The notes under the pieces are model-generated. The model was given only the letters and a program-made list of their open reading frames with translations. It made no database searches and had not been told where the DNA came from. Source: Escherichia phage teqhad. Taken from it: a DNA stretch of 64,000 nt. Positions within the stretch are counted from its first letter, which is position 1. Every line of letters begins with the position of its first letter. Made by a program: the position numbers and the translations under genes. The stretch lies in sequence record NC_054933.1. The stretch is one strand, 5' to 3'. Below, in pieces: positions 1-64,000 of this stretch.

Positions 1-110
1 TTAAGAACTAATACACTCATTCCACGTTCTTTATAATTATGTGCAGCAGTCAAAAGAGAAGCAGATTTTCCAGCATTCATTGCTGCATAAGTAAAAATTA
101 AACTCGCCAT
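1..110 (-). CDS. tk: thymidine kinase, N-terminal part only (gene runs off the window start)
   Basis: Minus-strand translation from ATG at 110..108 reads [36 protein letters not shown] with a P-loop GKS, as I recall the T4 Tk N-terminus. Confidence 0.85.
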
Positions 111-111
111 T

Positions 112-300
112 TTAGTCCTTAGTTAAATTTTCTAAATATGTTTCTAAATCATTTTCAGCTTTATCGATAGATTTTACTAATTCGTAATATGTTTCGGCAT
201 CTCCATAATCAGAAGATATTTCAAAAGACAAATCCTTTTCTAAACTAATAATTTCACCAACTAAAAATAATATTTCGTTCTTTTGTTCGCGAGTAATCAT
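112..300 (-). CDS. small acidic hypothetical protein (62 aa), paralog of the next ORF
   Basis: ORF track; shares EQK..LF and YxEL..ExxLxxYL segments with 297..482; stop/start overlap with neighbours. Confidence 0.45.
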
Positions 301-482
301 AAGGAATTTATATAATTAATAAGTTCTTGTTCTTTATTATCGAATTCTTTAGAAAGTTCTTCGTACTCGTTTGCACTAAAAGGACCGCATTCATTACAAA
401 CTTTTTCCAATTCACTATTTTTATCCATAACTTCGTGGATAAGAGAAAAGAGTTTGTCTTTTTGTTCTTTGCTTAGGCTCAT
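297..482 (-). CDS. small acidic hypothetical protein (61 aa) with a CxxC pair
   Basis: ORF track; tandem paralog of 112..300. Confidence 0.45.
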   Translation of the reverse strand: MSLSKEQKDKLFSLIHEVMDKNSELEKVCNECGPFSANEYEELSKEFDNKEQELINYINSL

Positions 483-483
483 A

Positions 484-652
484 TATTAATTTCCAGAAGT
501 TTTAAAATAATTCGCTTTTGCTTAAATATTTCCACAGTTAAATGATCAGTATCTTTTTGACCAATTCCAATGGCAAAACCTTTATTAACAGCGAGTTCAA
601 TTAAATTATCAAGTTCACGTAACACTTCATATTGTAACTCAGAACTATTCAT
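484..652 (-). CDS. small hypothetical protein (about 56 aa), below the ORF-track size cut-off
   Basis: Read by eye on the minus strand (MNSSELQYEVLRELDNLIEL...); its ATG overlaps the stop of 649..882 in an ATGA junction. Confidence 0.3.
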
Positions 653-882
653 TTTGGTTCACCTTGTTTTACAAAGTCTGGATACGGTTGAAACCCGGAA
701 TAGAAACCTTCACCGGTATGATTTGTACATCCTTTATTGGAGCAATAGCAATAGCACCAATAATCAAAATCACATATCATTTCATCGTTACATAAAGTAA
801 AAACAACAGGCCATTTACACTTTTCACAATGGGCATTTTTAAGAATACTAGTTTGGCTCATAACCATGTAACCTTTAAGCAA
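649..882 (-). CDS. small cysteine-rich hypothetical protein (77 aa), possible zinc binder
   Basis: ORF track; nine Cys including HCEKC and CYCYC. Confidence 0.45.
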   Translation of the reverse strand: MLKGYMVMSQTSILKNAHCEKCKWPVVFTLCNDEMICDFDYWCYCYCSNKGCTNHTGEGFYSGFQPYPDFVKQGEPK

Positions 883-1070
883 TATTCTTCTACATGTTGT
901 TTACGACCTTTCTTATCAATAAAGGTATATTCAACGAATGTTCCAATGTAGTCTTTATCTACATCATGTGGACTATTAATTGGACATTTAGTACGGCAAA
1001 TGCGTTCCCATTGACGAATAATTTCCACTTTGTTTTTAGGATCAAACGGATGTGGGTAATGTACTTTCAT
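858..1070 (-). CDS. small hypothetical protein (70 aa)
   Basis: ORF track; sits in the compact overlapping minus-strand gene run. Confidence 0.45.
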   Translation of the reverse strand: MKVHYPHPFDPKNKVEIIRQWERICRTKCPINSPHDVDKDYIGTFVEYTFIDKKGRKQHVEEYCLKVTWL

Positions 1071-1521
1071 AATCCACCACTATTAAATCAATATCAGGAG
1101 TAAACATGTCGATTAATTTAGAAACCTTATCCCAATCGCCGCCAGCAATACCACAACCTATGCGTGGAATGTAAATTACCGGTTTAAACAAAAGGGTTTC
1201 TGCCTGTAGATTTAATTCTATCATGCAGTTTACTAAAGCACCATAATCAAGATTAGGACCCGGTTCGTATTGCGTATACAAATTATAGCATATACTAAAT
1301 CCTGTGGGATTATGTTTAAAAACAATAGACATATCGCCTAATTTATCACGAGAACCGTACTCAGTAGTGGTTTTATCTATTTCTAAAATTTTGGGATAGG
1401 CTCTTGCTAATTGACCAGCTACACCTGAACCCATAGTATGAAAACAATTGCACCCGTGCGCAATAATATTACCTTGAAGAAATAGGGCGACAATATCGCC
1501 CTTGATATATTTTACAATCAT
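1042..1521 (-). CDS. macro-domain protein (putative ADP-ribose / O-acetyl-ADP-ribose hydrolase)
   Basis: 159 aa; GDIVALFLQGNIIAHGCNCFHTMGSGVAGQLARAYP and IPRIGCGIAGGDWDKV resemble macro-domain ligand-binding loops. Confidence 0.6.
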   Translation of the reverse strand: MIVKYIKGDIVALFLQGNIIAHGCNCFHTMGSGVAGQLARAYPKILEIDKTTTEYGSRDKLGDMSIVFKHNPTGFSICYNLYTQYEPGPNLDYGALVNCMIELNLQAETLLFKPVIYIPRIGCGIAGGDWDKVSKLIDMFTPDIDLIVVDYESTLPTSV

Positions 1522-1859
1522 CTAGTACTCAATCCTCGATTATAAGAATCTACCAAACGGTCAACCATTGAATGACAAGCGGCTTTATCTTTCTCCTCCG
1601 CAACTGAACATTCTAAGGTATTCCACTTTTTAGCATATCGTTTTAACAATGTATCATTTTTGTATCTGCTTGATTTATCTCTTTCTCCGTCTTTATATGC
1701 ATATATTAATTTCTGCGCAAATTCAGCTTGGCATGCTTTATTTTTCCCGCAATAATCCGCTGCAGTACGGTTTACATACTCTCTAATTTCAGTATATGAT
1801 GTATCTGCTAACGCAGAAAATGAAATTAATCCTATACATAAAACCAAAATTTTAGTCAT
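1518..1859 (-). CDS. secreted or periplasmic cysteine-containing small protein
   Basis: N-terminal signal-peptide-like MTKILVLCIGLISFSALA; 4 Cys; overlaps the SLT gene start. Confidence 0.55.
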   Translation of the reverse strand: MTKILVLCIGLISFSALADTSYTEIREYVNRTAADYCGKNKACQAEFAQKLIYAYKDGERDKSSRYKNDTLLKRYAKKWNTLECSVAEEKDKAACHSMVDRLVDSYNRGLSTR

Positions 1860-2397
1860 TTACTATTTCCAAAAGTTTATTATTTTTAAGGTAATTAGCC
1901 TTTTCTAGGACTTCAGAAGCATATTTAGAACCTGCTTTAACATTCCATCCCGAATTATAAGAGGATATTGCTTTTCTTATATCGCCCTTATGTATATTTA
2001 ACCAATAAGAAAGTTCAATGTACGCCCAGGAAGCTGAATTGGACCGTTTATTCAACATTCTTTTTATTTCAGCATCGGTCATATTATAACCAAGTTCCTT
2101 AACTCTTGCTCGCATAGTAGGCAAATAATTTTGGAACATTCCATAAGCGTGATGCTTTGGTTTAGATTTTAAATTAACTCCGCCAGAGCTTTCTTGCCAT
2201 AAAATAGCAGCCATTATATGACCCAATCCGCTCTTGTGGATATTTTTGTGTGTTTTATATTTTCCATCCTTAGAAAATTGTTCCCCGAATTGATACGCGT
2301 AACGCATGTTATCGAGTTGGACATTACTGAAAGTATGCTCGGAGCTATGTGCCATCATTGAAATGGCCAATAGACCAGCGAGTAGTGCTTTTCTCAT
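1852..2397 (-). CDS. secreted soluble lytic transglycosylase (SLT) family protein
   Basis: Signal peptide MRKALLAGLLAISMMAHS; catalytic-type ESSGG motif and AYGMFQ motif typical of family-1 lytic transglycosylases. Confidence 0.65.
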   Translation of the reverse strand: MRKALLAGLLAISMMAHSSEHTFSNVQLDNMRYAYQFGEQFSKDGKYKTHKNIHKSGLGHIMAAILWQESSGGVNLKSKPKHHAYGMFQNYLPTMRARVKELGYNMTDAEIKRMLNKRSNSASWAYIELSYWLNIHKGDIRKAISSYNSGWNVKAGSKYASEVLEKANYLKNNKLLEIVND

Positions 2398-2404
2398 GCT
2401 TACC

Positions 2405-2866
2405 TCATTGAGTTTTAATTACTGCTTTAGAAGCCTTTCCTGGTAAACGACGACTGTTGATAATTGCCATCCTGCATTGAAGTGACGGGTCTTTGAACTT
2501 CTCATTAGGCTTACAAACCGTAAATCCAAGCCAAAGATTTCCATCTGTGATTTCTAAACGTCCAGGACGATATTCAACCCCATCAATAAAATCCTCGTCA
2601 ATGTCAGGACGCGGAGGCATACTCAGGAATTCATTAACTTCTAAAACATGGTCTTTTATTTTATGGAATAATTCAAAAACATATGTCTCATCAATCTCCC
2701 GTTGAATTGCACGATCAAGAAGATGTTGAGAATATTTTAGATGAAACGATGAGACTCCTGCTGCTTTTGATGCCTCACGAATCTCATTGTTAATTTGACG
2801 AAACTCCGACTCAAAGTGACGACGAAGCTTATTTCGACGGATAAAAACTTCTGTATTGATAGTCAT
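2405..2866 (-). CDS. regB: RegB sequence-specific endoribonuclease
   Basis: 153 aa, begins MTINTEVFIRRNKLRRHFESEFRQ; matches T4 RegB as recalled. Confidence 0.9.
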   Translation of the reverse strand: MTINTEVFIRRNKLRRHFESEFRQINNEIREASKAAGVSSFHLKYSQHLLDRAIQREIDETYVFELFHKIKDHVLEVNEFLSMPPRPDIDEDFIDGVEYRPGRLEITDGNLWLGFTVCKPNEKFKDPSLQCRMAIINSRRLPGKASKAVIKTQ

Positions 2867-2925
2867 GTTGTTCTCCTCTTAACTGATAGAAAAATTATAC
2901 CACAGTCAAGAGGAAAAGTAAACAG

Positions 2926-3204
2926 TTATTCTTTAAATCTAATCAATTTATTCATAGACTTTGAAACTTCTGCACGAACCTCATGTAAGTTTTTAAGCTG
3001 TTCAAGACGCTGCTCATAGTAAGCAATTTCATCTTCTTCGAGACAGTCCTGTGAATCTTCTTTAAGATAGCGTGCATAGTCCTGGAAAGCTTTACGGACT
3101 ACTTCCTGGAAGTCATCAAGACTTTGAATTTTCTTAGGAGCGGCAGATACACGACGAGGGGCAGTATAATACTCATAACCAAACCCTGCACTTAATTGAG
3201 CCAT
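2926..3204 (-). CDS. hypothetical protein (start set at the internal [11 protein letters not shown]...)
   Basis: ORF track 2926..3246; the track start looks like a non-ATG extension. Confidence 0.4.
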
Positions 3205-3206
3205 TA

Positions 3207-3506
3207 TTATTTTTCCTCTGGTTGGAACACTGCACGACAAGCCCACATACTGGCTTCTTTGAGTTTCGTTTTAGCAATAGTTAACTGATCGAGGCTTTCG
3301 GCATAATTCTTCGCGAATTCACAATCTTCACAATTATCTAGTGCTTCCCAGAATTCATCATACAAAGCATCAAAGATAAGTCCTAAACGAACTTCAGCGT
3401 CTTTGATAGCATTCACTTTACCGATTTTCTCTTCAGTATGTGGTTTATAACCCTTAATATCTTCAATCATATTTGACTTCCTCACCAGTACATAAATCAT
3501 ATTCAA
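3207..3506 (-). CDS. hypothetical protein
   Basis: ORF track; CEDCEF motif; true start possibly the internal MIEDIKG. Confidence 0.4.
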
Positions 3507-3684
3507 CTAAACGAATAGGTTCATGAATGCCATATCCCTGAACAGAAATTTCTGTCGTAGGATAAATTCCACTAATATCACCCATATTCCACGCTTCATT
3601 AAATTGCTGTTCGCCTGAATTACTAAACCATTCTGCGAAAGCATTTAGCACATCTTTAGAACCTTCAATAATTATCTTTGCCAT
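3463..3684 (-). CDS. hypothetical protein (73 aa)
   Basis: ORF track; stop/start coupling with the GrcA-like gene. Confidence 0.45.
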   Translation of the reverse strand: MAKIIIEGSKDVLNAFAEWFSNSGEQQFNEAWNMGDISGIYPTTEISVQGYGIHEPIRLVEYDLCTGEEVKYD

Positions 3685-4046
3685 TACAAACTCTCGGTAA
3701 AGGTACGAGCGATAACGTCGCGCTGCTGTTCCGGAGTCAGAGAGTTAAAGCGAACTGCATAACCGGATACACGGATGGTCAGCTGCGGATATTTTTCCGG
3801 ATGCTTAACTGCATCTTCCAGAGTTTCACGACGCAGAACGTTAACGTTCAGGTGTTGACCACCTTCAATTTTAACTGTAGGCTGTGGCTCAATTTCAATT
3901 TCACGGGCATGCAAACCGTAGAAAATTTCTGGGTCTACAAAAGAGTCCTCTTTAAAGGTTTTAGAGACAATAATTCGTGCTTGAATACCATCTTCAAAAT
4001 AAATAGTACCTTTATGTGTGCCTTCAAGAATTTGATATGCTTTCAT
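3684..4046 (-). CDS. autonomous glycyl-radical cofactor (GrcA/YfiD-like; T4 Y06I-like)
   Basis: C-terminal 60 aa [60 protein letters not shown] is essentially identical to E. coli GrcA as recalled, including the radical Gly in RVSGYAVRF. Confidence 0.9.
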
Positions 4047-4053
4047 ATAAACC

Positions 4054-4380
4054 TCAATTAGAAAATAAATTTATCCAAGATTGTTCTTTAATTAAAAATG
4101 GCTCAGAATCATATGCCATTAAACTTTGGGTGATTAGTCCTTTAAAAGGTCCATCAATAAATTCCATGGTAAAATATGGAATTTTATTCATTAACTGTGC
4201 GTTAGGAGCAGTGCACAAAACTCTGCATCCTTTGAATACACCTTTTTGTAATTTGTATTGCTTGGGATAAAATTCGCTTAAAATGTTGTTATTTGCCAAA
4301 ATTTCAAAATGATTTACCAATTTATTTTTAATAGTTTTTGGCGAAAAATAGAGATATTCGAAAAGCTGTGTGTCTGTCAT
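4054..4380 (-). CDS. hypothetical protein (start set at MTDTQLFEY)
   Basis: ORF track 4054..4434; internal ATG overlaps the stop of the upstream gene (TAATG). Confidence 0.4.
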
Positions 4381-4967
4381 TATTGCATTCCGATTACGAA
4401 AAACTGTGGACGAGTAATACCACCAATGCAACATTTACTATTACAGCAGTAGTGTACAGTGTCAATATGGACGCTATAAATCTTATCCATATCAGGAGAT
4501 TTGACAGGCTCATCAATTATATACAAAATTCGCGAAAGCGATAAACCTCTGAACTTGCTTCCTTTATTACCAATAAAACTGCGTACAGAATCAGTAAATA
4601 AACGAAAACGTATATCATCATTAGAATAACGCGAAAATTCCTTTTTAATGTTATTTGCAGAAATTTTAGCGTAAGCTGAAGTATTAGAAAGAACAATAAC
4701 TGTTCCGCCATCATACAGCCAATTAGCAGCAAAGTTAGTCACAGCAATTGATTTACCAGATTGACGTCCACCATCTATACGAAGTGTGCAGTACTGTTTA
4801 AGTAATTCTTCAAATGGCGGGATATATTCGTTTTTACAAATTTCTTCTACTCTAGCATCAGAATGGTGTGTAAAAGCATTCATCAGGGATAGATAAGGAC
4901 CAGTTAAAAATGTTCTCATTTTATTCTCTCTAAATTTGGGCCATTCCATGGCGCATGAATTGTCCAT
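4380..4967 (-). CDS. hypothetical P-loop-like protein
   Basis: GGRQSGKS Walker-A-like motif and ILYIIDEP Walker-B-like motif; probable true start at MRTFLTG. Confidence 0.5.
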   Translation of the reverse strand: MDNSCAMEWPKFRENKMRTFLTGPYLSLMNAFTHHSDARVEEICKNEYIPPFEELLKQYCTLRIDGGRQSGKSIAVTNFAANWLYDGGTVIVLSNTSAYAKISANNIKKEFSRYSNDDIRFRLFTDSVRSFIGNKGSKFRGLSLSRILYIIDEPVKSPDMDKIYSVHIDTVHYCCNSKCCIGGITRPQFFVIGMQ

Positions 4968-5060
4968 TTCTGTATTTACCCATTACCGCACTCAGGCTCG
5001 ACCTTATTACAGGTTGGCGGGAATCCCTCATAGAATCATGAGGTCCAGGCTGTTCCCATA

Positions 5061-5534
5061 TTATTTGAACGATTTAACGTACTGAATAGAACCTTTACTA
5101 TTTACAAAGGCAATTTTACCATTTTTATTATACATGGTAGCAGTACGTTGATAACCATAAGTTTGTTTACCAGATTGATAACCAACTAATGCGAAATTAT
5201 CTTCGCCCATTTTATTCTGTTTAGCGCGAATGCGTTCATGACCATGTGCCATAAGAACCTTAGCATCACCGGTTGCAATGGATCTACGAGTTTTTTCATC
5301 TTCAACTGTATTAACAAAGTCGTCAAATGAATCAAATTTAGCATGAGATTTATTATACAGTTTTCCATCTACTGCATAATTATATCCCTGTACATCCATC
5401 TCAACTTCTGTACCATCATCCAATACAGCAGTGATTTTTTGACCTTTTTTAAATTTCAAAAGATCAGTAAAAGATTCAGCAATAATTTGAGAATTAATAG
5501 CTGCTTCAGTGATAAATTCTTGATATGTTTTCAT
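5061..5534 (-). CDS. internal protein (IP) family, capsid-targeted
   Basis: N-terminus MKTYQEFITEA matches the conserved T-even IP capsid-targeting sequence with ITE|A and IAE|S gp21-type cleavage sites. Confidence 0.65.
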   Translation of the reverse strand: MKTYQEFITEAAINSQIIAESFTDLLKFKKGQKITAVLDDGTEVEMDVQGYNYAVDGKLYNKSHAKFDSFDDFVNTVEDEKTRRSIATGDAKVLMAHGHERIRAKQNKMGEDNFALVGYQSGKQTYGYQRTATMYNKNGKIAFVNSKGSIQYVKSFK

Positions 5535-5543
5535 ATGTTTCCT

Positions 5544-5960
5544 TTAAATGTAAATATTTTTACCGTAATACTTATACCAATGTGGTTTCATTAAAATTTT
5601 TTCATCAAGTCGTTGTTGACTCAATTTAATAGCTGATTTGCATGGATTATAATCATTTTTCCATTCTACTGGAATATCGCTGATGTCAGGAACTTCAGTA
5701 TCTTTTATACTGAACCCTCGTTTTAAGCATTCCGTTATAATGTCTAATTGACGCTTTCGCAAAAATTCTAACTTATCGTAAAAGAACGTAACATGGCCAG
5801 AACCTAAAATAAACTCGGAAGATATTTTAAAATCTTTAACGCGCTTACCATTTGCCACATGCTTACGAACTATACCAAAAACACGTGGCAATTCACGATA
5901 TTCTGCAATTAAATGCTGATCAGTAAGTTCAGATACTAAAGTCAAATTAATACGAGTCAT
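5544..5960 (-). CDS. denV: endonuclease V (pyrimidine-dimer DNA glycosylase)
   Basis: 138 aa, [12 protein letters not shown]...WYKYYGK, matches T4 DenV as recalled. Confidence 0.9.
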
Positions 5961-6019
5961 TTTATCCCTCCAAATAACTGTGAATATACTATCACAATTC
6001 TAGGAGAAAGTAAACAACT

Positions 6020-6988
<969 letters not shown>

Positions 6989-7007
<19 letters not shown>

Positions 7008-7477
7008 TCAGTGATAAAGTTATTTAAATTTTGAGTATATTTCTTTTCATCAAAAATCTTTTGCTGTCTGCGTAAACGCCATGGCATTTCAATGAACGTG
7101 TACCATATCCCAGATAATATTGCTGCTGTAAAAATATTAACAAGTATGGTTAAAATAATCCAATCTCCCGTTCTGTCTACTGGACTTTCTCCAAAGAAGC
7201 AAAATACAAATGATGTCACAGGAAAACTAATAATGTACCACAGAATCATAATTTTATCTGTGAACCAATCAGCATTTGTTAACTTAGCACGACCATTATG
7301 AATACACACGAATTTATCATCTGTTATAATAGATGGCTTAGCTGCTTGATATCCCATTCTAAACTCCCTAATCAACAAATTTTTCATATCTTCGGAACAA
7401 CCATTCCAGTCAACTCTATTAACTGAAATGCCATCATCCCCATCATCTAAATCATACCAGCGAGTTTTTAAAATCAT
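6989..7477 (-). CDS. small membrane protein (e.2-e.8 region), array member 1
   Basis: Central hydrophobic helices ILWYIISFPVTSFVFCFFG and WIILTILVNIFTAAILSGIWYTF; C-terminal tail FITECRKLK. Confidence 0.55.
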
Positions 7478-7836
7478 TTAATTTTCCTACAATCACTCAC
7501 AAACTCTTCCATTGATTCTTTTTCAATATAAGACATGTAGCTATTATATTCCTTTAATTGTATTTTGTAATCCTTTTTTCTTTGCCAATTTATTTTAAAA
7601 TTATCATAATGAAAATATAACATGGTACCAAAGAATGAAAATAATGAAATAATTTTAGTATAGTGAAGTTCACTCCAAACTTCTATTATATTTACTGTGC
7701 CGTCAATGTTTAAAATAAGACAGTCAATTAACAATCCAAAAAGACTACCCGCAAGAGCTGCAGCCAACGCTACAGCAAAAATTAAAAATGACTCAGGAAG
7801 AGAATATTTGACTTTATTTAGTTTTGGCTTTTGCAT
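7474..7836 (-). CDS. small membrane protein, array member 2
   Basis: TM helices; C-terminal EEFVSDCRKIK; TAAATG-type overlap with the downstream gene. Confidence 0.55.
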   Translation of the reverse strand: MQKPKLNKVKYSLPESFLIFAVALAAALAGSLFGLLIDCLILNIDGTVNIIEVWSELHYTKIISLFSFFGTMLYFHYDNFKINWQRKKDYKIQLKEYNSYMSYIEKESMEEFVSDCRKIK

Positions 7837-8231
7837 CGTGATTCCTTAACAAATTTCATAATTTCATCAAATTCATGCGCAGCAAGTTTAAGCTGATGTT
7901 CCTTTTTAATCTTTTTACACTGAGCTTTCCAATCACGTACACGTTTACGATAGTGTCTTCCTTGATACCAGTATCCTATCCAATTTATAGGTACTAATAA
8001 AAGCGGAACTACCAATGGAAGAATTAGTGTTGCTCCAAATATTGCACCAGATTCAATATCAGTCATAACGTCTATAACTATTCCAGCAATCAGCAGAATC
8101 ACAAATGATACGGCTACCACAGGACCTATTAACACATCAGTAGAAATTATCTGACGCTTTAATTCATACTTCAACGGTTTACTTGGAAGGTATAGTGATG
8201 GCTTTGACATATTCTCTACATTCCTTAACAA
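7818..8231 (-). CDS. small membrane protein, array member 3
   Basis: Two TM helices; tail KFVKESRCKSQN; true start probably ATG MSKPSLY near 8210. Confidence 0.55.
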   Translation of the reverse strand: MLRNVENMSKPSLYLPSKPLKYELKRQIISTDVLIGPVVAVSFVILLIAGIVIDVMTDIESGAIFGATLILPLVVPLLLVPINWIGYWYQGRHYRKRVRDWKAQCKKIKKEHQLKLAAHEFDEIMKFVKESRCKSQN

Positions 8232-8784
8232 ATTTTTCTAATAATAAATCGCTTTCAAAATTGGGATTTTCTACGAATTTATCAAAAAGATCATCAACAA
8301 TAGTTAAGATATTCTTTTTACTAAGAATACGTTTATTTTCATGCTTCGTTTCAGAATCAACTATAAGAGTAAAGAAATATTTCTTGCCCTGAAATTTTAC
8401 AGTAGTATCAATATAGAATAAATTTGACTTTTGTAAATTACGTTTAAACCATGCATCACTTAAACTATAAACACCAAGATAATCATAATCGTCGTTTAAA
8501 TAACATACTGTCCATTCAGGAGAAATGAAATCAGTAAATTCAACATCAAAATCACATGTTAATGAATGAATTGATTCAATACTGTTAATAAGTATTCCAG
8601 GACGTATTAAAGACTTTTTACCTTTATAAAATCCAGAAAGACTTTCATCAGTTTCATATGAAGAACCCCAATAATAATTACGTCCTTCTGCCATACGTTT
8701 AAGAGCATTTAATAATTGGTCTGGAACATCAACCTGTCTTTGGAACTCTTCAAACATTGAATTGAAATCACTTTGCATTTTCAT
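8179..8784 (-). CDS. hypothetical soluble protein (201 aa) at the head of the array
   Basis: ORF track; C-terminal EKFVKECREYVK encoded over the start region of the next gene. Confidence 0.55.
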   Translation of the reverse strand: MKMQSDFNSMFEEFQRQVDVPDQLLNALKRMAEGRNYYWGSSYETDESLSGFYKGKKSLIRPGILINSIESIHSLTCDFDVEFTDFISPEWTVCYLNDDYDYLGVYSLSDAWFKRNLQKSNLFYIDTTVKFQGKKYFFTLIVDSETKHENKRILSKKNILTIVDDLFDKFVENPNFESDLLLEKFVKECREYVKAITIPSK

Positions 8785-8825
8785 TCCTACTTACTCCAAG
8801 TAATAGGGGCCGAAGCCCCTTATCA

Positions 8826-9419
8826 TTATTTCAGAGAATTAATATATTCCTGAACATCGGCAGAGGTAGTTTCAACCCCAGAAATATTACCATTAAAGGT
8901 TTCAACTCGGGCGAGAGTATCTTCAATATCAACCTTAGTCAGCGCTGCAATTTCAACTACATCATCGGCAGTACTAATTCCAAGGGCATTCGCTGCACGA
9001 GTTTCACGGATATATTCCAATTTAACTGCAAGTTCTTGGCGAGCATCATCCAATTCAACTACTTTCTTGGCGATTTCAATTCGCATTTCAGCATAACCAT
9101 CAGCTTTAGTAGTCAACTGTTCAGCTGTTCGACGATATAGCAAGCCGAGTTTAGCATGCATTGTTACATCTTGACCTTCAGAAAGAAGCTTGCGAATTTC
9201 ACGCTCTTTTGATTCGGCCTGTCGATTCTTTTCGACAATAAGTTCACGAATACGTTTTTCTTCATTAATAGATTTAACAGAAGCAGTTTTTAGATCTTTA
9301 ATCTTATCAAGTAGTTTTGCTGCCGCAGCAGTATACTGTTCTTCAACAGATAGATTTTTAGCCATAGCAGAACCAAGTTTAGTGCGAATAAACTCAACAA
9401 TTTTCTTCAGTGTGTTCAT
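8826..9419 (-). CDS. coiled-coil protein with PspA/IM30-like character
   Basis: 197 aa, helical and charge-rich throughout with heptad-like patterning; weak resemblance to PspA-family helices. Confidence 0.5.
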
Positions 9420-9476
9420 AGTATTTCCTTAGGTTGGTATAATTAGATAATATCACGTTTCTAATAGATTGTAAAC

Positions 9477-9812
9477 TTATTCTTCGTCTAGCTCGTCGAT
9501 AAAGGCGTCGATGGCCTCGACAACGGCATCATTGATAGCCAATAAAATAAAATCATCGTCAGTACCTTTAGAAGATTTTAAAGCATTGATATATGCTTGG
9601 TTGGCGAGTTCCCAAGCCTTTTTAAAATAAGGAGCTTCATCATCGGGGCCAACGAAACGTACGCCTTCAAAGATACGGTTAGCATAATCCAATACCCACT
9701 GTACAGGCATGTTTTGAGAACGTTCGTTAAACTCTTTAAATTCCTTAGATTCAAAAAGCTCTTCAGGATAATCATTTCTATTACAAAAAGCTTTACTAAA
9801 GTTACGTTTCAT
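9477..9812 (-). CDS. hypothetical acidic protein (111 aa)
   Basis: ORF track; acidic C-terminus IDAFIDELDEE. Confidence 0.5.
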   Translation of the reverse strand: MKRNFSKAFCNRNDYPEELFESKEFKEFNERSQNMPVQWVLDYANRIFEGVRFVGPDDEAPYFKKAWELANQAYINALKSSKGTDDDFILLAINDAVVEAIDAFIDELDEE

Positions 9813-9855
9813 AATGTTTTCCTTGTGATGATAAGTCTATAGTAACGCCTTCATA

Positions 9856-10020
9856 CTTAGATGTAAACTATTTCAACATCGCCTTTTGCTGTTTTATAAC
9901 CTTCAGCCCAAGATACAACCGAGTTTTTATCTGAAGATTCAAATTCTGGCATTGGGCTTTCGCCAATGTTCACGCAGTATGTTTCTTCATTTTCGTCGAA
10001 CCAAATAATTAAAGTAGTCA
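9856..10020 (-). CDS. small hypothetical protein (about 54 aa), below the ORF-track cut-off
   Basis: Read by eye: MTTLIIWFDENEETYCVNIGESPMPEF... Confidence 0.3.
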
Positions 10021-10089
10021 TTTATTTCTCCGTTTCTGTATTTGTTTTGATAAGTCTATAATAACACCATCCTTGGTGTTTGTACACAA

Positions 10090-10416
10090 TTATTTCATAT
10101 TATTGAAATATTCTTCTGCGATTTCGTCGTTATCATGGTAAACTTTAGAAGACAGTTTAACATAACCTTCAGCAGTGAACATGTTAATCACAACCTTTAC
10201 AGTATACCACTGACCATCTTCATTACCCATTACTGCGTAAGTTTCAAACATCGGATGGTCAGGACCGATAACTTTAATATCATTCACTGTACGACCGAAA
10301 TCTTCTGAAACACATTTCATAAAGAAGTTGAACAGCTCACCGTAATTATCCATTTCATTCTCCAAGTTGTTTTCTGTATCAGTAGTTGATAGTTGTATAG
10401 TACCATGGAAGGGCAA
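10090..10416 (-). CDS. hypothetical protein
   Basis: ORF track start is TTG; true start may be the internal MDNYGELF. Confidence 0.5.
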   Translation of the reverse strand: MPFHGTIQLSTTDTENNLENEMDNYGELFNFFMKCVSEDFGRTVNDIKVIGPDHPMFETYAVMGNEDGQWYTVKVVINMFTAEGYVKLSSKVYHDNDEIAEEYFNNMK

Positions 10417-10561
10417 GGATGTAAACCGTTTTGTGAAAAAATTTTTAAAAAGTTTTGGGGAATTCTAGGGCAGGAAGGGGAAATCAAAGGATAGGATAAT
10501 ATATTATAAAGGGTAGAAACTAAATGATGTCTAGAGAGGCCCGGAAAGGCCTAGATACCAA

Positions 10562-10590
10562 AAAGCCCCAACCTTTCGGCTAGGGCTAAG
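10562..10590 (-). terminator. rho-independent terminator hairpin downstream of the IP-like gene
   Basis: Plus-strand aaaagccccaacctttcggctagggct; the minus strand reads a GC hairpin followed by a T-run. Confidence 0.6.
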
Positions 10591-10594
10591 AATG

Positions 10595-11068
10595 TTATTT
10601 GATTTGTTTAGCAGACCAAATGCGATCTTTAATAATTTTTTGGATGTCTTCAACATACTCTAGGTCATGAGCATGTGGATTATCTTTGAAACTATGAGCT
10701 CGCGCAAGTTTCTGGCCTTCGGTCTTAATTATCAAAAGTTCTTTAAGAATTGCTTCATACCTAGAGATAATTCCTTTAGCAATATTTTTTTCTTGTGCTG
10801 CTTTAGGGTCAGCCTTAGGAGCAGGTTTACCTGAAGCCTTTGCAAAAGCAGCTCCAGTAGCAACTAAACTTTTCCAGGCCATACTAACTGCATTTCCCGT
10901 AAATCCTTCTGCTTTCATGTCGCGAGCAAATTGGAATCGTGATTCATCAGAAGCATCTTTATAGGAATATTTACCCGCTGCAATGGCTGCTTTTGCGACA
11001 GCTTGAATTTCGGTGCTAAACGCTTCATTTAACACCGCTTCATTTAAAAATTGAGTATATGATTTCAT
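10595..11068 (-). CDS. internal-protein-like protein with a divergent capsid-targeting N-terminus
   Basis: MKSYTQFLNEAVLNEAF resembles the IP CTS MKTYQEFIAEA; Ala- and Lys-rich body. Confidence 0.55.
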   Translation of the reverse strand: MKSYTQFLNEAVLNEAFSTEIQAVAKAAIAAGKYSYKDASDESRFQFARDMKAEGFTGNAVSMAWKSLVATGAAFAKASGKPAPKADPKAAQEKNIAKGIISRYEAILKELLIIKTEGQKLARAHSFKDNPHAHDLEYVEDIQKIIKDRIWSAKQIK

Positions 11069-11118
11069 CTTATTTCCTGTTTTAATTTGTAGATTTAATA
11101 TACTTATTTATACTAAAA

Positions 11119-11146
11119 AGCCCCAACCTTTCGGCTGGGGCTAAGC
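11119..11146 (-). terminator. terminator hairpin, near-identical copy of the one at 10562..10590
   Basis: aaaagccccaacctttcggctggggct. Confidence 0.55.
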
Positions 11147-11149
11147 CTT

Positions 11150-11455
11150 GCGGCAACCTTGTCGGGGTTCCACCTGCTAAGGCAAGTGTTTGTACGAAAC
11201 GCCGGGATTCGAACCCGGTTATCAAGCAGTTGACGCTACTCAATATTTTTAAAAGGCCATATCTCGACCATATCCGAACGTTCCGTCAAAAACGCTACTC
11301 GGCTTACGGCAAAGATATTTCCTCGAATCGATAATTCGGTGCGCCGTTTCTGCTGTGATGTAAGGGGATATTAACAAATCATAAAGATTTATTAAGACCA
11401 GTCCTTACTCAGGGAACATCAGTCCGACGTCTTGCCGGTAGCGACCCGGCTTCTT
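11150..11455 (-). ncRNA. possible small stable RNAs of the tRNA cluster (T4 rnaC/rnaD-like)
   Basis: Non-coding stretch downstream of tRNA-Arg with a T-arm-like gggattcgaaccc at about 11211..11227 and paired termini (cgaaacg / cgtttc); position parallels T4 species 1 and 2 RNAs. Confidence 0.25.
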
Positions 11456-11458
11456 GTT

Positions 11459-11534
11459 TGGTCGAGGCAGTAGGGATCGAACCTACGACCCAGGACTTAG
11501 AAGGTCCTTGCTCTTCCTTCTGAGCTATGCCCCG
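11459..11534 (-). tRNA. tRNA-Arg (anticodon UCU)
   Basis: Cloverleaf read by eye on the minus strand; T-arm gtagg-gatcgaa-cctac; anticodon loop CUUCUAA; encoded CCA. Confidence 0.7.
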
Positions 11535-11538
11535 TAAT

Positions 11539-11614
11539 TGGGGTGACCGATGGGAGTCGAACCCATGACTACGAGAATCACAATCTCGAGTTCTACCAAC
11601 TGAACTACGGCCAC
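11539..11614 (-). tRNA. tRNA-His (anticodon GUG), tentative
   Basis: T-arm atggg-agtcgaa-cccat; anticodon loop UUGUGAU; discriminator C73. Confidence 0.5.
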
Positions 11615-11728
11615 ATTAATACCTACTCCAACAATCAAGATGTCTTCACACGAAATTAAGAGAAGAGTGATCAGTTCAACCCCTATAATCGCGTCAAGTA
11701 GATATTAATGTGACAGTTGTCACAAATT

Positions 11729-11803
11729 TGGCGGACGTGATAGGATTCGAACCTATAACCAATCGCTTAACAGGCGATCGCTCTGCCATTGAGCTACACA
11801 TCC
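11729..11803 (-). tRNA. tRNA-Asn (anticodon GUU), tentative
   Basis: T-arm atagg-attcgaa-cctat; anticodon loop CUGUUAA. Confidence 0.55.
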
Positions 11804-11807
11804 AAAT

Positions 11808-11894
11808 TGGTGGGGAGTGGTGGAGTCGAACCACCCGAGTCGCAATGACAATGGATTTACAGTCCACACCGCTACCTCTACGGGATAACTCCCC
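11808..11894 (-). tRNA. tRNA-Tyr (anticodon GUA), class II with long variable arm
   Basis: Anticodon loop CUGUAAA; long variable arm; overall pattern parallels E. coli tRNA-Tyr. Confidence 0.6.
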
Positions 11895-11907
11895 TTAATT
11901 CTTAATT

Positions 11908-11982
11908 TGGTGGCCCTGGGTGGAATTGAACCACCATCTGGCGATTATGAGTCGCTTGCTTGAACCTTCCAGCTACAGGGCC
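11908..11982 (-). tRNA. tRNA-Ile (anticodon CAU, presumably lysidine-modified) or tRNA-Met
   Basis: Anticodon loop CUCAUAA; acceptor ggccctg/cagggcc; T4 tRNA-Ile also carries CAU. Confidence 0.7.
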
Positions 11983-11983
11983 T

Positions 11984-12059
11984 TGGTGCTGATTGACGGA
12001 ATCGAACCGCCGACCTTCTCATTACAAGTGAGTTGCTCTACCTACTGAGCTAAATCAGC
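11984..12059 (-). tRNA. tRNA-Thr (anticodon UGU)
   Basis: Anticodon loop CUUGUAA; T-arm ggcgg-uucgauu-ccguc. Confidence 0.75.
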
Positions 12060-12064
12060 AAAAC

Positions 12065-12154
12065 TGGCGGAGGCGATAGGATTTGAACCTATGAGTCGCC
12101 GGAGCGACTGCCGGTTTTCAAGACCGGTGCATTAAACCACTCTGCCACGCCTCC
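12065..12154 (-). tRNA. tRNA-Ser (anticodon UGA), class II
   Basis: Reverse complement reads GGAGGCGUGGCAGAGUGG...CUUGAAA...GGUUCAAAUCC...CGCCUCCGCCA, matching T4 tRNA-Ser as recalled. Confidence 0.85.
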
Positions 12155-12156
12155 AG

Positions 12157-12230
12157 TCTCCATACAAGGATTTGAACCTTGGACCTCCTGATCCCAAATC
12201 AGGCGCTCTACCAAACTGAGCTACACGGAG
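12157..12230 (-). tRNA. tRNA-Pro (anticodon UGG), no encoded CCA, abuts tRNA-Ser
   Basis: Anticodon loop UUUGGGA; T-arm caagg-atttgaa-ccttg; 3' end 2-3 nt from the tRNA-Ser 5' end. Confidence 0.75.
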
Positions 12231-12240
12231 TAAATTAAAT

Positions 12241-12314
<74 letters not shown>

Positions 12315-12319
12315 AAATT

Positions 12320-12406
12320 TGGTGCGAGAAGTGGGACTCGAACCCACAAGGAAATCATTCCGCAGCATTTTAAGTGCTGTGCCTTTACCAATTTGACCAT
12401 TCTCGC
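12320..12406 (-). tRNA. tRNA-Leu (anticodon UAA), class II
   Basis: Reverse complement reads GCGAGAAUGGUCAAAUUGGUAAAGGCACAGCACUUAAAAUGCUGCGG...GGUUCGAGUCCCACUUCUCGCACCA. Confidence 0.85.
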
Positions 12407-12412
12407 TCTATA

Positions 12413-13045
12413 TTATTTATTACGTGAAAAAGATTGTTCTATCAATTCTGGACACTTTCGTTCTATCCATTTTCTAGCTTTTTGTGGGCTTATACCTATT
12501 ATTTTAGCAGCTTTACTAACCCATCCAAATTTAGAATAATCGATTTTAACTAATTCTTCGTAAATTTCATCAGTTAAAATCTTTTCATTAATATTTACCA
12601 GTAAATGATATAATTTATTATCATTAGCAATTTTAATGAATCTTTTATAGTTTCCGCCTTTACTTAAACCTAATGAAGTAATTGCAGATGATATAGTAGC
12701 CGAATTTAATAATGCGTTTAAAATTTCTTCATCACTAACATTATAACGCTTTTTATTATTTTTAATATTTTTACCAGCAAAAGTATCAGTTTGCGAATGG
12801 CAATTTGGACATAATAATCTTAAATTTGATTTAAGATGATTTTTATTATTTCCATCAATATGGTCTAATTGCAGAACAATATGCTTATTTTGCCATTTTG
12901 AAATTTTACAAATTGCACACTCATATGGAAAAATATTTTCTTTTATTATTTTGTCTTTCAGCTTTCCTGTACTAAAATTTGGATGTTTTCCTTCAAAAAT
13001 TTCAGCTAATTTAGTATCCATAATATAATTCCCAATTATTAACAA
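12413..13045 (-). CDS. free-standing HNH homing endonuclease with C-terminal helix-turn-helix
   Basis: HNH core LQLDHIDGNNKNHLKSNLRLLCPNCHSQTD; C-terminal WVSKAAKIIGISPQKARKWIER HTH-like; probable true start at MDTKL. Confidence 0.8.
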   Translation of the reverse strand: MLIIGNYIMDTKLAEIFEGKHPNFSTGKLKDKIIKENIFPYECAICKISKWQNKHIVLQLDHIDGNNKNHLKSNLRLLCPNCHSQTDTFAGKNIKNNKKRYNVSDEEILNALLNSATISSAITSLGLSKGGNYKRFIKIANDNKLYHLLVNINEKILTDEIYEELVKIDYSKFGWVSKAAKIIGISPQKARKWIERKCPELIEQSFSRNK

Positions 13046-13120
13046 AGGCTCTCAAACAAGAGCCCTTGATGATAGAGGGTATTAATCAGTGCGGTATGAG
13101 TTAATAATAACAAATAATTC

Positions 13121-13645
13121 TTAAAGCAAATTAAACATTTTAACGGTCGGCAAAACAATTTCTTCTTCTATATAAGAGTATTTAACACTCTCAACTACAC
13201 GCAAAAAATCATAATCATAATACTCAGAAGCATTACCTAAAATATTAATAAGTCCTTCAAGCACTTTATTACCATTCACAAAGAATAAGTCAAATACACG
13301 TTCTTCGTCTTCTTCGGATTTATTACCAAGGTCAACTTCTATGTCAAAGACCTTTTTAATGAATTCTGGATAAAGTTGTTCTGAGAACAGTCCTTCAACC
13401 AAGTATTCATAAATAAAAAGCGATTGCTCGCTGAACAAGCCATTACCACAATAACGTTCAGCTTTAGTACTAGAATGTCTGCTTTTAAACTTCTTTAAAA
13501 GATATTGGAATTGTAAGATTTCATGCTCTTCTACGCCAAACAGTGTTTTAGTTTTATAGTTGTCACCATCATTTTCCCAGGTAGTGACATCAATTACGTA
13601 ACCCTGCGGAATTGTAGTACCTAAACAAATATTCATTTTCACCAC
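13121..13645 (-). CDS. hypothetical protein (174 aa)
   Basis: ORF track; acidic, no recognised motif. Confidence 0.5.
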   Translation of the reverse strand: MVKMNICLGTTIPQGYVIDVTTWENDGDNYKTKTLFGVEEHEILQFQYLLKKFKSRHSSTKAERYCGNGLFSEQSLFIYEYLVEGLFSEQLYPEFIKKVFDIEVDLGNKSEEDEERVFDLFFVNGNKVLEGLINILGNASEYYDYDFLRVVESVKYSYIEEEIVLPTVKMFNLL

Positions 13646-13929
13646 GCTGCATTAATATACGTTTTCTGAATACATTCAAGACCCAAAGGATTCTTGAAAA
13701 TATCATATTCAAGAGGACCTTTTTCTGTTTCAATAAAGAAATCAAAATTTACTGTATTAAATTTACGGTCTTCCTTCACTAATTTAACCTGAGAAGATGA
13801 ACGGTCAATGTAAACCTTTTCAACTTCAAAACATGTTAAAATGCCATAATCATCAATCAAGGCTTTAGCTGCTTCTTGATCATATTTATATCCATTTTCA
13901 ACGGATGATACTTTAGCATAAAGAATCAT
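13639..13929 (-). CDS. hypothetical protein (96 aa)
   Basis: ORF track. Confidence 0.5.
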   Translation of the reverse strand: MILYAKVSSVENGYKYDQEAAKALIDDYGILTCFEVEKVYIDRSSSQVKLVKEDRKFNTVNFDFFIETEKGPLEYDIFKNPLGLECIQKTYINAAW

Positions 13930-13931
13930 TA

Positions 13932-14342
13932 TCAGCCTCTATCAACGATAGTATGAGTATGGGCATTTACGATTTGCCACCAGTCAAAGCGATTAGAACC
14001 ATAATCTGGTTTATTTTCATTTTCTTTAATGATATCACGCAGTTTATCTTCTGTTTCAGCATACGCAATTAAATCATCATATCCACCACAAGGGTAATAA
14101 TTATCACCTGCGAATAAAAGAAAATTTACCTTAGATGGATTTAAGTAATAATGGTCTTTAGGATATTTAGTTCCTCTCCAATCAGTTACTTCAACATAAC
14201 GGTAAGAAAATCCATTTTTACTTTCAATCCAACTCCACGCTTCAAAAGGAGTATTAAAAACTTTATCAGGTATTAAATTACCTTCAAAATGAGAAGGATT
14301 TGCATAATCCCCAGCATAAACATAATATTCGTTAATACTCAT
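13932..14342 (-). CDS. hypothetical protein (136 aa)
   Basis: ORF track; aromatic-rich. Confidence 0.5.
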   Translation of the reverse strand: MSINEYYVYAGDYANPSHFEGNLIPDKVFNTPFEAWSWIESKNGFSYRYVEVTDWRGTKYPKDHYYLNPSKVNFLLFAGDNYYPCGGYDDLIAYAETEDKLRDIIKENENKPDYGSNRFDWWQIVNAHTHTIVDRG

Positions 14343-14528
14343 TTATTCACCTTTAGAAATTTTATCCATAACGATAGCAATTAAACCAATTAAAAATGCT
14401 ACTACAAGTGAAAAAACATTTTCTGCTGTAGTCAATAATCCGCATATAAATCCAACAAACATTGAAAAACTAAAAGCAGAAGCAGAAATTGCAATAGCAA
14501 CATTTCGAATTAATTCACAACGTTTCAT
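14343..14528 (-). CDS. small two-helix membrane protein (61 aa)
   Basis: Hydrophobic helices AIAISASAFSFSMFVGFICGLL and VVAFLIGLIAIV. Confidence 0.5.
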   Translation of the reverse strand: MKRCELIRNVAIAISASAFSFSMFVGFICGLLTTAENVFSLVVAFLIGLIAIVMDKISKGE

Positions 14529-14586
14529 TTTATTCTCCTCAGTAGTAGATAGGGTAATAGTATCACTACCCTATCTAAAAGTAAAC
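14529..14586 (-). promoter_or_regulatory. early-promoter-like element (copy 1 of a repeated module)
   Basis: Minus strand reads aagTTTAC-(18 nt)-TACTAT...gaggagaataaaATG; the 22-mer gatagggtaatagtatcactac recurs at 14850..14871. Confidence 0.4.
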
Positions 14587-14838
14587 TTATTTTTTACGAA
14601 AAATTGATTTATATTTATCAGCCCATTTCTCGATGACTTTTTCTGGTCCATAGATAACAAAATAATCACCAAACTCTTCACCACCGAGTTGACCGAAATT
14701 ATCTAATGCATCACGAAGAACTCCATGAGGCATTTCGCCCATTTTATCTTTCTTACCAATGTAAATAAACTCAACTTTTACATCAGCAGCTTCAGCAATA
14801 AATTCTTGATACGTTTTCATTTTATTCTCCAATTTCAC
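14587..14838 (-). CDS. ipI: internal protein I (IPI)-like, capsid-targeted, with a divergent effector domain
   Basis: Internal ATG gives MKTYQEFIAEA, an exact IP capsid-targeting sequence; position next to 57B parallels T4 ipI; the mature part is unlike T4 IPI as recalled. Confidence 0.7.
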   Translation of the reverse strand: MKLENKMKTYQEFIAEAADVKVEFIYIGKKDKMGEMPHGVLRDALDNFGQLGGEEFGDYFVIYGPEKVIEKWADKYKSIFRKK

Positions 14839-14898
14839 ATTTGTTTTGATAGGGTAATAGTATCACTACTAAAACCCCGTGTAAACAACTTTGTGAAA
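14839..14898 (-). promoter_or_regulatory. early-promoter-like element (copy 2) upstream of the ipI-like gene
   Basis: Minus strand reads gttgTTTACAcggggttttagtagtgaTACTATtaccc...; shares the 22-mer with 14529..14586. Confidence 0.4.
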
Positions 14899-15595
<697 letters not shown>

Positions 15596-15596
<1 letters not shown>

Positions 15597-16348
15597 TATA
15601 GTACCTTTAGTGTATTTTTAATTTTAGAAAAAAGTTCTTCAAGAGAACCATCGTTTGTAATTACTAAATCACCATCACGAATTGGCAATCCAGCTTCTGT
15701 AATATGTGTATCATTGGATTTTTGACCAGGACGAACTACATGAATTACTGTAGCACCCATCGCCCTAGCCGCATCCATTTCATGATCTTGACGAGTATCA
15801 GGAACAATATAATAATCATAACCTGAGTTAAATTTATCAAGATAATCTAAAGCAAATAATTTTACCCAGTACATGCGGTCGAAGTTATTAACAATCAAAT
15901 CCGTACCTAGGGCTTGCATCAGACGACGGACTGACCATTGATCTTCAATATTATTTATAACGTCAGCAATCTTGTTAAATGCTACGAAATTAACTACGTC
16001 ATCAAAAACAAACACACCTTTAATTGGGCTTTTACTATTAAGATAGCAAAATGCTTGTTCCATAATCGTAATTACTTCTAATTTAGTCAGATTTAAATTA
16101 GTTTCACGATCATAGTCAATTCCTTCAAACTCTTTACGAGTTAAACAAGGATAGTCAGTGTTTGCTGCAAATACACCCCATGCATAAGCCAATGCATCTT
16201 TAATAGGACCAGCAAGTTGATATTTAACTGCAGAATAATTGCTCATGATAAAATCTGCAGTAGTATCTTTTCCACTACGCTTTACACCGCTTAAAAAGAT
16301 TAGTTTCATGTGTTTCTCCTCAAATTTAATTAAGATTATAACACACAA
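15596..16348 (-). CDS. 1: deoxynucleoside monophosphate kinase
   Basis: MKLIFLSGVKRSGKDTTADF P-loop; true start probably the internal ATG near 16309. Confidence 0.9.
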
Positions 16349-16358
16349 AACTGAAGCA

Positions 16359-16889
16359 TTAAACTTCTGCTATAATTTTTCCATCTTTTTCTACTTGAAA
16401 ATATGTGTAAGGAATCGTTGCAGTACATACTAAAGCCGGGTCTGAATCTTCTGTGTAGCTAAATTCTACTTCAGATAGGTCAGAAACCCAAGGCTTATAA
16501 AAATTTATTGACATCACGATTTCAGTTTTGCTATTATCTAAGATGTAAAGCGTAATGTACTCAGGACCTGTTTTTTGGGCAGTATTTTCACCTGTAAGAT
16601 AGTTGCTAGTTCCTAGCATCCATTCATACATTCCTATCCACGACTTAAGTTCTTCATCAACTATAAATCTCACAATGAGTGGATCATACTCAAATGTAAC
16701 ACCTGGACGTTGTGCTCGGCCCAGTCCAAACGGCCCAGTCACGGTATCAGTAACAGGTATTCTAATTCCTGGAATAGGAACTGACTGAGCATTTAAAGTA
16801 AAAGCAGATGTAGTATTACTATGTGGTATTGATACTACAAAGTTAGTTGTATTTGCTTGGTTAAAAATTTGTTGCAGAGCTTGCGACAT
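16359..16889 (-). CDS. 3: tail completion and sheath stabiliser gp3
   Basis: 176 aa from the internal ATG MSQALQQIFNQ; T4 order 1-3-2-4. Confidence 0.85.
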   Translation of the reverse strand: MSQALQQIFNQANTTNFVVSIPHSNTTSAFTLNAQSVPIPGIRIPVTDTVTGPFGLGRAQRPGVTFEYDPLIVRFIVDEELKSWIGMYEWMLGTSNYLTGENTAQKTGPEYITLYILDNSKTEIVMSINFYKPWVSDLSEVEFSYTEDSDPALVCTATIPYTYFQVEKDGKIIAEV

Positions 16890-16995
16890 ATATTCCTCAT
16901 AATGCTTTATAACTGTTGGTGGTATAATGGGTCTAAGTCTCTTCCATTCAATTCCATTTAGAACAAACAACAGAAAAGAATGGAAGATAATAGAA

Positions 16996-17820
16996 TTAGA
17001 TATTTGACCAGACTTTGTTTGCAGAGAAACGTTTTCCTTTTGAAACGAACTGTTGAAGTGGCATCAACACAACGTTCGCCCAGTCTTTCGGGGCGATTTC
17101 AACAAGGCTACCCATAATATTACCGGGTATATATGCCTTAATCATTTGGTCTGCACCCCTAAATCCTTTCACTTGACTCCAATCAATTTTTAATTTCGTT
17201 TTATTAGTAATAGTAGGTGTATTTGCATATTGCTTTAAAAGCTCTTCTAGAAATTGCTGACGAGCTTTAGGTGGAATATAGTGCAAGTTCAATCCGTACA
17301 TTAAATTATGCTTACCTAAACCAAGGTAAATTATCAAAGGAAATTTATCCCAGTAAGGAAGAGTTTCCTTGTGTTTAGCATCATAAGCAAAAGCATATAT
17401 TCGTCCCGGCTGCGGGCGAACAACTTTATGTCCTTTTACTTGCTTAATAGTTTCAGCAAACCACTTTCTGGTTTTATTATTAATTGCTGCACCTTCATTA
17501 CGAATTTTATCACGCAATGTTTGCCTGAATGAATTTATCATAAGCAGTTGTCTTTCTTGCTTATTGAGTTTATTCATTGGTTTTGATTCAAGCTTTTGAA
17601 TCTTTTCAGCTGTTTTAATTCCTGAAGCATATTTTGACATTGCCGAAGTAAACGTAGAGTATTTGATTCCTCTTTCTTCAGCAAATTGCTTTCCTGTCAT
17701 TCCTTTTGCTTTGGCCTTTTTGTATTCAAGACCTATCTGAATCCATTTCTTTTCGTTTAATGATTGCTTAACCTTTGGAACTTGGGGAGTGCTTTCATTA
17801 ATTATTTGAAAAATAGCCAT
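16996..17820 (-). CDS. 2: DNA end protector gp2
   Basis: 274 aa, size and position as in T4. Confidence 0.9.
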
Positions 17821-18272
17821 TATGCCCCCTTAAAGCCAAGAGCTCGTAATCCATCTTCTGTTAGAATTCTAAATTTTATTCCACGCTTTTCAGCTAAAGC
17901 TTGCGCTGCTTTCCATTTATCAGTATTAACGGAATATGTATAAATTTCATTCATAAATCTTTTCTTCGCTGCAGTTGTTAGATGTGCTGGTTTAACTGGT
18001 GGTTGTGTTTCTTTTTTAGGTTTTATTTCAATAAAAAATTCTTGTCCAGAAGAATCTTTCATCCAAATATCCATGAAGTATCTACGTTTTTTCCCTTCTG
18101 CATTACAAAAATAAGGAATTACTGCTGTTTCACTACCCCATGCAATAATTTCTGGATTTTTATCTAACCATTCAAAAAAGAATTTTTCCCAATTTGATCT
18201 ATACGTAATTTTTTTAGGGTCACCTCTATATTTTGATATATTTTTAGGAACCCATTTTCCAGAATATGCCAT
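17820..18272 (-). CDS. 4: head completion protein gp4
   Basis: 150 aa, size and position as in T4. Confidence 0.9.
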
Positions 18273-18283
18273 TGGATTCTCCT

Positions 18284-18291
18284 TATAAATA
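18284..18291 (+). promoter_or_regulatory. late promoter TATAAATA upstream of gene 53
   Basis: Exact TATAAATA about 30 nt before the gp53 ATG. Confidence 0.6.
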
Positions 18292-18319
18292 GATAATATA
18301 TTTATAAACAGGAGGGCCC

Positions 18320-18910
18320 ATGCTCTTTACATTTTTTGATCCGATTGAATATGCGGCCAAAACGGTGAATAAAAACGCGCCGACTATTCCTATGACAGAT
18401 ATTTTTAGAAACTATAAAGACTATTTCAAACGTGCTCTTGCGGGATACCGCTTACGTACTTATTATATTAAAGGTTCACCACGCCCGGAAGAATTAGCAA
18501 ATACTATATATGGAAATCCACAGTTGTATTGGGTTTTATTGATGTGTAATGATAATTATGACCCGTATTATGGATGGATTACTTCGCAAGAAGCTGCTTA
18601 TCAAGCATCTATACAAAAATACAAAAACGTAGGTGGAGACCAAATAGTATATCATGTAAATGAGAACGGTGAAAAATTTTATAATTTAATATCATACGAT
18701 GATAATCCATATGTTTGGTATGACAAAGGTGATAAAGCTAGAAAATATCCTCAATATGAAGGAGCACTTGCTGCGGTCGATACGTATGAAGCTGCTGTTC
18801 TTGAAAATGAAAAACTTCGTCAAATAAAAATAATAGCAAAATCAGACATTAATTCATTTATGAACGACCTTATACGTATAATGGAGAAATCTTATGGAAA
18901 TGATAAGTAA
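18320..18910 (+). CDS. 53: baseplate wedge protein gp53
   Basis: 196 aa, T4 order. Confidence 0.9.
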   Translation: MLFTFFDPIEYAAKTVNKNAPTIPMTDIFRNYKDYFKRALAGYRLRTYYIKGSPRPEELANTIYGNPQLYWVLLMCNDNYDPYYGWITSQEAAYQASIQKYKNVGGDQIVYHVNENGEKFYNLISYDDNPYVWYDKGDKARKYPQYEGALAAVDTYEAAVLENEKLRQIKIIAKSDINSFMNDLIRIMEKSYGNDK

Positions 18911-20621
18911 TAACCTTAATTGGTTTGTTGGTGTTGTTGAAGATAGAATGGACCCATTAAAATTAGGTCGTGTTCGTGTTCGTGTTGTTGGTCTGCATCC
19001 ACCTCAAAGAGCACAAGGTGATGTAATGGGTATTCCAACTGAAAAATTACCATGGATGTCAGTTATTCAACCTATAACTTCTGCAGCAATGTCTGGAATT
19101 GGAGGCTCCGTTACTGGACCGGTAGAAGGAACTAGAGTTTATGGTCATTTTTTGGACAAATGGAAAACTAACGGAATTGTCCTTGGCACGTATGGTGGAA
19201 TAGTTCGCGAAAAGCCTAATAGACTTGAAGGATTTTCTGACCCAACTGGACAGTATCCTAGACGTCTAGGAAATGATACTAACGTATTAAACCAAGGCGG
19301 AGAAGTAGGATATGATTCGTCTTCTAATATTATCCAAGATAGTAATCTAGACACTGCAATAAATCCCGATGATAGACCACTATCAGAAATTCCAACTGAT
19401 GATAATCCAAATATGTCAATGGCTGAAATGCTTCGCCGTGATGAAGGATTAAGACTAAAAGTTTATTGGGATACCGAAGGATATCCGACAATTGGTATTG
19501 GTCATCTTATCATGAAGCAGCCAGTTCGTGATATGGCTCAAATTAATAAAGTTTTATCAAAACAAGTTGGTCGTGAAATTACTGGAAACCCAGGTTCTAT
19601 TACAATGGAAGAAGCGACGACTTTATTTGAGCGTGATTTGGCTGATATGCAACGTGACATTAAATCACATTCTAAAGTAGGACCAGTCTGGCAAGCTGTC
19701 AACCGTTCTCGTCAAATGGCATTAGAAAATATGGCATTTCAGATGGGTGTTGGCGGTGTAGCTAAATTTAACACAATGTTAACTGCCATGTTAGCAGGAG
19801 ATTGGGAAAAAGCATATAAAGCCGGTCGTGATTCATTGTGGTATCAACAAACAAAAGGCCGTGCATCCCGTGTTACCATGATTATTCTTACGGGGAATTT
19901 GGAATCATATGGTGTTGAAGTGAAAACTCCAGCTAGGTCTTTATCGGCAATGGCTGCGACTGTAGCTAAATCTTCTGACCCTGCTGACCCTCCTATTCCA
20001 AATGACTCGAGAATTTTATTCAAAGAACCAGTTTCTTCATATAAAGGCGAATATCCTTATGTGCATACAATGGAAACTGAAAGCGGACATATTCAGGAAT
20101 TTGATGATACCCCTGGGCAAGAACGATACAGATTAGTTCATCCAACTGGAACTTATGAAGAAGTATCACCGTCAGGAAGAAGAACAAGAAAAACTGTTGA
20201 TAATTTGTATGATATAACCAACGCTGATGGTAATTTTTTGGTAGCCGGTGATAAAAAGACTAACGTCGGTGGATCAGAAATTTATTACAACATGGATAAT
20301 CGTCTTCACCAAATAGATGGAAGCAATACGATATTTGTTCGAGGCGATGAAACTAAGACGGTTGAAGGTAATGGAACTATCCTAGTTAAAGGTAATGTTA
20401 CTATTGTAGTTGAAGGTAATGCTGACATTACAGTTAAAGGAGATGCTACCACTTTAGTTGAAGGAAATCAGACTAATACAGTAAATGGAAATCTTTCTTG
20501 GAAAGTTGCTGGGACAGTTGATTGGGACGTTGGTGGTGATTGGACAGAAAAAATGGCATCTATGAGTTCTATTTCATCTGGTCAATACACAATTGATGGA
20601 TCGAGGATTGACATTGGCTAA
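18894..20621 (+). CDS. 5: baseplate hub / cell-puncturing device with lysozyme domain gp5
   Basis: 575 aa; internal lysozyme domain MAEMLRRDEGLRLKVYWDTEGYPTIGIGHL paralogous to e; C-terminal VEGN beta-helix repeats. Confidence 0.95.
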   Translation: MEMISNNLNWFVGVVEDRMDPLKLGRVRVRVVGLHPPQRAQGDVMGIPTEKLPWMSVIQPITSAAMSGIGGSVTGPVEGTRVYGHFLDKWKTNGIVLGTYGGIVREKPNRLEGFSDPTGQYPRRLGNDTNVLNQGGEVGYDSSSNIIQDSNLDTAINPDDRPLSEIPTDDNPNMSMAEMLRRDEGLRLKVYWDTEGYPTIGIGHLIMKQPVRDMAQINKVLSKQVGREITGNPGSITMEEATTLFERDLADMQRDIKSHSKVGPVWQAVNRSRQMALENMAFQMGVGGVAKFNTMLTAMLAGDWEKAYKAGRDSLWYQQTKGRASRVTMIILTGNLESYGVEVKTPARSLSAMAATVAKSSDPADPPIPNDSRILFKEPVSSYKGEYPYVHTMETESGHIQEFDDTPGQERYRLVHPTGTYEEVSPSGRRTRKTVDNLYDITNADGNFLVAGDKKTNVGGSEIYYNMDNRLHQIDGSNTIFVRGDETKTVEGNGTILVKGNVTIVVEGNADITVKGDATTLVEGNQTNTVNGNLSWKVAGTVDWDVGGDWTEKMASMSSISSGQYTIDGSRIDIG

Positions 20622-21150
20622 TATACTTCCAATGAGCGCTGATTTAGGAGAATCCATGGAAGGTTCTTCTATCGACGTCACCTTTACCGCTCAATTAGAA
20701 ACAGGTGAAACGTTAGTATCTATAAATATAACTAGTTACGAAGAAACTCCTGGGGTTTTAGTAGAAGAAAATCGCTTATATGGAACATATGAATCTGTAT
20801 TTGGTTTCGGAAATGATGCGTTGAAATATCGTTTAGGCGATGAATTTAAAACTGCTGCTTCATGGGAAGAACTTCCTACTGATTCTGATACTCAGCTGTA
20901 TTTGTGGAAAGCTCCTCAAAATCTCCAGAAGACATTCACTTACGAAGTAACATTAATATATGACTACCAAGAACAAAGTGAATCTGGAGGTTCTGGCAGT
21001 AATTCTAGGTCATCTTCTGATACTACTGAACCGACAGATCCTCCTGCTCCAGTAAGAAAAACTCTCGTTAAAAATTATACTAAAACTATAGTTGGAAATT
21101 GGAGTCGTTGGGCTAATAAATTGAGAAGCTATGTGTATGAGAGGCCATAA
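20593..21150 (+). CDS. 5.1: gp5.1-like protein
   Basis: Track ORF of 185 aa; true start probably an internal ATG; Ser/Thr-rich C-terminus. Confidence 0.7.
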
Positions 21151-21444
21151 ATGTCAGGATTAAGTTATGATAAGTGTGTTACTGCTGGCCATGAAGCGTG
21201 GCCTCCAACAGTTGTGAATGCTACACAAAGTAAAGTATTCACTGGAGGAATTGCTGTTCTCGTAGCAGGTGATCCAATTACAGAACATACAGAAATTAAA
21301 AAGCCATATGAAACACATGGCGGAGTGACACAACCCAGAACTTCTAAGGTATATGTCACTGGAAAGAAAGCTGTTCAAATGGCTGATCCAATATCATGCG
21401 GTGATACTGTGGCTCAGGCATCATCTAAAGTATTCATTAAATAG
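21151..21444 (+). CDS. 5.4: PAAR-repeat spike tip protein gp5.4
   Basis: 97 aa, immediately before gene 6. Confidence 0.85.
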
Positions 21445-21452
21445 GATTTAAA

Positions 21453-23435
21453 ATGGCAAATACCCCTGTAAATTATCAATTAACAAGAACAGCAAATGCT
21501 ATTCCCGAGATATTCGTCGGGGGTACGTTTGCTGAAATAAAACAAAACCTCATTGAATGGCTTAATGGCCAAAATGAATTTTTGGATTATGATTTTGAAG
21601 GCTCAAGATTAAACGTTCTGTGTGACCTTTTAGCTTATAATACATTATACATTCAGCAGTTTGGTAATGCTGCTGTGTATGAAAGCTTTATGCGTACTGC
21701 TAACTTACGAAGTTCAGTTGTTCAAGCTGCACAAGATAACGGATATTTACCTACTTCAAAATCCGCTGCGCAGACCGAAATTATGTTAACATGCACTGAC
21801 GCATTGAATAGGAATTACATTACTATTCCTCGCGGAACTCGCTTTTTAGCATATGCAAAAGATACTTCTGTTAATCCATATAACTTCGTTTCTACCGAAG
21901 ATGTTATTGCTATTCGTGATAAAAATAACCAATATTTTCCACGTTTAAAATTGGCCCAGGGACGTATAGTAAGAACTGAAATCATTTATGATAAATTAAC
22001 ACCTATTATCATTTATGACAAAAATATAGATAGAAACCAGGTTAAATTATATGTTGATGGAGCGGAATGGATTAACTGGACGAGAAAGTCAATGGTTCAT
22101 GCTGGTTCAACATCAACGATTTACTATATGCGTGAAACTATTGATGGAAACACTGAATTCTATTTTGGCGAAGGTGAAATTTCTGTTAATGCTTCTGAAG
22201 GAGCTTTGACCGCTAATTATATCGGAGGTCTTAAACCTACTCAGAACTCTACGATTGTTATTGAGTACATCAGTACTAATGGTGCTGACGCGAACGGAGC
22301 AGTCGGATTTTCATACGCAGATACATTAACAAATATAACTGTCATCAATATTAATGAAAATCCAAACGATGACCCAGATTTTGTTGGGGCAGATGGTGGT
22401 GGTGATCCGGAAGATATTGAGCGTATTCGCGAATTGGGTACTATTAAACGCGAAACCCAGCAACGCTGCGTAACTGCAACTGATTATGATACATTCGTTT
22501 CAGAGAGATTTGGTTCTATTATTCAAGCAGTTCAGACTTTCACTGATTCTACTAAACCTGGTTATGCATTTATTGCTGCTAAACCTAAATCAGGTCTGTA
22601 TTTAACTACCGTACAGCGCGAAGATATTAAAAATTATCTCAAAGACTATAATTTAGCTCCTATTACGCCATCAATTATTTCTCCTAATTATCTTTTTATT
22701 AAGACTAATTTAAAAGTCACATATGCTTTAAATAAACTGCAAGAATCCGAGCAGTGGCTTGAAGGTCAAATAATTGATAAAATTGATCGCTATTATACCG
22801 AAGATGTAGAAATTTTTAACTCGTCTTTTGCCAAGTCTAAGATGTTGACATATGTAGATGATGCAGATCATTCTGTCATTGGTTCATCAGCGACTATTCA
22901 AATGGTTCGTGAAGTACAAAACTTCTATAAAACGCCTGAAGCAGGTATTAAATACAATAATCAAATAAAAGATCGTTCTATGGAATCTAATACGTTTTCA
23001 TTTAATTCTGGACGAAAGGTTGTAAATCCTGATACTGGTTTAGAAGAAGATGTATTATATGACGTTCGTATAGTATCAACAGACCGAGATTCTAAAGGAA
23101 TTGGTAAAGTTATTATTGGTCCATTTGCTTCTGGCGATGTTACAGAAAATGAAAACATTCAGCCGTATACAGGCAACGATTTTAACAAATTAGCAAATTC
23201 TGATGGACGCGACAAATACTATGTTATCGGTGAAATAAATTATCCGGCTGACATGATTTATTGGAATATCGCTAAAATTAATTTAACATCTGAAAAATTT
23301 GAAGTTCAGACTATTGAATTATATTCTGATCCAACCGATGATGTTATCTTTACTCGCGATGGTTCACTGATTGTATTTGAAAATGACTTACGTCCACAAT
23401 ACTTAACTATCGATTTGGAGCCTATATCACAATGA
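21453..23435 (+). CDS. 6: baseplate wedge protein gp6
   Basis: 660 aa, T4 size and order. Confidence 0.95.
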   Translation: MANTPVNYQLTRTANAIPEIFVGGTFAEIKQNLIEWLNGQNEFLDYDFEGSRLNVLCDLLAYNTLYIQQFGNAAVYESFMRTANLRSSVVQAAQDNGYLPTSKSAAQTEIMLTCTDALNRNYITIPRGTRFLAYAKDTSVNPYNFVSTEDVIAIRDKNNQYFPRLKLAQGRIVRTEIIYDKLTPIIIYDKNIDRNQVKLYVDGAEWINWTRKSMVHAGSTSTIYYMRETIDGNTEFYFGEGEISVNASEGALTANYIGGLKPTQNSTIVIEYISTNGADANGAVGFSYADTLTNITVININENPNDDPDFVGADGGGDPEDIERIRELGTIKRETQQRCVTATDYDTFVSERFGSIIQAVQTFTDSTKPGYAFIAAKPKSGLYLTTVQREDIKNYLKDYNLAPITPSIISPNYLFIKTNLKVTYALNKLQESEQWLEGQIIDKIDRYYTEDVEIFNSSFAKSKMLTYVDDADHSVIGSSATIQMVREVQNFYKTPEAGIKYNNQIKDRSMESNTFSFNSGRKVVNPDTGLEEDVLYDVRIVSTDRDSKGIGKVIIGPFASGDVTENENIQPYTGNDFNKLANSDGRDKYYVIGEINYPADMIYWNIAKINLTSEKFEVQTIELYSDPTDDVIFTRDGSLIVFENDLRPQYLTIDLEPISQ

Positions 23436-26400
23436 CAGTAAAAGCACCTTCAGTCACTAGTCTCAGAATTTCCAAGTTATCCGCAAATCAGGTGCAAGTA
23501 CGCTGGGATGACGTTGGTGCTAATTTCTACTATTTTGTAGAAATCGCTGAGACAAAAACAAACTCGGGGGAAAAACTCCCGAGTAATCAATATCGTTGGA
23601 TTAATTTAGGATATACAGCAAATAATAGTTTCTTTTTTGACGATGCTGATCCATTAACAACATACATTATTAGAGTAGCCACAGCTGCGCAAGATTTTGA
23701 GCAGTCTGATTGGATTTATACCGAAGAGTTTGAAACTTTTGCTACAAATGCTTATACATTTCAAAACATGATTGAAATGCAATTAGCCAATAAATTCATT
23801 CAGGAAAAATTTACTCTTAATAATTCTGATTATGTTAATTTTAATAATGATACTATAATGGCTGCATTGATGAATGAATCATTCCAATTCAGCCCATCGT
23901 ATGTTGATGTTTCATCAATAAGTAATTTTATTATTGGTGAAAATGAGTATCATGAAATACAAGGTTCTATTCAGCAAGTATGTAAGGATATTAACCGAGT
24001 TTATTTGATGGAATCAGAAGGAATTCTATATCTTTTTGAGCGCTATCAACCTGTAGTTAAAGTATCCAATGATAAAGGACAAACCTGGAAAGCTGTAAAG
24101 CTCTTCAATGACCGTGTAGGATATCCTTTATCTAAGACAGTATATTACCAATCTGCGAACACAACATACGTTCTAGGATACGACAAGATTTTCTATGGCC
24201 GCAAATCTACTGATGTTAGATGGTCAGCTGATGATGTCAGATTTAGTTCGCAAGATATAACATTTGCTAAACTTGGTGACCAATTACATCTAGGATTTGA
24301 TGTAGAAATTTTTGCCACTTACGCGACTTTACCAGCGAATGTATACCGCATTGCAGAAGCTATTACTTGTACAGATGATTACATTTACGTTGTCGCCAGA
24401 GACAAAGTTAGATACATAAAAACGAGTAATGCACCTATAGATTCTGATCCATTATCTCCAACATATTCGGAAAGACTTTTTGAACCCGATACAATGACTA
24501 TAACTGGAAATCCTAAAGCAGTATGCTATAAAATGGATTCTATCGGTGATAAAGTTTTTGCGCTTATTATTGGTGAAGTTGAAACATTAAATGCTAATCC
24601 TAGAACATCAAAAATAATTGATTCCGCTGATAAAGGAATATATGTTTTAAATCATGACGAAAAGACATGGAAAAGAGTTTTCGGTAATACCGAAGAAGAA
24701 AGAAGACGTATTCAACCCGGATATGCGAATATGTCAACTGATGGTAAATTAGTTTCTCTGTCTTCGAGTAATTTTAAATTTTTAAGTGATAATGTTGTTA
24801 ATGACCCTGAAACTGTGGTGAAATATCAGTTAATCGGTGCTGTTAAATATGAATTTCCTCGTGAATGGTTAACTGATAAGCATTATCATATGATGGCATT
24901 TATAGCGGATGAAACATCTGATTGGGAGACTTTTACTCCTCAACCAATGAAATACTACGCAGAACCATTCTTTAACTGGTCTAAAAAATCTAACACACGT
25001 TGTTGGATAAACAACTCTGATAGAGCTGTAGTAGTTTATGCTGATTTAAAATACACCAAAGTTATAGAAAATATTCCAGAAACATCACCAGATAGATTAG
25101 TTCATGAATACTGGGATGATGGTGATTGCACTATAGTAATGCCAAATGTTAAATTCACTGGATTTAAAAAATATGCGTCTGGGATGCTTTTCTATAAAGC
25201 CTCCGGCGAAATAATTTCTTACTATGATTTTAACTATCGTGTGAGAGATACAGTAGAAATTATTTGGAAGCCAACTGAAGTATTTTTAAAAGCATTTTTA
25301 CAAAACCAAGAGCACGAGACTCCTTGGTCACCAGAAGAAGAGCGTGGATTAGCTGACCCCGATTTAAGACCATTAATTGGAACAATGATGCCTGATTCTT
25401 ATTTGTTACAGGATTCGAATTTTGAAGCATTTTGCGAAGCATATATTCAGTATCTTTCTGATGGGTATGGAACTCAGTATAACAATTTACGAAATTTAAT
25501 TCGTAATCAGTATCCTAGAGAAGAGCATGCATGGGAATATTTGTGGTCAGAGATATATAAAAGAAACATTTATTTAAATGCTGATAAACGTGATGCTGTT
25601 GCGAGATTCTTTGAATCACGTAGCTATGATTTTTATTCTACTAAAGGAATTGAAGCATCATACAAGTTTCTTTTTAAAGTTCTTTATAATGAAGAAGTTG
25701 AAATTGAAATTGAATCTGGGGCTGGTACTGAATATGATATAATCGTTCAATCTGATTCTTTGACTGAAGATTTAGTAGGACAAACGATTTATACAGCCAC
25801 AGGAAGATGTAATGTTACTTATATAGAAAGAAGCTATTCTAATGGTAAATTGCAATGGACCGTAACTATTCATAATCTTTTGGGAAGATTAATTGCTGGT
25901 CAAGAAGTTAAAGCAGAAAGACTCCCTAGTTTTGAAGGCGAAATTATTCGTGGCGTTAAAGGAAAGGATTTGCTTCAAAACAATATAGACTATATTAATA
26001 GAAGTAGATCATACTATGTAATGAAAATTAAATCCAATTTACCTTCTTCTCGTTGGAAATCTGACGTTATTCGTTTTGTTCATCCAGTAGGATTTGGATT
26101 TATAGCAATTACTCTTTTAACGATGTTTATTAATGTTGGTTTAACTCTTAAACATACAGAGACTATAATTAATAAATACAAAAACTATAAATGGGATTCT
26201 GGATTGCCTACTGAATATGCCGATAGAGTAGCTAAATTGACTCCAACTGGTGAAATTGAGCATGATTCAGTAACAGGCGAAGCAATTTATGAGCCTGGCC
26301 CAATGGCTGGTGTAGAATATCCTCTTCCTGATGACTATAATGCTGAAAATAATAATTCAATATTTCAAGGTCAATTGCCGTCTGAACGACGTAAATTAAT

Positions 26401-26530
26401 GAGTCCTTTATTTGATGCATCTGGAACAACATTTGCGCAATTTAGAGATTTAGTTAATAAACGTCTAAAAGACAATATAGGAAATCCAAGAGACCCTGAA
26501 AATCCAACACAGGTTAAAATAGATGAATGA
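23432..26530 (+). CDS. 7: baseplate wedge protein gp7
   Basis: 1032 aa. Confidence 0.95.
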   Translation: MTVKAPSVTSLRISKLSANQVQVRWDDVGANFYYFVEIAETKTNSGEKLPSNQYRWINLGYTANNSFFFDDADPLTTYIIRVATAAQDFEQSDWIYTEEFETFATNAYTFQNMIEMQLANKFIQEKFTLNNSDYVNFNNDTIMAALMNESFQFSPSYVDVSSISNFIIGENEYHEIQGSIQQVCKDINRVYLMESEGILYLFERYQPVVKVSNDKGQTWKAVKLFNDRVGYPLSKTVYYQSANTTYVLGYDKIFYGRKSTDVRWSADDVRFSSQDITFAKLGDQLHLGFDVEIFATYATLPANVYRIAEAITCTDDYIYVVARDKVRYIKTSNAPIDSDPLSPTYSERLFEPDTMTITGNPKAVCYKMDSIGDKVFALIIGEVETLNANPRTSKIIDSADKGIYVLNHDEKTWKRVFGNTEEERRRIQPGYANMSTDGKLVSLSSSNFKFLSDNVVNDPETVVKYQLIGAVKYEFPREWLTDKHYHMMAFIADETSDWETFTPQPMKYYAEPFFNWSKKSNTRCWINNSDRAVVVYADLKYTKVIENIPETSPDRLVHEYWDDGDCTIVMPNVKFTGFKKYASGMLFYKASGEIISYYDFNYRVRDTVEIIWKPTEVFLKAFLQNQEHETPWSPEEERGLADPDLRPLIGTMMPDSYLLQDSNFEAFCEAYIQYLSDGYGTQYNNLRNLIRNQYPREEHAWEYLWSEIYKRNIYLNADKRDAVARFFESRSYDFYSTKGIEASYKFLFKVLYNEEVEIEIESGAGTEYDIIVQSDSLTEDLVGQTIYTATGRCNVTYIERSYSNGKLQWTVTIHNLLGRLIAGQEVKAERLPSFEGEIIRGVKGKDLLQNNIDYINRSRSYYVMKIKSNLPSSRWKSDVIRFVHPVGFGFIAITLLTMFINVGLTLKHTETIINKYKNYKWDSGLPTEYADRVAKLTPTGEIEHDSVTGEAIYEPGPMAGVEYPLPDDYNAENNNSIFQGQLPSERRKLMSPLFDASGTTFAQFRDLVNKRLKDNIGNPRDPENPTQVKIDE

Positions 26531-27527
26531 TTCAAGTGTTATCTATCGTGCGATAGTTACTTCAAAATTTAGAACAGAAAAAATGTTGAATTTTTATAAT
26601 TCAATTGGAAGTGGTCCGGATAAAAACACTATCTTTATCACATTTGGAAGATCAGAACCGTGGTCATCAAATGAAAATGAGGTGGGCTTTGCCCCACCTT
26701 ATCCAACCGATTCTGTATTAGGCGTAACTGACATGTGGACGCATATGATGGGAACAGTGAAGGTTCTTCCATCAATGCTTGATGCAGTTATTCCTCGCAG
26801 AGATTGGGGAGATACTCGATATCCTGATCCATACACATTTAGAATTAATGACATTGTAGTGTGTAACTCAGCTCCTTACAACGCTACTGAATCAGGCGCA
26901 GGCTGGTTAGTATATCGTTGTTTAGATGTTCCTGATACCGGAATGTGTTCAATCGCATCTTTAACTGATAAGGATGAATGTCTTAAGTTAGGTGGAAAAT
27001 GGACTCCTTCTGCTAGGTCAATGACTCCTCCTGAAGGTCGAGGAGATGCTGAAGGAACAATTGAACCTGGGGACGGGTATGTGTGGGAATATCTATTTGA
27101 GATTCCGCCTGATGTATCTATAAATAGATGCACGAATGAATATATCGTGGTTCCTTGGCCTGAGGAATTAAAAGAAGACCCGACTAGATGGGGGTATGAA
27201 GATAATCTCACTTGGCAGCAAGATGATTTTGGATTAATTTACCGTGTTAAGGCAAATACTATCCGTTTTAAAGCATATTTAGATTCAGTTTATTTTCCTG
27301 AAGCTGCATTGCCAGGAAATAAAGGATTTAGACAAATATCAATAATCACGAATCCTCTTGAAGCTAAAGCTCATCCAAATGACCCAAACGTTAAAGCTGA
27401 AAAGGATTATTATGATCCGGAAGATTTAATGAGGCATTCGGGCGAAATGATTTATATGGAAAATAGGCCACCTATTATTATGGCAATGGATCAGACAGAA
27501 GAAATCAATATTCTGTTTACATTTTAA
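26523..27527 (+). CDS. 8: baseplate wedge protein gp8
   Basis: 334 aa. Confidence 0.95.
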   Translation: MNDSSVIYRAIVTSKFRTEKMLNFYNSIGSGPDKNTIFITFGRSEPWSSNENEVGFAPPYPTDSVLGVTDMWTHMMGTVKVLPSMLDAVIPRRDWGDTRYPDPYTFRINDIVVCNSAPYNATESGAGWLVYRCLDVPDTGMCSIASLTDKDECLKLGGKWTPSARSMTPPEGRGDAEGTIEPGDGYVWEYLFEIPPDVSINRCTNEYIVVPWPEELKEDPTRWGYEDNLTWQQDDFGLIYRVKANTIRFKAYLDSVYFPEAALPGNKGFRQISIITNPLEAKAHPNDPNVKAEKDYYDPEDLMRHSGEMIYMENRPPIIMAMDQTEEINILFTF

Positions 27528-27532
27528 ATTAA

Positions 27533-27555
27533 GGGAGCCCATGGGCTCCCTTTTT
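27533..27555 (+). terminator. rho-independent terminator after gene 8
   Basis: gggagcccatgggctccc hairpin followed by ttttt. Confidence 0.65.
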
Positions 27556-27558
27556 CTT

Positions 27559-27566
27559 TATAAATA
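27559..27566 (+). promoter_or_regulatory. late promoter TATAAATA upstream of gene 9
   Basis: TATAAATA about 25 nt before the gp9 ATG. Confidence 0.6.
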
Positions 27567-27590
27567 CTATAAACTCATAAGGAAACCGCT

Positions 27591-28457
27591 ATGTTCATTC
27601 AAGAACCAAAGAAATTGATTGATACCGGCGAAATTGGTAACGCTTCTACTGGTGATATCTTATTCGACGGTGGTAATAAAATTAATAGTGATTTTAACGC
27701 AATTTATAATGCGTTTGGCGATCAACGTAAAATGGCAGTAGCAAATGGCACCGGAGCAGATGGTCAAATTATCCATGCTACTGGATATTATCAAAAACAC
27801 TCTATTGCAGAGTATGCAACTCCAGTAAAAGTTGGCACTAGGCATGATATTGATACCTCTACCGTAGGTGTTAAAGTTATCATTGAAAGAGGCGAACTCG
27901 GCGATTGTGTTGAATTCATTAATTCTAACGGATCAATATCAGTTACTAATCCTTTGACAATTCAAGCTATTGATTCAATTAAAGGTGTTTCAGGTAATTT
28001 AGTAGTAACTAGCCCATATAGTAAAGTTACTTTACGCTGTATTTCATCTGATAATTCTACGTCGGTTTGGAATTATTCTATTGAAAGTATGTTTGGACAA
28101 AAGGAATCACCAGCTGAAGGTACATGGAATATTTCTACATCTGGATCAGTTGATATTCCACTATTTCATCGCACTGAATACAATATGGCTAAATTACTAG
28201 TTACATGCCAATCGGTAGATGGAAGAAAAATTAAAACAGCAGAAATAAATATTCTTGTGGATACTGTCAATTCAGAGGTAATTTCTTCTGAATATGCTGT
28301 CATGCGAGTTGGGAATGAAACCGAAGAAGACGAAATCGCTAATATTGCATTTAGTATTAAAGAAAATTACGTAACGGCGACTATAAGTTCTTCAACTGTC
28401 GGTATGAGAGCAGCAGTTAAAGTTATCGCTACGCAGAAAATCGGGGTGGCTCAATAA
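27591..28457 (+). CDS. 9: baseplate wedge, long-tail-fibre socket gp9
   Basis: 288 aa. Confidence 0.95.
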   Translation: MFIQEPKKLIDTGEIGNASTGDILFDGGNKINSDFNAIYNAFGDQRKMAVANGTGADGQIIHATGYYQKHSIAEYATPVKVGTRHDIDTSTVGVKVIIERGELGDCVEFINSNGSISVTNPLTIQAIDSIKGVSGNLVVTSPYSKVTLRCISSDNSTSVWNYSIESMFGQKESPAEGTWNISTSGSVDIPLFHRTEYNMAKLLVTCQSVDGRKIKTAEINILVDTVNSEVISSEYAVMRVGNETEEDEIANIAFSIKENYVTATISSSTVGMRAAVKVIATQKIGVAQ

Positions 28458-30265
28458 TGAAACAAAATATTAATATCGGTAATGTTGTAGATGATGGTAC
28501 CGGTGACTACCTGCGTAAAGGTGGTATAAAAATAAATGAAAACTTTGATGAGCTTTATTATGAACTCGGTGATGGTGATGTTCCATATTCAGCCGGTGCC
28601 TGGAAAACTTATAATGCTTCATCAGGACAAACATTAACAGCAGAATGGGGAAAATCGTACGCTATTAATACATCTTCTGGAAGAGTGACTATAAATCTTC
28701 CAAAGGGCACAGTTAATGATTACAACAAGGTAATTAGAGCTAGAGACGTATTTGCTACATGGAACGTCAACCCAGTTACACTAGTAGCTGCTTCCGGCGA
28801 TACGATTAAAGGGTCTGCAGTGCCAGTTGAAATTAATGTTCAATTCAGCGATTTAGAACTAGTGTATTGTGCCCCAGGACGTTGGGAATATGTCAAAAAT
28901 AAACAAATCGACAAAATTACCAGTTCAGACATTAGTAATGTAGCTCGCAAAGAATTTTTAGTTGAAGTTCAAGGACAAACGGACTTTTTAGATGTTTTCC
29001 GTGGAACTAGTTATAATGTAAATAACATCAGAGTAAAACATCGCGGTAACGAATTGTATTACGGTGATGTGTTTAGCGAAAACAGCGATTTTGGCTCTCC
29101 GGGCGAAAATGAAGGAGAACTAGTTCCTCTTGATGGATTTAATATTCGATTAAGACAGCCTTGTAATATTGGTGACACTGTTCAAATTGAAACATTTATG
29201 GATGGTGTATCGCAGTGGAGAAGTTCATATACAAGACGTCAAATTAGATTGTTAGATTCAAAATTAACGTCAAAAACTTCTTTAGAAGGAAGCATTTACG
29301 TTACTGATTTATCAACAATGAAATCAATTCCATTTTCTGCTTTTGGATTAATTCCAGGAGAACCTATTAATCCTAACTCTCTTGAGGTTCGTTTTAATGG
29401 AATTTTACAAGAATTGGCTGGAACAGTTGGAATGCCGTTATTTCATTGTGTTGGTGCCGATTCAGACGATGAAGTAGAATGTTCTGTTTTAGGTGGAACT
29501 TGGGAACAATCTCATACCGATTATTCAGTTGAAACTGATGAAAACGGCATACCGGAAATTTTACATTTCGATAGAGTATTTGAGCATGGTGACATTATCA
29601 ATATCACCTGGTTTAATAATGATTTGGGTACATTATTAACGAAAGATGAGATTATTGATGAAACTGATAATCTCTATGTATCGCAAGGACCAGGAGTAGA
29701 TATTTCCGGTGATGTAAATTTAACAGACTTTGATAAAATTGGTTGGCCAAATGTAGAAGCAGTTCAATCTTATCAACGCGAATTTAATGCTGTTTCAAAT
29801 ATCTTTGATACGATTTATCCTATTGGAACTATATATGAAAACGCTGTTAATCCAAACAACCCTGTTACATATATGGGATTCGGCTCATGGAAATTATTTG
29901 GGCAAGGAAAAGTTTTAGTTGGATGGAATGAAGATATTTCGGATCCGAATTTTGCTCTAAATAACAACGATTTAGATTCTGGCGGAAATCCTTCGCATAC
30001 TGCAGGTGGAACAGGTGGTTCTACTTCTGTTACATTGGAAAATGCTAATCTTCCTGCAACTGAAACAGATGAAGAAGTTCTAATAGTTGATGAAAATGGA
30101 TCAGTCATTGTTGGTGGGTGTCAATACGATCCAGATGAATCCGGTCCAATTTACACTAAATACCGTGAAGCTAAAGCATCTACTAACTCTACTCACACTC
30201 CGCCAACATCAATAACTAACATTCAACCATATATTACAGTTTATCGTTGGATAAGGATTGCATAA
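28457..30265 (+). CDS. 10: baseplate wedge protein gp10
   Basis: 602 aa. Confidence 0.95.
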
Positions 30266-30924
30266 TGAGTTTACTTAATAATAAAGCGGGAGTTATTTCC
30301 CGCTTAGCCGATTTTCTTGGTTTTAGACCTAAAGCTGGTAATATAGATGTAATGAATCGTCAATCAGTTGGGTCAGTGACAATTTCTCAATTAGCGAAAG
30401 GATTTTATGAACCAAACGTAGAATCAGCTATTAATGACGTTCACAATTTTTCTATAAAAGACGTTGGTACAATTATTACTAATAAAACTGGTGTTTCTCC
30501 TGAGGGTGTTTCTCAAACTGATTATTGGGCATTTTCTGGAACTGTAACAGACGATTCTCTTCCTCCGGGTTCTCCTGTTACAGTATTAGTATTTGGTCTT
30601 CCAGTTTCAGCAACAACTGGAATGACGGCAATTGAGTTTGTTGCAAAAGTTCGTGTTGCCCTTCAAGAAGCTATTGCGTCATTTACTGCTATCAACTCAT
30701 ATAAAGACCATCCGACAGATGGTAGTAAATTAGAAGTTACTTATTTAGATAATCAAAAACATGTATTAAGCACATATTCTACATATGGAATAACTATTTC
30801 ACAGGAAATTATTTCTGAATCTAAACCTGGCTATGGTACATGGAATTTATTAGGCGCACAAACTGTAACTTTAGATAATCAGCAGACTCCTACAGTACTT
30901 TATCATTTTGAGAGAACAGCATGA
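30265..30924 (+). CDS. 11: baseplate wedge, short-tail-fibre attachment gp11
   Basis: 219 aa from [17 protein letters not shown], overlapping the gp10 stop (ATAATGA). Confidence 0.95.
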
Positions 30925-32504
30925 GTAATAATACATATCAACACGTTTCTAATGAATCTCGTTATGTAAAATTTGATCCAACTGGTACAAATTTTCCGGA
31001 AGAGATTACTGATGTTCAGGCTGCTATAGCAGCCATTTCTCCTGCTGGCGTAAATGGAGTTCCTGATGCATCGTCAACAACAAAGGGAATTTTATTTCTT
31101 GCCACTGAACAGGAAGTTATAGATGGAACTAATAATACCAAAGCAGTTACACCAGCAACGTTGGCAACAAGATTATCATACCCAAATGCTACCGAAGAAG
31201 TTTATGGACTTACACGTTATTCAACAGACGATGAAGCTGTAGCTGGTGTTAATAATGAATCATCTATAACTCCGGCTAAATTTACTACAGCAATTAATCA
31301 CATTTTTGATACACGAATTTCTTCTGAAAGTTCACTTGGCGTTATTAAGTTATCATCTCTACCGCAAGCATTAGCTGGTGCAGATGATACTACTGCAATG
31401 ACTCCATTAAAAACGCAGCAGTTAGCTATTAAATTAATTGCGCAAATTGCTCCTTCTGAAACCACAGCTACCGAATCGGACCAAGGTGTTGTTCAATTAG
31501 CAACAGTAGCACAGGTTCGTCAGGGAACTTTAAGAGAAGGCTATGCAATTTCTCCTTATACGTTTATGAATTCATCTGCTACTGAAGAATATAAAGGCGT
31601 AATTAAATTAGGAACACAGTCAGAAGTTAACTCGAATAATGCTTCTGTTGCTGTTACTGGTGCAACTCTTAATGGTCGTGGTTCTACAACGTCAATGAGA
31701 GGCGTAGTTAAATTAACTACAACTGCCGGCTCACAGAGTGGAGGTGATGCTTCATCAGCACTAGCTTGGAATGCTGACGTTATCCATCAAAGAGGCGGTC
31801 AAACTATTAATGGAACACTCCGCATTAATAACACGCTTACAATAGCTTCAGGTGGAGCAAATATTACCGGAACAGTTAACATGACCGGTGGTTATATTCA
31901 AGGTAAGCGTGTCGTAACACAAAATGAAATTGATAGAACTATTCCTGTCGGAGCTATTATGATGTGGGCCGCTGATAGTCTTCCTAGTGATGCTTGGCGT
32001 TTTTGCCACGGTGGAACTGTTTCAGCATCAGATTGTCCATTATATGCTTCTAGAATTGGAACAAGATATGGCGGAAGTTCATCAAATCCTGGATTACCTG
32101 ATATGCGTGGTCTTTTTGTTCGCGGCTCTGGTCGTGGCTCTCACTTAACAAATCCAAATGTTAATGGTAATGACCAGTTTGGTAAGCCTAGATTAGGTGT
32201 AGGTTGTACTGGTGGATATGTTGGTGAAGTACAGAAACAACAGATGTCTTATCATAAACATGCTGGCGGATTTGGTGAGCATGATGATTCTGGAGCATTC
32301 GGTAATACCCGTAGATCAAATTTTGTTGGTACACGTAAAGGACTTGACTGGGATAACCGTTCATACTTCACCAATGACGGATATGAAATTGACCCGGCAT
32401 CACAACGAAATTCCAAATATACATTAAATCGTCCTGAATTAATTGGAAATGAAACACGTCCATGGAACATTTCTTTAAACTACATAATTAAGGTAAAAGA
32501 ATGA
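30921..32504 (+). CDS. 12: short tail fibre gp12
   Basis: 527 aa. Confidence 0.95.
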
Positions 32505-33964
32505 CAGATATTGTACTGAATGACTTACCATTCGTTGACGGCCCTCCTGCGGAGGGCCAGAGCCGCATTTCCTGGATTAAAAACGGCGAAGAAATATTAG
32601 GAGCTGACACACAGTATGGAAGCGAAGGTTCAATGAATAGACCTACAGTTTCTGTACTAAGAAATGTTGAAGTTCTTGATAAAAACATTGGAATACTTAA
32701 AACATCTTTAGAAACCGCAAATAGTGATATTAAAACCATCCAGGGCATCTTAGATGTATCTGGTGATATTGAAGCTTTAGCGCAAATAAGTATCAATAAA
32801 AAGGATATTTCTGACCTTAAAACGCTAACCAGTGAACATACAGAAATATTAAATGGAACTAATAGTACAGTTGACAACATTCTTGCTGATATTGGTCCAT
32901 TTAACTCCGAGGCCAACTCTGTATACAGAACGATCAGAAATGATTTACTGTGGATAAAGCGTGAACTTGGACAATACACTGGTCAAGATATTAATGGTCT
33001 TCCTGTTGTAGGAAATCCTAGTAGTGGAATGAAGCATCGCATTATTAATAATACTGATGTCATTACTTCACAGGGAATACGTTTAAGTGAATTAGAAACA
33101 AAATTTATTGAATCTGATGTAGGTTCTTTGACCATTGAAGTTGGTAATCTTCGCGAAGAGCTTGGACCGAAACCACCGTCTTTTTCACAAAACATTTACA
33201 GCCGCTTAAATGAAATTGACACTAAACAGACAACAGTTGAGTCTGACATTAGTGCTATTAAGACCTCAATAGGATATCCAGGAAATAATTCGATTATTAC
33301 GAGTGTTAATACAAACACTGATAATATTGCATCTATTAATTTAGAGCTAAATCAAAGTGGAGGTATTAAACAGCGTTTAACCGTTATTGAAACTTCTATT
33401 GGTTCAGATGATATTCCTTCGAGTATTAAAGGCCAAATCAAAGATAATACAACTTCAATCGAATCTTTAAATGGAATCGTCGGTGAAAACACTTCATCTG
33501 GTTTAAGAGCGAATGTTTCGTGGTTAAACCAAATTGTTGGAACTGATTCTAGCGGTGGACAACCTTCTCCTCCTGGGTCTCTTTTAAACCGAGTTTCTAC
33601 AATTGAAACTTCTGTTTCAGGCTTGAATAACGATGTTCAAAACCTACAAGTAGAGATTGGTAATAACAGCACAGGAATTAAAGGACAAGTTGTAGCGTTA
33701 AATACTTTAGTAAATGGAACTAATCCAAACGGTTCAACTGTTGAAGAACGCGGATTAACCAATTCAATAAAAGCTAACGAAACTAACATTGCATCAGTTA
33801 CACAAGAAGTGAATACAGCTAAAGGCAATATATCTTCTTTACAAGACGATGTTCAAGCTCTCCAAGAAGCCGGTTATATTCCTGAAGCTCCAAAAGATGG
33901 CCAAGCTTACGTTCGTAAAGACGGCGAATGGGTATTGCTTTCTACCTTTTTATCACCAGCATAA
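32501..33964 (+). CDS. wac: fibritin (whisker antigen control)
   Basis: 487 aa coiled-coil with C-terminal foldon [27 protein letters not shown]. Confidence 0.95.
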
Positions 33965-33967
33965 CAT

Positions 33968-33990
33968 GGGGCCGCAAGGCCCCAAAGGAT
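33968..33990 (+). terminator. terminator after wac
   Basis: ggggccgcaaggcccc hairpin followed by a T-rich tract. Confidence 0.6.
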
Positions 33991-33996
33991 TTTTAA

Positions 33997-35698
<1,702 letters not shown>

Positions 35699-35739
35699 TA
35701 AATATTATAAACTAATTAAAGCCCAGATTAGGAGAAATC

Positions 35740-38880
<3,141 letters not shown>

Positions 38881-38908
38881 TATTAAAGCATATTAAAGAG
38901 GATTAAAA

Positions 38909-40888
38909 ATGACTTTATTATCTCCGGGCATTGAGCTCAAAGAAACTACGGTTCAAAGCACCGTGGTTAATAACTCTACTGGTACAGCAGCTTTGGCCGG
39001 TAAATTCCAGTGGGGTCCTGCTTTTCAGATTAAACAGGTTACAAATGAAGTAGATTTAGTTAATACTTTTGGTCAACCAACCGCTGAAACTGCTGACTAT
39101 TTTATGTCTGCGATGAATTTCTTGCAGTACGGAAATGACTTACGAGTAGTTCGTGCTGTTGATAGAGATACCGCTAAAAACTCATCTCCGATTGCTGGTA
39201 ATATTGAATACACAATTTCTACCCCAGGTAGTAACTATGCAGTTGGAGATAAAATCACGGTCAAATATGTTTCAGATGATATTGAAACTGAAGGTAAAAT
39301 TACTGAAGTAGACGCAGATGGAAAAATTAAGAAAATTAATATTCCTACTGCAAAAATTATCGCTAAAGCGAAAGAAGTCGGTGAATATCCGGAATTAGGT
39401 TCTAACTGGACTGCGGAAATTTCTTCGTCTTCCTCTGGTTTAGCTGCAGTAATAACTCTTGGAAAAATTATTACTGATTCTGGTATTTTATTAGCTGAAA
39501 TTGAAAATGCTGAAGCTGCTATGACAGCGGTTGACTTTCAAGCAAATCTCAAAAAATACGGAATTCCAGGAGTAGTAGCTCTTTATCCAGGCGAATTAGG
39601 CGATAAAATTGAAATTGAAATCGTATCTAAAGCTGACTATGCAAAAGGAGCTTCTGCATTACTCCCAATTTATCCAGGTGGTGGTACTCGTGCATCTACT
39701 GCTAAAGCAGTGTTTGGATATGGACCACAAACTGATTCACAGTACGCTATTATAGTTCGTCGTAATGATGCTATTGTTCAAAGCGTTGTTCTTTCAACTA
39801 AGCGTGGTGAAAAAGATATTTACGATAGTAACATCTATATCGATGACTTTTTCACAAAAGGTGGTTCAGAATATATTTTTGCAACTGCACAAAACTGGCC
39901 AGAAGGCTTCTCTGGAATTTTAACTCTGTCTGGTGGATTATCATCAAATGCTGAAGTAACAGCAGGAGATTTGATGGAAGCTTGGGACTTCTTTGCTGAC
40001 CGTGAATCTGTTGATGTTCAATTGTTTATTGCTGGTTCTTGTGCCGGTGAATCTCTTGAAACAGCATCTACTGTCCAAAAACATGTTGTTTCAATTGGTG
40101 ATGCTCGTCAAGATTGCTTAGTATTGTGCTCACCTCCGCGTGAAACTGTAGTTGGAATTCCTGTAACTCGTGCAGTAGATAATTTAGTTAACTGGAGAAC
40201 TGCGGCAGGTTCATACACTGATAATAACTTTAATATCAGTTCAACCTATGCAGCAATCGATGGCAACTACAAATATCAGTATGACAAATATAATGATGTG
40301 AATCGTTGGGTTCCATTAGCAGCTGATATTGCTGGTTTATGCGCAAGAACTGATAACGTATCTCAGACTTGGATGTCTCCAGCTGGTTATAATCGTGGCC
40401 AGATTCTTAACGTTATTAAACTTGCTATTGAAACTCGCCAGGCTCAGCGCGACCGTTTATACCAAGAAGCTATCAACCCAGTAACTGGTACAGGTGGTGA
40501 TGGTTACGTATTGTATGGTGATAAAACAGCTACTTCTGTTCCTTCTCCATTTGATCGTATTAACGTTCGTCGTCTGTTTAATATGTTGAAAACGAATATC
40601 GGACGTAGTTCAAAATATCGTTTGTTCGAATTAAACAACGCGTTTACTCGTTCATCATTCCGCACAGAAACTGCCCAGTACTTACAGGGAATTAAAGCTC
40701 TCGGTGGAATTTATGAATATCGTGTAGTTTGCGATACAACAAATAACACTCCGTCAGTAATTGATAGAAATGAGTTTGTTGCAACATTCTACATCCAACC
40801 GGCTAGAAGCATTAACTACATTACCTTAAACTTCGTAGCAACTGCTACTGGTGCAGATTTCGATGAGTTAACTGGTCTTGCAGGTTAA
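38909..40888 (+). CDS. 18: tail sheath protein gp18
   Basis: 659 aa. Confidence 0.97.
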   Translation: MTLLSPGIELKETTVQSTVVNNSTGTAALAGKFQWGPAFQIKQVTNEVDLVNTFGQPTAETADYFMSAMNFLQYGNDLRVVRAVDRDTAKNSSPIAGNIEYTISTPGSNYAVGDKITVKYVSDDIETEGKITEVDADGKIKKINIPTAKIIAKAKEVGEYPELGSNWTAEISSSSSGLAAVITLGKIITDSGILLAEIENAEAAMTAVDFQANLKKYGIPGVVALYPGELGDKIEIEIVSKADYAKGASALLPIYPGGGTRASTAKAVFGYGPQTDSQYAIIVRRNDAIVQSVVLSTKRGEKDIYDSNIYIDDFFTKGGSEYIFATAQNWPEGFSGILTLSGGLSSNAEVTAGDLMEAWDFFADRESVDVQLFIAGSCAGESLETASTVQKHVVSIGDARQDCLVLCSPPRETVVGIPVTRAVDNLVNWRTAAGSYTDNNFNISSTYAAIDGNYKYQYDKYNDVNRWVPLAADIAGLCARTDNVSQTWMSPAGYNRGQILNVIKLAIETRQAQRDRLYQEAINPVTGTGGDGYVLYGDKTATSVPSPFDRINVRRLFNMLKTNIGRSSKYRLFELNNAFTRSSFRTETAQYLQGIKALGGIYEYRVVCDTTNNTPSVIDRNEFVATFYIQPARSINYITLNFVATATGADFDELTGLAG

Positions 40889-40904
40889 TACAGTGCATTC
40901 TAAA

Positions 40905-40922
40905 GGCCTGTTTCGGCAGGCC
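40905..40922 (+). terminator. hairpin terminator after gene 18
   Basis: ggcctgtttcggcaggcc. Confidence 0.5.
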
Positions 40923-40923
40923 A

Positions 40924-40990
40924 TATAAATACACTATATCCTTAATTCTTTAATTCTATATGCCCTAGGTTAAACATAGGGATATAAATA
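40924..40990 (+). promoter_or_regulatory. two late-promoter TATAAATA boxes upstream of gene 19
   Basis: TATAAATA at about 40924..40931 and 40983..40990. Confidence 0.6.
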
Positions 40991-41004
40991 CTACAGAGGC
41001 TAAT

Positions 41005-41496
41005 ATGTTTGTAGATGATGTAACACGAGCGTTTGAATCTGGTGATTTTGCTCGACCTAACTTATTCCAAGTAGAAATTTCTTATCTTGGACAAAATTTT
41101 ACGTTTCAATGTAAAGCCACTGCTTTACCAGCTGGTATTGTAGAAAAAATTCCAGTCGGATTTATGAACCGTAAAATTAACGTAGCAGGCGATCGTACAT
41201 TCGATGACTGGACTGTTACAGTAATGAACGATGAAGCTCATGATGCTCGCCAGAAGTTTGTTGATTGGCAAAGCATTGCTGCAGGACAAGGAAACGAAAT
41301 TACTGGTGGAAAACCTGCAGAGTATAAAAAGAGCGCTATCGTTCGTCAATATGCTCGTGACGCTAAAACAGTAACAAAAGAAATTGAAATTAAAGGTCTG
41401 TGGCCTACTAACGTGGGTGAACTTCAATTAGATTGGGATTCAAACAATGAAATCCAAACCTTTGAAGTAACTCTTGCTCTCGATTATTGGGAATAA
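41005..41496 (+). CDS. 19: tail tube protein gp19
   Basis: 163 aa. Confidence 0.97.
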   Translation: MFVDDVTRAFESGDFARPNLFQVEISYLGQNFTFQCKATALPAGIVEKIPVGFMNRKINVAGDRTFDDWTVTVMNDEAHDARQKFVDWQSIAAGQGNEITGGKPAEYKKSAIVRQYARDAKTVTKEIEIKGLWPTNVGELQLDWDSNNEIQTFEVTLALDYWE

Positions 41497-41528
41497 AATG
41501 AATGGGGAGAAATCCCCATCCTGCTTAA

Positions 41529-43153
<1,625 letters not shown>

Positions 43154-43154
<1 letters not shown>

Positions 43155-43393
43155 TGGAAGGTTTAATTGAAGCTATTAAATCAAACGACCTCGTAGCCGC
43201 TCGTAAATTATTTGCTGAAGCCATGGCTGCAAGAACGACTGATTTAATCAAAGAAGAAAAAATCGCTATCGCTCGTAATTTCTTAATCGAAGGTGAAGAA
43301 CCTGAAGACGAGGATGAAGATGATGACGAAGATAGTGATGATAAAGACGACAAAAAAGACAAAGACTCTGACGAAGACGAGGATGATGAATAA
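43154..43393 (+). CDS. 67: prohead core protein gp67
   Basis: 79 aa with a poly-acidic C-terminus. Confidence 0.9.
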
Positions 43394-43818
43394 TGCTTCT
43401 GATCCCTGAAACTCATGAATTAGTTCTCGAGAATGTCGAAGCACTTATTCCTGAAGCACAGGGTCGCTTTGACGAGTTGTCTTCTGCTTTAAATAAAGAC
43501 GATATAAATAAAATTATCGAGAATATGCTTGATGATGAAACTGATTTAGCGGTTGCATTAGCTTCTATTAATGAAAATATGCCGTTAAATGAATTTATCG
43601 TTAAACATGTTTCTGCCCGTGGTGAAATTACTCGCACTAAAGATCGCAAAACCCGCGAACGTAATGCATTTCAAACTACCGGGTTGTCTAAAGCAAAACG
43701 TAGACAAATTGCTCGTAAAGCTACCAAAACGAAGATTGCCAATCCAGCAGGTCAATCTCGTGCTCAGCGTAAGCGTAAAAAAGCTCTTAAACGCCGTAAA
43801 GCATTAGGATTAAGCTAA
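43393..43818 (+). CDS. 68: prohead core protein gp68
   Basis: 141 aa. Confidence 0.9.
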
Positions 43819-44456
43819 TGAATGAACCCCAATTACTAATTGAAACTTGGGGTCAACCTGGCGAAATTATTGATGGCGTACCAATGCTTGAATCTCATGA
43901 TGGAAAAGACTTAGGCTTAAAACCTGGTTTATACATCGAAGGAATATTCATGCAAGCGGAAGTCGTCAATAGAAATAAACGTCTTTATCCAAAACGTATA
44001 TTAGAAAAAGCGGTAAAAGACTATATTAATGAGCAAGTTTTAACTAAACAAGCTCTCGGAGAATTAAATCATCCTCCACGCGCTAATGTTGACCCGATGC
44101 AAGCCGCTATCATTATAGAAGATATGTGGTGGAAAGGAAATGACGTATACGGACGAGCTCGTGTTATTGAAGGTGACCATGGTCCTGGAGATAAATTAGC
44201 AGCTAATATTCGTGCCGGATGGATTCCAGGAGTTTCTTCTCGTGGATTAGGTTCATTGACTGACACAAATAAAGGTTATCGTATCGTAAACGAAGGATTC
44301 AAATTAACTGTAGGTGTTGATGCAGTATGGGGTCCAAGTGCTCCAGATGCATGGGTAACTCCTAAGGAAATTACCGAATCACAGACGGCGGAAGCCGATA
44401 CAAGTGCCGATGACGCCTATATGGCTCTCGCAGAGGCCATGAAAAAAGCGTTATAA
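43818..44456 (+). CDS. 21: prohead core protease gp21
   Basis: 212 aa. Confidence 0.95.
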   Translation: MNEPQLLIETWGQPGEIIDGVPMLESHDGKDLGLKPGLYIEGIFMQAEVVNRNKRLYPKRILEKAVKDYINEQVLTKQALGELNHPPRANVDPMQAAIIIEDMWWKGNDVYGRARVIEGDHGPGDKLAANIRAGWIPGVSSRGLGSLTDTNKGYRIVNEGFKLTVGVDAVWGPSAPDAWVTPKEITESQTAEADTSADDAYMALAEAMKKAL

Positions 44457-44459
44457 ATA
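44452..44459 (+). promoter_or_regulatory. late promoter TATAAATA upstream of gene 22
   Basis: TATAAATA overlapping the gp21 stop. Confidence 0.6.
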
Positions 44460-44486
44460 TTATTATCTAAACAACAGGACTACAAA

Positions 44487-45296
44487 ATGCTTAAAGAACA
44501 ACTGATTGCCGAAGCGCAGAAAATTGATGCTTCCGTTGCTCTTGATAGTATTTTCGAATCAGTTAATATTTCTCCGGAAGCAAAAGAAACTTTCGGCACT
44601 GTATTCGAAGCTACCGTCAAGCAGCACGCCGTTAAATTAGCTGAATCTCATATCGCTAAAATTGCTGAAAAAGCAGAAGAAGAAGTAGAAAAAAATAAAG
44701 AAGAAGCAGAAGAAAAAGCTGAGAAGAAAATCGCTGAGCAAGCTTCTAAATTCCTTGACCATCTTGCAAAAGAATGGCTCACTGAAAATAAATTAGCAGT
44801 AGATAAAGGCATTAAAGCCGAACTGTTTGAATCCATGCTTGGTGGATTGAAAGAGCTCTTCGTTGAACACAACGTTGTTGTTCCAGAAGAATCAGTTGAT
44901 GTTGTAGCTGAAATGGAAGAAGAACTGCAAGAACATAAAGAAGAATCAGCTCGTCTGTTCGAAGAACTCAATAAGCGTGACGCATATATCAATTATGTGC
45001 AGCGTGAAGTGGCATTGAGCGAAAGTACTAAAGATCTGACTGAGTCTCAAAAAGAAAAAGTCTCTGCTCTGGTCGAAGGTATTGATTATTCAGATGCATT
45101 CTCAAGCAAATTGAGTGCCATCGTAGAAATGGTGAAGAAATCTAATAAAGATGAAAGCACTATTACTGAGAGTATAAATACTCCTGATACTGAAGCAGCC
45201 GGACTGAATTTCGTCACTGAAGCTGTAGAAGATAAATCTGCACAAGGTGCAGAAGATATTGTAAGTGTATATGCGAAAGTCGCATCTCGTTTCTAA
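44487..45296 (+). CDS. 22: prohead core scaffold protein gp22
   Basis: 269 aa, E/K-rich helical. Confidence 0.95.
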   Translation: MLKEQLIAEAQKIDASVALDSIFESVNISPEAKETFGTVFEATVKQHAVKLAESHIAKIAEKAEEEVEKNKEEAEEKAEKKIAEQASKFLDHLAKEWLTENKLAVDKGIKAELFESMLGGLKELFVEHNVVVPEESVDVVAEMEEELQEHKEESARLFEELNKRDAYINYVQREVALSESTKDLTESQKEKVSALVEGIDYSDAFSSKLSAIVEMVKKSNKDESTITESINTPDTEAAGLNFVTEAVEDKSAQGAEDIVSVYAKVASRF

Positions 45297-45314
45297 TTTT
45301 AAAGGTTAACACAA

Positions 45315-46880
45315 ATGACTATCAAAACTAAAGCTGAACTTTTGAACAAATGGAAGCCATTACTGGAAGGTGAAGGTTTACCGGAAATTGCTAATAGCAA
45401 ACAAGCGATTATCGCTAAAATCTTTGAAAACCAGGAAAAAGATTTCCAGACAGCTCCGGAATATAAAGACGAAAAAATTGCTCAGGCGTTCGGTTCTTTC
45501 TTAACAGAAGCTGAAATCGGTGGTGACCACGGTTACAACGCTACTAACATCGCTGCTGGTCAGACTTCTGGCGCAGTAACTCAGATTGGCCCAGCTGTTA
45601 TGGGTATGGTACGTCGTGCTATTCCTAACCTGATTGCTTTCGATATTTGCGGTGTTCAGCCGATGAACAGCCCGACTGGCCAGGTATTCGCACTGCGCGC
45701 AGTATATGGTAAAGACCCAATCGCTTCCGGTGCTAAAGAAGCATTCCACCCAATGTATGGTCCAGATGCAATGTTCTCTGGTCAGGGTGCTGCTAAGAAA
45801 TTCCCAGCTCTGGCTGCTAGTACTGAAACTGTTGTAGGTGATATCTATACTCACTTCTTCCAGGAAACCGGTACTGTATATCTGCAAGCTTCAGCTGTTG
45901 TGACAATTGATTCTAGTGCAAATGATGCAGCTAAATTAGATGCTGAAATTAAGAAACAAATGGAAGCAGGTGTACTGGTAGAAATCGCTGAAGGTATGGC
46001 TACTTCTATCGCTGAACTTCAGGAAGGTTTCAACGGTTCTACCGATAACCCATGGAATGAAATGGGCTTCCGTATCGATAAACAAGTTATCGAAGCTAAA
46101 TCTCGTCAGCTGAAAGCTGCTTACTCTATCGAATTAGCACAAGACCTCCGCGCTGTTCACGGTATGGATGCTGATGCTGAACTGTCTGGTATTCTGGCTA
46201 CCGAAATCATGCTGGAAATCAACCGTGAAGTTGTTGATTGGATTAACTACTCAGCTCAGGTTGGTAAATCTGGTATGACCCTGACTCCGGGTTCTAAAGC
46301 TGGTGTGTTTGACTTCCAGGATCCAATTGATATTCGTGGTGCTCGCTGGGCGGGTGAATCCTTTAAAGCTCTGTTGTTCCAGATTGACAAAGAAGCAGTT
46401 GAAATTGCTCGTCAGACCGGTCGTGGTGAAGGTAACTTCATTATCGCTTCCCGTAACGTAGTTAACGTTCTGGCTTCAGTTGATACTGGCATTTCTTATG
46501 CTGCACAGGGTCTGGCTACCGGCTTTAACACTGATACTACCAAGTCAGTATTTGCTGGTGTTCTGGGTGGTAAATACCGTGTATATATCGACCAGTATGC
46601 TAAACAGGATTATTTCACTGTAGGTTATAAAGGTCCGAACGAAATGGATGCTGGTATTTACTACGCTCCATATGTAGCTCTGACTCCGCTGCGTGGTTCC
46701 GATCCGAAGAACTTCCAACCAGTAATGGGATTCAAAACTCGTTACGGTATCGGTATCAACCCATTTGCAGAATCCGCTGCTCAGGCTCCGGCTTCTCGCA
46801 TCCAGAGCGGTATGCCTTCTATTCTGAATAGCCTTGGTAAAAACGCTTACTTCCGCCGTGTATATGTTAAAGGTATCTAA
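45315..46880 (+). CDS. 23: major capsid protein gp23
   Basis: 521 aa, MTIKTKAELLNKWKPLLEGEGLPEIANSKQAIIAKIFENQ. Confidence 0.98.
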   Translation: MTIKTKAELLNKWKPLLEGEGLPEIANSKQAIIAKIFENQEKDFQTAPEYKDEKIAQAFGSFLTEAEIGGDHGYNATNIAAGQTSGAVTQIGPAVMGMVRRAIPNLIAFDICGVQPMNSPTGQVFALRAVYGKDPIASGAKEAFHPMYGPDAMFSGQGAAKKFPALAASTETVVGDIYTHFFQETGTVYLQASAVVTIDSSANDAAKLDAEIKKQMEAGVLVEIAEGMATSIAELQEGFNGSTDNPWNEMGFRIDKQVIEAKSRQLKAAYSIELAQDLRAVHGMDADAELSGILATEIMLEINREVVDWINYSAQVGKSGMTLTPGSKAGVFDFQDPIDIRGARWAGESFKALLFQIDKEAVEIARQTGRGEGNFIIASRNVVNVLASVDTGISYAAQGLATGFNTDTTKSVFAGVLGGKYRVYIDQYAKQDYFTVGYKGPNEMDAGIYYAPYVALTPLRGSDPKNFQPVMGFKTRYGIGINPFAESAAQAPASRIQSGMPSILNSLGKNAYFRRVYVKGI

Positions 46881-46894
46881 TCTTTGACGATTTA

Positions 46895-46925
46895 AGGGAC
46901 CTTCGGGTCCCTTTAGTTGTTTTTA
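46895..46925 (+). terminator. terminator after gene 23
   Basis: gggaccttcgggtccc hairpin followed by a T-rich tract. Confidence 0.65.
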
Positions 46926-46928
46926 TGG

Positions 46929-46936
46929 TATAAATA
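46929..46936 (+). promoter_or_regulatory. late promoter TATAAATA upstream of gene 24
   Basis: TATAAATA about 28 nt before the gp24 ATG. Confidence 0.6.
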
Positions 46937-46963
46937 AATCATATAAACCAAAAGGAAAGCGCA

Positions 46964-48247
46964 ATGGCTAAAATCAACGAACTTCTGCGCGAATCAACCA
47001 CAACGAATAGCAACTCAATCGGTCGCCCAAATCTCGTTGCTTTGACTCGCGCTACCACTAAATTAATATATTCTGACATTGTAGCAACGCAAAGAACTAA
47101 TCAACCTGTTGCTGCTTTTTATGGTATCAAATACCTTAACCCAGATAACGAATTTACATTTAAAACTGGTGCTACTTACGCTGGCGAAGCTGGATACGTA
47201 GACCGAGAACAAATCACAGAATTAACAGAAGAGTCTAAATTAACTCTCAATAAAGGCGATTTATTCAAATATAATAATATCGTTTATAAAGTATTAGAAA
47301 ATACACCATTTGCTGATATTGAAGAAAGTGATTTAGAATTAGCTCTTCAGATTGCAATTGTTCTTTTAAAGGTTCGTCTATTTTCTGATGCTGCAGTAAC
47401 AAGCAAATTTGAAAGCTCTGATAGTGAAATTGCGGATGCTAGATTCCAGATTAATAAATGGCAAACCGCAGTTAAATCTCGTAAACTTAAAACTGGCATT
47501 ACAGTTGAATTAGCACAAGATTTAGAAGCAAATGGATTCGATGCTCCTAATTTCTTGGAAGATTTGCTTGCAACCGAAATGGCAGATGAAATCAATAAAG
47601 ATATTCTGCAGTCTTTGATTACAGTGTCAAAACGCTATAAAGTTACAGGAATTACTGATACTGGATTCATTGATTTGAGTTATGCATCTGCACCTGAAGC
47701 CGGTCGTTCATTATACCGAATGGCGTGTGAAATGGTTTCACATATCCAGAAAGAATCAACTTATACAGCAACGTTCTGTGTTGCTTCAGCTCGTGCTGCT
47801 GCGATTCTTGCTGCATCAGGTTGGTTAAAACATAAACCAGAAGATGACAAATATCTTTCACAAAATGCCTATGGGTTCTTAGCTAATGGTTTACCGCTTT
47901 ATTGCGATACCAACAGCCCATTAGATTATGTAATCGTTGGCGTAGTAGAAAATATCGGTGAAAAAGAAATTGTTGGATCAATTTTCTATGCTCCGTATAC
48001 AGAAGGTCTTGACTTAGATGACCCTGAACATGTAGGTGCATTTAAAGTTGTAGTTGATCCAGAAAGTTTGCAGCCATCTATCGGTTTATTAGTTAGATAT
48101 GCTTTATCTGCAAATCCTTACACTGTAGCAAAAGATGAAAAAGAAGCAAGAGTAATTGACGGTGGAGACATGGATAAAATGGCGGGTCGTTCAGATTTGT
48201 CTGTTTTATTAGGTGTTAAGCTACCAAAAATTATCGTTGATGAATAA
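46964..48247 (+). CDS. 24: capsid vertex protein gp24
   Basis: 427 aa, gp23 paralog. Confidence 0.97.
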   Translation: MAKINELLRESTTTNSNSIGRPNLVALTRATTKLIYSDIVATQRTNQPVAAFYGIKYLNPDNEFTFKTGATYAGEAGYVDREQITELTEESKLTLNKGDLFKYNNIVYKVLENTPFADIEESDLELALQIAIVLLKVRLFSDAAVTSKFESSDSEIADARFQINKWQTAVKSRKLKTGITVELAQDLEANGFDAPNFLEDLLATEMADEINKDILQSLITVSKRYKVTGITDTGFIDLSYASAPEAGRSLYRMACEMVSHIQKESTYTATFCVASARAAAILAASGWLKHKPEDDKYLSQNAYGFLANGLPLYCDTNSPLDYVIVGVVENIGEKEIVGSIFYAPYTEGLDLDDPEHVGAFKVVVDPESLQPSIGLLVRYALSANPYTVAKDEKEARVIDGGDMDKMAGRSDLSVLLGVKLPKIIVDE

Positions 48248-48253
48248 AACAAA

Positions 48254-48274
48254 GGGACCGAAAGGTCCCTTTTT
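48254..48274. terminator. bidirectional terminator between gene 24 (+) and rnlB (-)
   Basis: gggaccgaaaggtccc hairpin flanked by A-run and T-run. Confidence 0.65.
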
Positions 48275-48276
48275 AT

Positions 48277-49281
48277 TTAACTTACCAATTCAATCCAAGC
48301 CGGACGAAGTACATCTTGTACCATTTTAACTAATTCCTTCTTAATCAAAGAAGGATTATCCGCTTGAGCTAAAGTAATACCTTCACGAGAAGTTTCTTCC
48401 AAAATATCTTGAACAGTTAGTCCCATCACCTTTCCAAAATCCTTTGGACCAATTTCGCCAATTTTAGAAATAACGTTATTTACTCGATTCAGTGTAACGT
48501 AACAAGCTAAAATTCCAACCAATTTGTTATCAGCTTCTGACAGTTCAACTTTAGCTTTAATAGGCTTATCAGACTTTTTCTTTTCACTAAATTTAGAGTT
48601 CTTGCATTTGATGGCTACACGATTGCGATTAGGCAGCCAAGAAGGATAACAAGGTTTCAATACATATCCTTCAGCAGTAAATACTTCGCCTTTTGCTTCA
48701 GCATTCCAAACGCATTTATTTGCATCAACTAATCCAGCATGGTCTACTGTAAAATTATAATCTTGGACGACAGAATCTAAATCATTTGGCAATTTAATAA
48801 GTTCTTCAAATTTACCGCGACCTAAAAGTGGAGCCATTTTAAATTTAAATGTATTACAAAATGATTCCATCATATAATCATCGACATAAGTTACATCACC
48901 ACTTTCGGTAGTAACAATAATGTCAAATACATAAAAATCTTTATCACCATAATCGACATTCTTCTGAATGCCAGGTCCAGCGAATTCGCCAAAGACTTGA
49001 TAAGATACAACCGCTGAAGTTTCCATAATATCTTGTACTGCTTTAATAGAATCAGCGTAATTCTTCAAAATAATTTCATACCCAAAGAAATCTTCAGCAG
49101 GAAGAATAGGACCAGTGCGTTTAGCACAAGTTACTTTATCACGCTCAATAATCAACGAGAAATTTGTGCCATGAATCTTTTCACGAGCCACCCATTCGCC
49201 ACCAGTCAATCCCAAGCTATAAAGTTTTTCAATAAATTTAGAGTTGTAATGATTTTCAAGACTGCTATACTTTTTAAACAT
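48277..49281 (-). CDS. rnlB: RNA ligase 2
   Basis: 334 aa; nucleotidyltransferase motif I EKIHGTN. Confidence 0.93.
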
Positions 49282-49290
49282 AATTAATCC

Positions 49291-49569
49291 TCAAAATGTA
49301 ATTTCTAACCAATCACCATCACGCTGATCACTATTGACTTTAAAATTAAATCCTTCTTTTCTCAGCCAATCACCAATTTCTTCAGTAATCAATTTATCGC
49401 GAGCAGTACAATAATAACTAAAATATGTTTTACCTTGTTCAGCTGCTTTATTAGCAAGTTCCGAAAAATCTTTAATAAAACACTCTAGCTTAAACTGTTT
49501 ACTTTTAAGTGCTTTTTCACGTAATTGATTAGCAAAAGATTCATTTTCATAAAAATCATACTGTTCCAT
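49291..49569 (-). CDS. hypothetical protein (T4 24.2 position)
   Basis: 92 aa ORF. Confidence 0.55.
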   Translation of the reverse strand: MEQYDFYENESFANQLREKALKSKQFKLECFIKDFSELANKAAEQGKTYFSYYCTARDKLITEEIGDWLRKEGFNFKVNSDQRDGDWLEITF

Positions 49570-49771
49570 TTTTCACCTTTTTATTAATATGTCTTTTTCT
49601 ATAGACAACTTTTTCTCGAGTTTCAAATTTATTCTTAGCAGTCATAGCTCGAGCCCATAATACAGCCACTTCTTTTGCCTGTAAGTTCAATTCACGAGCA
49701 ATTTCAATGAATGACTTTCCAGACTCATGAAGAGTAAACACCACAACTTCAGTTCTCATAATCAATCTCAT
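49556..49771 (-). CDS. small protein with possible helix-turn-helix (T4 24.3 position)
   Basis: 71 aa; SGKSFIEIARELNLQAKEVAVLWARA resembles an HTH. Confidence 0.5.
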   Translation of the reverse strand: MRLIMRTEVVVFTLHESGKSFIEIARELNLQAKEVAVLWARAMTAKNKFETREKVVYRKRHINKKVKNGTV

Positions 49772-49839
49772 GTTATCGAGTTGGTGCCATTATATACATC
49801 ATTTTCTGAGTGTGTTTTGTGTGCTTTCAAAATGAAGAA

Positions 49840-49858
49840 AGGGGCCGAAGCCCCTTAT
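49840..49858 (-). terminator. terminator after hoc
   Basis: Plus-strand aggggccgaagcccct; the minus strand has the hairpin followed by tttcttcatttt. Confidence 0.6.
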
Positions 49859-49860
49859 GA

Positions 49861-50991
49861 TTATGGATAGGTATAGATGATACCAGTTTCTAAAGCAGTT
49901 TTATGAATGATGTATCCATTACGTGATTCTTGAACATCAACTTCTGGATAGTCTTTCATCATCTTCTGAAGAGTGTAACGATGCAGGTAGTATTTACTAT
50001 CTGGATCTTCAGTTTTCCAATCTTTACCTTCTTCGGTCATTTTTTGGATTTCATCCATAACCCACCAACCGCACCAGATATAAGCCGAAGTACGATGTGG
50101 AAGAGGATGAACATAAGGCAATTCACCTTCTGGTTCTGGAGCAACTTTATCAGTCACTTGAACTTGACCTTCTGCTGTGATAGTTTTGCTATCATAATCA
50201 GTGGCAGTAACAGTTGCAGTAACTTCAATAGTTTGACTTCCAATAGATGATGTATCAACGGTGTATACATTAGTTGACCCTTCTACAGGAGAAGAATCTT
50301 TCTTCCATGAGTATTCGATTTGTGCTTCTTCTGGAGCATCAGTGACATTAGCAGTAAATGTAGCCGAAGCATCTTGCTGAACGTTAATAGAAGCAGGAGT
50401 CAATGTAACCTGCGGATTCATTGTTTTCTTATTAACTGTCAATGATACTTCATTAGAAGTAACTTCCTTTTCATTATAATTTTCAGCCGTTACTTGGGCT
50501 ACACACTTGATTTTTTTAACTCCGCTTGTGTCAGGAGTGTAATTGAATGTAGCGTCAGTTGCTTCGTCTACAGGAGAACCGTCAACGTACCATTGATACG
50601 TAGCGTTTGCACCTGATGGCTGTGAAGCTAAGGCAGCGGTAAATTCAATTGGAGTTCCAATCACTCCAGCATCAGGGCTACCAGGAGTTACAGCTAAAGT
50701 AGTTGTTTGTGTCTTATTTTGAACTGTGATAGTTGTACTAATTTCAGCTGTTTCAGGTTCAGATTCTGCAACTTGATTGGTTGCAACTACTTTAATAGTC
50801 TTTTGACCGGCAGGTCCTTTTAGTACATAACTAAAAGTTGCTGACGTTTCTTCCTGTGGAGCGTCGTCTACAGTCCAAGCATATGTAATAGGTCCATCTC
50901 CAGTTTGACCACTGGGTGTAGCAGTAAACTGCTGAGTCTGATCTATAACTCCAGTAGGTGTTTTAGGAGTTATATCAACTGTAAAAGTCAT
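49861..50991 (-). CDS. hoc: highly immunogenic outer capsid protein (Ig-like domains)
   Basis: 376 aa, Thr/Val-rich Ig-like repeats. Confidence 0.93.
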   Translation of the reverse strand: MTFTVDITPKTPTGVIDQTQQFTATPSGQTGDGPITYAWTVDDAPQEETSATFSYVLKGPAGQKTIKVVATNQVAESEPETAEISTTITVQNKTQTTTLAVTPGSPDAGVIGTPIEFTAALASQPSGANATYQWYVDGSPVDEATDATFNYTPDTSGVKKIKCVAQVTAENYNEKEVTSNEVSLTVNKKTMNPQVTLTPASINVQQDASATFTANVTDAPEEAQIEYSWKKDSSPVEGSTNVYTVDTSSIGSQTIEVTATVTATDYDSKTITAEGQVQVTDKVAPEPEGELPYVHPLPHRTSAYIWCGWWVMDEIQKMTEEGKDWKTEDPDSKYYLHRYTLQKMMKDYPEVDVQESRNGYIIHKTALETGIIYTYP

Positions 50992-51000
50992 AAGTTATCC

Positions 51001-51681
51001 TTATTTTAATGTTACGAAAGAAGAATTGCGTGTTTCACGAATTAAAACTGATCCGTCACGGTTAATGTAATAAATTAAGCTAAATAATGTTTGGTGTGCA
51101 GAAGCATGCTCAAAACTAGTTGGGTGAGATTTCCAATCCGGAGTTTCAGCGATCCATTGATAAATCCACCAAGGAACAGTACAGAATCCTGGATTTTTTC
51201 CAATCAGCTGAAGATTCGGGCTAAAGTTTTCCGGAAGAGTAAATACAGACGGCTTTTCAGATTCAATAATCTCAGCTACAGCCTGTTCAAACTTTTCTTC
51301 AACAAAGGGAGTATCTTCAATCAAAACGTCGGTATTTTCAGGAATTTTATCCGTTTCTACTACTTCAATTTTAATGTCAGATTTAACTGGAGAATCAATC
51401 AGAAGTGCTGCTTCTGGATTGACTTCTTCATCGTCATATTTTAATCCCTCTGCAGCATCAGCAGCATCAATTAAGTCTTTAATAGATAACCCATCAGTCT
51501 CTGGCATAGGTTCACTAGCGAGCTTCTGGAGAGCTTCTTCAATATCAACAACGATATTATCAAAAGATTTATTCTTTTTGACCTTTATACCAAACTGTTC
51601 AGCATATTCAGCTAATTTAGCTTTAGCTTCTTTATTATCATCAAGAGCCTTCAGCTCTGCAATATAATCTTTATCTATCAT
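51001..51681 (-). CDS. inh: inhibitor of prohead protease
   Basis: 226 aa, T4 position between hoc and uvsW. Confidence 0.85.
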   Translation of the reverse strand: MIDKDYIAELKALDDNKEAKAKLAEYAEQFGIKVKKNKSFDNIVVDIEEALQKLASEPMPETDGLSIKDLIDAADAAEGLKYDDEEVNPEAALLIDSPVKSDIKIEVVETDKIPENTDVLIEDTPFVEEKFEQAVAEIIESEKPSVFTLPENFSPNLQLIGKNPGFCTVPWWIYQWIAETPDWKSHPTSFEHASAHQTLFSLIYYINRDGSVLIRETRNSSFVTLK

Positions 51682-51694
51682 AATATTTCCTCAG

Positions 51695-51702
51695 TATAAA
51701 TA
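51695..51702 (+). promoter_or_regulatory. late promoter TATAAATA upstream of uvsW
   Basis: TATAAATA about 30 nt before the uvsW ATG. Confidence 0.55.
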
Positions 51703-51731
51703 TAGATATATTTATTACATGGTATTTAGAC

Positions 51732-53243
51732 ATGACTGACATTAAAGTACATTTTTATGATTTTAGTCACGTGAGAATTGATTGTGAAGAAAGTACATTT
51801 CATGAACTCCGTGATTTCTTTAGCTTTGAAGCTGATGGGTATCGTTTTAATCCGAAATACAAATATGGCCACTGGGATGGACGAATCCGTCTTTTAGATT
51901 ATAATCGTCTTCTTCCATTCGGCTTAGTCGGGCAAATTAAAAAGTTCTGTGATAACTTTGGCTATAAAGCCTGGATTGACCCACAAATTAACGAAAAAGA
52001 AGAATTATCAAGAAAAGATTTTGATGAATGGCTTTCTAAATTAGAAATCTATTCAGGAAATAAAAGAATTGAACCACACTGGTATCAAAAAGATGCAGTG
52101 TTCGAAGGATTAGTTAATCGTCGTAGAATTCTTAATCTTCCAACATCCGCTGGTAAATCGTTAATTCAAGCTTTGCTTGCGCGATATTATTTGGAAAATT
52201 ATGAAGGTAAAATTCTTATCATTGTTCCAACAACTGCTCTGACAACTCAGATGGCTGATGACTTTGTTGATTATCGTTTATTCAGTCATGCAATGATAAA
52301 GAAAATTGGTGGAGGAGCATCAAAAGATGATAAATATAAAAATGATGCACCAGTCGTTGTTGGTACATGGCAAACTGTAGTAAAACAACCGAAAGAATGG
52401 TTCTCACAGTTTGGAATGATGATGAATGATGAATGCCATCTTGCTACAGGAAAAAGTATTTCATCTATCATATCAGGTTTAAATAACTGCATGTTCAAAT
52501 TCGGTTTGTCTGGTTCATTACGTGACGGCAAAGCTAATATCATGCAGTATGTTGGAATGTTCGGTGAAATATTTAAGCCAGTAACGACTTCTAAATTAAT
52601 GGAAGATGGACAAGTAACTGAGCTAAAAATTAATAGTATTTTTCTTCGCTATCCAGATGAGTTCACTACTAAATTAAAGGGAAAAACTTACCAAGAAGAA
52701 ATAAAAATTATTACTGGGCTCAGTAAAAGAAATAAATGGATCGCTAAATTAGCTATTAAGCTTGCGCAAAAAGATGAAAACGCTTTTGTCATGTTTAAAC
52801 ATGTATCGCATGGTAAAGCTATTTTCGATTTAATTAAAAATGAATACGATAAAGTTTATTACGTATCAGGGGAAGTTGATACCGAAACCCGCAATATAAT
52901 GAAAACCTTAGCTGAAAATGGTAAAGGAATAATTATAGTAGCTAGTTATGGTGTATTTTCTACTGGTATTTCAGTTAAAAATCTGCATCACGTTGTTTTA
53001 GCGCACGGTGTTAAATCAAAAATCATTGTATTACAAACAATCGGTCGTGTATTACGTAAGCATGGTTCTAAAACAATCGCAACCGTCTGGGACCTCATAG
53101 ATGATTGTGGTGTTAAGCCAAAATCTGCTAATACGAAAAAGAAATATGTTCATTTGAACTATCTTTTAAAACACGGCATTGATCGTATTCAGCGCTACGC
53201 AGATGAAAAATTTAATTACGTAATGAAAACAGTTAATTTATAA
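51732..53243 (+). CDS. uvsW: UvsW SF2 helicase
   Basis: 503 aa; Walker A LPTSAGKS; DECH box. Confidence 0.93.
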   Translation: MTDIKVHFYDFSHVRIDCEESTFHELRDFFSFEADGYRFNPKYKYGHWDGRIRLLDYNRLLPFGLVGQIKKFCDNFGYKAWIDPQINEKEELSRKDFDEWLSKLEIYSGNKRIEPHWYQKDAVFEGLVNRRRILNLPTSAGKSLIQALLARYYLENYEGKILIIVPTTALTTQMADDFVDYRLFSHAMIKKIGGGASKDDKYKNDAPVVVGTWQTVVKQPKEWFSQFGMMMNDECHLATGKSISSIISGLNNCMFKFGLSGSLRDGKANIMQYVGMFGEIFKPVTTSKLMEDGQVTELKINSIFLRYPDEFTTKLKGKTYQEEIKIITGLSKRNKWIAKLAIKLAQKDENAFVMFKHVSHGKAIFDLIKNEYDKVYYVSGEVDTETRNIMKTLAENGKGIIIVASYGVFSTGISVKNLHHVVLAHGVKSKIIVLQTIGRVLRKHGSKTIATVWDLIDDCGVKPKSANTKKKYVHLNYLLKHGIDRIQRYADEKFNYVMKTVNL

Positions 53244-53256
53244 GGGCTTCGGCCCT

Positions 53257-53499
53257 TTGGAGAAAAAGATGTTACTAGAATTTAAACAATTTCTTTATGA
53301 AGCTTCTATTGATGAATTTATGGGTAAAATTGCCTCTTGTCAAACATTAGAAGGTTTAGAAGAACTTGAAGCTTATTATAAGAAAAGAGTCAAAGAAACT
53401 GAATTAAAAGATACTGATGACATCTCTGTGAGAGATGCTTTGGCAGGAAAAAGAGCTGAATTAGAAGATTCAGATGATGAAGTAGAAGAAAGCTTTTAA
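53257..53499 (+). CDS. uvsW.1: UvsW.1 small acidic protein
   Basis: 80 aa ORF immediately after uvsW. Confidence 0.8.
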   Translation: MEKKMLLEFKQFLYEASIDEFMGKIASCQTLEGLEELEAYYKKRVKETELKDTDDISVRDALAGKRAELEDSDDEVEESF

Positions 53500-53555
53500 A
53501 TTAAAAAAGGCCCAACCAAAAAGGAAGGGCCAAAACTATAGACTAAAGGTCACAC

Positions 53556-53722
53556 TATAGCAAAAGTTGTGTTTCATTTAATTGTTCTTCCGAACTTTCT
53601 GAAACTGGTAGTTCTTTAATGTAATTATAGCAAGGCCCGGGATGTACAGGACCTTTGTCTGTTTCAACAACCAATGCAGAATCGATTGGAGTTTTACAGA
53701 CAACACAAATCTTATCTGACAT
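53556..53722 (-). CDS. small zinc-ribbon-like protein (uvsY.-2 position), missed by the ORF track
   Basis: About 55 aa: MSDKICVVCKTPIDSALVVETDKGPVHPGPCYNYIKELPVSESSEEQLNETQLLL; coordinates uncertain by about 2 nt. Confidence 0.45.
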
Positions 53723-53750
53723 GATTGTCTCCTCTGAATTATATATCTAT

Positions 53751-53975
53751 TTATACAACTCTCATATGCATATCAATGCCCATATCTTTAGAATAAAAAT
53801 ATTCATCAAGATATCCGGCAAATTTTCCTTTAATATAAAGGACATCTTCACCACACGGGTGGTCGGCCAGGATACGAATATCCTGGCGCTTAAGATTATG
53901 CTTTTTCATTAAGAATTGAATTTCCGTTTCAAATTCTTCTTCATAATTAAAAGCATCATCAATGCTATATCTCAT
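53751..53975 (-). CDS. hypothetical protein (uvsY.-1 position)
   Basis: 74 aa ORF. Confidence 0.6.
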   Translation of the reverse strand: MRYSIDDAFNYEEEFETEIQFLMKKHNLKRQDIRILADHPCGEDVLYIKGKFAGYLDEYFYSKDMGIDMHMRVV

Positions 53976-54388
53976 TATTTTCCAGCCTCAAATGCTCGCA
54001 TGTCTTGAATATGCTTAATAGCAAATCCACGCGATTTAATAGCATCAAGAGCTCCGCTACAAAAATCCAATAAAATTCCCCAATACTGTAACGAGGTATC
54101 AACCTTTAAAACATCCTTATCCGCTGATAGAACTGTCTTCATTTCTGATTTCTCGTAACGATCCATACTAAATTCATCACCATCTCCTCGTCCCGAGTAG
54201 TAGTCTAATTTAGCTTTAAGAGCAACTTTTTTCTGTGCATCAATTCTAAGCATTTCCTTTTTAATACTTGAATGCTTATTAAGCCATTTACTATATAACA
54301 TCACATTATTAGCTGCTTCATACTGTAATTTAGTCGAATCTATAAACACATCTTTCTTCAATTCTTCTTGAAGATCTTCTAATCTCAT
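53975..54388 (-). CDS. uvsY: recombination mediator UvsY
   Basis: 137 aa. Confidence 0.93.
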   Translation of the reverse strand: MRLEDLQEELKKDVFIDSTKLQYEAANNVMLYSKWLNKHSSIKKEMLRIDAQKKVALKAKLDYYSGRGDGDEFSMDRYEKSEMKTVLSADKDVLKVDTSLQYWGILLDFCSGALDAIKSRGFAIKHIQDMRAFEAGK

Positions 54389-54454
54389 ATTGTTCTCTAT
54401 TCAATTGTTATTGGATGGACTTAGATTCATTATACCACGTTTATACGTGAAGCA

Positions 54455-54853
54455 TTATACTCTATTACTGGAAGCCAGTTGTAGTTTTATCTGCTCAATG
54501 TCATCAGGGTTATCAATGACCGAAAAGCGTATTTCTACTATCAGAGTATAATCATCATAAACTGGTATAACATTAACTGCTAATTTATCAATACGTGGCT
54601 CATAGTTTCTTACTGCGCTTTCGATATTGCGCTCAACTGTGTCAGCAGTAAGAGGAGTCATATTTTCAAAAAGCTGGTCTGATAAATCACATCCAAATTC
54701 AGGGTCAAACGGTCTTGAACCTTTTCTTGTTGTAATAATTCCCAAAAGACTGTTTTTAATTGACCTTAATCCAAGTGATCTGGAAACGTCTTTGTTCCAA
54801 TCCATTTTCATCTCTGGGTCAATATCAGAATAAAGCTTATTAATATTTGCCAT
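54455..54853 (-). CDS. 25: baseplate wedge protein gp25
   Basis: 132 aa. Confidence 0.95.
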   Translation of the reverse strand: MANINKLYSDIDPEMKMDWNKDVSRSLGLRSIKNSLLGIITTRKGSRPFDPEFGCDLSDQLFENMTPLTADTVERNIESAVRNYEPRIDKLAVNVIPVYDDYTLIVEIRFSVIDNPDDIEQIKLQLASSNRV

Positions 54854-55479
54854 TACAATAGCTCAAAGAATTCTTTGAGTCCTCTTATTACATGAGCGTG
54901 AGTTTTTCCACACTCTGGACACTTAATTGGAACAGCCAAATAAACAGTAGGCTTTAAAAGCATATCTTTTATAGCTACAATATCTGACTCTGTGATGATA
55001 GAATATAAATCTTCCAGTTCTTTTTCATTTAAGTCTTCAACTGGAATGCTTTCCCCGTTAGCATGAATCGTTTCTATACATGATACTATCATGTGGGCTA
55101 TATTTTTATCATCAAAAATTTTAGGGTAATGGAATTTAATTTTAATGTCACCCAGTGTATACCAGAGGTCTTCTGGTGCATCTATTTGTGTATGTAATAG
55201 ATTTATATGGGTTGGTATTTCAGTTCCACAGGTGCACTTCCAGGAATTTTCGTGATTAACTTCACCAAGAGAATGTGCCCATAAATGAATCAACAATAGT
55301 TCTGATTCTTGGCGGTTTAAATCTTTTGCATTTGTGCAGTCTTTGATTAGCTTTTTAACAATTACTTCTACGGAACCATTATTTTTGGCAGTAATAAGTT
55401 CTAGATATTCTTTAAGCGTGAATGCGCGACAATTGATTATTTTAGAACCAACTCTCACATCAAATTTATATTCATACAT
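54853..55479 (-). CDS. 26: baseplate hub protein gp26
   Basis: 208 aa. Confidence 0.9.
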
Positions 55480-55504
55480 ATTTAGCTCCTTTATTTATCA
55501 TATT

Positions 55505-55512
55505 TATAAATA
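55505..55512 (+). promoter_or_regulatory. late promoter TATAAATA upstream of gene 51
   Basis: TATAAATA about 18 nt before the ATG. Confidence 0.6.
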
Positions 55513-55529
55513 GAATAAAAGGAGCATCT

Positions 55530-56279
55530 ATGGCAAACATTATTCGTTGTAAATTACCAGATGGTGTTCATCGTTTTAAACCATTTACGGTAGAAGATTA
55601 TCGAGATTTTTTGTTAGTTCGAAACGATATAGAACATCGGTCACCACAAGAACAAAAAGAAATAATTACTGATTTAATTGATGATTATTTTGGAGACTAT
55701 CCGAAGACTTGGCAACCATTTATATTTTTGCAGGTATTTGTAGGTTCAATAGGTAAAACTAAAGTACCCGTCACATTTGTATGTCCAAAATGTAAAAAAG
55801 AAAAGACAGTTCCATTTGAAATATATCAAAAAGAATTAAAGGAACCTGTTTTTGATGTAGCTAATGTTAAAATTAAATTAAAGTTTCCTTCTGAGTTTTA
55901 TGAAAATAAAGCAAAGATGATTACTGAAAATATTCATTCTGTTCAAGTAGATGAAATATGGTATGATTGGAAGGAAATTAGTGAATCAAGCCAAATAGAA
56001 CTTGTTGATGCCATCGAGATAGAAACATTAGAAAAAATTCTCGATGCAATGAATCCTATTAATTTAACTCTACATATGTCATGCTGTAATAAGTACATTA
56101 AAAAATACACTGATATAGTAGACGTGTTTAAGCTATTAGTTAACCCAGATGAGATATTTACTTTTTATCAAATTAATCACACACTCGTAAAAAGTAATTA
56201 TAGCTTAAATTCAATAATGAAAATGATTCCTGCCGAGCGCGGATTCGTATTAAAACTGATTGAGAAGGATAAACAATAA
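55530..56279 (+). CDS. 51: baseplate hub assembly catalyst gp51
   Basis: 249 aa. Confidence 0.9.
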
Positions 56280-57454
56280 TGAGTATGTTGCAACGCCCCG
56301 GATATCCAAATCTCAGCGTTAAATTATTTGATAGCTACGACGCTTGGAGTAATAATAGATTTGTTGAATTAGCTGCTACTATTACCACATTAACTATGCG
56401 GGATTCTCTTTATGGACGAAATGAAGGAATGCTGCAGTTTTATGATTCTAAAAATATCCACACAAAAATGGATGGAAATGAAATAATTCAAATTTCTGTA
56501 GCTAATGCAAACGATATTAATAATGTTAAAACACGAATTTATGGATGCAAGCATTTTTCCGTGTCAGTAGATTCAAAAGGTGATAACATCATTGCTATTG
56601 AATTGGGAACTATTCATTCTATAGAAAATCTTAAATTTGGTAGACCATTTTTCCCTGATGCAGGTGAATCTATAAAAGAAATGCTTGGTGTCATTTATCA
56701 AGACCGCACATTATTAACTCCAGCAATAAATGCTATAAATGCTTATGTTCCTGATATTCCATGGACTAGCACATTTGAAAACTATTTGTCATATGTAAGA
56801 GAAGTTGCTCTAGCTGTAGGAAGCGACAAATTTGTATTTGTATGGCAAGACATCATGGGAGTTAACATGATGGACTATGATATGATGATAAATCAAGAAC
56901 CATATCCAATGATTGTCGGTGAGCCATCTTTAATAGGTCAATTTGTCCAAGAATTAAAATACCCATTAGCATATGATTTTGTTTGGTTGACTAAATCGAA
57001 TCCTCACAAACGTGACCCAATGAAAAATGCTACTATCTATGCTCATTCATTTTTAGATTCTTCACTGCCAATGATTACTACAGGAAAGGGCGAAAACTCT
57101 ATTGTGGTGTCAAGGTCAGGTGCTTATTCTGAAATGACTTATAGGAATGGATATGAAGAAGCTATTCGTCTTCAAACTATGGCACAATATGACGGCTATG
57201 CTAAATGTTCTACTGTCGGTAATTTTAACTTGACTCCTGGTGTTAAAATTATTTTTAATGATAGTAAAAACCAATTTAAAACAGAATTTTACGTTGATGA
57301 AGTTATCCATGAATTATCAAATAATAATTCAGTAACTCATCTATATATGTTCACTAATGCAACGAAACTGGAAACAATAGACCCAGTTAAGGTTAAAAAT
57401 GAATTTAAATCTGATACTACCACTGAAGAAAGTAGTTCTTCCAATAAGCAATAA
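56279..57454 (+). CDS. 27: baseplate hub protein gp27
   Basis: 391 aa. Confidence 0.95.
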
Positions 57455-57932
57455 AGAAGTTTCTATTCCTAAAATGGGTCTTAAACATTATAACATTTTA
57501 AAGGATGTTAAAGGTCCTGATGAAAATTTAAAACTTCTTATTGATTCTATTTGTCCGAATTTATCACCGGCAGAAGTTGATTTCGTTTCTATTCATTTAT
57601 TGGAATTTAATGGAAAGATTAAATCTCGTAAAGAAATAGATGGCTATACTTATGACATTAATGATGTCTATGTATGCCAAAGATTAGAATTTCAATACCA
57701 AGGAAATACATTTTATTTTAGACCTCCTGGAAAATTTGAACAATTTTTAACGGTGAGCGATATGTTATCCAAATGCTTGCTTAAGGTCAATGATGAAGTT
57801 AAAGAAATTAATTTTCTTGAGATGCCAGCATTCGTTTTAAAATGGGCAAATGATATTTTTACAACTTTAGCAATTCCTGGCCCTAATGGTCCAATAACCG
57901 GAATTGGCAATATTATTGGATTATTTGAATGA
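57399..57932 (+). CDS. 28: baseplate hub distal protein gp28
   Basis: 177 aa; overlaps the gp27 3' end. Confidence 0.9.
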
Positions 57933-59701
57933 AAAAGCCACAAGAAATGCAAACGATGCGTAGAAAAGTTATTTCAGATAATAAACCAACACAGGAAGCG
58001 GCTAAATCCGCTTCCAACACTTTATCTGGACTTAACGATATATCTACGAAATTGGATGATGCTCAAGCTGCCTCTGAATTAATAGCTCAAACTGTCGAAG
58101 AAAAATCGAATGAAATAGTTGGAGCAATTGACAACGTTGAAAGCGCAGTGAGTGATACTACCGCAGGTTCTGAGTTAATTGCCGAGACTGTTGAAATTGG
58201 CAATAATATCAATAAAGAAATCGGTGAATCACTCGGGAGCAAATTAGATAAATTAACAAGTTTACTAGAGCAAAAAATCCAGACAGCTGGAATTCAACAG
58301 ACTGGGACTAGTTTAGCTACAGTTGAAAGCGCTATTCCTGTTAAAGTCGTTGAAGATGATACTGCTGAATCTGTGGGTCCTTTATTACCGGCTCCCGAAG
58401 CAGTTAATAATGATCCTGATGCTGATTTTTTCCCGACCCCTCAGCCAGTTGAGCCAAAGCAAGAATCACCAGAAGAAAAACAGAAAAAAGAAGCATTTAA
58501 CTTAAAATTATCTCAAGCTTTAGATAAATTAACAAAGACAGTTGATTTTGGATTTAAGAAATCTATTTCAATTACTGATAAAATATCAAGCATGCTATTT
58601 AAGTACACCGTCAGTGCTGCTATTGAAGCTGCTAAAATGACTGCAATGATATTGGCTGTTGTTGTTGGAATAGACCTGTTGATGGTTCATTTTAAATACT
58701 GGTCAGATAAATTTTCAAAAGCCTGGGATTTATTTAATACTGACTTTACTAAATTCTCTAGCGAAACCGGAACATGGGGTCCTTTATTACAGAGCATCTT
58801 TGATTCTATTGATAAAATTAAACAACTTTGGGAAGCGGGAGATTGGAGTGGATTAACAGTAGCTATTGTTGAAGGGCTTGGAAAGGTTCTTTTTAATTTA
58901 GGAGAGCTTATTCAATTAGGTATGGCTAAATTATCTGCGGCAATTCTTCGAGTTATTCCTGGTATGAAAGATACCGCTGATGAAGTAGAAGGAAGAGCGC
59001 TGGAAAATTTCCAAAATTCTACTGGAGCATCTCTCAATAAAGAAGACCAGGAAAAAGTTGCAAATTATCAAGATAAACGAATGAACGGAGACCTTGGTCC
59101 GATAGCAAAAGGATTAGATAAAATTGCTAATTGGAAAACTCGTGCATCTAATTGGATTCGTGGGGTTGATAATAAAGAAGCACTAACTACCGACGAAGAA
59201 CGTGCAGCAGAAGAAGAAAAATTAAAGCAACTTTCACCTGAAGAAAGAAAAAATGCTTTAATGAAGGCTAATGAAGCCCGTGCCGCAATGATTCGCTTTG
59301 AAAAATATGCTGATTCAGCTGATATGAGTAAAGACTCAACGGTTAAATCTGTTGAATCTGCCTATGAAGACCTTAAAAAACGGATGGATGACCCGGATTT
59401 AAATAATTCACCGGCAGTTAAAAAAGAACTTGCTGCTAGATTTTCTAAAATTGATGCTACTTATCAAGAGCTCAAGAAAAATCAGCCTAATGCCAAACCT
59501 GAAACTTCTGCTAAATCGCCAGAAGCAAAACAAGTCCAGGTAATAGAAAAGAACAAAGCACAGCAAGCTCCTGTTCAACAAGCATCTCCTTCAATCAACA
59601 ATACTAATAATGTTATTAAGAAAAATACTGTCGTTCATAATATGACACCTGTCACAAGCACGACTGCTCCTGGTGTATTTGATGCGACTGGAGTTAATTA
59701 A
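57929..59701 (+). CDS. 29: tail tape-measure / baseplate hub protein gp29
   Basis: 590 aa. Confidence 0.95.
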   Translation: MKKPQEMQTMRRKVISDNKPTQEAAKSASNTLSGLNDISTKLDDAQAASELIAQTVEEKSNEIVGAIDNVESAVSDTTAGSELIAETVEIGNNINKEIGESLGSKLDKLTSLLEQKIQTAGIQQTGTSLATVESAIPVKVVEDDTAESVGPLLPAPEAVNNDPDADFFPTPQPVEPKQESPEEKQKKEAFNLKLSQALDKLTKTVDFGFKKSISITDKISSMLFKYTVSAAIEAAKMTAMILAVVVGIDLLMVHFKYWSDKFSKAWDLFNTDFTKFSSETGTWGPLLQSIFDSIDKIKQLWEAGDWSGLTVAIVEGLGKVLFNLGELIQLGMAKLSAAILRVIPGMKDTADEVEGRALENFQNSTGASLNKEDQEKVANYQDKRMNGDLGPIAKGLDKIANWKTRASNWIRGVDNKEALTTDEERAAEEEKLKQLSPEERKNALMKANEARAAMIRFEKYADSADMSKDSTVKSVESAYEDLKKRMDDPDLNNSPAVKKELAARFSKIDATYQELKKNQPNAKPETSAKSPEAKQVQVIEKNKAQQAPVQQASPSINNTNNVIKKNTVVHNMTPVTSTTAPGVFDATGVN

Positions 59702-59709
59702 GGAATAAT

Positions 59710-60804
59710 ATGGCAATTGTTAAAGAAATAACTGCTGATTTAATTAAAAAGTCCGGTGAGAAAATTTCAGCCGGACAGAGTACTAAATCAGAAGTAGGAA
59801 CTAAAACATACACAGCCCAGTTTCCAACTGGGCGTGCTAGTGGTAATGACACTACAGGGGACTTCCAGGTAACAGATCTATATAAGAATGGATTATTATT
59901 TACTGCATACAATATGTCATCTAGGGATTCTGGAAGTCTTAGATCGATGAGATCTAACTACTCTTCTTCATCTTCGAGTATTTTACGTACAGCCAGAAAC
60001 ACTATCAGTAATACAGTATCAAAACTGTCAAATGGATTAATATCAGATAATAATTCAGGAACAATAAGTAAAGCCCCTGTTGCAAATATTCTTTTACCAA
60101 GATCTAAATCCGATGTTGATACATCATCACATAGATTTAATGATGTTCAAGAAAGTCTTATCAGCAGAGGCGGAGGTACTGCTACTGGTGTGCTAAGTAA
60201 TATTGCTTCAACTGCAGTATTTGGGGCACTGGAAAGTATAACACAAGGTATAATGGCTGATAATAATGAACAGATTTATACGACAGCCAGAAGTATGTAT
60301 GGTGGTGCTGAAAATAGAACTAAAGTGTTTACATGGGATTTGACTCCACGTTCAACAGAAGATTTAATGGCTATTATTAATATCTATCAATATTTTAACT
60401 ATTTTTCTTATGGTGAAACGGGTAAATCTCAATATGCTGCTGAAATAAAGGGGTATTTAGATGATTGGTATCGTTCTACGTTAATTGAACCTTTATCTCC
60501 GGAAGACGCAGCTAAAAATAAAACACTATTTGAGAAAATGACATCGAGTTTAACTAACGTTCTAGTAGTTTCAAACCCGACAATTTGGATGGTGAAAAAC
60601 TTTGGTGCAACATCTAAGTTTGATGGAAAAACGGAAATATTTGGCCCATGCCAAATACAAAGCATCAGATTTGATAAAACACCTAATGGTAACTTTAACG
60701 GATTGGCTATTGCTCCAAACCTCCCTAGTACATTTACTCTTGAGATTACTATGAGAGAAATTATCACGTTAAACCGTGCTTCTTTATATGCGGGGACTTT
60801 TTAA
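59710..60804 (+). CDS. 48: baseplate tail-tube junction protein gp48
   Basis: 364 aa. Confidence 0.95.
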   Translation: MAIVKEITADLIKKSGEKISAGQSTKSEVGTKTYTAQFPTGRASGNDTTGDFQVTDLYKNGLLFTAYNMSSRDSGSLRSMRSNYSSSSSSILRTARNTISNTVSKLSNGLISDNNSGTISKAPVANILLPRSKSDVDTSSHRFNDVQESLISRGGGTATGVLSNIASTAVFGALESITQGIMADNNEQIYTTARSMYGGAENRTKVFTWDLTPRSTEDLMAIINIYQYFNYFSYGETGKSQYAAEIKGYLDDWYRSTLIEPLSPEDAAKNKTLFEKMTSSLTNVLVVSNPTIWMVKNFGATSKFDGKTEIFGPCQIQSIRFDKTPNGNFNGLAIAPNLPSTFTLEITMREIITLNRASLYAGTF

Positions 60805-61769
60805 TGTATTCTTTAGAGGAATTTAATAATCAAGCAATAAACGCAGATTTCCAACGTAATAATATGTTTAGCTGCGTTTTTGCGACAACTCCATCAACTA
60901 AAAGCTCTTCGTTGATAAGTTCAATTAGCAACTTTTCTTATAATAACTTGGGCCTAAATTCAGATTGGTTAGGATTGACTCAAGGTGATATTAATCAGGG
61001 AATTACCACGCTAATTACTGCTGGCACACAAAAACTGATAAGAAAATCAGGGGTTAGTAAATATCTTATTGGCGCTATGAGTCAACGTACAGTTCAAAGT
61101 TTATTAGGCTCATTTACAGTTGGTACATATTTAATTGACTTCTTTAACATGGCATATAACTCATCTGGATTGATGATATATTCTGTAAAAATGCCAGAGA
61201 ATAGATTATCCTATGAAACTGACTGGAACTATAACTCTCCTAATATTCGTATAACTGGAAGAGAATTAGACCCTTTGGTTATTTCATTTAGAATGGATTC
61301 AGAAGCTTGTAACTATCGTGCAATGCAAGACTGGGTTAACGCTGTTCAAGACCCAGTAACTGGATTGCGTGCTTTACCGCAAGATGTCGAGGCAGATATT
61401 CAGGTTAATCTTCATTCTCGTAATGGATTGCCTCATACTGCGGTGATGTTCACTGGATGCATTCCAATATCAGTGAGCGCTCCTGAGTTATCATATGATG
61501 GAGATAACCAAATAACTACATTTGACGTTACTTTTGCGTATAGAGTGATGCAGGCTGGAGCAGTTGATAGGCAAGCTGCGCTTGAATGGCTTGAATCTGC
61601 TGCTATAAATGGTATTCAAAGCGTTCTCGGAAATAGTGGAGGTGTTACTGGACTATCTAATTCGCTTTCACGACTCAGTAGATTAGGGGGAACTGCAGGA
61701 AGCATTTCAAACATTAATACTATGACAGGAATTGTCAATTCGCAAAGTAAAATATTAGGAGCAATATAA
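60804..61769 (+). CDS. 54: baseplate tail-tube initiator gp54
   Basis: 321 aa. Confidence 0.95.
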   Translation: MYSLEEFNNQAINADFQRNNMFSCVFATTPSTKSSSLISSISNFSYNNLGLNSDWLGLTQGDINQGITTLITAGTQKLIRKSGVSKYLIGAMSQRTVQSLLGSFTVGTYLIDFFNMAYNSSGLMIYSVKMPENRLSYETDWNYNSPNIRITGRELDPLVISFRMDSEACNYRAMQDWVNAVQDPVTGLRALPQDVEADIQVNLHSRNGLPHTAVMFTGCIPISVSAPELSYDGDNQITTFDVTFAYRVMQAGAVDRQAALEWLESAAINGIQSVLGNSGGVTGLSNSLSRLSRLGGTAGSISNINTMTGIVNSQSKILGAI

Positions 61770-61772
61770 CAA

Positions 61773-61796
61773 TGGGGACCTTTCGGTCCCCATATT
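61773..61796. terminator. bidirectional terminator between gene 54 (+) and alt.-1 (-)
   Basis: ggggacctttcggtcccc hairpin followed by atattttta. Confidence 0.65.
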
Positions 61797-61797
61797 T

Positions 61798-62088
61798 TTA
61801 TTTACGGAATGAAATAAAAGCAGCAACTGAAGCAACTAAACTGTCTTCAATATAAACCTCAATTTTTACCGGAGCTTCTGACTCAAATTTACCTGTTACT
61901 ATACCCTGAAAAATACTTTCAGTCTGTTCTGGCTTTGAAAAATTTTCAGAAGGAAAAATTCCGAACTTTTTATCTGTTCCAAAAATTTTAATAAATTCAT
62001 CGTAAACTGCTTCATTAAAAGCATTATCAGCAGGAATAACGCCTTCAACTACAAGTTCTTGACCTAAAAAGCGCAAAGAAGATTTCAT
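61798..62088 (-). CDS. hypothetical protein (alt.-1 position)
   Basis: 96 aa ORF. Confidence 0.55.
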   Translation of the reverse strand: MKSSLRFLGQELVVEGVIPADNAFNEAVYDEFIKIFGTDKKFGIFPSENFSKPEQTESIFQGIVTGKFESEAPVKIEVYIEDSLVASVAAFISFRK

Positions 62089-62148
62089 TTTGTGTTCCTC
62101 ATGTTATGCCAGTAAGACTACTATAACACAACACGAGGGACTTGTAAA

Positions 62149-64000
62149 CTACATTTTGAACTTTTTAGACATTCCGTTGATGTTAACCAAAGAAGCCAAG
62201 ATTTGAGAAACTTCGTTTTCCTCTTCTTTTGATTCTTCTACAAGGAATTGATTAAATCCAGCCATTGGACGAACTTCACCAGTTTCCATTAGATGGTCGC
62301 CATCATATACCGATTCCTCTAATTGTTCAGAAGGAGGAACGATTGTACCTTCTATTAGATACTTGTTATAAGCAGTTTCTTTCATAAAGTACGTGCTCAC
62401 TTTATTAATCTTCAGTAAAATTCCACGCGGTAGAATAACTTCAGCTTCTGATGGAAATCCTGATAAATGACCTGGAACGATAACTTTGATTCGCTCAGCT
62501 CCTTTAATTACCATACCCACGCTAGTTTCAGCATCTTCATTAGCATATGTAGAATGACTACCCATATGCATCAAATCTTCTGCATCAACGGAACCTTCTC
62601 CTTCGCCAGAAAATACTGCGCCGGAATCATCTAGAGCCATATAGTTTTTACCGTGCTCACCGAAAATATTTGGTTTAAGCGATGTGGATACGAAGTTCTT
62701 GAAATAGAACATTTTGTTTTCAATATTATGACGCAAAGTTTTAAAGGTAACTTCTTGTCCACGGTAAAGTGTAGTTCCTGGAGGAAGAACTGAACCTTTA
62801 GCGAATGCAGAATCAAGCGTCTCGATGTGTTTAATAGCTCGTTCCATATATTCTTCACGGGTAGAATCTGGTTTACCCAAAAGGAACGAGTTCATTTCAA
62901 CATATGAATCTGCACAATAATCTTCAATTACGTCAGATTCAGCCTGAGTTAATCCTTTTGGAGTTACTTCAGTACTTGCATATTCATATGCCTGAGCGGC
63001 AGATTCATTAATCAATTTATAAATGCCATTCATGACAAATTGAATAATAGCTGTCTTTTCATCTGGCGTAGCTTTAGAACCTTTAGCTAAATCATTGACA
63101 ATTTTCTTAATAACATCAAAACTATTAGAAATATTAATATCAGCAAGATCGCTTAAAATTTTATCAGTTTTATAATCAAAGAATTCTTTATTCTTTAAAT
63201 ATTCTTGAGAACCTTGATATGTTATATCGCTCTGCAGCTTGATAGATGGATCGCGTAAACGTGCATGGGCCAATGCAATATGATTTCGGAAGTTTTCTAG
63301 TTCATAATCGTTAGATTTAAAACGAGAAGCACTTCTCATACCACCGATAGCTCCTTTGCTAAAGTTTGAACCAATCTGAATAACGCCAGAGTTCATCGGA
63401 CCTTCTGCTTTATATACCGGAACTTTAGATTCAAACTCTTGATATTTCTTAGCAGCGAAGCTATCACCCTGAAGTGAAGCATCAACAGTAGAATATTGAG
63501 CTTGTGCTGCTAATCGACGACTAATTTTAGTTTTCTGAATAACAGCTTGATCCGTGCGCTTATCATTTTCTAAAGCAATAGAAGCAGCAACAGCGACAGC
63601 TTTAGGAACAGCATTACCTGTTTTAACGTCTACATAAACATCACCAACCTTTGATTCAACTTTTGTGAATAACTCAGTTGAAATAGGAGGTACACCTGGA
63701 ATGTCTTCTAAATTGGCATTTTTACGGTAAACCATAATATATGCATATTTCTTATCATAGTCCCAGATTTCCTTTAAAAGAACATATCGACCTGCTCCTT
63801 TAGTACGTACTAAACGGTCAGCAATAACTTGCATTTGACGAGCTGCGCCATTTGTTTTACTTTTTAGTACGCGGAATAGGCATGCGTCGATTTTATACTG
63901 TTTCATTGTTTGAAGAGCAGTATCAAAAACAGCATTAATGACGCCAATTGGATTTCCACCCAAGTTTCTAAGCTTGACTAACGATAATTTCTCGTTGACA
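62149..64000 (-). CDS. alt: Alt ADP-ribosyltransferase, C-terminal part (N-terminus lies beyond the window end)
   Basis: Over 600 aa in frame reaching the window edge; the track start is a non-ATG internal codon; position after gene 54 as in T4. Confidence 0.85.
   Translation of the reverse strand, partial: VNEKLSLVKLRNLGGNPIGVINAVFDTALQTMKQYKIDACLFRVLKSKTNGAARQMQVIADRLVRTKGAGRYVLLKEIWDYDKKYAYIMVYRKNANLEDIPGVPPISTELFTKVESKVGDVYVDVKTGNAVPKAVAVAASIALENDKRTDQAVIQKTKISRRLAAQAQYSTVDASLQGDSFAAKKYQEFESKVPVYKAEGPMNSGVIQIGSNFSKGAIGGMRSASRFKSNDYELENFRNHIALAHARLRDPSIKLQSDITYQGSQEYLKNKEFFDYKTDKILSDLADINISNSFDVIKKIVNDLAKGSKATPDEKTAIIQFVMNGIYKLINESAAQAYEYASTEVTPKGLTQAESDVIEDYCADSYVEMNSFLLGKPDSTREEYMERAIKHIETLDSAFAKGSVLPPGTTLYRGQEVTFKTLRHNIENKMFYFKNFVSTSLKPNIFGEHGKNYMALDDSGAVFSGEGEGSVDAEDLMHMGSHSTYANEDAETSVGMVIKGAERIKVIVPGHLSGFPSEAEVILPRGILLKINKVSTYFMKETAYNKYLIEGTIVPPSEQLEESVYDGDHLMETGEVRPMAGFNQFLVEESKEEENEVSQILASLVNINGMSKKFKM

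Follow-up and report, generated by a model that had tools for sequence, protein, structure and literature searches.

Overlapping gene pairs with an ATGA quartet and a Shine-Dalgarno sequence (SD) inside the upstream ORF are known from the trp operon and from many T4 genes. In the Psp membrane-stress system, PspA/Vipp1 of the ESCRT-III superfamily is bound by the small membrane proteins PspB and PspC via their cytoplasmic C-terminal helices. The T4 superinfection exclusion proteins Imm and Sp are small early proteins that act at the envelope. Finally, PeSLs are intergenic promoter-plus-terminator units in T4-type genomes, with an early promoter of the sigma-70 type next to a stem-loop terminator (PMC2839356; Comeau et al. 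2014, PMC4122927). For phages of the T4 type, both shuffling via PeSLs and mini-circles have been described (PMC2839356).

Here, we relate these systems to the genes e.5, e.4, e.3 and e.2, which follow each other in this order, succeeded by nudE, all on the minus strand of a 64-kb window (i.e., the whole stretch of DNA that was analysed). Respective coordinates are provided in Table 1. The region is 99.1% identical to phage slur04, and the window belongs to Tequatrovirus. The block is syntenic with T4, T2, T6, AR1 and RB69, where it is likewise located between e.6 and nudE. The four genes are orthologous to e.2, e.3, e.4 and e.5 of T4 (NP_049738-NP_049741), with 72-95% protein identity and the same order, and match their PHROGs over the full length in a profile search (E = 1e-60 to 2e-108). 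The T4 annotation of e.2-e.5 reads conserved hypothetical protein or predicted membrane protein. The array comprises early genes that are dispensable and arranged head-to-tail 3' of e.6, with which it is probably co-transcribed. Guides directed against e.2-e.6 are labelled 'Not Fit' (PMC11879866, supplementary file 25), i.e., knockdown has no fitness effect, and the e.2 copy of reference T4 is interrupted (annotated with 102 aa, intact with 162 aa in the window), which also counts toward dispensability. The first-pass annotation had coordinates and tail peptides of the array right except for the end of e.5, which it gave as EKFVKECREYVK while e.5 runs on with AITIPSK.

Table 1. Features of the e.6-nudE region (window positions; listed in the direction of the genes).
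Feature	Position	Strand	Description
e.6	8826-9419	minus	conserved protein with a helical hairpin, next gene upstream of the array; possible tail partner
GGGGCUUCGGCCCC hairpin	8805-8820	minus	UUCG tetraloop; in the 41-nt e.6/e.5 spacer; only strong hairpin of the region
e.5	8179-8784	minus	201 aa, soluble; tail ...EKFVKECREYVKAITIPSK-stop, end ...FVKECREYVKAITIPSK-stop (ORF and translation); PHROG 2607 (E = 2e-108)
J1 (e.5/e.4)	8193-8235	minus	AAATTTGTTAAGGAAT...ATGTCAAAGCC..ACTA; 16-nt perfect direct repeat with J2
e.5 motif	8215-8232	minus	TTT GTT AAG GAA TGT AGA = F V K E C R
e.4 SD	8221-8226	minus	AAGGAA in e.5 K-E codons; ATG 8208-8210; anti-SD duplex -6.1 kcal/mol, spacer 10 nt
e.4	7818-8210	minus	130 aa, two-TM hairpin; tail ...MKFVKESRCKSQN-stop, end ...FVKESRCKSQN-stop; PHROG 2604
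J2 (e.4/e.3)	7819-7856	minus	AAATTTGTTAAGGAAT...ATGCAAAAGCC..ACTA
e.4 motif	7836-7853	minus	TTT GTT AAG GAA TCA CGA = F V K E S R
e.3 SD	7842-7847	minus	AAGGAA in e.4 K-E codons; duplex -6.1 kcal/mol, spacer 5 nt
e.3	7474-7836	minus	120 aa, membrane protein; tail ...EEFVSDCRKIK-stop; PHROG 2330
J3 (e.3/e.2)	7440-7503	minus	left direct repeat flanking e.2; TGTAGGAAA at 7483-7491
e.3 motif	7486-7503	minus	TTT GTG AGT GAT TGT AGG = F V S D C R
e.2 SD	7483-7488	minus	AGGAAA in e.3 R-K codons; duplex -4.2 kcal/mol, spacer 6 nt
e.2	6989-7477	minus	162 aa; tail ...FITECRKLK-stop; PHROG 2203, annotated 'membrane protein' (T4 e.2 group 2203/35263)
J4 (e.2/nudE)	6956-7018	minus	right direct repeat flanking e.2; TGCAGGAAA at 6998-7006
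e.2 motif	7001-7018	minus	TTT ATC ACT GAA TGC AGG = F I T E C R
nudE SD	6998-7003	minus	AGGAAA in e.2 R-K codons
nudE	6552-6992	minus	Nudix hydrolase, served by the last junction; Pfam NUDIX E = 4e-13; PHROG 1185

Three members of the array look like two-TM hairpins; two helices each had been proposed. Kyte-Doolittle profiles place two strong hydrophobic segments in e.4, two TM helices in the C-terminal half of e.2, and a strong segment alongside a weaker one (1.5-2.2 across orthologues) in e.3; for e.5, they contain no hydrophobic segment. The topology of e.4, whose ATG at position 8210 agrees with the T4 annotation, is predicted to be N-in/C-in; basic N- and C-termini and an acidic loop can be read from its sequence. 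For the two-TM members in general, the C-termini are predicted to face the cytoplasm. According to the AlphaFold2 model of e.5, residues 179-194 form a C-terminal helix in which the tail is located. Each of the four proteins would end in a short helix of this kind that bears the motif. The N-domain of e.2 is soluble and shows the pattern W..LDD..G....VDW.GC. Among 14 diverse homologues, the e.2 family columns with at least 85% conservation are only N-domain residues, GYQP and the tail F-I..C-R, and 7/7 distant representatives of the family end in a FIxxCRK-like tail. The exhaustive e.2 search yielded 13 clusters only and is informative on tails, not on function. Homologues of e.5 carry the precomputed Pfam assignment PF26876 (Phage_T4_Y06P). 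Otherwise, no informative hit was obtained when e.2-e.5 were scanned against Pfam, NCBIfam and PADLOC, and PDB sequence searches with e.5, e.2 and e.6 were without match. Word-indexed protein searches with e.3 and e.5 returned almost only close relatives (the farthest being a 47% e.5 homologue), and an IMG/VR scan with nudE four T4-like loci only.

At all four junctions of the window, the tail codons carry or abut the SD and start codon of the next gene, in accordance with the first-pass annotation. All four SDs lie inside the upstream ORF with spacers of 5-10 nt, as is the case for coupled overlapping pairs, and the starts and stops overlap by 32 nt (e.5/e.4, where the final nucleotides of e.5 read into e.4 in a different frame), 19 nt (e.4/e.3), 4 nt (e.3/e.2) and 4 nt (e.2/nudE). 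The e.3 ATG (7834-7836) spans the R-C codons of e.4, while the last two junctions show the ATGA overlap of the known systems (7474-7477 and 6989-6992). What differs from these systems is that the SD codons belong to a peptide motif common to four consecutive genes. Overlapping starts as such are ordinary in this genome. The purine-rich codons in or after the motif (K-E, R-K; elsewhere E-E, K-G, R-G) would double as SD of the next gene because the genes abut or overlap, and a ribosome that ends one gene would be placed to start the next one. Translational coupling along the array is plausible given this layout. With regard to RNA structure, only the start of e.2 is structured among the junctions, with a modest hairpin (z = -2.4) compared to the RBS hairpin of gene e that served as positive control (z = -3.6); an Rfam search of the region gave no match.

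The four tails were claimed to be related, and the motif statistics agree. In a six-frame translation of the 64-kb window, F[VI]x[ED][CS]R matches four times and 4/4 matches are the tails of e.5-e.2, while mononucleotide shuffles average 0.39 matches and never exceed 3. Near ORF ends of T4, no match was found within positions 1-62,000 and 120,000-168,903 (111 kb). An independent tail HMM, trained on 35 non-Tequatrovirus tails only and applied to the 338 ORFs of the window, places e.2, e.3 and e.5 at the top (3/338; E = 3e-4, 5e-3 and 0.03). The match of e.4 is weak (rank 6/338, E = 0.76). This tail has no Cys at motif position 5; the Cys two residues on is forced by the start codon of e.3. The literature queries with relevant hits found no published description of a tail motif shared by e.2-e.5; gene-name queries were swamped by unrelated 'e.4'-like strings.

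We compared 33 tails from 12 phages and at least 10 lineages; the regular expression for distant tails came from the window itself, which makes this sample less than fully independent. Across the 33 tails, the residues F, I/V, C and R recur, and the general form of the motif is F-[IV]-x-x-C-R. The respective codons vary. Phe is encoded by TTT (22) and TTC (11), Cys by TGT (19) and TGC (10), and for Arg all six codons are used (AGA 10, AGG 6, CGA 6, CGT 7, CGG 2, CGC 2). The SD shifts among x-E, K-G, C-R-K and R-G codons, and its 3' end is located anywhere from +11 to +47 nt relative to the F codon. In e.5 of phage 212, FIAECREY is kept with an SD 18 nt downstream, i.e., wholly outside the motif. 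Likewise, an 88-aa gene of Pectobacterium phage PM2 keeps FIKSCRK directly before its stop codon, while the SD follows after the stop and is thus also outside the motif. The gene downstream of the tail varies by genus (e.4, e.3, e.2, nudE, a 78-aa gene or members of the WVSSS family), and the motif sits on two-TM hairpins as well as on soluble proteins.

The first-pass annotation had described the shared peptide as co-encoded with the downstream ribosome-binding site. The latter does not explain the peptide, since the amino acids are fixed while the codons vary and the SD moves or leaves the motif. Fixed residues together with free synonymous codons and a mobile SD imply selection on the peptide itself. 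Judged by these codon comparisons, T4-like phages conserve the tail as a peptide, and its overlap with the ribosome-binding site would arise because the genes are tightly packed. We infer that the tail may act as a cytoplasmic interaction motif with a partner common to all these proteins. As a whole, we consider it probable that a peptide tail maintained in its own right, an RBS overlap due to packing, and repeats acting as recombination points explain the array best.

The repeats were assessed at nucleotide level. Since e.5 reads 32 nt into e.4, the junction comparison was anchored on start codons, with 3,486 gene-start window pairs as background. J1 and J2 share AAATTTGTTAAGGAAT, a 16-nt perfect direct repeat (8220-8235 and 7841-7856) that is the longest perfect repeat of the region; their local alignment scores 18 and ranks within the top 0.6-1.5% of the 3,486 pairs. 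For J3 and J4, a score of 16 over 30 nt is found, which increases to 23 over ~61 nt (top 0.2% of pairs) when extended past the ATG; this alignment includes 34 nt beyond the ATG. Between the J1/J2 and the J3/J4 type, no similarity above background is observed at DNA level (top 4-79%). That is, the two nucleotide module types described in the first-pass annotation exist, and the alignment that it named as a check yields within-pair similarities above background (top 0.2-1.5%). With 9-16 nt, the stretches that are exactly identical between modules are short by the standards of ordinary homologous recombination.

The gene content at these junctions varies. At Tequatrovirus-level identity, 501 records match e.5, 497 match e.4, 497 match e.3 and 446 match e.2. 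The last gene is absent in ~10% of the Tequatrovirus records (T2-like), and a contiguous e.3/nudE junction is present in ~40 records. The T2 junction joins the left half of J3 to that of J4 on the right, and the crossover falls within TGCAGGAAA. Here, e.2 is gone exactly, e.3 is intact with the hybrid tail CRKLK, and the nudE start is intact. Furthermore, UFV11 shows an in-frame e.4::e.2 fusion at the microhomology TCCTGTG, and P0118 a further tail fusion product. The anticipated copy-number variation among T-even phages is thus present, both as missing e.2 and as e.4::e.2 chimera. From the sequences of these products, the junction repeats are recombination points for whole-gene loss or fusion, where the recombination system of the phage would use short direct repeats at gene borders. 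For e.2, outgroup synteny points to a loss rather than a gain.

These events raise the question whether tail and junction together form a mobile recombination module, i.e., a coding-sequence analogue of PeSL cassettes that spreads between unrelated genes, is excised and inserted as cassette, possibly via mini-circles, and keeps the peptide mainly via the DNA module. As in PeSLs, short repeated expression signals are located at gene borders of variable regions and recombination deletes or swaps whole ORFs; ORF-sized indels between close relatives are found with the T2-type e.2 deletion at TGCAGGAAA. The ~61-nt direct repeats that flank e.2 reach into two unrelated downstream genes in different frames, T2-like phages carry exactly one hybrid copy of the junction, and the same tail occurs on unrelated bodies (e.5, soluble proteins of Aeromonas phages, the P0118 fusion). 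In addition, the Tequatrovirus e.3 tail CRKIK is nearer to the e.2 type (CRKLK, CRNLR) than to the RB69 orthologue, which ends in CRK, and the shuffling and mini-circles documented for PeSLs would provide a route. In contrast to PeSLs, however, the repeat resides inside coding sequence (C-terminal codons, SD and start), encodes a conserved peptide and leaves products in frame, and no intergenic DNA, promoter or terminator-like site was found at J1-J4, i.e., the promoter-terminator composition of a PeSL is not seen. The exact identity between modules also covers just 9-16 nt, and neither circular intermediates nor insertion events have been seen. Moreover, the motif DNA varies synonymously across genera while the peptide is fixed, which is the opposite of what selection at DNA level would yield. 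We therefore regard the mobile module as an unlikely main cause.

Under the preferred reading of a peptide kept in its own right, e.6 is a candidate partner. The gene right after e.6 bears the tail motif in 12/12 lineages examined, with proteins of 93-273 aa that are otherwise dissimilar. In Foldseek, the top 8 hits of e.6 are Vipp1 (E = 4e-4 to 1e-2, ~200 columns), and PspA and CdvB2 are also listed. A search of e.6 against Pfam, including PspA_IM30, gave no match, and its profile reaches Vipp1 of the PDB with E = 1.9-5.2 only, in a colinear alignment. The e.6 protein may be PspA/Vipp1-like. One could speculate that the F-[IV]-x-x-C-R helix is a docking tag that brings interchangeable early proteins to a PspA/Vipp1-like (ESCRT-III-type) e.6. 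Together they would form a membrane protection or remodelling system with swappable adaptors, where the repeats would let adaptors be gained, lost or recombined. The order of genes resembles Psp in that a protein with a helical hairpin precedes small inner-membrane proteins whose C-terminal helices are cytoplasmic, which is a prediction here. Unlike in Psp, comparison of the e.6 sequence with PspA_IM30 yields nothing significant, two TM segments are present in both e.3 and e.4, neither of which matches PspB/PspC, and the motif is also present on soluble proteins. Accepting all parts of this scenario at once, we give it a low probability.

Less probable still is that the e.2-e.5 proteins exclude superinfecting phages or otherwise act at the membrane against competitors, a reading that goes back to the superinfection-exclusion or membrane-acting functions suggested in the first-pass annotation. 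A variable early region that differs in copy number and encodes three small hairpin proteins of the inner membrane would fit such a role, and Imm and Sp share with them the format of small early envelope proteins, Imm being also a small inner-membrane protein. Yet, Imm and Sp show no detectable similarity to the array, do not carry the tail motif and are encoded elsewhere in the genome. BLASTP of the array proteins against T4 Imm/Sp gives a best E of 1.5 (nine-protein database), comparison with T4 Imm, Sp, rI, rIII, Ac and holin reveals no similarity, and neither PADLOC defence models nor Pfam or NCBIfam match. Finally, e.5 and several motif-bearing relatives are soluble. We consequently rate exclusion as quite improbable.

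The relatedness of the genes beyond their tails was evaluated by profile and pairwise comparison. Given shallow profiles, hhalign yields 86% over 43 C-terminal columns for e.3-e.4, 95% over 49 columns for e.2 vs. the other two-TM members, 79% over 15 columns for e.2-e.3, and at most 43% over 9-17 columns for e.5 vs. the others. Pairwise BLASTP among e.2-e.5 shows matches only at the tails and at the e.3/e.4 N-termini, and e.3 weakly matches the e.4 family PHROG 2604 (E = 0.05). With regard to the suggested cassette duplication, e.3 and e.4 share the N-terminal MxKPxL as well as ~43 C-terminal columns; e.5 shares the tail only. Whole-gene duplication is visible only weakly in these alignments. 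That the tails have neither function nor common origin and merely converged, since a 3' end that encodes an SD plus ATG yields K-E, R-K and the like, is hardly credible and largely refuted by the codon data: SD-forming dipeptides do recur in the tails (AAGGAA for K-E, AGGAAA for R-K, AAAGGA for K-G, CGAGGA for R-G) and the e.3 start codon (A-TG-C) fixes the Cys of e.4, but an SD requires neither F nor I/V nor the Cys at position 5, which are nevertheless the most conserved positions, Arg is encoded by all six codons, the motif survives with the SD 18 nt downstream or past the stop, and it is present in no other overlapping gene pair of the window or of the T4 parts scanned.

The e.2-e.6 block belongs to the unexplained gene content of the best-studied phage, and the conserved tag offers a concrete handle on it. 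The tag is common to otherwise unrelated small proteins and is always found downstream of a well-conserved helical protein. One and the same stretch of DNA would have three roles, i.e., peptide motif, ribosome-binding site with next start, and recombination point, and this arrangement lets whole genes be removed or fused while their neighbours stay unbroken. For annotation, the motif could serve to flag family members in T4-like genomes that now carry empty or wrong product names.

Each of the genes e.5, e.4, e.3 and e.2 closes with a related C-terminal peptide, F-[IV]-x-x-C-R, which takes the form F[VI]x[ED][CS]R in this array. Translating all 64 kb in six frames gives four matches to the latter pattern, and 4/4 are the array tails (mean expectation from shuffled sequence: 0.39). 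The window corresponds to about 60-124 kb in T4 coordinates; the motif was not found near an ORF end in T4 1-62,000 and 120,000-168,903. A profile built from 35 tails of other genera only puts e.2, e.3 and e.5, in that order, at the top of the 338 window ORFs, and e.4 in sixth place. That is, the four related tails proposed by the first-pass annotation are borne out by motif specificity as well as by an independent profile, and the shared tail is a real, non-random and conserved feature.

Coordinates and C-terminal tails of the array, its flanks and related loci (window positions unless a locus is named)
Feature	Coordinates	Strand	Remark	Tail
e.6	8826-9419		one flank of the e.5-e.2 array	
Spacer hairpin	8805-8820		GGGGCUUCGGCCCC	
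e.5	8179-8784	minus	T4 gene name	FVKECR(EYVKAITIPSK)
e.4	7818-8210	minus	T4 gene name	FVKESR(CKSQN)
e.3	7474-7836	minus	T4 gene name	FVSDCR(KIK)
e.2 start region (predicted hairpin)	7440-7520			
e.2	6989-7477	minus	T4 gene name	FITECR(KLK)
nudE start region	6990-7007		candidate ATGs at 6992 and 7007	
nudE	6552-6992		other flank, then lysozyme gene e	
Gene e start region (hairpin)	6500-6560			
UFV11 fusion (protein P0109)	L003 2489-2809			
T4 reference e.2 (NC_000866.4)	L016 2501-2989			
RB69 e.5 (Mosigvirus)				FIMECREY..
RB69 e.4				FVKEIRCKSLNS
RB69 e.3				FIKECRK (stop)
RB69 ORF133c				FIKECRGK (stop)
Mosigvirus e.2-like				FITECRNLR (stop)
Dhakavirus				FIEECRK (stop)
Kanagawavirus				FVKGCRNGRRS (stop), FVKGCRNGRN (stop)
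Second-tail locus, RB69 ORF139c-136c	L019 3731-4526			
Second-tail locus	L020 3691-4272			
Second-tail locus	L029 7832-8391			
Second-tail locus	L031 7553-8060			
Second-tail locus	L032 8407-8951			
Second-tail locus	L036 5567-6617			

The source of the window is a T4-like Tequatrovirus. Across positions 6000-9500, identity is 99.1% to phage slur04 and 94-97% to T4, T6, AR1 and many other phages, and gene order is conserved. The ORFs e.2-e.5 are already known, and overlapping starts are commonplace in T4. Each of the four matches its own PHROG family over the full length; Pfam, NCBIfam and PADLOC scans of e.2-e.5 gave no useful match, and e.5 homologues bear the newer Pfam family PF26876 (Phage_T4_Y06P). 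Product names given to these ORFs in some GenBank records (sulfurtransferase, DNA primase, major capsid protein, host specificity protein) look like annotation artefacts.

At nucleotide level, two types of junction module had been proposed, and alignment confirms both. The e.5/e.4 and e.4/e.3 borders share AAATTTGTTAAGGAAT, a perfect 16-nt direct repeat and the longest of the region, and their likeness picks up again at the start codons (ATGTCAAAGCC vs. ATGCAAAAGCC). Common to the e.3/e.2 and e.2/nudE borders is TTTRTNANTGAWTGYAGGAAA..TTAAA.TGA. When the compared stretch is lengthened, this alignment spans about 61 nt and extends 34 nt into e.2 and nudE, i.e., into unrelated genes in different reading frames; its score of 23 ranks in the top 0.2% among 3,486 pairs of gene starts. 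DNA likeness between the two module types is at background level.

Start and stop overlap by 32, 19, 4 and 4 nt, and AAGGAA (K-E codons) or AGGAAA (R-K codons) is located 5-10 nt upstream of each downstream ATG. The peptide is thus co-encoded with the ribosome-binding site in this window, as the first-pass annotation stated, but data from relatives show that this is not why it is shared. Tails occur in Mosigvirus, Dhakavirus, Kanagawavirus and the unclassified phage 212. Anchoring on the well-conserved e.6 recovered further ones in Aeromonas phage 31, a 231-kb Aeromonas phage, Serratia X20, Yersinia fHe-Yen9-01, Pectobacterium PM2, Escherichia EcS1, Klebsiella PWKp16 and two metagenomic contigs. 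Some carriers are two-TM hairpins, others e.2-like proteins, and others clearly soluble; the 231-kb phage, for example, has soluble carriers encoded by three genes in a row. Among the 33 tails with DNA, F is encoded by TTT (22) or TTC (11), C by TGT (19) or TGC (10), and R by all six codons. The Shine-Dalgarno sequence is found at x-E (AAGGAA, GAGGAA), K-G (AAAGGA), C-R-K (TGYAGGAAA), R-G (CGAGGA) or past the motif, with its 3' end +11 to +47 nt from the F codon. FIAECREY is retained in phage 212 e.5, where the Shine-Dalgarno lies 18 nt further downstream, and a PM2 gene ending FIKSCRK has it after the stop. The gene following the tail differs from genus to genus. When 14 members of the e.2 family (sharing 27-43% identity with the window protein) are aligned, very few columns reach 85% conservation; those of F-I..C-R do. 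Varied codons, a shifting Shine-Dalgarno, differing downstream genes and this conservation together indicate that selection acts on the tail amino acids themselves. That their codons overlap the ribosome-binding site results from gene packing and is not the cause of the shared peptide.

With regard to RNA structure, a hairpin of -13 kcal/mol (z = -2.4) is predicted over the e.2 start, in which e.3 tail codons pair with the first e.2 codons; it could tie e.2 translation to ribosomes passing through e.3. At the remaining three junctions, no structure was predicted. As a positive control, a strong hairpin (z = -3.6) was recovered over the lysozyme ribosome-binding site; it matches the early-transcript structure known in T4 to block gene e translation. 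The 41-nt e.6/e.5 spacer holds a hairpin with a UUCG tetraloop, where a simple terminator scan of the coding (minus) strand flagged nothing. RefSeq T4 and AR1 start nudE at the ATG within GAATGC, which encodes E-C in the e.2 motif (position 7007); the ATG at 6992, chosen in the T2 annotation, carries an AGGAAA Shine-Dalgarno.

Hydropathy supports the proposal of three members with two TM helices each: e.4 has two, e.2 has two within its C-terminal half, and e.3 has one strong and one weaker segment. No membrane segment was found by hydropathy in e.5. The charge distribution seen in the sequences predicts N-in/C-in hairpins, which would place all tails in the cytoplasm, i.e., the same compartment as soluble e.5. 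The e.5 motif lies within a predicted C-terminal helix; by helix geometry, F/C (i, i+4) and I/V/R (i+1, i+5) would share one face.

For cassette duplication, also proposed initially, the whole-gene evidence is modest. e.3 and e.4 share an N-terminal MxKPxL and 43 C-terminal profile columns (hhalign, 86%), and e.2 aligns over 49 columns (95%) with other two-TM members (Q7622 gp135, RB69 ORF133c). Several two-TM members in PM2 have KPSKP-like N-termini as in e.4, which speaks for two-TM paralogues as a genuine family. e.5 resembles the others in the tail only; soluble carriers may have inherited the tail or gained it through recombination at the junction. In other genera, a second shared-tail family of small soluble proteins adjoins the array, ending W[VI]SSSxxC or WxxSSC before the stop and often followed by TAAGGAAA..ATG; the window's array contains none.

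Sequence comparison marks the junctions as points of recombination. In T2, exactly e.2 is missing: its e.3/nudE border equals e.3/e.2 on the left and e.2/nudE on the right, with the crossover inside the shared TGCAGGAAA, leaving both the nudE start and e.3, which ends CRKLK, intact. The contiguous hybrid border is present in about 40 records, including two e.3 alleles (FVSDCRKLK, FVIDCRKLK). Copy number varies across T-even genomes: at Tequatrovirus-level identity, e.5 is found in 501 records, e.4 and e.3 in 497 each, and e.2 in 446. Outgroups retain an e.2-like gene close to nudE, which makes loss more likely than gain. UFV11 encodes an in-frame fusion of e.4 (residues 1-31) to the C-terminal part of e.2, with the microhomology TCCTGTG as the fusion point inside the first membrane helix; e.3 is absent. 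In P0118, a metagenomic protein of 83 aa, an unrelated N-terminus is joined in frame to the last 34 e.2 residues. Some e.3 alleles (P0037-P0041 and similar, 91-97 aa) carry a frameshift after WQRKK; they terminate in ...RKKGLQNTIKRI and lack the tail motif. T4 reference e.2 is interrupted (annotated 102 aa, two stops, then the original frame again), and several other T4 records match e.2 in two pieces only; the interruption fits a dispensable gene. Among documented processes, the PeSL-mediated modular shuffling of T4-type phages (PMC2839356, PMC4122927) comes closest, but PeSLs are intergenic promoter-terminator units, which the e.5-e.2 junctions are not.

Supplementary files 8, 15 and 25 of a genome-wide knockdown screen list e.2-e.6 as of unknown function, and the e.2-e.6 guides shown there are labelled 'Not Fit' (PMC11879866). 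No similarity was found between e.2-e.5 and the T4 exclusion and lysis-control proteins Imm, Sp, rI, rIII, Ac and holin. e.6 is conserved far above its neighbours, and its model consists of an N-terminal helix and a long helical hairpin; among its PDB matches in Foldseek, the best eight are Vipp1, and PspA and archaeal ESCRT-III come lower in the list. The gene directly after e.6 bears the tag in 12/12 lineages examined, regardless of size. Based on e.6 conservation, the Vipp1-like matches and this placement, the tag might dock its carriers to e.6, which we consider improbable. A peptide tag borne by four neighbouring genes and by their counterparts across T4-like phages, a Shine-Dalgarno that shifts position within it, and junction repeats serving clean gene loss and fusion all appear to be previously undescribed.

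What the first reader, a model, noticed from the sequence alone, without database searches (positions are those of the whole stretch)
8826..9419. Coiled-coil protein with PspA/IM30-like character next to the membrane-protein array
The 197-aa product is almost entirely helical and charge-rich with heptad periodicity, and the segment [26 protein letters not shown] loosely recalls PspA-family helices. A phage membrane-remodelling or envelope-stress protein would be functionally interesting. The resemblance is weak and rests on pattern only.
Basis: inference. Interest (0 to 1): 0.5.

Follow-up and report, generated by a model that had tools for sequence, protein, structure and literature searches.

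The report
T4 e.6 is a PspA-like protein
The 197-residue coiled-coil protein is the phage T4 gene e.6 product, and it is a very divergent, compact relative of the bacterial membrane-repair protein PspA/Vipp1 (ESCRT-III superfamily), made early in infection and most likely used to keep the infected cell's inner membrane intact.

Summary
The ORF at 8826-9419 (minus strand, 197 aa) is real. It is the ortholog of T4 gene e.6 (phrog_1203), found in over 1000 phage genomes.

- A profile of 51 family members puts Vipp1/PspA on top of all PDB sequences (E 7e-5, collinear from residue 1).
- hhalign against a PspA/Vipp1 alignment gives 92% probability, score 49.9, against at most 31 for 120 shuffled and one reversed control.
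- Two Ackermannviridae family members pass Pfam's own PspA_IM30 threshold.
- The AlphaFold model has the alpha0 / alpha1 / alpha2-3 hairpin layout, and Foldseek's eight best PDB hits are all Vipp1.

e.6 alone does not reach the Pfam threshold, and its C-terminal third cannot be matched with significance.

The PspA link was already published for a Kuttervirus member of phrog_1203 (PMC9409062). T4 e.6 itself was still listed as unknown in 2025, and knock-down gave no fitness defect.

The gene has its own early promoter and sits upstream of membrane-protein genes e.5-e.2, which share a C-terminal FVxxCR motif.

Best reading: a phage-supplied membrane/PMF-stabilising polymer. Function is inferred, not shown.

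The parts
8826..9419 (-). e.6 coding sequence (197 aa + TAA), a divergent PspA/IM30-family protein, phrog_1203
9354..9413 (-). codons 3-22: predicted N-terminal amphipathic helix alpha0 (muH 0.45, net charge +4), aligned to the membrane-binding alpha0 of PspA/Vipp1
9180..9347 (-). codons 25-80: helix alpha1, first arm of the coiled-coil hairpin (pLDDT about 85-97)
8985..9164 (-). codons 86-145: helix alpha2/3, second arm of the hairpin. The tip ([18 protein letters not shown]) aligns to the Vipp1 tip TNGEENLAREALARKK.
8829..8984 (-). codons 146-197: acidic C-terminal region (net -7) with two or three short helices and low model confidence. It ends in ...YINSLK, which resembles the PspA C-terminal LAxLKAK. 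Similarity is not significant on its own.
9447..9475 (-). sigma-70/T4-early-type promoter-like site TTTACA-17-TATTAT (TG-extended) 28 nt upstream of the ATG. Shine-Dalgarno AAGGAAA lies at 9424-9430.
   Evidence: early RNA class in T4
8805..8820 (-). G+C-rich hairpin AGGGGC-UUCG-GCCCCU just after the stop codon, between e.6 and e.5. It is annotated as a terminator in phage e11/2.
8179..8784 (-). e.5 (201 aa, no TM), the conserved downstream neighbour; C-terminal FVKECR motif
7818..8210 (-). e.4 (130 aa from the ATG; 2 predicted TM helices; C-terminal FVKESRC)
7474..7836 (-). e.3 (120 aa; predicted TM; C-terminal FVSDCR)
6989..7477 (-). e.2 (162 aa; 2 predicted TM helices; C-terminal FITECR)

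Best explanation
The ORF is T4 gene e.6, a compact (197 aa) and highly diverged member of the PspA/IM30 (Vipp1, LiaH) branch of the ESCRT-III superfamily.

Shown here:
- Common ancestry with PspA/Vipp1 over residues 1-145.
- The predicted alpha0 / alpha1 / alpha2-3 hairpin architecture.
- A cationic amphipathic N-terminal helix.
- A basic N-terminal half and an acidic C-terminal half.
- Its own early-type promoter.
- From published T4 data: early RNA, detectable protein, and no fitness defect on knock-down in a laboratory host.

Inferred mechanism: soon after infection the protein binds the cytoplasmic face of the inner membrane through alpha0. It polymerises through its hairpin as PspA and Vipp1 do. 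This seals or stabilises stressed membrane and preserves the proton-motive force. T4 shuts off host transcription, so the infected cell can no longer induce its own sigma-54-dependent psp operon, and the phage supplies the function itself. The likely benefit is protection against premature membrane depolarisation. Possible sources of that depolarisation are superinfection or lysis from without, accumulated holin during lysis inhibition, and membrane-targeting abortive-infection systems such as RexAB. The membrane proteins encoded just downstream (e.2-e.4, with e.5) may be its anchors or partners.

My confidence is about 0.9 in the homology and fold, and about 0.45 in the membrane/PMF-protection role. 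The overall figure is a blend of the two.
For: Homology:
- An HMM of 51 family members finds Synechocystis Vipp1 as the best of 177,635 PDB sequences (E 7e-5, query 1-146 vs chain 1-147). Seven of the top nine hits are Vipp1/PspA.
- hhalign against a 15-sequence PspA/Vipp1 alignment gives probability 92.3%, E 5.4e-7, score 49.9, N-terminus to N-terminus.
- Controls score far lower: reversed 16.8, 60 column shuffles at most 18.0, 60 block shuffles at most 31.2. Circular permutations recover the same register.
- Family members P0066 and P0065 score 39.0 and 35.1 bits on PF04012, whose gathering score is 33.9. The e.6 profile retrieves them at 2.9e-20 and 1.5e-21. They fall in phrog_1203 together with e.6.
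- tblastn with P0066 hits annotated e.6 genes directly: RB43 2e-15, phiAS4 1e-10.

Fold:
- Two AlphaFold2 models agree on H3-22, H25-80 and H86-145, with hairpin pLDDT above 85-90.
- The Foldseek PDB top eight are all Vipp1 (E 3.7e-4 to 7e-3), followed by archaeal CdvB; further down the list, among unrelated helical proteins, come CdvB2 and PspA. The hairpin fits 6zvs_A at 2.8 A over 120 columns.
- In BFVD, the first hits outside the e.6 family and outside proteins with no informative name are a phage 'PspA/IM30 family protein' and a giant-virus Snf7.

Features:
- alpha0 has muH 0.45 and charge +4, against 0.42 for PspA and 0.57 for Vipp1.
- Net charge is +7 for residues 1-100 and -8 for residues 101-197.

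Expression and dispensability:
- Promoter-like site TTTACA-17-TATTAT.
- T4 e.6 is classed as early RNA and middle protein (PMC9697503 supplements).
- Knock-down is scored 'Not Fit', meaning no fitness effect (PMC11879866 supplement).

Context:
- A membrane-protein gene follows the e.6 homologue in the T4-like window, in contig L091 and in Kuttervirus sal1.

Prior proposal:
- PMC9409062 reports PspA homology for a Kuttervirus member of phrog_1203 and proposes an anti-abortive-infection role.
Against: - e.6 itself does not reach PF04012 in single-sequence hmmscan, and neither do most close relatives.
- A home-made PspA HMM scores e.6 at 9.0 bits, just above the best decoy at 8.5.
- The C-terminal third (residues 146-197) has low model confidence and no significant match to PspA alpha4/alpha5. 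The parts that mediate inter-subunit packing in PspA/Vipp1 polymers may therefore be altered.
- No PspB/PspC/PspF/LiaI homologues are nearby.
- Nothing here shows membrane binding, oligomerisation or any effect on PMF.
- The lack of a knock-down phenotype leaves the biological role open.
Confidence: 0.6

Rival explanations
1. e.6 keeps the PspA fold but acts on the host Psp system rather than on lipid. It might bind PspF, PspB/C or host PspA (for example by co-polymerising as a dominant-negative subunit) to silence or hijack the host envelope-stress response.
For: E. coli PspA has a second, regulatory function: it binds PspF (established knowledge; summarised in PMC9409062). e.6 retains the alpha1-alpha2/3 hairpin, which is the interaction platform of the family.
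Against: Identity to E. coli PspA is about 13-15%, and the e.6 profile scores Vipp1 (26.4 bits), which has no PspF partner, far better than E. coli PspA (3.8 bits). The family also occurs in Aeromonas, Klebsiella, Serratia and Erwinia phages. T4 shuts off host transcription anyway, which makes a transcriptional target less useful (inference).
Confidence: 0.12
2. e.6 is the soluble polymerising subunit of a phage membrane-remodelling module. The neighbouring proteins e.2-e.5 would recruit it through their shared C-terminal FVxxCR peptide to reshape or partition the inner membrane (for example replication or assembly sites, vesiculation, exclusion of superinfecting DNA), rather than passively seal it.
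For: ESCRT-III/Vipp1 relatives remodel membranes (titles of PDB entries). Three of the only four ORFs in the 64-kb window with F[IV]xxC[RK] are e.2, e.3 and e.5, each at the C-terminus. The same or a similar motif ends the genes just downstream of e.6 homologues in Aeromonas phage 65, RB43/GAP161, L091 and Kuttervirus sal1. Bacterial PspA-family proteins typically work with small membrane-protein partners such as PspBC and LiaI (established knowledge).
Against: No interaction was tested. The neighbours are not homologous to PspB/C or LiaI. In locus L097 the immediate downstream gene is thymidylate synthase. Knock-down of e.2-e.6 individually gives no fitness defect.
Confidence: 0.15
3. e.6 is an unrelated coiled-coil or virion protein, as some database names suggest ('host specificity protein', 'tail completion protein') or as a spanin-like lysis protein. 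On this reading the PspA resemblance is coiled-coil noise.
Against: Shuffled, reversed and permuted controls rule out a composition or periodicity artefact. Intermediate sequences pass Pfam's curated threshold. The gene has an early promoter and an early RNA class, not the late class of structural and lysis genes. It has no TM segment; no lipobox or signal peptide is evident from the sequence. PHROGs lists the family as unknown function.
Confidence: 0.03

Closest known systems
PspA/IM30 family (Pfam PF04012): E. coli PspA, cyanobacterial/chloroplast Vipp1 (IM30), Bacillus LiaH
   Same: Collinear similarity from residue 1 through alpha0, alpha1, the hairpin tip and alpha2/3. An amphipathic N-terminal helix. 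Helix boundaries at about 3-22, 25-80 and 86-145. An acidic C-terminus ending in an LxxLK(A)K-like motif. Similar overall size.
   Different: About 13-15% identity. The conserved KAEDP linker of PspA/Vipp1 is replaced by KN(L/T)S(V)E(E/D). The C-terminal alpha4/alpha5 region is about 25 residues shorter and not significantly alignable. alpha0 is more cationic, +4 against 0 to +2. The gene is encoded by a lytic phage, is transcribed from an early phage promoter, and has no PspBC/PspF/LiaI neighbours.
phrog_1203 member Gp_125 of Salmonella phage SeF3a (Kuttervirus), proposed phage PspA / anti-Abi protein (PMC9409062); 'PspA/IM30 family protein' QMV34086.1 of Salmonella phage sal1
   Same: Same PHROG family as e.6. 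Direct tblastn links to e.6 genes. Similar length, and also followed by a membrane-protein gene. Same proposed role.
   Different: The Ackermannviridae branch is 22-30% identical to the T4 branch and is close enough to PspA to pass the Pfam threshold; T4 e.6 is not. According to the paper it is present in only some Kutterviruses, whereas e.6 is found in over 1000 T4-like records.
ESCRT-III proper (archaeal CdvB/CdvB2, eukaryotic CHMP1B/IST1/Snf7)
   Different: No sequence-level signal. e.6 has an alpha0 helix like PspA/Vipp1, which ESCRT-III proper lacks at that position. No Vps4-type ATPase was seen among the genes examined next to e.6, and no MIM motif was identified.
Canonical PspA genes of huge phages (IMG/VR contigs L085-L090; pspA-like gene next to terD in Jug phages, PMC12880540)
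   Same: Phage-borne PspA-family genes.
   Different: Those keep the KAEDPEK signature, are 23-33% identical to E. coli PspA and are 219-243 aa long. They look like recent captures of bacterial pspA, whereas e.6/phrog_1203 is an old, phage-specific, diverged lineage. Only 45 clusters at 50% identity exist among 1.84 billion representatives, and the full-length ones (about two-thirds) are about 195-209 aa.

Membership tests
PspA/IM30 (Pfam PF04012) | Sequence scores at or above the curated gathering threshold of PF04012 (33.9 bits) | tested here: not met
   e.6 and its 29 closer relatives give no PF04012 hit even at E<=10. Four more distant members of the same family do hit: P0066 39.0 bits, P0065 35.1 bits, P0067 and P0068 about 22 bits.
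PspA/IM30 (Pfam PF04012) | Statistically supported homology to solved PspA/Vipp1 proteins by profile methods | tested here: met
   Family HMM vs PDB sequences: Vipp1 is the top hit, E 7e-5. hhalign probability 92.3%, score 49.9, against controls of at most 31.2. Transitive links through P0065/P0066.
PspA/IM30 (Pfam PF04012) | N-terminal amphipathic helix alpha0 (about residues 2-22) that mediates membrane binding | tested here: met
   Predicted helix 3-22. muH 0.45 against 0.42 for PspA and 0.57 for Vipp1; net charge +4; family median muH 0.43. Aligned to alpha0 of Vipp1/PspA. This is in silico only, and model confidence for alpha0 is low (pLDDT about 50).
PspA/IM30 (Pfam PF04012) | Long alpha1-alpha2/3 coiled-coil hairpin with its tip near residue 80-85 | tested here: met
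   H25-80 and H86-145, pLDDT 85-97. Superposes on Vipp1 6zvs_A at 2.8 A over 120 columns. Foldseek top eight PDB hits are Vipp1.
PspA/IM30 (Pfam PF04012) | C-terminal helices alpha4 and alpha5 that pack on neighbouring subunits in the polymer | tested here: inconclusive
C-terminal-only hhalign scores 15.0 against a null maximum of 13.6, probability 1.9%. The terminal YLxSLK(AK) resembles LAxLKAK.
PspA/IM30 (Pfam PF04012) | Self-assembly into rings, rods or carpets, and binding to anionic membranes | not testable with these tools
   Needs purified protein, EM and liposome assays.
Psp / Lia stress-response systems | Genomic partnership with PspB/PspC/PspF or LiaI/LiaF-type proteins | tested here: not met
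   The neighbours e.5, e.4, e.3, e.2, e.7 and e.8 have no significant Pfam hits and fall in PHROGs that are either of unknown function or generically labelled 'membrane protein'. Different small membrane proteins do follow the gene in several lineages.
ESCRT-III superfamily | Basic N-terminal core and acidic C-terminal region | tested here: met
   Net charge +7 for residues 1-100 and -8 for residues 101-197; -7 for residues 147-197.
ESCRT-III superfamily | Fold-level similarity specific to ESCRT-III/PspA rather than to any helical hairpin | tested here: inconclusive

The most novel reading that the evidence does not exclude
e.6 and the genes that follow it (e.5, e.4, e.3, e.2 in T4; analogous TM proteins in Aeromonas, RB43-type and Ackermannviridae phages) form an ancient phage-specific ESCRT-III-like module. 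In this module a PspA-type polymer is recruited to the inner membrane by a set of paralogous anchors through their common C-terminal F-V-x-x-C-R peptide. It would actively control membrane integrity or lysis timing, or neutralise membrane-depolarising abortive-infection systems. That would be a viral counterpart of PspA-PspBC / LiaH-LiaI with its own adaptor code.
Probability: 0.2. Interest if true: 0.75.

Novelty: new member of a known kind. Interest (0 to 1): 0.55.

Why it matters
T4 is the reference lytic phage, yet about half of its genes, including e.6, still have no assigned function. Placing e.6 in the PspA/Vipp1/ESCRT-III superfamily gives a concrete and cheap set of experiments (membrane binding, polymer formation, PMF and lysis-timing phenotypes, plating on Rex or other membrane-targeting defence hosts).

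It also shows that a diverged, phage-specific lineage of this membrane-repair family is widespread: over 1000 sequenced Straboviridae and Ackermannviridae genomes. By contrast, a Vipp1 query finds canonical PspA in only 2 of 50,697 phage records.

If the protein preserves the proton-motive force of the infected cell, it would be a phage-encoded substitute for a host stress response that the phage itself has silenced, and a candidate counter-defence against abortive infection by membrane depolarisation.

The idea is not wholly new. It was proposed for one Kuttervirus protein in 2022, so the advance is its extension to T4 and the conserved gene neighbourhood.

Tried and rejected
- Single-sequence searches were negative: Pfam on e.6 and on 30 close relatives gave only sub-threshold coiled-coil noise. 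phmmer against the PDB gave nothing. NCBIfam gave nothing for e.6, and only a weak collinear LiaH hit for P0066.
- The first, shallow family profile (A1) reached Vipp1 only at E 1.4-3.4. hhalign of A1 against the single E. coli PspA sequence found nothing for the hairpin.
- The exhaustive representative search with A1 did not reach bacterial PspA: 45 clusters, with all full-length hits about 195-209 aa.
- Attempts to collect a diverse PspA set were unproductive. The search for homologous proteins and the genome-contig scan returned only enterobacterial sequences at 78% identity or more. The diverse sequences finally came from IMG/VR and from a PDB alignment.
- The afdb50 fold library was unavailable.
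- A2 was too diverse for the search for related loci, so neighbourhood conservation rests on seven hand-picked loci.
- The C-terminal region on its own is not significantly PspA-like.
- Literature searches for 'e.6' found no functional study. The HIDEN-SEQ preprint text does not mention it.
- The 'host specificity protein', 'tail completion protein' and Rz-like spanin readings were rejected (see rivals).

Full report
**What is there**

The window is a Tequatrovirus (T4-like) genome segment. The stretch 8700-9500 is 99.1% identical to Escherichia phages slur04, slur11, teqhal and others. The gene order matches the T4 e region: e lysozyme, nudE, e.2, e.3, e.4, e.5, e.6, e.7, e.8, then tRNAs and segB.

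The ORF at 8826..9419 on the minus strand is 197 aa, running from ATG to TAA. It is annotated e.6 in several records. tblastn finds it in 1098 of 50,697 phage records, nearly always full length and down to about 32% identity. It matches phrog_1203 ('unknown function') at E 1.1e-87. Source names are 'hypothetical protein' or, without visible basis, 'host specificity protein'.

**Check of the observation**

- The product is 83% helical in the model.
- It is 34% charged, with no Pro, Cys or Trp.
- It shows a modest 3.5-residue hydrophobic periodicity: 1.35% of shuffles reach the observed power over residues 25-145.
- Downstream, e.4, e.3 and e.2 carry predicted TM helices; e.5 does not.

The description is therefore correct.

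**Is it PspA-like?**

Single-sequence tests were negative. Pfam gave only sub-threshold coiled-coil noise, and phmmer against PDB sequences gave nothing.

A 30-member family profile gave weak but collinear hits to Synechocystis Vipp1: E 1.4-3.4, query 4-143 against chain 4-145. An exhaustive HMM search of 1.84 billion representatives found only 45 clusters, whose full-length members (about two-thirds of them) are about 195-209 aa. This is a small, closed family.

Adding these distant members gave alignment A2 (51 sequences, down to 18% identity), which changed the picture. The A2 profile ranks Vipp1 first among 177,635 PDB sequences at E 7e-5, with residues 1-146 aligned to 1-147. Seven of the top nine distinct sequences are Vipp1/PspA.

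I then built a PspA/Vipp1 alignment from three sources:
- E. coli PspA and enterobacterial relatives;
- Synechocystis Vipp1 (sequence);
- six diverse PspA homologues on IMG/VR contigs.

hhalign of A2 against this alignment gives probability 92.3%, E 5.4e-7, score 49.9, with 133 columns aligned N-terminus to N-terminus.

Controls were as follows:

| Control | Score |
|---|---|
| Real alignment | 49.9 |
| Reversed template | 16.8 |
| 60 full column shuffles | at most 18.0 |
| 60 shuffles of 14-column blocks | at most 31.2 |

Circular permutations of the template always recover the same register.

Sequence-level decoy tests are weaker for e.6 itself:
- The family HMM scores Vipp1 at 26.4 bits, against decoys of at most 9.1.
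- A PspA HMM scores e.6 at 9.0 bits, against decoys of at most 8.5.
- 13 of 51 family members exceed all decoys.

The strongest bridge is through intermediate sequences. P0066 scores 39.0 bits on Pfam PF04012 (E 8.9e-10) and P0065 scores 35.1 bits; both exceed the gathering score of 33.9. The e.6 profile retrieves them at 2.9e-20 and 1.5e-21. They hit phrog_1203 at 3.5e-65 and 1e-52. P0066 hits annotated e.6 genes directly by tblastn: RB43 2e-15, phiAS4 1e-10. These intermediates come from Ackermannviridae (Kuttervirus and Klebsiella phages of about 157 kb). One GenBank record already names the protein 'PspA/IM30 family protein'.

**Structure**

Two AlphaFold2 runs gave mean pLDDT 74.7 and 79.7. 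They agree on helices 3-22, 25-80 and 86-145, with hairpin pLDDT 85-97, followed by a poorly defined acidic tail with two or three short helices. This is the alpha0 / alpha1 / alpha2-3 layout of PspA and Vipp1.

- Foldseek against the PDB lists eight Vipp1 entries first (E 3.7e-4 to 7e-3), then archaeal CdvB; CdvB2 and PspA 7abk appear further down, among unrelated helical proteins. The hairpin superposes on Vipp1 6zvs_A at 2.8 A over 120 columns.
- In BFVD the hits after the e.6 family and proteins without informative names are an Acinetobacter phage 'PspA/IM30 family protein' and a Megaviridae Snf7 protein.

The fold evidence therefore counts only together with the sequence evidence.

**Family features**

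- The N-terminal helix has a hydrophobic moment of 0.45 (PspA 0.42, Vipp1 0.57) and a net charge of +4.
- The hairpin tip ...[20 protein letters not shown] aligns with Vipp1 ...LTNGEENLAREALARKK.
- The N-terminal half carries +7 and the C-terminal half -8, the ESCRT-III-type asymmetry.
- The C-terminal 50 residues are not significantly alignable on their own: score 15.0 against a null maximum of 13.6. In a relaxed full-length alignment the family's terminal motif (D-V-x-x-Y-L-x-S-L-K-A-K) falls on the PspA terminal motif (L-A-x-L-K-A-K).

e.6 therefore looks like a full-length but shortened PspA with a remodelled alpha4/alpha5 region.

**Expression and context**

- A T4-early-type promoter-like site (TTTACA-17-TATTAT, TG-extended) lies at 9475-9447 on the minus strand.
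- A Shine-Dalgarno sequence AAGGAAA lies at 9424-9430.
- A G+C-rich UUCG hairpin at 8805-8820 follows the stop codon. It is annotated as a terminator in phage e11/2.

Published T4 data agree. e.6 (T4p129, UniProt P39224) is classed as early RNA and middle protein, so it is detected at both levels (PMC9697503 supplements 4 and 6). In the CRISPRi-ART screen e.6 is listed as 'unknown function' and its knock-down is scored 'Not Fit', meaning no fitness defect in the laboratory host; the same holds for e.2-e.8 (PMC11879866 supplements 8 and 15).

**Neighbours**

e.5, e.3 and e.2 end in F[IV]xxC[RK], and e.4 ends in FVKESRC. Only 4 of 141 ORFs of 50 aa or more in the window carry that motif.

The genes directly downstream of e.6 homologues elsewhere end in the same or a similar peptide:

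| Phage or locus | C-terminal peptide |
|---|---|
| Aeromonas phage 65 | FIKECR, FVNECR |
| RB43/GAP161 | FIHSCK |
| Contig L091 (about 156 kb, carries P0065) | VVESILANAR... |
| Kuttervirus sal1 | VESIVDRAR, LQIVDKAR |

Those of L091 and sal1 are N-terminally membrane-anchored, except one of the L091 proteins, which has no predicted TM helix. e.5 and the two Aeromonas phage 65 proteins share weak hits to phrog_13418. None has a known function. This suggests a conserved e.6-plus-partner module, but it was not tested further.

**Mechanism**

Shown: homology, architecture, early expression, dispensability in the laboratory, and the conserved neighbourhood.

Inferred: e.6 binds the inner membrane through alpha0, polymerises through its hairpin as PspA and Vipp1 do, and stabilises the membrane and the proton-motive force of the infected cell. 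The rationale, from established knowledge, is twofold. T4 shuts off host transcription, so the sigma-54-dependent psp response cannot be induced. And collapse of the proton-motive force triggers holins and is the killing mechanism of several abortive-infection systems such as RexAB.

Rivals are modulation of the host Psp regulators, an active remodelling module with e.2-e.5, and (now very unlikely) an unrelated coiled-coil or virion protein.

**What is known**

PMC9409062 (2022) reported from an HHpred/pdb70 comparison that Gp_125 of Salmonella phage SeF3a is homologous to PspA. It explicitly assigned that protein to phrog_1203 and proposed an anti-abortive-infection role. A pspA-like gene next to terD is noted in Jug huge phages.

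Canonical PspA is otherwise rare in phages. A Vipp1 query finds 2 of 50,697 phage records and 8 IMG/VR loci, several on contigs of 260-360 kb. I found no paper that assigns T4 e.6 to this family or tests it.

**Verdict**

It fails the Pfam threshold on its own but is tied to the family by profile, intermediate-sequence and fold evidence. Function remains to be shown. Interest is moderate, because it turns an unassigned, widely conserved gene of the best-studied lytic phage into a directly testable membrane-biology hypothesis.

Noticed in passing
window 6989-8784 (minus strand: e.2, e.3, e.4, e.5); L093 4628-5927; L094 4624-5571; L092 4780-5397; L091 6661-8293; L098 3567-4396: The four genes downstream of e.6 share a C-terminal peptide F[IV]xxC[RK] (FVKECR, FVKESRC, FVSDCR, FITECR). 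Only 4 of 141 ORFs of 50 aa or more in the window have it. The genes just downstream of e.6 homologues in Aeromonas phage 65 and RB43/GAP161 end in the same motif. Those of Ackermannviridae-type loci end in a related hydrophobic-x-x-A-R peptide, often after an N-terminal TM helix. This may be a docking motif for the PspA-like protein.
   Followed up: partly
window 10555-10590 and 11110-11145: Two 94%-identical 36-nt copies of a strong terminator hairpin (AGCCCYAGCCGAAAGGTTGGGGCT + T-run on the minus strand) flank the 157-aa ORF 10595-11068. That ORF is absent from the standard T4 e.8-tRNA interval and is unnamed in phage e11/2. The arrangement looks like an inserted cassette bounded by repeated regulatory elements.
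   Followed up: partly
window 9823-9872 and 10042-10091: A 50-nt direct repeat (72% identity) contains early-promoter-like sites (TTTACA-17-TACTAT; TGTACA-17-TATTAT) just upstream of e.7 and of a 54-aa ORF (9857-10021). These are repeated promoter modules of the kind thought to drive gene shuffling in T4-type phages.
   Followed up: no
window 8805-8820: The e.6/e.5 intergenic hairpin has a UUCG tetraloop closed by C-G (GGGGC-UUCG-GCCCC), the very stable hairpin class first described in T4 intercistronic regions. Only a weak T-run follows it, so it may protect the e.6 mRNA 3' end rather than terminate efficiently.
   Followed up: no
L092 (RB43) 4001-4447: RB43 'e.6' is annotated as only 97 aa (4154-4447). 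However, tblastn matches e.6 residues 52-197 and P0066 residues 42-200 starting at 4001 or earlier. The annotated start is probably too far downstream, or the gene is disrupted.
   Followed up: no
database labels for e.6 homologues: Many records and UniRef clusters call this protein 'host specificity protein', and one calls it 'Tail completion protein' (Klebsiella phage UPM 2146). Nothing in sequence, fold, timing or context supports either name. They look like propagated mis-annotations.
   Followed up: partly
L085-L090 (IMG/VR contigs of 77-360 kb): Canonical PspA genes with the KAEDPEK signature (236-243 aa) occur on several very large viral contigs. They carry an insertion in the hairpin-tip region relative to E. 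coli PspA. This is a separate, apparently more recent acquisition of pspA by huge phages.
   Followed up: no
window 7818-8231: The mechanical ORF for e.4 starts at a TTG (8231). The PHROG profile and the T4 annotation (393-nt gene, 130 aa) fit the ATG at 8210 instead. With that start, e.4 overlaps the end of e.5 by 32 nt.
   Followed up: no

Follow-up and report, generated by a model that had tools for sequence, protein, structure and literature searches.

The interval between rnaC and e.8 in the window (the whole stretch of DNA analyzed, 64,000 nucleotides in length) contains a genuine cassette subject to gain or loss, built around a 157-aa gene designated here as gene A, whose product resembles the internal (injected) proteins (IPs) of T4. 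The principle of such cassettes is already established for these phages. It is probable that this is a late-expressed accessory cassette with a probably encapsidated product, and that the terminator repeats on either side of it both insulate the gene and serve in unequal recombination. An exchangeable cassette had been suggested in the first-pass annotation of this DNA, and single-copy empty sites together with alternative occupants in related genomes now lend that suggestion sequence-based support. The main value of the locus is that it draws attention to a so far neglected family of proteins that are probably injected.

Genomic context and expression signals

The window is from a Tequatrovirus, and in this region it is 97–98% identical to slur02, teqhal, PhiZZ23, and others. 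Gene A and all of its neighbors share the minus strand (Table 1), on which the upstream genes are, in order of transcription, ten tRNA genes, rnaD, and rnaC, and homologs of e.7, e.6, and e.5 lie beyond e.8.

Table 1. Features of the rnaC–e.8 interval in the window, together with genes found in the same interval of related phages (no window position).
Feature	Position	Strand	Description
e.8 homolog	10090–10353	−	Downstream neighbor of the cassette
e.8 early sigma-70-type promoter	10397–10425	−	TTTACA-17-TACTAT with TG; conserved in T4
Second small hairpin	10537–10552 (stem)	−	ggcccggaaaggcc; part of the conserved e.8-proximal flank, outside the cassette
Downstream repeat copy	10555–10590	−	Predicted gene A terminator; stem-loop 10564–10587, U-run 10560–10564
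Gene A	10595–11068	−	157 aa, IP-like, PHROG 2280 ('unknown function')
Leader coding region	11021–11068	−	Capsid-targeting-like decapeptide MKSYTQFLNE plus duplicated LNE↓A
Shine-Dalgarno sequence AGGA	11075–11078	−	6 nt 5′ of the ATG
T4-type late promoter (predicted)	11105–11112	−	TATAAATA; follows the U-run, 36 nt before the ATG; perfect consensus match
Upstream repeat copy	11110–11145	−	Predicted tRNA/rnaC operon terminator; stem-loop 11119–11142, U-run 11115–11119
rnaC (species 1 RNA)	11193–11331	−	136/139 identical to annotated T4 rnaC; last gene of the tRNA/rnaD/rnaC unit
Gene B			187 aa; MKTYAEFLTEA; 165 records; found with gene A
Gene C			184 aa; membrane protein, DUF7338; found with gene D or gene A
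Gene D			205 aa; MKTYNEFLNESVLNEAG; 144 records; found with gene C

Transcription of the tRNA cluster has been reported to stop after the species I RNA gene (PMC2330249), and the terminator that follows rnaC in the window follows it in T4 as well, where GenBank entry X03016 labels it 'pot. terminator'. With rnaC lying directly upstream, the upstream repeat copy is therefore the predicted terminator of the tRNA/rnaD/rnaC operon. The first three bases of the predicted late promoter (TAT) are at the same time the last three bases of the repeat, and this junction of terminator and TATAAATA precedes the gene in 12 of the loci compared and in other genera as well. A sequence motif search found no early or middle promoter motif in gene A's 50-nt leader.

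An additional hairpin had been reported near 10540 on first reading, and one is indeed present at 10538–10551. It lies 7 nt past the downstream terminator, lacks a U-tract, and is kept at empty and occupied sites alike; in T4, the pairing moves to another helix.

The flanking repeats as predicted terminators

A direct repeat bracketing the 157-aa gene that begins MKSYTQFLNEA had been described in the first-pass annotation, and a pattern search located both of its copies, with coordinates for the repeats and the extra hairpin shifting by only 1–3 nt; the pattern itself is 27 nt as typed, and not the 28 nt then given. This 27-mer has two exact plus-strand matches in the 64-kb window (10561–10587 and 11116–11142), which differ within the pattern solely by A at 10582 versus G at 11137, and no further match occurs in the window at up to three mismatches. 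The expectation from 100 dinucleotide-preserving shuffles is 0.00, and an origin of the repeat by chance or convergence is rejected. Extension without gaps yields a 36-nt direct repeat in which 34 of 36 positions are identical, with a spacing of 555 nt between the copies.

In minus-strand RNA, both copies form a 10-bp stem without mismatches that is capped by a GAAA loop and followed by U5, and the downstream copy carries a single C-to-U change that converts a G-C pair to G-U. The corresponding fold energies are −20.6 kcal/mol for the upstream copy and −18.3 kcal/mol for the downstream copy (z = −4.0 and −3.7, respectively, relative to shuffled controls). Plus-strand folds are weaker (−15.9 and −9.7 kcal/mol), contain A-C mismatches, and lack a U-tract. 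The two copies rank top among terminator-like sites in a scan of 4–16 kb, and both have the predicted features of intrinsic (Rho-independent) terminators on the minus strand only.

Variation among relatives bears on the functional strand. Across ten distinct terminator variants, 92% of the stem cells stay paired; the changes in the stem replace G-C with G-U or A-U on one side, apart from one compensatory swap of C-G to G-C in Dhakavirus. Moreover, the 5′-arm variants AG, GA, and AA pair with an invariant UU of the 3′ arm in minus-strand RNA only. Since the variants keep their pairing in the RNA of that strand alone, the element acts as RNA on the minus strand.

It had also been considered that the repeats might be a common terminator found at many sites. 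Within the window, the element occurs at this locus only, and in related genomes it was found at 607 places in 584 records, i.e., at almost no extra sites. Reuse of a generic terminator across the genome is accordingly rejected for T4-like phages.

A 19-nt core of the element, AAAAGCCCCAACCTTTCGG, recurs in a conserved context in unrelated viral contigs of IMG/VR, many of them ~38 kb in length (L004, L005, L008–L012, L017, L018, L026–L029, L032, L034, L035, and L037). Megablast of these core-bearing contigs against the GenBank phage collection gave no match, and the core may represent convergence or an old shared terminator. A permissive-threshold Rfam search of 9–13 kb returned tRNAs only, with no match at the hairpins.

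Gene A and its leader

Gene A is the sole substantial ORF between the repeat copies, and tblastn detects it in 510 phage records, once per record. Its leader is identical to MKTYQEFIAE of T4 IpII and IpIII at five of ten residues and differs conservatively at two more (S/T and L/I). The leader motif fits three ORFs in the window, and the other two belong to PHROG internal virion protein families. The predicted prohead protease (gp21) motif, L-x-E↓A, occurs as LNE↓A at residues 8–11 and again at 13–17, giving a predicted mature form of 147 or 141 aa with a pI of ~9.5, similar to the IPs of T4. The LNEAVLNEA duplication arises from a 15-bp tandem repeat (11021–11032 and 11036–11047), and other alleles of gene A either lack the duplication or have in-frame indels of four or five codons at the same site. 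The duplicated unit, CGCTTCATTTAA, occurs twice, 15 nt apart, within 11021–11047 of the window.

A Pfam search of gene A found no domain. The AlphaFold model (pLDDT of 73) contains helices only, arranged in two domains with a Pro/Lys/Ala-rich linker between them, and it has no significant fold match in the PDB; in BFVD, it matches its own orthologs only. A search of a large protein database gave only 13 clusters for gene A, all of them 'hypothetical', and neither Pfam, fold searches, nor the literature offered a function. No nuclease, integrase, or transposase was found in the cassette, where gene A is the only ORF and has neither a Pfam domain nor a fold match.

The 'IP-like' label given to the gene in the first-pass annotation agrees well with its predicted attributes, namely the leader, the L-x-E↓A motif, the late promoter, and the basic pI. 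A conserved CTS is known to target IPs (PMC3012670), and with a leader that contains the L-x-E↓A motif, the gene A product is therefore most likely synthesized late, taken up into the core of the prohead, cut to its mature form, and injected together with the DNA in the manner of T4 Ip1–3. By analogy with these, its role is most likely anti-defense. We infer both encapsidation and this role by precedent from Ip1–3, taken together with the leader and the promoter.

Conceivably, the gene A product is neither encapsidated nor injected; the resemblance to a CTS would then be inherited and functionless, and the protein would act in the cytoplasm late in infection. In favor of this idea, the leader shares only half of its ten residues with those of IpII and IpIII, PHROG 2280 is labeled 'unknown function' whereas bona fide IP families are labeled internal virion protein, and no proteomic report on the gene A protein was found in the literature. 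Against it, the leader is the most conserved stretch among the otherwise very divergent products of genes A, B, and D and ends in L-x-E↓A, and gene A has late-only expression signals and a basic product like those of IP genes. On balance, a purely cytoplasmic protein appears unlikely.

Empty sites and alternative occupants

The comparison with related phages that had been proposed for this locus revealed loss, replacement, and addition. The interval is empty in T4, T2, phage 132, N2, BP32, Manna, and G2540-3, all of which have the same flanks and a single copy of the terminator; relative to these phages, the window gains a 555-bp unit of the form 'AAATA...gene...terminator...GTAT'. When the 621-bp region was used as a BLAST query, the whole unit was present in 401 of 480 matching records, and in an evenly spaced sample from the 480, approximately one-sixth matched only the ~50-nt terminator segment. 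A 120-nt query spanning the T4 junction bridged the insertion in many records, and its matches at ≥80% coverage (at least 80%) mix empty and occupied sites and provide a rough estimate only. These locus frequencies derive mainly from BLAST summaries of GenBank phages, supplemented by 10 IMG/VR loci with e.8 and a metagenome scan (n = 10). G2540 and G2540-3 were considered as a parent/deletion pair and rejected as such; they are mosaic relatives, 93–98% identical, with several other differences.

Other relatives contain genes A + B, C + D, or A + C in the same interval, i.e., one or two cassettes. Genes A, B, and D all bear a leader and give full-length matches to PHROG 2280, and pairwise BLASTP is significant for A–D and B–D. 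Given this common PHROG and the BLASTP matches, occupants A, B, and D of the locus are therefore leader-bearing paralogs of one diverging family. Both states of the site also occur in Mosigvirus, where NBG1 is empty and F31 is occupied, with the lineage's own terminator variant. In Jiaodavirus and Tegunavirus, homologs lie between the tRNA/rnaC region and e.6, directly after the terminator and TATAAATA. The gene family is thus ancestral at the site, and the empty sites are therefore derived deletions.

The association of the gene with matching flanking repeats, as first described, breaks down farther away: a different hairpin serves as the terminator downstream of gene A in Jiaodavirus, Tegunavirus, and some Dhakavirus-like loci. 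Since the terminators of these distant genera are not identical, identical flanking repeats are therefore not required for gene function.

Several individual loci depart from the common arrangements. In Escherichia phage vB_Eco_F26 (OP870145.1; L059), a frameshift splits gene A into a 111-aa ORF and a remainder, and a tandem duplication of ~330 bp comprises the 3′ end of gene B with its terminator as well as the e.8 promoter and the initial 25 nt of e.8; either a genuine rearrangement or an artifact of assembly could account for this structure. Between gene A and e.8 of IMGVR_UViG_2974735671_000001 (L042), there is a remnant of gene C consisting of MKLLK and a stop codon plus the 3′ end of the gene, and the internal deletion is not bounded by terminator repeats. 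Another locus, L041, combines an upstream terminator of Mosigvirus type (TTCC) with a copy behind gene A that matches the Tequatrovirus variant CCCTAGCC, which is also present in the window, and a Tequatrovirus-type gene B follows that copy. Judging from these sequences, L041 is an inter-lineage recombinant.

Probable involvement of the repeats in rearrangement

All eight empty sites, seven from Tequatrovirus and that of NBG1, end inside the repeat with one copy remaining. Across the ~24 loci on which the shared-marker argument is based, both copies in general share the variant of their lineage, which is AGCCCC(GA/AG)CC in Tequatrovirus, GCCCCTTCC in Mosigvirus, and GGCCCTTCC...GGGCC in Dhakavirus. 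A U-U internal loop, which selection for stability would disfavor, is common to both copies in the Mosigvirus and Dhakavirus variants. The occurrence of a lineage-specific variant in both copies therefore implies continuing exchange between copies, through gene conversion or repeated excision and re-insertion, and not a single ancient duplication. In addition, the dinucleotide 'AG'/'GA' after the U-run occurs next to the upstream copy at 8 of 10 occupied Tequatrovirus loci, next to none of seven e.8-adjacent copies, and in three of seven empty sites, a distribution that fits the products of copy-to-copy recombination. The e.8-promoter haplotypes common to empty (132 and N2) and occupied (teqsoen and 101117BS1) phages likewise point to repeated events or frequent exchange.

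An alternative would be that the terminator was copied once, long ago, and that the repeats are passive, the cassette being moved by homologous recombination in its conserved flanks. T4-type phages recombine very frequently, the flanks on the e.8 and rnaC sides are 92–98% identical among hundreds of phages, and distant genera retain the gene without identical terminators, all of which suits this explanation. Moreover, 36 nt of homology is short for efficient recombination in T4, which counts against the repeat-mediated model. Nevertheless, we consider passive repeats improbable: an ancestral gene implies deletions, eight of eight empty sites end exactly in the repeat, and a single old duplication cannot give each of three genera its own variant in both copies.

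It has also been weighed whether neighboring homing endonucleases, SegB in T4-type phages and the HNH-like ORF at 12413–13045 in the window, drive the inheritance of this region with the cassette as a hitch-hiker, in which case the tRNA region would be co-converted, along with adjacent markers, during the repair of double-strand breaks. SegB does cause the tRNA region of T4 to be inherited preferentially, its flanks being co-converted (PMC2330249), a further report describes its promotion of segmental amplification near this site in T6 (PMC13096335), and the endonuclease-like ORF lies only ~1.3 kb from the cassette. While such a process would cover the spread of the cassette, it accounts for neither the repeat-bounded junctions nor the co-variation of the copies, and occupied and empty states both occur with and without segB, making it very unlikely as the underlying cause. 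Flank crossovers and homing co-conversion are complementary routes of spread and not explanations of the junctions.

From the structure of the junctions, then, we infer recombination at the repeats, and the proposed model of an insulated, recombining cassette can be outlined as follows. A self-contained unit would be placed right after the tRNA/rnaD/rnaC operon terminator, with the order terminator, TATAAATA, ribosome-binding site, gene A, and second terminator copy. The two terminators would insulate gene A from its neighbors, and the 36-nt direct repeats would be substrates for unequal homologous recombination. Such recombination could remove the 555-bp unit and leave one terminator, as in the T4/T2 state, or it could duplicate the unit and thereby seed paralog arrays such as A + B and C + D.

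Other features of the window

The window also contains an equivalent of the ipI locus (14480–14960, minus strand), with a 77-aa leader-bearing gene at 14587–14820 that begins MKTYQEFIAEA and belongs to a PHROG of internal virion proteins. It is flanked by near-identical early-promoter/stem-loop elements, GTTTAC...gatagggtagtgaTACTATtaccctatc, which are classical repeats of the promoter-early stem-loop (PeSL) type. A direct repeat of 50 nt, 72% identical between its copies (9823–9872 and 10042–10091), lies upstream of two small ORFs of the e region; each copy has an early-promoter-like GTTTAC...TACTAT on the minus strand, and the two may be another PeSL-like pair. Finally, the minus-strand ORF at 12413–13045 encodes 210 aa with an HNH-like match (Pfam HNH, E = 0.006, below the curated cutoff) and immediately precedes tRNA-Leu, in the place that tRNA-Gln occupies in close relatives. 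At about 12407–12410, beside this ORF, homology to relatives is interrupted; the ORF is probably a free-standing homing endonuclease insertion.

Comparison with known systems

The repeat has been noted before, in the annotation of phage RB32 (NC_008515.1), where RB32ORF133c is the ortholog of gene A and has the note 'flanked by 34 bp imperfect direct repeat'. In contrast with the present work, that annotation includes no terminators, late promoter, leader, or empty site of T4, and no publication discussing RB32ORF133c or its repeat was found.

Hypervariable IP loci were described in T-even phages by Repoila, Tetart, Bouet, and Krisch (1994, EMBO J 13:4181), whose work, as summarized in PMC4122927 and PMC12373910, proposed that IP genes vary and that the repeated regulatory sequences bounding them mediate their shuffling. 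The rnaC–e.8 locus resembles these classical loci in that its small genes vary in number and identity, have nothing but a leader in common, and are bounded by repeats. It differs from them in three respects. First, the classical loci are ipI, beside 57B, and ipII/ipIII, beside e, whereas the present one is a site between rnaC and e.8 that is empty in T4. Second, the flanking repeats of the classical loci are early promoters of ~70 bp that include an inverted repeat, whereas the repeat here is an intrinsic terminator of 36 nt that runs into a late promoter. Third, occupants A, B, and D of this locus form a single paralogous family. What sets the locus apart is its site and its linker of terminator plus late promoter.

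Recent literature still counts two IP loci (PMC12373910). As a tentative proposal, which we think has somewhat less than an even chance of being correct, rnaC–e.8 could be a third, hitherto undescribed IP hotspot of T-even phages, at which the PHROG 2280 family (A, B, and D) expands and contracts through unequal crossing-over at repeats of terminator plus TATAAATA, which would be the late-gene equivalent of PeSLs, and supplies injected inhibitors of host defense. If so, members of the family would be expected to inhibit further host defenses, e.g., other variants of type IV restriction.

The gene A product can also be compared with T4 Ip1, Ip2, and Ip3 (Bair et al. 2007; Silas et al. 2025, PMC12373910), each of which specifically inhibits different GmrSD restriction enzymes (PMC12373910). 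It resembles them in its MKTYQEFIAE-type leader, small size, basic character, late expression (here judged by promoter motif), and encoding by an accessory gene that varies between phages; in contrast, it has no sequence or fold similarity to them beyond the leader and belongs to a separate PHROG family. The leader-bearing family occurs in roughly 400–500 sequenced T4-like phages and is absent from T4 itself. Given the leader and the inhibition of GmrSD by Ip1–3, its members are therefore candidate anti-defense factors and host-range determinants.

Finally, modular shuffling at PeSLs has generalized the idea of exchange at repeated regulatory elements (Arbiol et al. 2010, PMC2839356; Comeau et al. 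2014, PMC4122927). As with PeSLs, the elements described here flank dispensable ORFs in hyperplastic regions, with a single element kept in a relative, and they would both insulate transcription and supply homology for insertions and deletions. Two characteristics by which PeSLs are recognized are found here, i.e., a stem-loop predicted to be able to terminate and the presence of two copies around a dispensable ORF versus one in a relative. The 36-nt repeat, however, is shorter than the ~70–100 nt of PeSLs and has no sigma-70 early promoter, consisting only of the hairpin, the U-run, and GTAT; the nearest such promoter, at 10397–10425, lies outside of it. Moreover, the promoter that follows the stem-loop here is a late one, and it occurs in only one copy. 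Modular shuffling would thus extend beyond the early-promoter PeSLs, with a plain terminator that regenerates a late promoter at every junction being able to serve the same purpose, and the locus should be useful both for understanding the plasticity of phage genomes and for engineering insertion sites within them.

Follow-up and report, generated by a model that had tools for sequence, protein, structure and literature searches.

The head of the tRNA gene cluster of Escherichia phage teqhad (NC_054933.1) carries a swap, not a simple insertion: a 619-bp cassette that encodes an HNH endonuclease stands where relatives lacking this gene have tRNA-Gln. The gene belongs to a class already known from T-even and T5-like phages, the free-standing HNH homing endonuclease genes, and comparison with homologues makes it likely that its product is an active enzyme of the T5 hegA (F-TflIV) clade, with the tRNA-Gln gene as its putative target. 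All coordinates below refer to the window, that is, the whole stretch of 64,000 nucleotides that was analysed. The window is collinear with positions ~60.2–123.2 kb of T4 (NC_000866) at 89–98% identity (blastn), and in the phage collection it comes closest to genomes of Tequatrovirus, for example those of a51, MLF4, R5505, CM8 and Killian.

The cassette (12407–13025, ends placed to within ~3 nt) was delimited by alignment A1 and blastn as a stretch of unrelated sequence that HNH-less relatives do not have. In the alignment with R5505 and RB18, it stands in place of nucleotides ~10–73 of the tRNA-Gln gene, and blastn to T4 puts the junctions at T4 72459 with 12409 and T4 72522 with 13026. In R5505, RB18 and T4, tRNA-Gln(UUG) is located directly upstream of tRNA-Leu. 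Alignment A1 also identifies, in the window, a nine-base remnant of the 5' end of tRNA-Gln (TGGGAATTA; 13026–13034, minus strand). Downstream of the cassette, homology restarts exactly at tRNA-Leu(UAA), which is untouched: the gene is intact (12320–12406, minus strand; ARAGORN, and Rfam with 59.3 bits) and 100% identical to that of R5505. The tRNA cluster of the window comprises ten genes (11459–12406, minus strand), for tRNA-Leu, Gly, Pro, Ser, Thr, Met(CAU), Tyr, Asn, His and Arg (ARAGORN and Rfam). No tRNA-Gln was detected in the window by ARAGORN, nor by Rfam at E ≤ 0.1, and an Rfam scan of 10500–13300 at a permissive threshold returned the ten tRNAs only.

Several other features at the opposite end of the cluster vary among these phages or appear to be misannotated. 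R5505, RB18, CM8, a51 and KarlGJung have an insert of ~364 bp between an rnaD-like RNA and tRNA-Arg (window 11378–11458), which encodes a 117-aa ORF of unknown function and is missing from both T4 and the window. Two small ORFs (11082–11243 and 11249–11377, minus strand) are called as proteins in some relatives but are probably RNA genes, since they are found inside a stretch (11110–11504) that aligns to the T4 region with the stable RNAs rnaC and rnaD (species 1 and 2).

The first-pass annotation assigned the endonuclease to 12413–13045 and counted 210 aa from a TTG codon. This ORF is present on the minus strand, but its 5' end is 24 nt too long; the gene most likely starts at the ATG at 13021 and encodes 202 aa (MDTKL...SRNK; 12413–13021 including the stop codon, minus strand; delineated from the ORF and PHROG 14736). 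We adopt this start because the PHROG 14736 profile (202 positions) is matched at 202/202 from ORF residue 9 to the end (E 6e-124), the annotated relatives in GenBank all call the gene as 609 bp, homologues at 58–68% identity begin at the equivalent Met, and the TTG at 13045 falls within the 3' arm of a conserved hairpin. The TTG start was dropped given that the profile and all homologues begin at the ATG, and the first eight codons of the longer frame (13022–13045, minus strand), which are upstream of the starts of the profile and the homologues, are probably untranslated. The identical 202-aa protein is present in many phage records and in cluster P0001. At the other end, the stop codon (12415–12413) precedes the 5' end of tRNA-Leu (12406) by six bases, so the gene indeed abuts this tRNA as initially described.

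The protein consists of an intact HNH/zinc site followed by two helix-turn-helix (HTH)-like modules that are predicted to bind DNA. The core, at residues ~30–85 (12767–12934, minus strand), contains the full signature CxxC...DH...N...CPNCH and matches the beta-beta-alpha-metal fold of the HNH (His-Me finger) endonucleases. In the alignment of 36 sequences, that is, the protein and 35 homologues, the zinc-site cysteines C35, C38, C71 and C74 (two CxxC pairs) are invariant, as are H54, N66, N73 and H75 along with W43, G57 and P72, and D53 is nearly so. Among the matched PHROG families, 13 of 14 are annotated as HNH endonuclease or endonuclease VII and the remaining one has no assigned function; no GIY-YIG family is among the Pfam or PHROG matches. 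The Pfam HNH family PF01844 scores below its gathering threshold (17.2 bits, with 21.4 required; E 0.0057), which we read as a sensitivity limit and not as evidence against membership in the HNH superfamily, given that several close homologues have a precomputed PF01844 match and that the PHROG HNH matches are strong. Foldseek and a sequence search of the PDB with this protein yielded nothing significant. The HTH-like modules (residues ~95–135 and 150–199; 12425–12739, minus strand) were delineated from the structural model, Pfam and the alignment: the AlphaFold model built from the homologue alignment (mean pLDDT 90.4) has helices at 97–134 and 151–199, Pfam HTH families match weakly at residues 172–200, and the motif GW..(K/E)(A/V)(A/S)KI.G..PQK is conserved in the C-terminal region. 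The original description as an HNH enzyme with a C-terminal HTH is thus borne out, with two such modules instead of one. The gene is under purifying selection: dN/dS is 0.11–0.28 between lineages, and six Tequatrovirus copies differ from that of the window by 25 synonymous and 4 non-synonymous substitutions in sum.

The endonuclease complement of the window differs from that of T4, as had been proposed, in that four seg genes are absent and one HNH gene is present. The T4 positions were taken from the table of Edgell et al. (PMC2988022) and the NC_000866 annotation, and comparison with T4 confirms the absence of segB, segC, segD and segE. The individual sites, which were all said to be empty and, for segC, segD and segE, reduced to short spacers, require some correction. 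Spacers of 83 and 50 nt are indeed found in place of segD, between genes 23 and 24 (46881–46963), and of segE, between inh and uvsW (51682–51731), the latter pair, and not hoc and uvsW, being the flanks of segE in T4. At the segC site, however, genes 5.1 and 5.4 are joined directly, with the 5.1 stop at 21150 abutting the 5.4 start at 21151 on the plus strand and no spacer between them; both segC and gene 5.3 are missing, and blastn joins T4 80217 to 80775 at window position 21152. The segB position is not empty either: in T4 this gene is located between tRNA-Ile and tRNA-Arg, and the window has tRNA-Tyr, Asn and His in the same slot (11539–11894, minus strand; tRNA calls and T4 comparison); in RB18 and CM8, a SegB-like gene takes the place of tRNA-Pro. 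The HNH gene shares the tRNA cluster with segB, as suggested, but a location in the segB slot was ruled out: the two places are ~0.5 kb apart, at either end of the first tRNA sub-cluster, and relatives have tRNA-Gln where the HNH gene is.

Across the 64 kb, no homing-endonuclease-like gene other than this HNH gene was found; mobD is located just beyond the window edge. No second endonuclease was found in any window segment that does not align to T4 (484–856, 5062–5502, 9824–10057, 10590–11109, 13141–13656, 14567–14798 and 62169–63858); these segments contain small ORFs, internal-protein-like ORFs, ORFs of unknown function and an Alt paralogue. The latter is an Alt-like ADP-ribosyltransferase of at least 604 aa (62149–63963, minus strand), at a place where no more than two fragments, alt.-1 and alt.-2, are present in T4.

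A 960-bp query that extends from tRNA-Gly to the upstream spacer detected the cassette in 62 records of the phage collection, each time as one uninterrupted match with identical junctions, and always at this site. A query for the tRNA-Gln state, which consists of tRNA-Leu, tRNA-Gln and the spacer of R5505, covered 446 records at the threshold of at least 80%, whereas HNH carriers were covered only to ~75% and in two pieces. This shows that the cassette and tRNA-Gln are alternative states of one Tequatrovirus locus, in proportions of roughly 12% and 88%; the gene is not conserved at this site in all relatives, in keeping with the initial view of a mobile endonuclease complement. The carriers include the named Tequatrovirus species cm8, pyps2t, gee9062 and lutter, their recorded hosts are Escherichia, Shigella, Salmonella and Yersinia, and one of them, Bas37/KarlGJung, is a phage of the BASEL collection isolated on E. 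coli K-12.

The cassette of the window is 97.8–99.7% identical to those of CM8, a51, Killian, KarlGJung and ES12, despite only ~85% identity in the adjacent trna.2–4 in several of these carriers; identity to the window is only 95% in the tRNA block that borders the Killian cassette on its other side. Conversely, R5505, the closest relative by flanks with 98–100% identity on both sides, lacks the cassette. The genomic backgrounds are diverse as well: the cassette occurs together with a T4-type segB in Killian, together with a SegB-like gene at tRNA-Pro in CM8, and without a SegB-type gene in the window, a51 and KarlGJung, and it is found with or without an upstream ORF of 174 aa. Near-identity of the cassette between diverged flanks and on several backgrounds is the pattern that would be expected of a horizontally spreading element and not of vertical inheritance with loss. 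The 174-aa ORF itself (13121–13645, minus strand; PHROG 2290, unknown function), located between trna.2 and the HNH gene, is missing from T4 as well as from some 50 of the 62 carriers and represents a second presence/absence polymorphism beside the cassette.

The HNH gene forms an ORF of its own between the upstream spacer and tRNA-Leu, outside any intron or intein, and Rfam detects no intron family in 10500–13300. Among the Tequatrovirus carriers, neither tRNA-Leu nor the 95-nt upstream spacer shows an HNH-linked haplotype, implying that co-conversion tracts in these two segments, if formed, are short or have been erased. IMG/VR was of no use as a population sample: scans for the protein and for a tRNA-Leu pattern yielded three loci only and no relative.

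Full-length homologues are encoded in three metagenomic contigs, L008 (68% identity), L009 and L010 (58% each), where they are syntenic with the gene of the window, following gp2, gp3, gp1, 57A/B and trna.4–2 and heading the tRNA cluster. L009 and L010 resemble Erwinia phage Cronus (Roskildevirus), and their cassette replaces the Cronus locus L019 895–1116, which includes tRNA-Gln(TTG) and a further ~100 nt. The similarity of L008 is to Klebsiella Marfavirus phages, among which the collection contains no carrier of the HNH gene; compared with PWKp18, the L008 cassette replaces tRNA-Asn, which adjoins tRNA-Gln. The cassettes of all three lineages therefore replace or border tRNA-Gln, and the outgroups PWKp18 and Cronus have the tRNA-Gln state. 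In L008, the left junction falls within tRNA-Gln: the 240 nt upstream contain 2 differences, and from about nucleotide 26 to the 3' end the tRNA gene has ~12 differences, many of them compensated stem changes, and still scores as a good tRNA. This looks like a co-conversion tract, that is, a substituted tRNA-Gln allele that would travel with the endonuclease gene. The sampled distant homologues show a similar affinity for tRNA genes, with 6 of 7 located within 200 nt of one, namely those of T5, Enterococcus phage Bop, the jumbo phages 7t3 and KP13-7, and the T4-like PEi26 and avDM4; the seventh, that of Staphylococcus phiSA12, does not follow this pattern.

Additional observations were made in the course of these comparisons. 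Unannotated ORFs of 154–156 aa in avDM4 (Aeromonas; L023:1027–1491) and PEi26 (Edwardsiella; L022:1000–1470) combine an N-terminal HTH with the HNH core and head the tRNA clusters, their 3' ends overlapping the next tRNA gene. The tRNA-Gln genes of R5505 (L001:2268–2341) and RB18 (L002:2839–2911) differ by 8–9 nt, all in the anticodon stem-loop and including a compensated stem swap, compared with 0–2 nt in each of the other shared tRNAs, and changes of the same kind distinguish the tRNA-Gln of L008 (3911–3986) from that of PWKp18 (L018:813–885). This anticodon-arm variation could represent escape from the HNH enzyme or from host anticodon nucleases. In L008, ~400 nt of non-coding and seemingly G+C-rich DNA (4604–5009, equivalent to L018:980–1390) separate the HNH/tRNA-Asn position from tRNA-Met; the stretch is ~99% conserved with PWKp18 over the ~310 nt compared and may be an undescribed structured RNA, although it matches no Rfam family.

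As for expression, a candidate T4 middle promoter can be read from the sequence at 13104–13130 (minus strand), where TTTGCTTTA is followed after 12 nt by TATTAT; the former resembles a MotA box, and phage Lutter has a promoter annotated at the equivalent place. A scan for sigma-70 promoters and terminators was uninformative for a T4-type transcription unit. The HNH gene would probably be transcribed with the tRNA operon from this promoter, ~85–110 nt upstream, and the 3' end of its mRNA would be made by RNase P cleavage at tRNA-Leu. The hairpin mentioned above (11 bp; 13043–13068, minus strand) is also conserved in HNH-less phages. The tRNA-Gln remnant contains a GGGA, 8 nt upstream of the HNH ATG, that may serve as a ribosome-binding site. 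In the predicted RNA fold of 13015–13100 (minus strand; z −2.7), the GGG of the remnant and the HNH AUG are paired with upstream sequence, a weak indication that long-range pairing might limit initiation of HNH translation. Occluded translation has been described for other T4 endonuclease genes.

A homing mechanism can be proposed from these observations. In a mixed infection, the HNH enzyme would nick or cut the HNH-less allele in or near the tRNA-Gln gene, a target suggested indirectly by the position of the cassettes of all three lineages, and recombinational repair from the HNH-positive genome would copy the cassette in, deleting tRNA-Gln. Neighbouring markers of the tRNA region would be carried along, resulting in localized marker exclusion. 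A carrier such as teqhad would be immune as its target is gone, whereas the carrier represented by L008 would owe immunity to the substituted allele of the linked tRNA-Gln. Free-standing endonucleases of T-even phages often cut tens to hundreds of bases away from their insertion sites, so the target need not be tRNA-Gln itself. It is also possible, although only tentatively proposed here, that the whole clade is specific for tRNA-Gln genes and crosses between T4-like genera, here Tequatrovirus, the Klebsiella Marfavirus-type contig and the Erwinia Roskildevirus-type contigs, either erasing tRNA-Gln or forcing compensated, nuclease-resistant alleles; such crossing would be possible because the target is a conserved tRNA gene.

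Homing is not the only process that could scatter the cassette across backgrounds, because ordinary recombination among co-infecting T-even phages, which recombine freely, could do the same. The cassette might then be ancestral or have spread by homologous recombination alone, with the nuclease as a passenger or an inactive relic, and the absence of an HNH-linked flank haplotype beside it is compatible with such a history. We nevertheless regard this as very unlikely: tRNA-Gln is both the majority state and the state in the outgroups PWKp18 and Cronus, which makes the cassette the derived one, the catalytic residues are invariant with mostly synonymous differences elsewhere, and the cassette is more conserved than either flank. 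Even more improbable, to the point that we give it hardly any weight, is a sequence-specific DNA-binding regulator of the tRNA operon that merely retains an HNH-like fold. The two HTH-like modules and the location of the gene within the tRNA transcription unit would suit a regulator, but the full set of HNH catalytic residues and zinc ligands is invariant across 36 homologues, and the sporadic distribution does not fit.

The observed purifying selection is also relevant to a third possibility, namely that the nuclease does not home, or has ceased to do so, and is retained because it benefits the phage. Purely selfish elements are not typically under strong purifying selection, which leaves room for a function of this kind, for example damage to competing phages in co-infection or SegB-like breaks that amplify a tRNA/anti-defence locus. 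Three diverged T4-like lineages have retained homologues at this locus, and SegB itself has recently been reported to amplify the tRNA-segB locus, aiding escape from Septu (PMC13096335). However, only ~12% of the Tequatrovirus records carry the HNH gene, and they do so at the cost of a tRNA gene, whereas the near-identical cassette between diverged flanks is what horizontal spread predicts. We therefore consider a phage-useful job unlikely as the sole explanation, although it is compatible with homing. An active homing endonuclease remains the preferred reading.

Among known systems, T5 hegA (F-TflIV) is the closest named relative (35% identity over 170 aa, residues 16–184, E 2e-22; tblastn coverage 84%). 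Both proteins combine the CxxC...DH...N...CPNCH core with a final HTH-like module and both genes are free-standing among phage tRNA genes, next to tRNA-Ile in T5, where F-TflIV was reportedly described by Akulenko et al. in 2004 (pmid 15456135, cited in PMC2330249 and PMC5714182) as a free-standing HNH endonuclease of the T5 tRNA region. The protein of the window is shorter at the N-terminus (202 vs 227 aa), contains the middle HTH-like module that is missing in hegA (31 gap positions), and belongs to a phage of the Straboviridae and not the Demerecviridae; its gene, unlike hegA, visibly replaces a tRNA gene. T4 SegB resembles it in being free-standing, in the same tRNA cluster, absent from close relatives and located where others have tRNAs. 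The preferred cleavage site of SegB is within the tRNA-Asn gene, and the enzyme brings inheritance of the tRNA region to nearly 100% in T4 x T2L crosses (PMC2330249); we propose this type of cleavage and inheritance, by analogy, as a working model for the HNH enzyme. SegB is, however, a GIY-YIG enzyme of an unrelated nuclease family and occupies the tRNA-Ile/tRNA-Arg slot instead of the slot found here; genes for the two endonuclease types coexist in Killian and CM8. The T4 MobA–E genes are likewise free-standing HNH genes of T-even phages that vary among relatives (PMC2988022, PMC2790892), but their loci differ. Judged by record counts they are probably not close: tblastn with the HNH protein retrieved 237 records in all, compared with more than 1,100 T4-like records that share the region, which argues against a match to the widespread Mob genes at E ≤ 1e-5. 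In GenBank, the gene is already named an HNH endonuclease in many records, and "F-TflIV" in two. Our literature searches found no paper that characterizes it or notes the tRNA-Gln replacement, only general papers or papers on SegB and T5.

Intron-less homing and localized marker exclusion have their classic model in the T-even phages, in whose tRNA cluster, to our knowledge, only the GIY-YIG enzyme SegB has been studied. The HNH gene described here is a second, unrelated endonuclease at this cluster, and ~500 sequenced genomes that have either tRNA-Gln or the HNH gene, never both, amount to a natural experiment. Annotation pipelines should expect HNH genes in the places of tRNA genes and should take into account that several relatives have unannotated HNH ORFs that overlap tRNAs. 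Phage tRNAs are now viewed as counter-measures to tRNA-cleaving host defences. SegB is reported to reshape a tRNA locus linked to counter-defence (PMC13096335). If the homing endonuclease is indeed specific for tRNA-Gln, this would set a selfish element against the tRNA-based counter-defence of its phage and could explain the hypervariable anticodon arm of tRNA-Gln in otherwise near-identical clusters. An element that homes at the expense of a tRNA gene, deleting it as it spreads, would thus represent a testable conflict between a selfish gene and the phage that carries it.

Follow-up and report, generated by a model that had tools for sequence, protein, structure and literature searches.

The ip6 gene of a Tequatrovirus encodes a named internal protein with the leader of T4 IPII and IPIII and a mature domain unlike T4 IPI

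Phage T4 and its relatives carry two hypervariable internal protein (IP) loci, in which a conserved leader of about 11 residues precedes unrelated mature domains and the genes are flanked by early promoters and inverted repeats. The variable loci, the conserved leader and the promoter/stem-loop flanks were reportedly first described by Repoila and colleagues in 1994, a study cited in PMC12373910, PMC3012670 and PMC2839356. The mature form of T4 IPI, IPI*, is an inhibitor of GmrSD-CT596, and its structure has been solved by NMR. To our knowledge, a target is known for only three of the dozens of Ip families.

More than 30 IP variants have been described, and the repeated promoter/stem-loop units around them are thought to mediate cassette shuffling (Arbiol et al., 2010, PMC2839356). 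Each of the three T4 proteins Ip1, Ip2 and Ip3 blocks a GmrSD Type IV restriction enzyme of its own and gives no cross-protection, with GmrSD-ECOR21 and GmrSD-ECOR17 as the enzymes inhibited by IPII and IPIII (Ip2 and Ip3) (Silas et al., 2025, PMC12373910). According to a review of the work of L. W. Black, residues 1–10 of IPIII suffice for incorporation into the head, foreign proteins fused to the leader, such as GFP, are packaged and delivered into the host, and the internal proteins co-purify with gp22 (PMC9026906). Because injected internal proteins act before phage gene expression, they bear on host range and on which phages to choose for therapy. The principle of a conserved leader, variable effector domains and cassette shuffling is already established and Ip6 is already catalogued; what the present analysis adds to the question of the Ip6 target is two modest leads, a leaderless homologue and a pair of old allele classes.

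The 64-kb stretch of DNA analysed here (the window) is a segment of a Tequatrovirus (T-even) genome. Its (-) strand carries, in order, gene 1 (dNMP kinase), 57A, 57B, the gene under study, homologues of trna.4 and trna.3, and a tRNA cluster. Judged by this gene order the locus is, as had been predicted, the T4 ipI locus, the slot between 57B and trna.4, and the surrounding 1.4 kb shares 94–97% identity with numerous T4-like phages of Escherichia, Shigella and Yersinia. The original prediction presented the gene as a new kind; it is in fact ip6, an already named member of the polymorphic Tequatrovirus internal-protein (Ip) family. Its product matches the profile of PHROG 8111 (‘internal virion protein’) over residues 1–77 of 77 (E = 1.8e-50) and is 84–99% identical to the VR20 and vB_EcoM_112 proteins, which carry the names Ip6 or ‘putative internal head protein’. 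The JK1 and VR-phage orthologues are likewise called Ip6, that of Yersinia phage PST is IpVI, and the T6 annotation reads ‘internal virion protein’. A tblastn search with the mature domain found 229 phage records, 15 of them at 99% identity or above, and the gene is missing from about 540 of the approximately 770 related phage records that match the region.

The gene had been delimited as the maximal open reading frame, 14587..14838 on the (-) strand, which in the ORF list has 83 codons from a GTG and contains MKTYQEFIAEA. The GTG at 14838 was rejected as the start, as it has no ribosome-binding site and related phage records annotate a 234-nt ip6 CDS from the ATG equivalent to 14820; the 83-aa form is present in one record, vB_EcoM_112. 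The ATG at 14820..14818 is preceded by GGAGAA at T4-typical spacing. Because of this ribosome-binding site and the start used in the related records, translation almost certainly begins at the ATG at 14820, which shortens the predicted gene to the CDS listed in Table 1. The resulting 77-aa precursor reads MKTYQEFIAEAADVKVEFIYIGKKDKMGEMPHGVLRDALDNFGQLGGEEFGDYFVIYGPEKVIEKWADKYKSIFRKK.

Table 1. Features of the ip6 locus, related features elsewhere in the window, and the leaderless homologue. A slash marks the expected gp21 cleavage position.
Feature	Position	Strand	Details and basis
ip6 CDS	14587..14820	(-)	77-aa precursor plus stop codon; ORF list and sequence, PHROG 8111 match
ip6 ribosome-binding site GGAGAA	14825..14830	(-)	4 nt upstream of the ATG; read from sequence
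Capsid-targeting leader MKTYQEFIAE	14791..14820	(-)	ends in gp21 motif I-A-E/A; identity with T4 IPII and IPIII leaders
Predicted mature Ip6* domain	14590..14790	(-)	67 aa, 7.7 kDa, pI about 6.8; predicted beta-alpha-beta-beta-alpha-beta fold
Upstream cassette, T4-type early promoter overlapped by stem-loop	14836..14898	(-)	promoter scan, direct repeat, RNA fold
Upstream cassette promoter	-35 GTTTAC 14886..14881; -10 TACTAT 14862..14857	(-)	promoter scan
Downstream cassette, early promoter of trna.4 homologue	14535..14586	(-)	inverted repeat I5, direct repeat D1, RNA fold
Downstream cassette promoter	-35 GTTTAC 14586..14581; -10 TACTAT 14562..14557	(-)	
Inverted repeat I5, 11 bp, perfect	14546-14556 and 14567-14577		just past the ip6 stop, in the downstream cassette
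Nearest same-strand upstream late-promoter motif TATAAATA	15952..15959	(-)	inside gene 1, 1.1 kb upstream; pattern search
gp21 prohead protease	43818..44456	(+)	expected leader-removing enzyme; Pfam Peptidase_S77, E 1.5e-111
gp22 scaffolding core protein	44487..45296	(+)	expected leader docking partner; Pfam T4_CASP, E 3.1e-90
Second leader-bearing ORF, MKTYQEFITE/A..., 157 aa	5061..5534	(-)	PHROG 3155 ‘internal virion protein’; Pfam DUF7412
157-aa ORF starting MKSYTQFLNE/A	10595..11068	(-)	leader-like N-terminus with L-X-E motif
Leaderless homologue P0012	L005 4001-4192; also L006-L008	(+)	Logan metagenome contigs SRR21291447-51

Residues 1–11 of Ip6, MKTYQEFIAEA, are letter for letter the N-termini of T4 IPII and IPIII (NC_000866). 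The leader reported in the original prediction is thus present in all 11 of its residues, but the implied assignment to IPI was mistaken, as the T4 IPI leader differs from that of Ip6 and reads MKTFKEFTSTTTPVSTITE/A. From the sequences, chance can be ruled out as the source of 11 identical residues in a row at syntenic sites. The Ip6 N-terminus conforms to the MKT(Y/F)(Q/K)EF-type targeting sequence of the Ip family, and the leader ends in I-A-E (residues 8–10), the sole L/I-X-E motif in the protein; this definition of the gp21 motif, with the cut after Glu, was taken from PMC9026906. Both gp21 and gp22 are encoded by the phage, as are the gp20 portal and the gp23 capsid protein in the same window. 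Together with the PHROG assignment, these data uphold the reading of the leader as a T-even capsid-targeting sequence cleaved by gp21, and capsid targeting of Ip6 is strongly supported at the level of sequence. Packaging, cleavage and injection would be expected from the experiments on the identical IPIII leader; in the literature searched, neither virion proteomics nor genetic work on Ip6 itself came to light.

A relaxed leader pattern, applied to the six frames of the window, matched only two ORFs, ip6 and that at 5061..5534. The latter lies downstream of denV; T4 has ipIII and ipII between e and denV, and the second IP locus is therefore arranged differently here. Another ORF, 10595..11068, belongs to neither of the two classical IP loci; it sits with the e-region ORFs on one side and the tRNA cluster on the other, at a spot where the T4 annotation has no CDS. 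An exact late-promoter motif TATAAATA stands about 35 nt upstream of it (11105-11112, (-) strand), and its mature part has a basic pI of 9.4. Homologues of this ORF retain MK(S/T)Y.(E/Q)FL..E, with MKFKEFLAEA in Klebsiella and Yersinia phages; the family is PHROG 2280 (‘unknown function’), and in the 25 records listed of 510 phage records the homologue is a ‘hypothetical protein’ or is unannotated. This ORF may mark a third IP locus, with a product that has gone unrecognised as an internal protein. In the adjacent tRNA cluster, ARAGORN found 10 tRNAs in 11459-12406, with tRNA-Gln not among them. Directly after tRNA-Leu comes a 210-aa ORF (12413..13045, (-) strand), whose HNH endonuclease match is weak and falls below threshold (E = 0.0057), at the position of tRNA-Gln in T4, T6, PST and JK1; it may be a homing-endonuclease insertion or replacement.

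The ip6 gene is flanked on both sides by the same unit, consisting of GTTTAC, 17 nt, TACTAT and then a ribosome-binding site and ATG. A 22-nt exact direct repeat (D1) is common to the upstream and downstream cassettes, and the 16-nt block from ribosome-binding site to start codon recurs before the next gene (repeat D2). In each cassette the RNA is predicted to form a stem-loop that overlaps the -10 element, with folding energies of -18.7 kcal/mol upstream (z = -3.6) and -18.5 kcal/mol downstream (z = -3.4). The upstream cassette aligns with the ipI-locus cassettes of T4 and T6, and the position of the locus and its flanking repeats agree with the polymorphic IP loci, with their early-promoter/inverted-repeat flanks, as described in Arbiol et al. 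(2010, PMC2839356). A pattern search found no late promoter directly upstream of ip6, and no terminator-like site was found in 14200-15400. The motif TATAAATA inside gene 1 is a possible source of late transcripts running through 57A and 57B into ip6. Late synthesis of ip6, which packaging would require, is thus plausible.

As I-A-E is the only gp21 motif in the protein, the predicted mature form, Ip6*, has 67 residues and a mass of 7.7 kDa; its net charge is about zero (12 K+R vs 12 D+E). It had been claimed that this part does not resemble T4 IPI, and the comparison bears this out. In BLASTP the alignment of Ip6 with T4 IPI is confined to residues 1–16 with nothing detectable beyond, IPI* is not among the matches of a PDB sequence search at E<=10, and a PDB fold search with Ip6* did not match it either. 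On present evidence Ip6* accordingly has no sequence or fold similarity to the mature domain of the IPI* (T4 Ip1) family of GmrSD inhibitors. Structure prediction, proposed earlier as a check, gave a generic ferredoxin-like sandwich for which fold searches returned no informative structural neighbour, the top BFVD match being the ‘Ip6 putative internal head protein’ of phage VR7 (TM 0.95). A Pfam search of Ip6 gave no family above threshold, and a weak local similarity to DyP peroxidases disappeared when the family profile was used and is regarded as chance. Conservation within Ip6 sits in specific loops, among them an invariant GKKDxMGEMP loop, and not in composition.

An exhaustive HMMER search of the mature domain against 1.84 billion representatives returned only the family itself, one leaderless protein (P0012) and a low-complexity repeat protein (P0013, E = 3.8e-4), which was treated as spurious. 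P0012 has 63 residues and is 58% identical to Ip6 over the whole mature domain (E = 7e-15). It is encoded on contigs of a distant T4-like metagenomic phage. Its start aligns with Lys15 of Ip6, with its own ribosome-binding site and in-frame stops upstream, and it therefore has no capsid-targeting leader. P0012 is flanked by GTTTAC...GTGATA promoter-like units and has a ribosome-binding site similar to that of ip6, but its context differs, as it lies between baseplate genes and a weak MotA-like ORF, and the protein is acidic (pI 4.5) where Ip6* is neutral. Over 8 kb of the contig the ip6-like cassette was the top-scoring Tequatrovirus DNA match in each of the records listed, and no listed Tequatrovirus match spanned most of the 8 kb. 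Since P0012 lacks the leader and lies in its own cassette, the leader and the Ip6 domain are modules that can be separated, and the domain can presumably also act as an ordinary early cytoplasmic protein.

The ip6 alleles fall into two deeply diverged classes that differ mainly in codons 45–72 (beta3, beta4 and alpha2; 14590..14685). In this segment dS is about 1.3, compared with about 0.1–0.2 in the N-terminal half of ip6, in 57B and in trna.4, and lower still in trna.3. The dN/dS ratio is close to 0.25, the divergent segment included, which indicates purifying selection. Together with the dS of about 1.3, this rules out recent positive selection between the alleles; the two classes go back either to an old polymorphism or to a recombined segment and do not mark a recent adaptive burst.

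How Ip6 might act can be proposed from these data and by analogy with the T4 internal proteins. The early promoter of ip6 would drive synthesis of the precursor, probably supplemented late in infection by read-through transcripts. The 10-residue N-terminal sequence would bind the gp22 scaffold core, so that Ip6 is built into the prohead, where gp21 would cut after Glu10 and leave the compact ferredoxin-like domain inside the head alongside the DNA. At the next infection the mature domain would be injected together with the DNA and, in the cell before phage gene expression, would most likely bind and block a single specific defence protein of the host. As target class, a modification-dependent (Type IV, GmrSD-like) nuclease subtype beyond those assayed may be the likeliest. 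We give this reading, in which ip6 is an Ip cassette whose product is packaged, cleaved by gp21, injected and inhibitory to a specific host defence, a probability of about 0.6. An anti-defence role of distinct specificity, and with it the target class, is plausible as a best guess. The neighbouring gene 57B (14899..15354, (-) strand) matches Pfam Acb1, an anti-CBASS protein (E = 2.6e-60), so that ip6 adjoins a known anti-defence gene; in some phage records 57B/Acb1 is still annotated as ‘RNA ligase’ or ‘hypothetical protein’. Against the proposed mechanism stand the generic fold, the neutral pI of 6.8, unlike the basic T4 Ips, the lack of a late promoter directly upstream, and the outcomes for ip4-10 and for T6 in the GmrSD assays described below.

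If Ip6 is packaged and injected, its target could instead be another defence system or a host function of early takeover, and not a Type IV enzyme. The ip4-10 genes of T4-like phages gave no reproducible inhibition of the active GmrSD variants (Silas et al., 2025, PMC12373910, Suppl. Fig. 9), which favours this possibility, as do the fold unrelated to IPI*, the neutral charge of Ip6* next to an acidic leaderless relative, and the anti-CBASS enzyme beside the locus. However, the GmrSD family is very diverse, and the assay, which drew on 15 synthesised group representatives and had 8 active systems, covered a small part of that diversity (PMC12373910). Moreover, the Ips whose target is known (Ip1, Ip2 and Ip3) all inhibit GmrSD-family enzymes, and nothing positively indicates another target; a target outside the Type IV enzymes is therefore unlikely, though to be taken seriously. 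The same study also narrows the field from the other side: GmrSD-ECOR17 and leaky expression of GmrSD-ECOR21 still restrict phage T6, which carries ip5 and a T6-type ip6 (PMC12373910), so these two enzymes are not Ip6 targets. A bolder version, which we consider distinctly doubtful, would make Ip6 an injected inhibitor of a non-GmrSD defence, with the allele classes tracking variants of the target; P0012 would then show that T4-like phages can turn early anti-defence proteins into pre-loaded, injected ones by mere addition of the 10-residue leader.

The leader and the locus of Ip6 are as in other Ips, and IPIII mutants have head-assembly defects (PMC9026906). It might thus be argued that Ip6 is packaged with no specific host target and serves head assembly or DNA condensation/ejection, as partly suggested for IPIII. 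Several observations make such a role improbable. A net charge near zero is poorly suited to neutralising the charge of DNA, the gene is missing from most of the related records, and what is conserved is a set of specific loops rather than a composition. In addition, the domain exists in P0012, which could not be packaged by the leader route, and this argues against a purely structural role as head packing material. That Ip6 is an unpackaged, early cytoplasmic accessory protein whose leader is a relic of cassette recombination would accord with the early promoter directly upstream, the lack of an adjacent late one and the leaderless homologue, which shows that the domain can work on its own, but is very improbable given that the leader is kept in the aligned Tequatrovirus Ip6 proteins and is identical to one shown to be sufficient for packaging (PMC9026906), and that the late-promoter motif lying 1.1 kb upstream could give late mRNA, the scan of 14200-15400 having found no terminator-like site.

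The closest known systems are the Ip6 proteins of T6, PST, JK1, VR7/VR20/VR25/VR26, KAW1E185 and other Tequatroviruses (PHROG 8111), which are products of the same gene and share with the protein studied here, as Ip6/IpVI, the leader, the length of 77 residues, the locus and the flanking cassettes. The mature domain is 100% identical to those of KAW1E185 and T4_ev151 and 76–78% identical to those of the T6-type alleles; the allele in the window belongs to the minority class, with GGEEFGDYFVIYGPEK instead of the AAEDYGDKIVVTGPAA of the other class. In T6 and PST ip5 and ip6 stand in tandem, whereas ip6 stands alone in this phage.

T4 IPI shares with Ip6 the slot between 57B and trna.4, the cassette architecture and the motif MKT(Y/F)(Q/K)EF, and the mature proteins are of similar size (76 aa for IPI* and 67 aa for Ip6*). 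The two differ in the length of the leader, which has 19 residues in IPI and 10 in Ip6, and in charge, IPI* being basic (pI 9.0) and Ip6* neutral. With T4 IPII and IPIII the likeness is of the opposite kind: the 11-residue N-terminus is identical and the cleavage site follows Glu10, but their genes lie at the other IP locus (e/denV), and their mature parts are larger, basic and unrelated in sequence to Ip6*. Other Ip PHROG families match Ip6 only over residues 1–18 or 1–30. Finally, the flanks of ip6 resemble the PeSL cassettes (Repoila, 1994; Arbiol, 2010) in their repeated succession of early promoter, stem-loop, ribosome-binding site and ATG, but they are AT-rich T-even analogues built on T4 early promoters, and not the sigma-70-like polyG/polyC PeSLs of RB49 and phi1.
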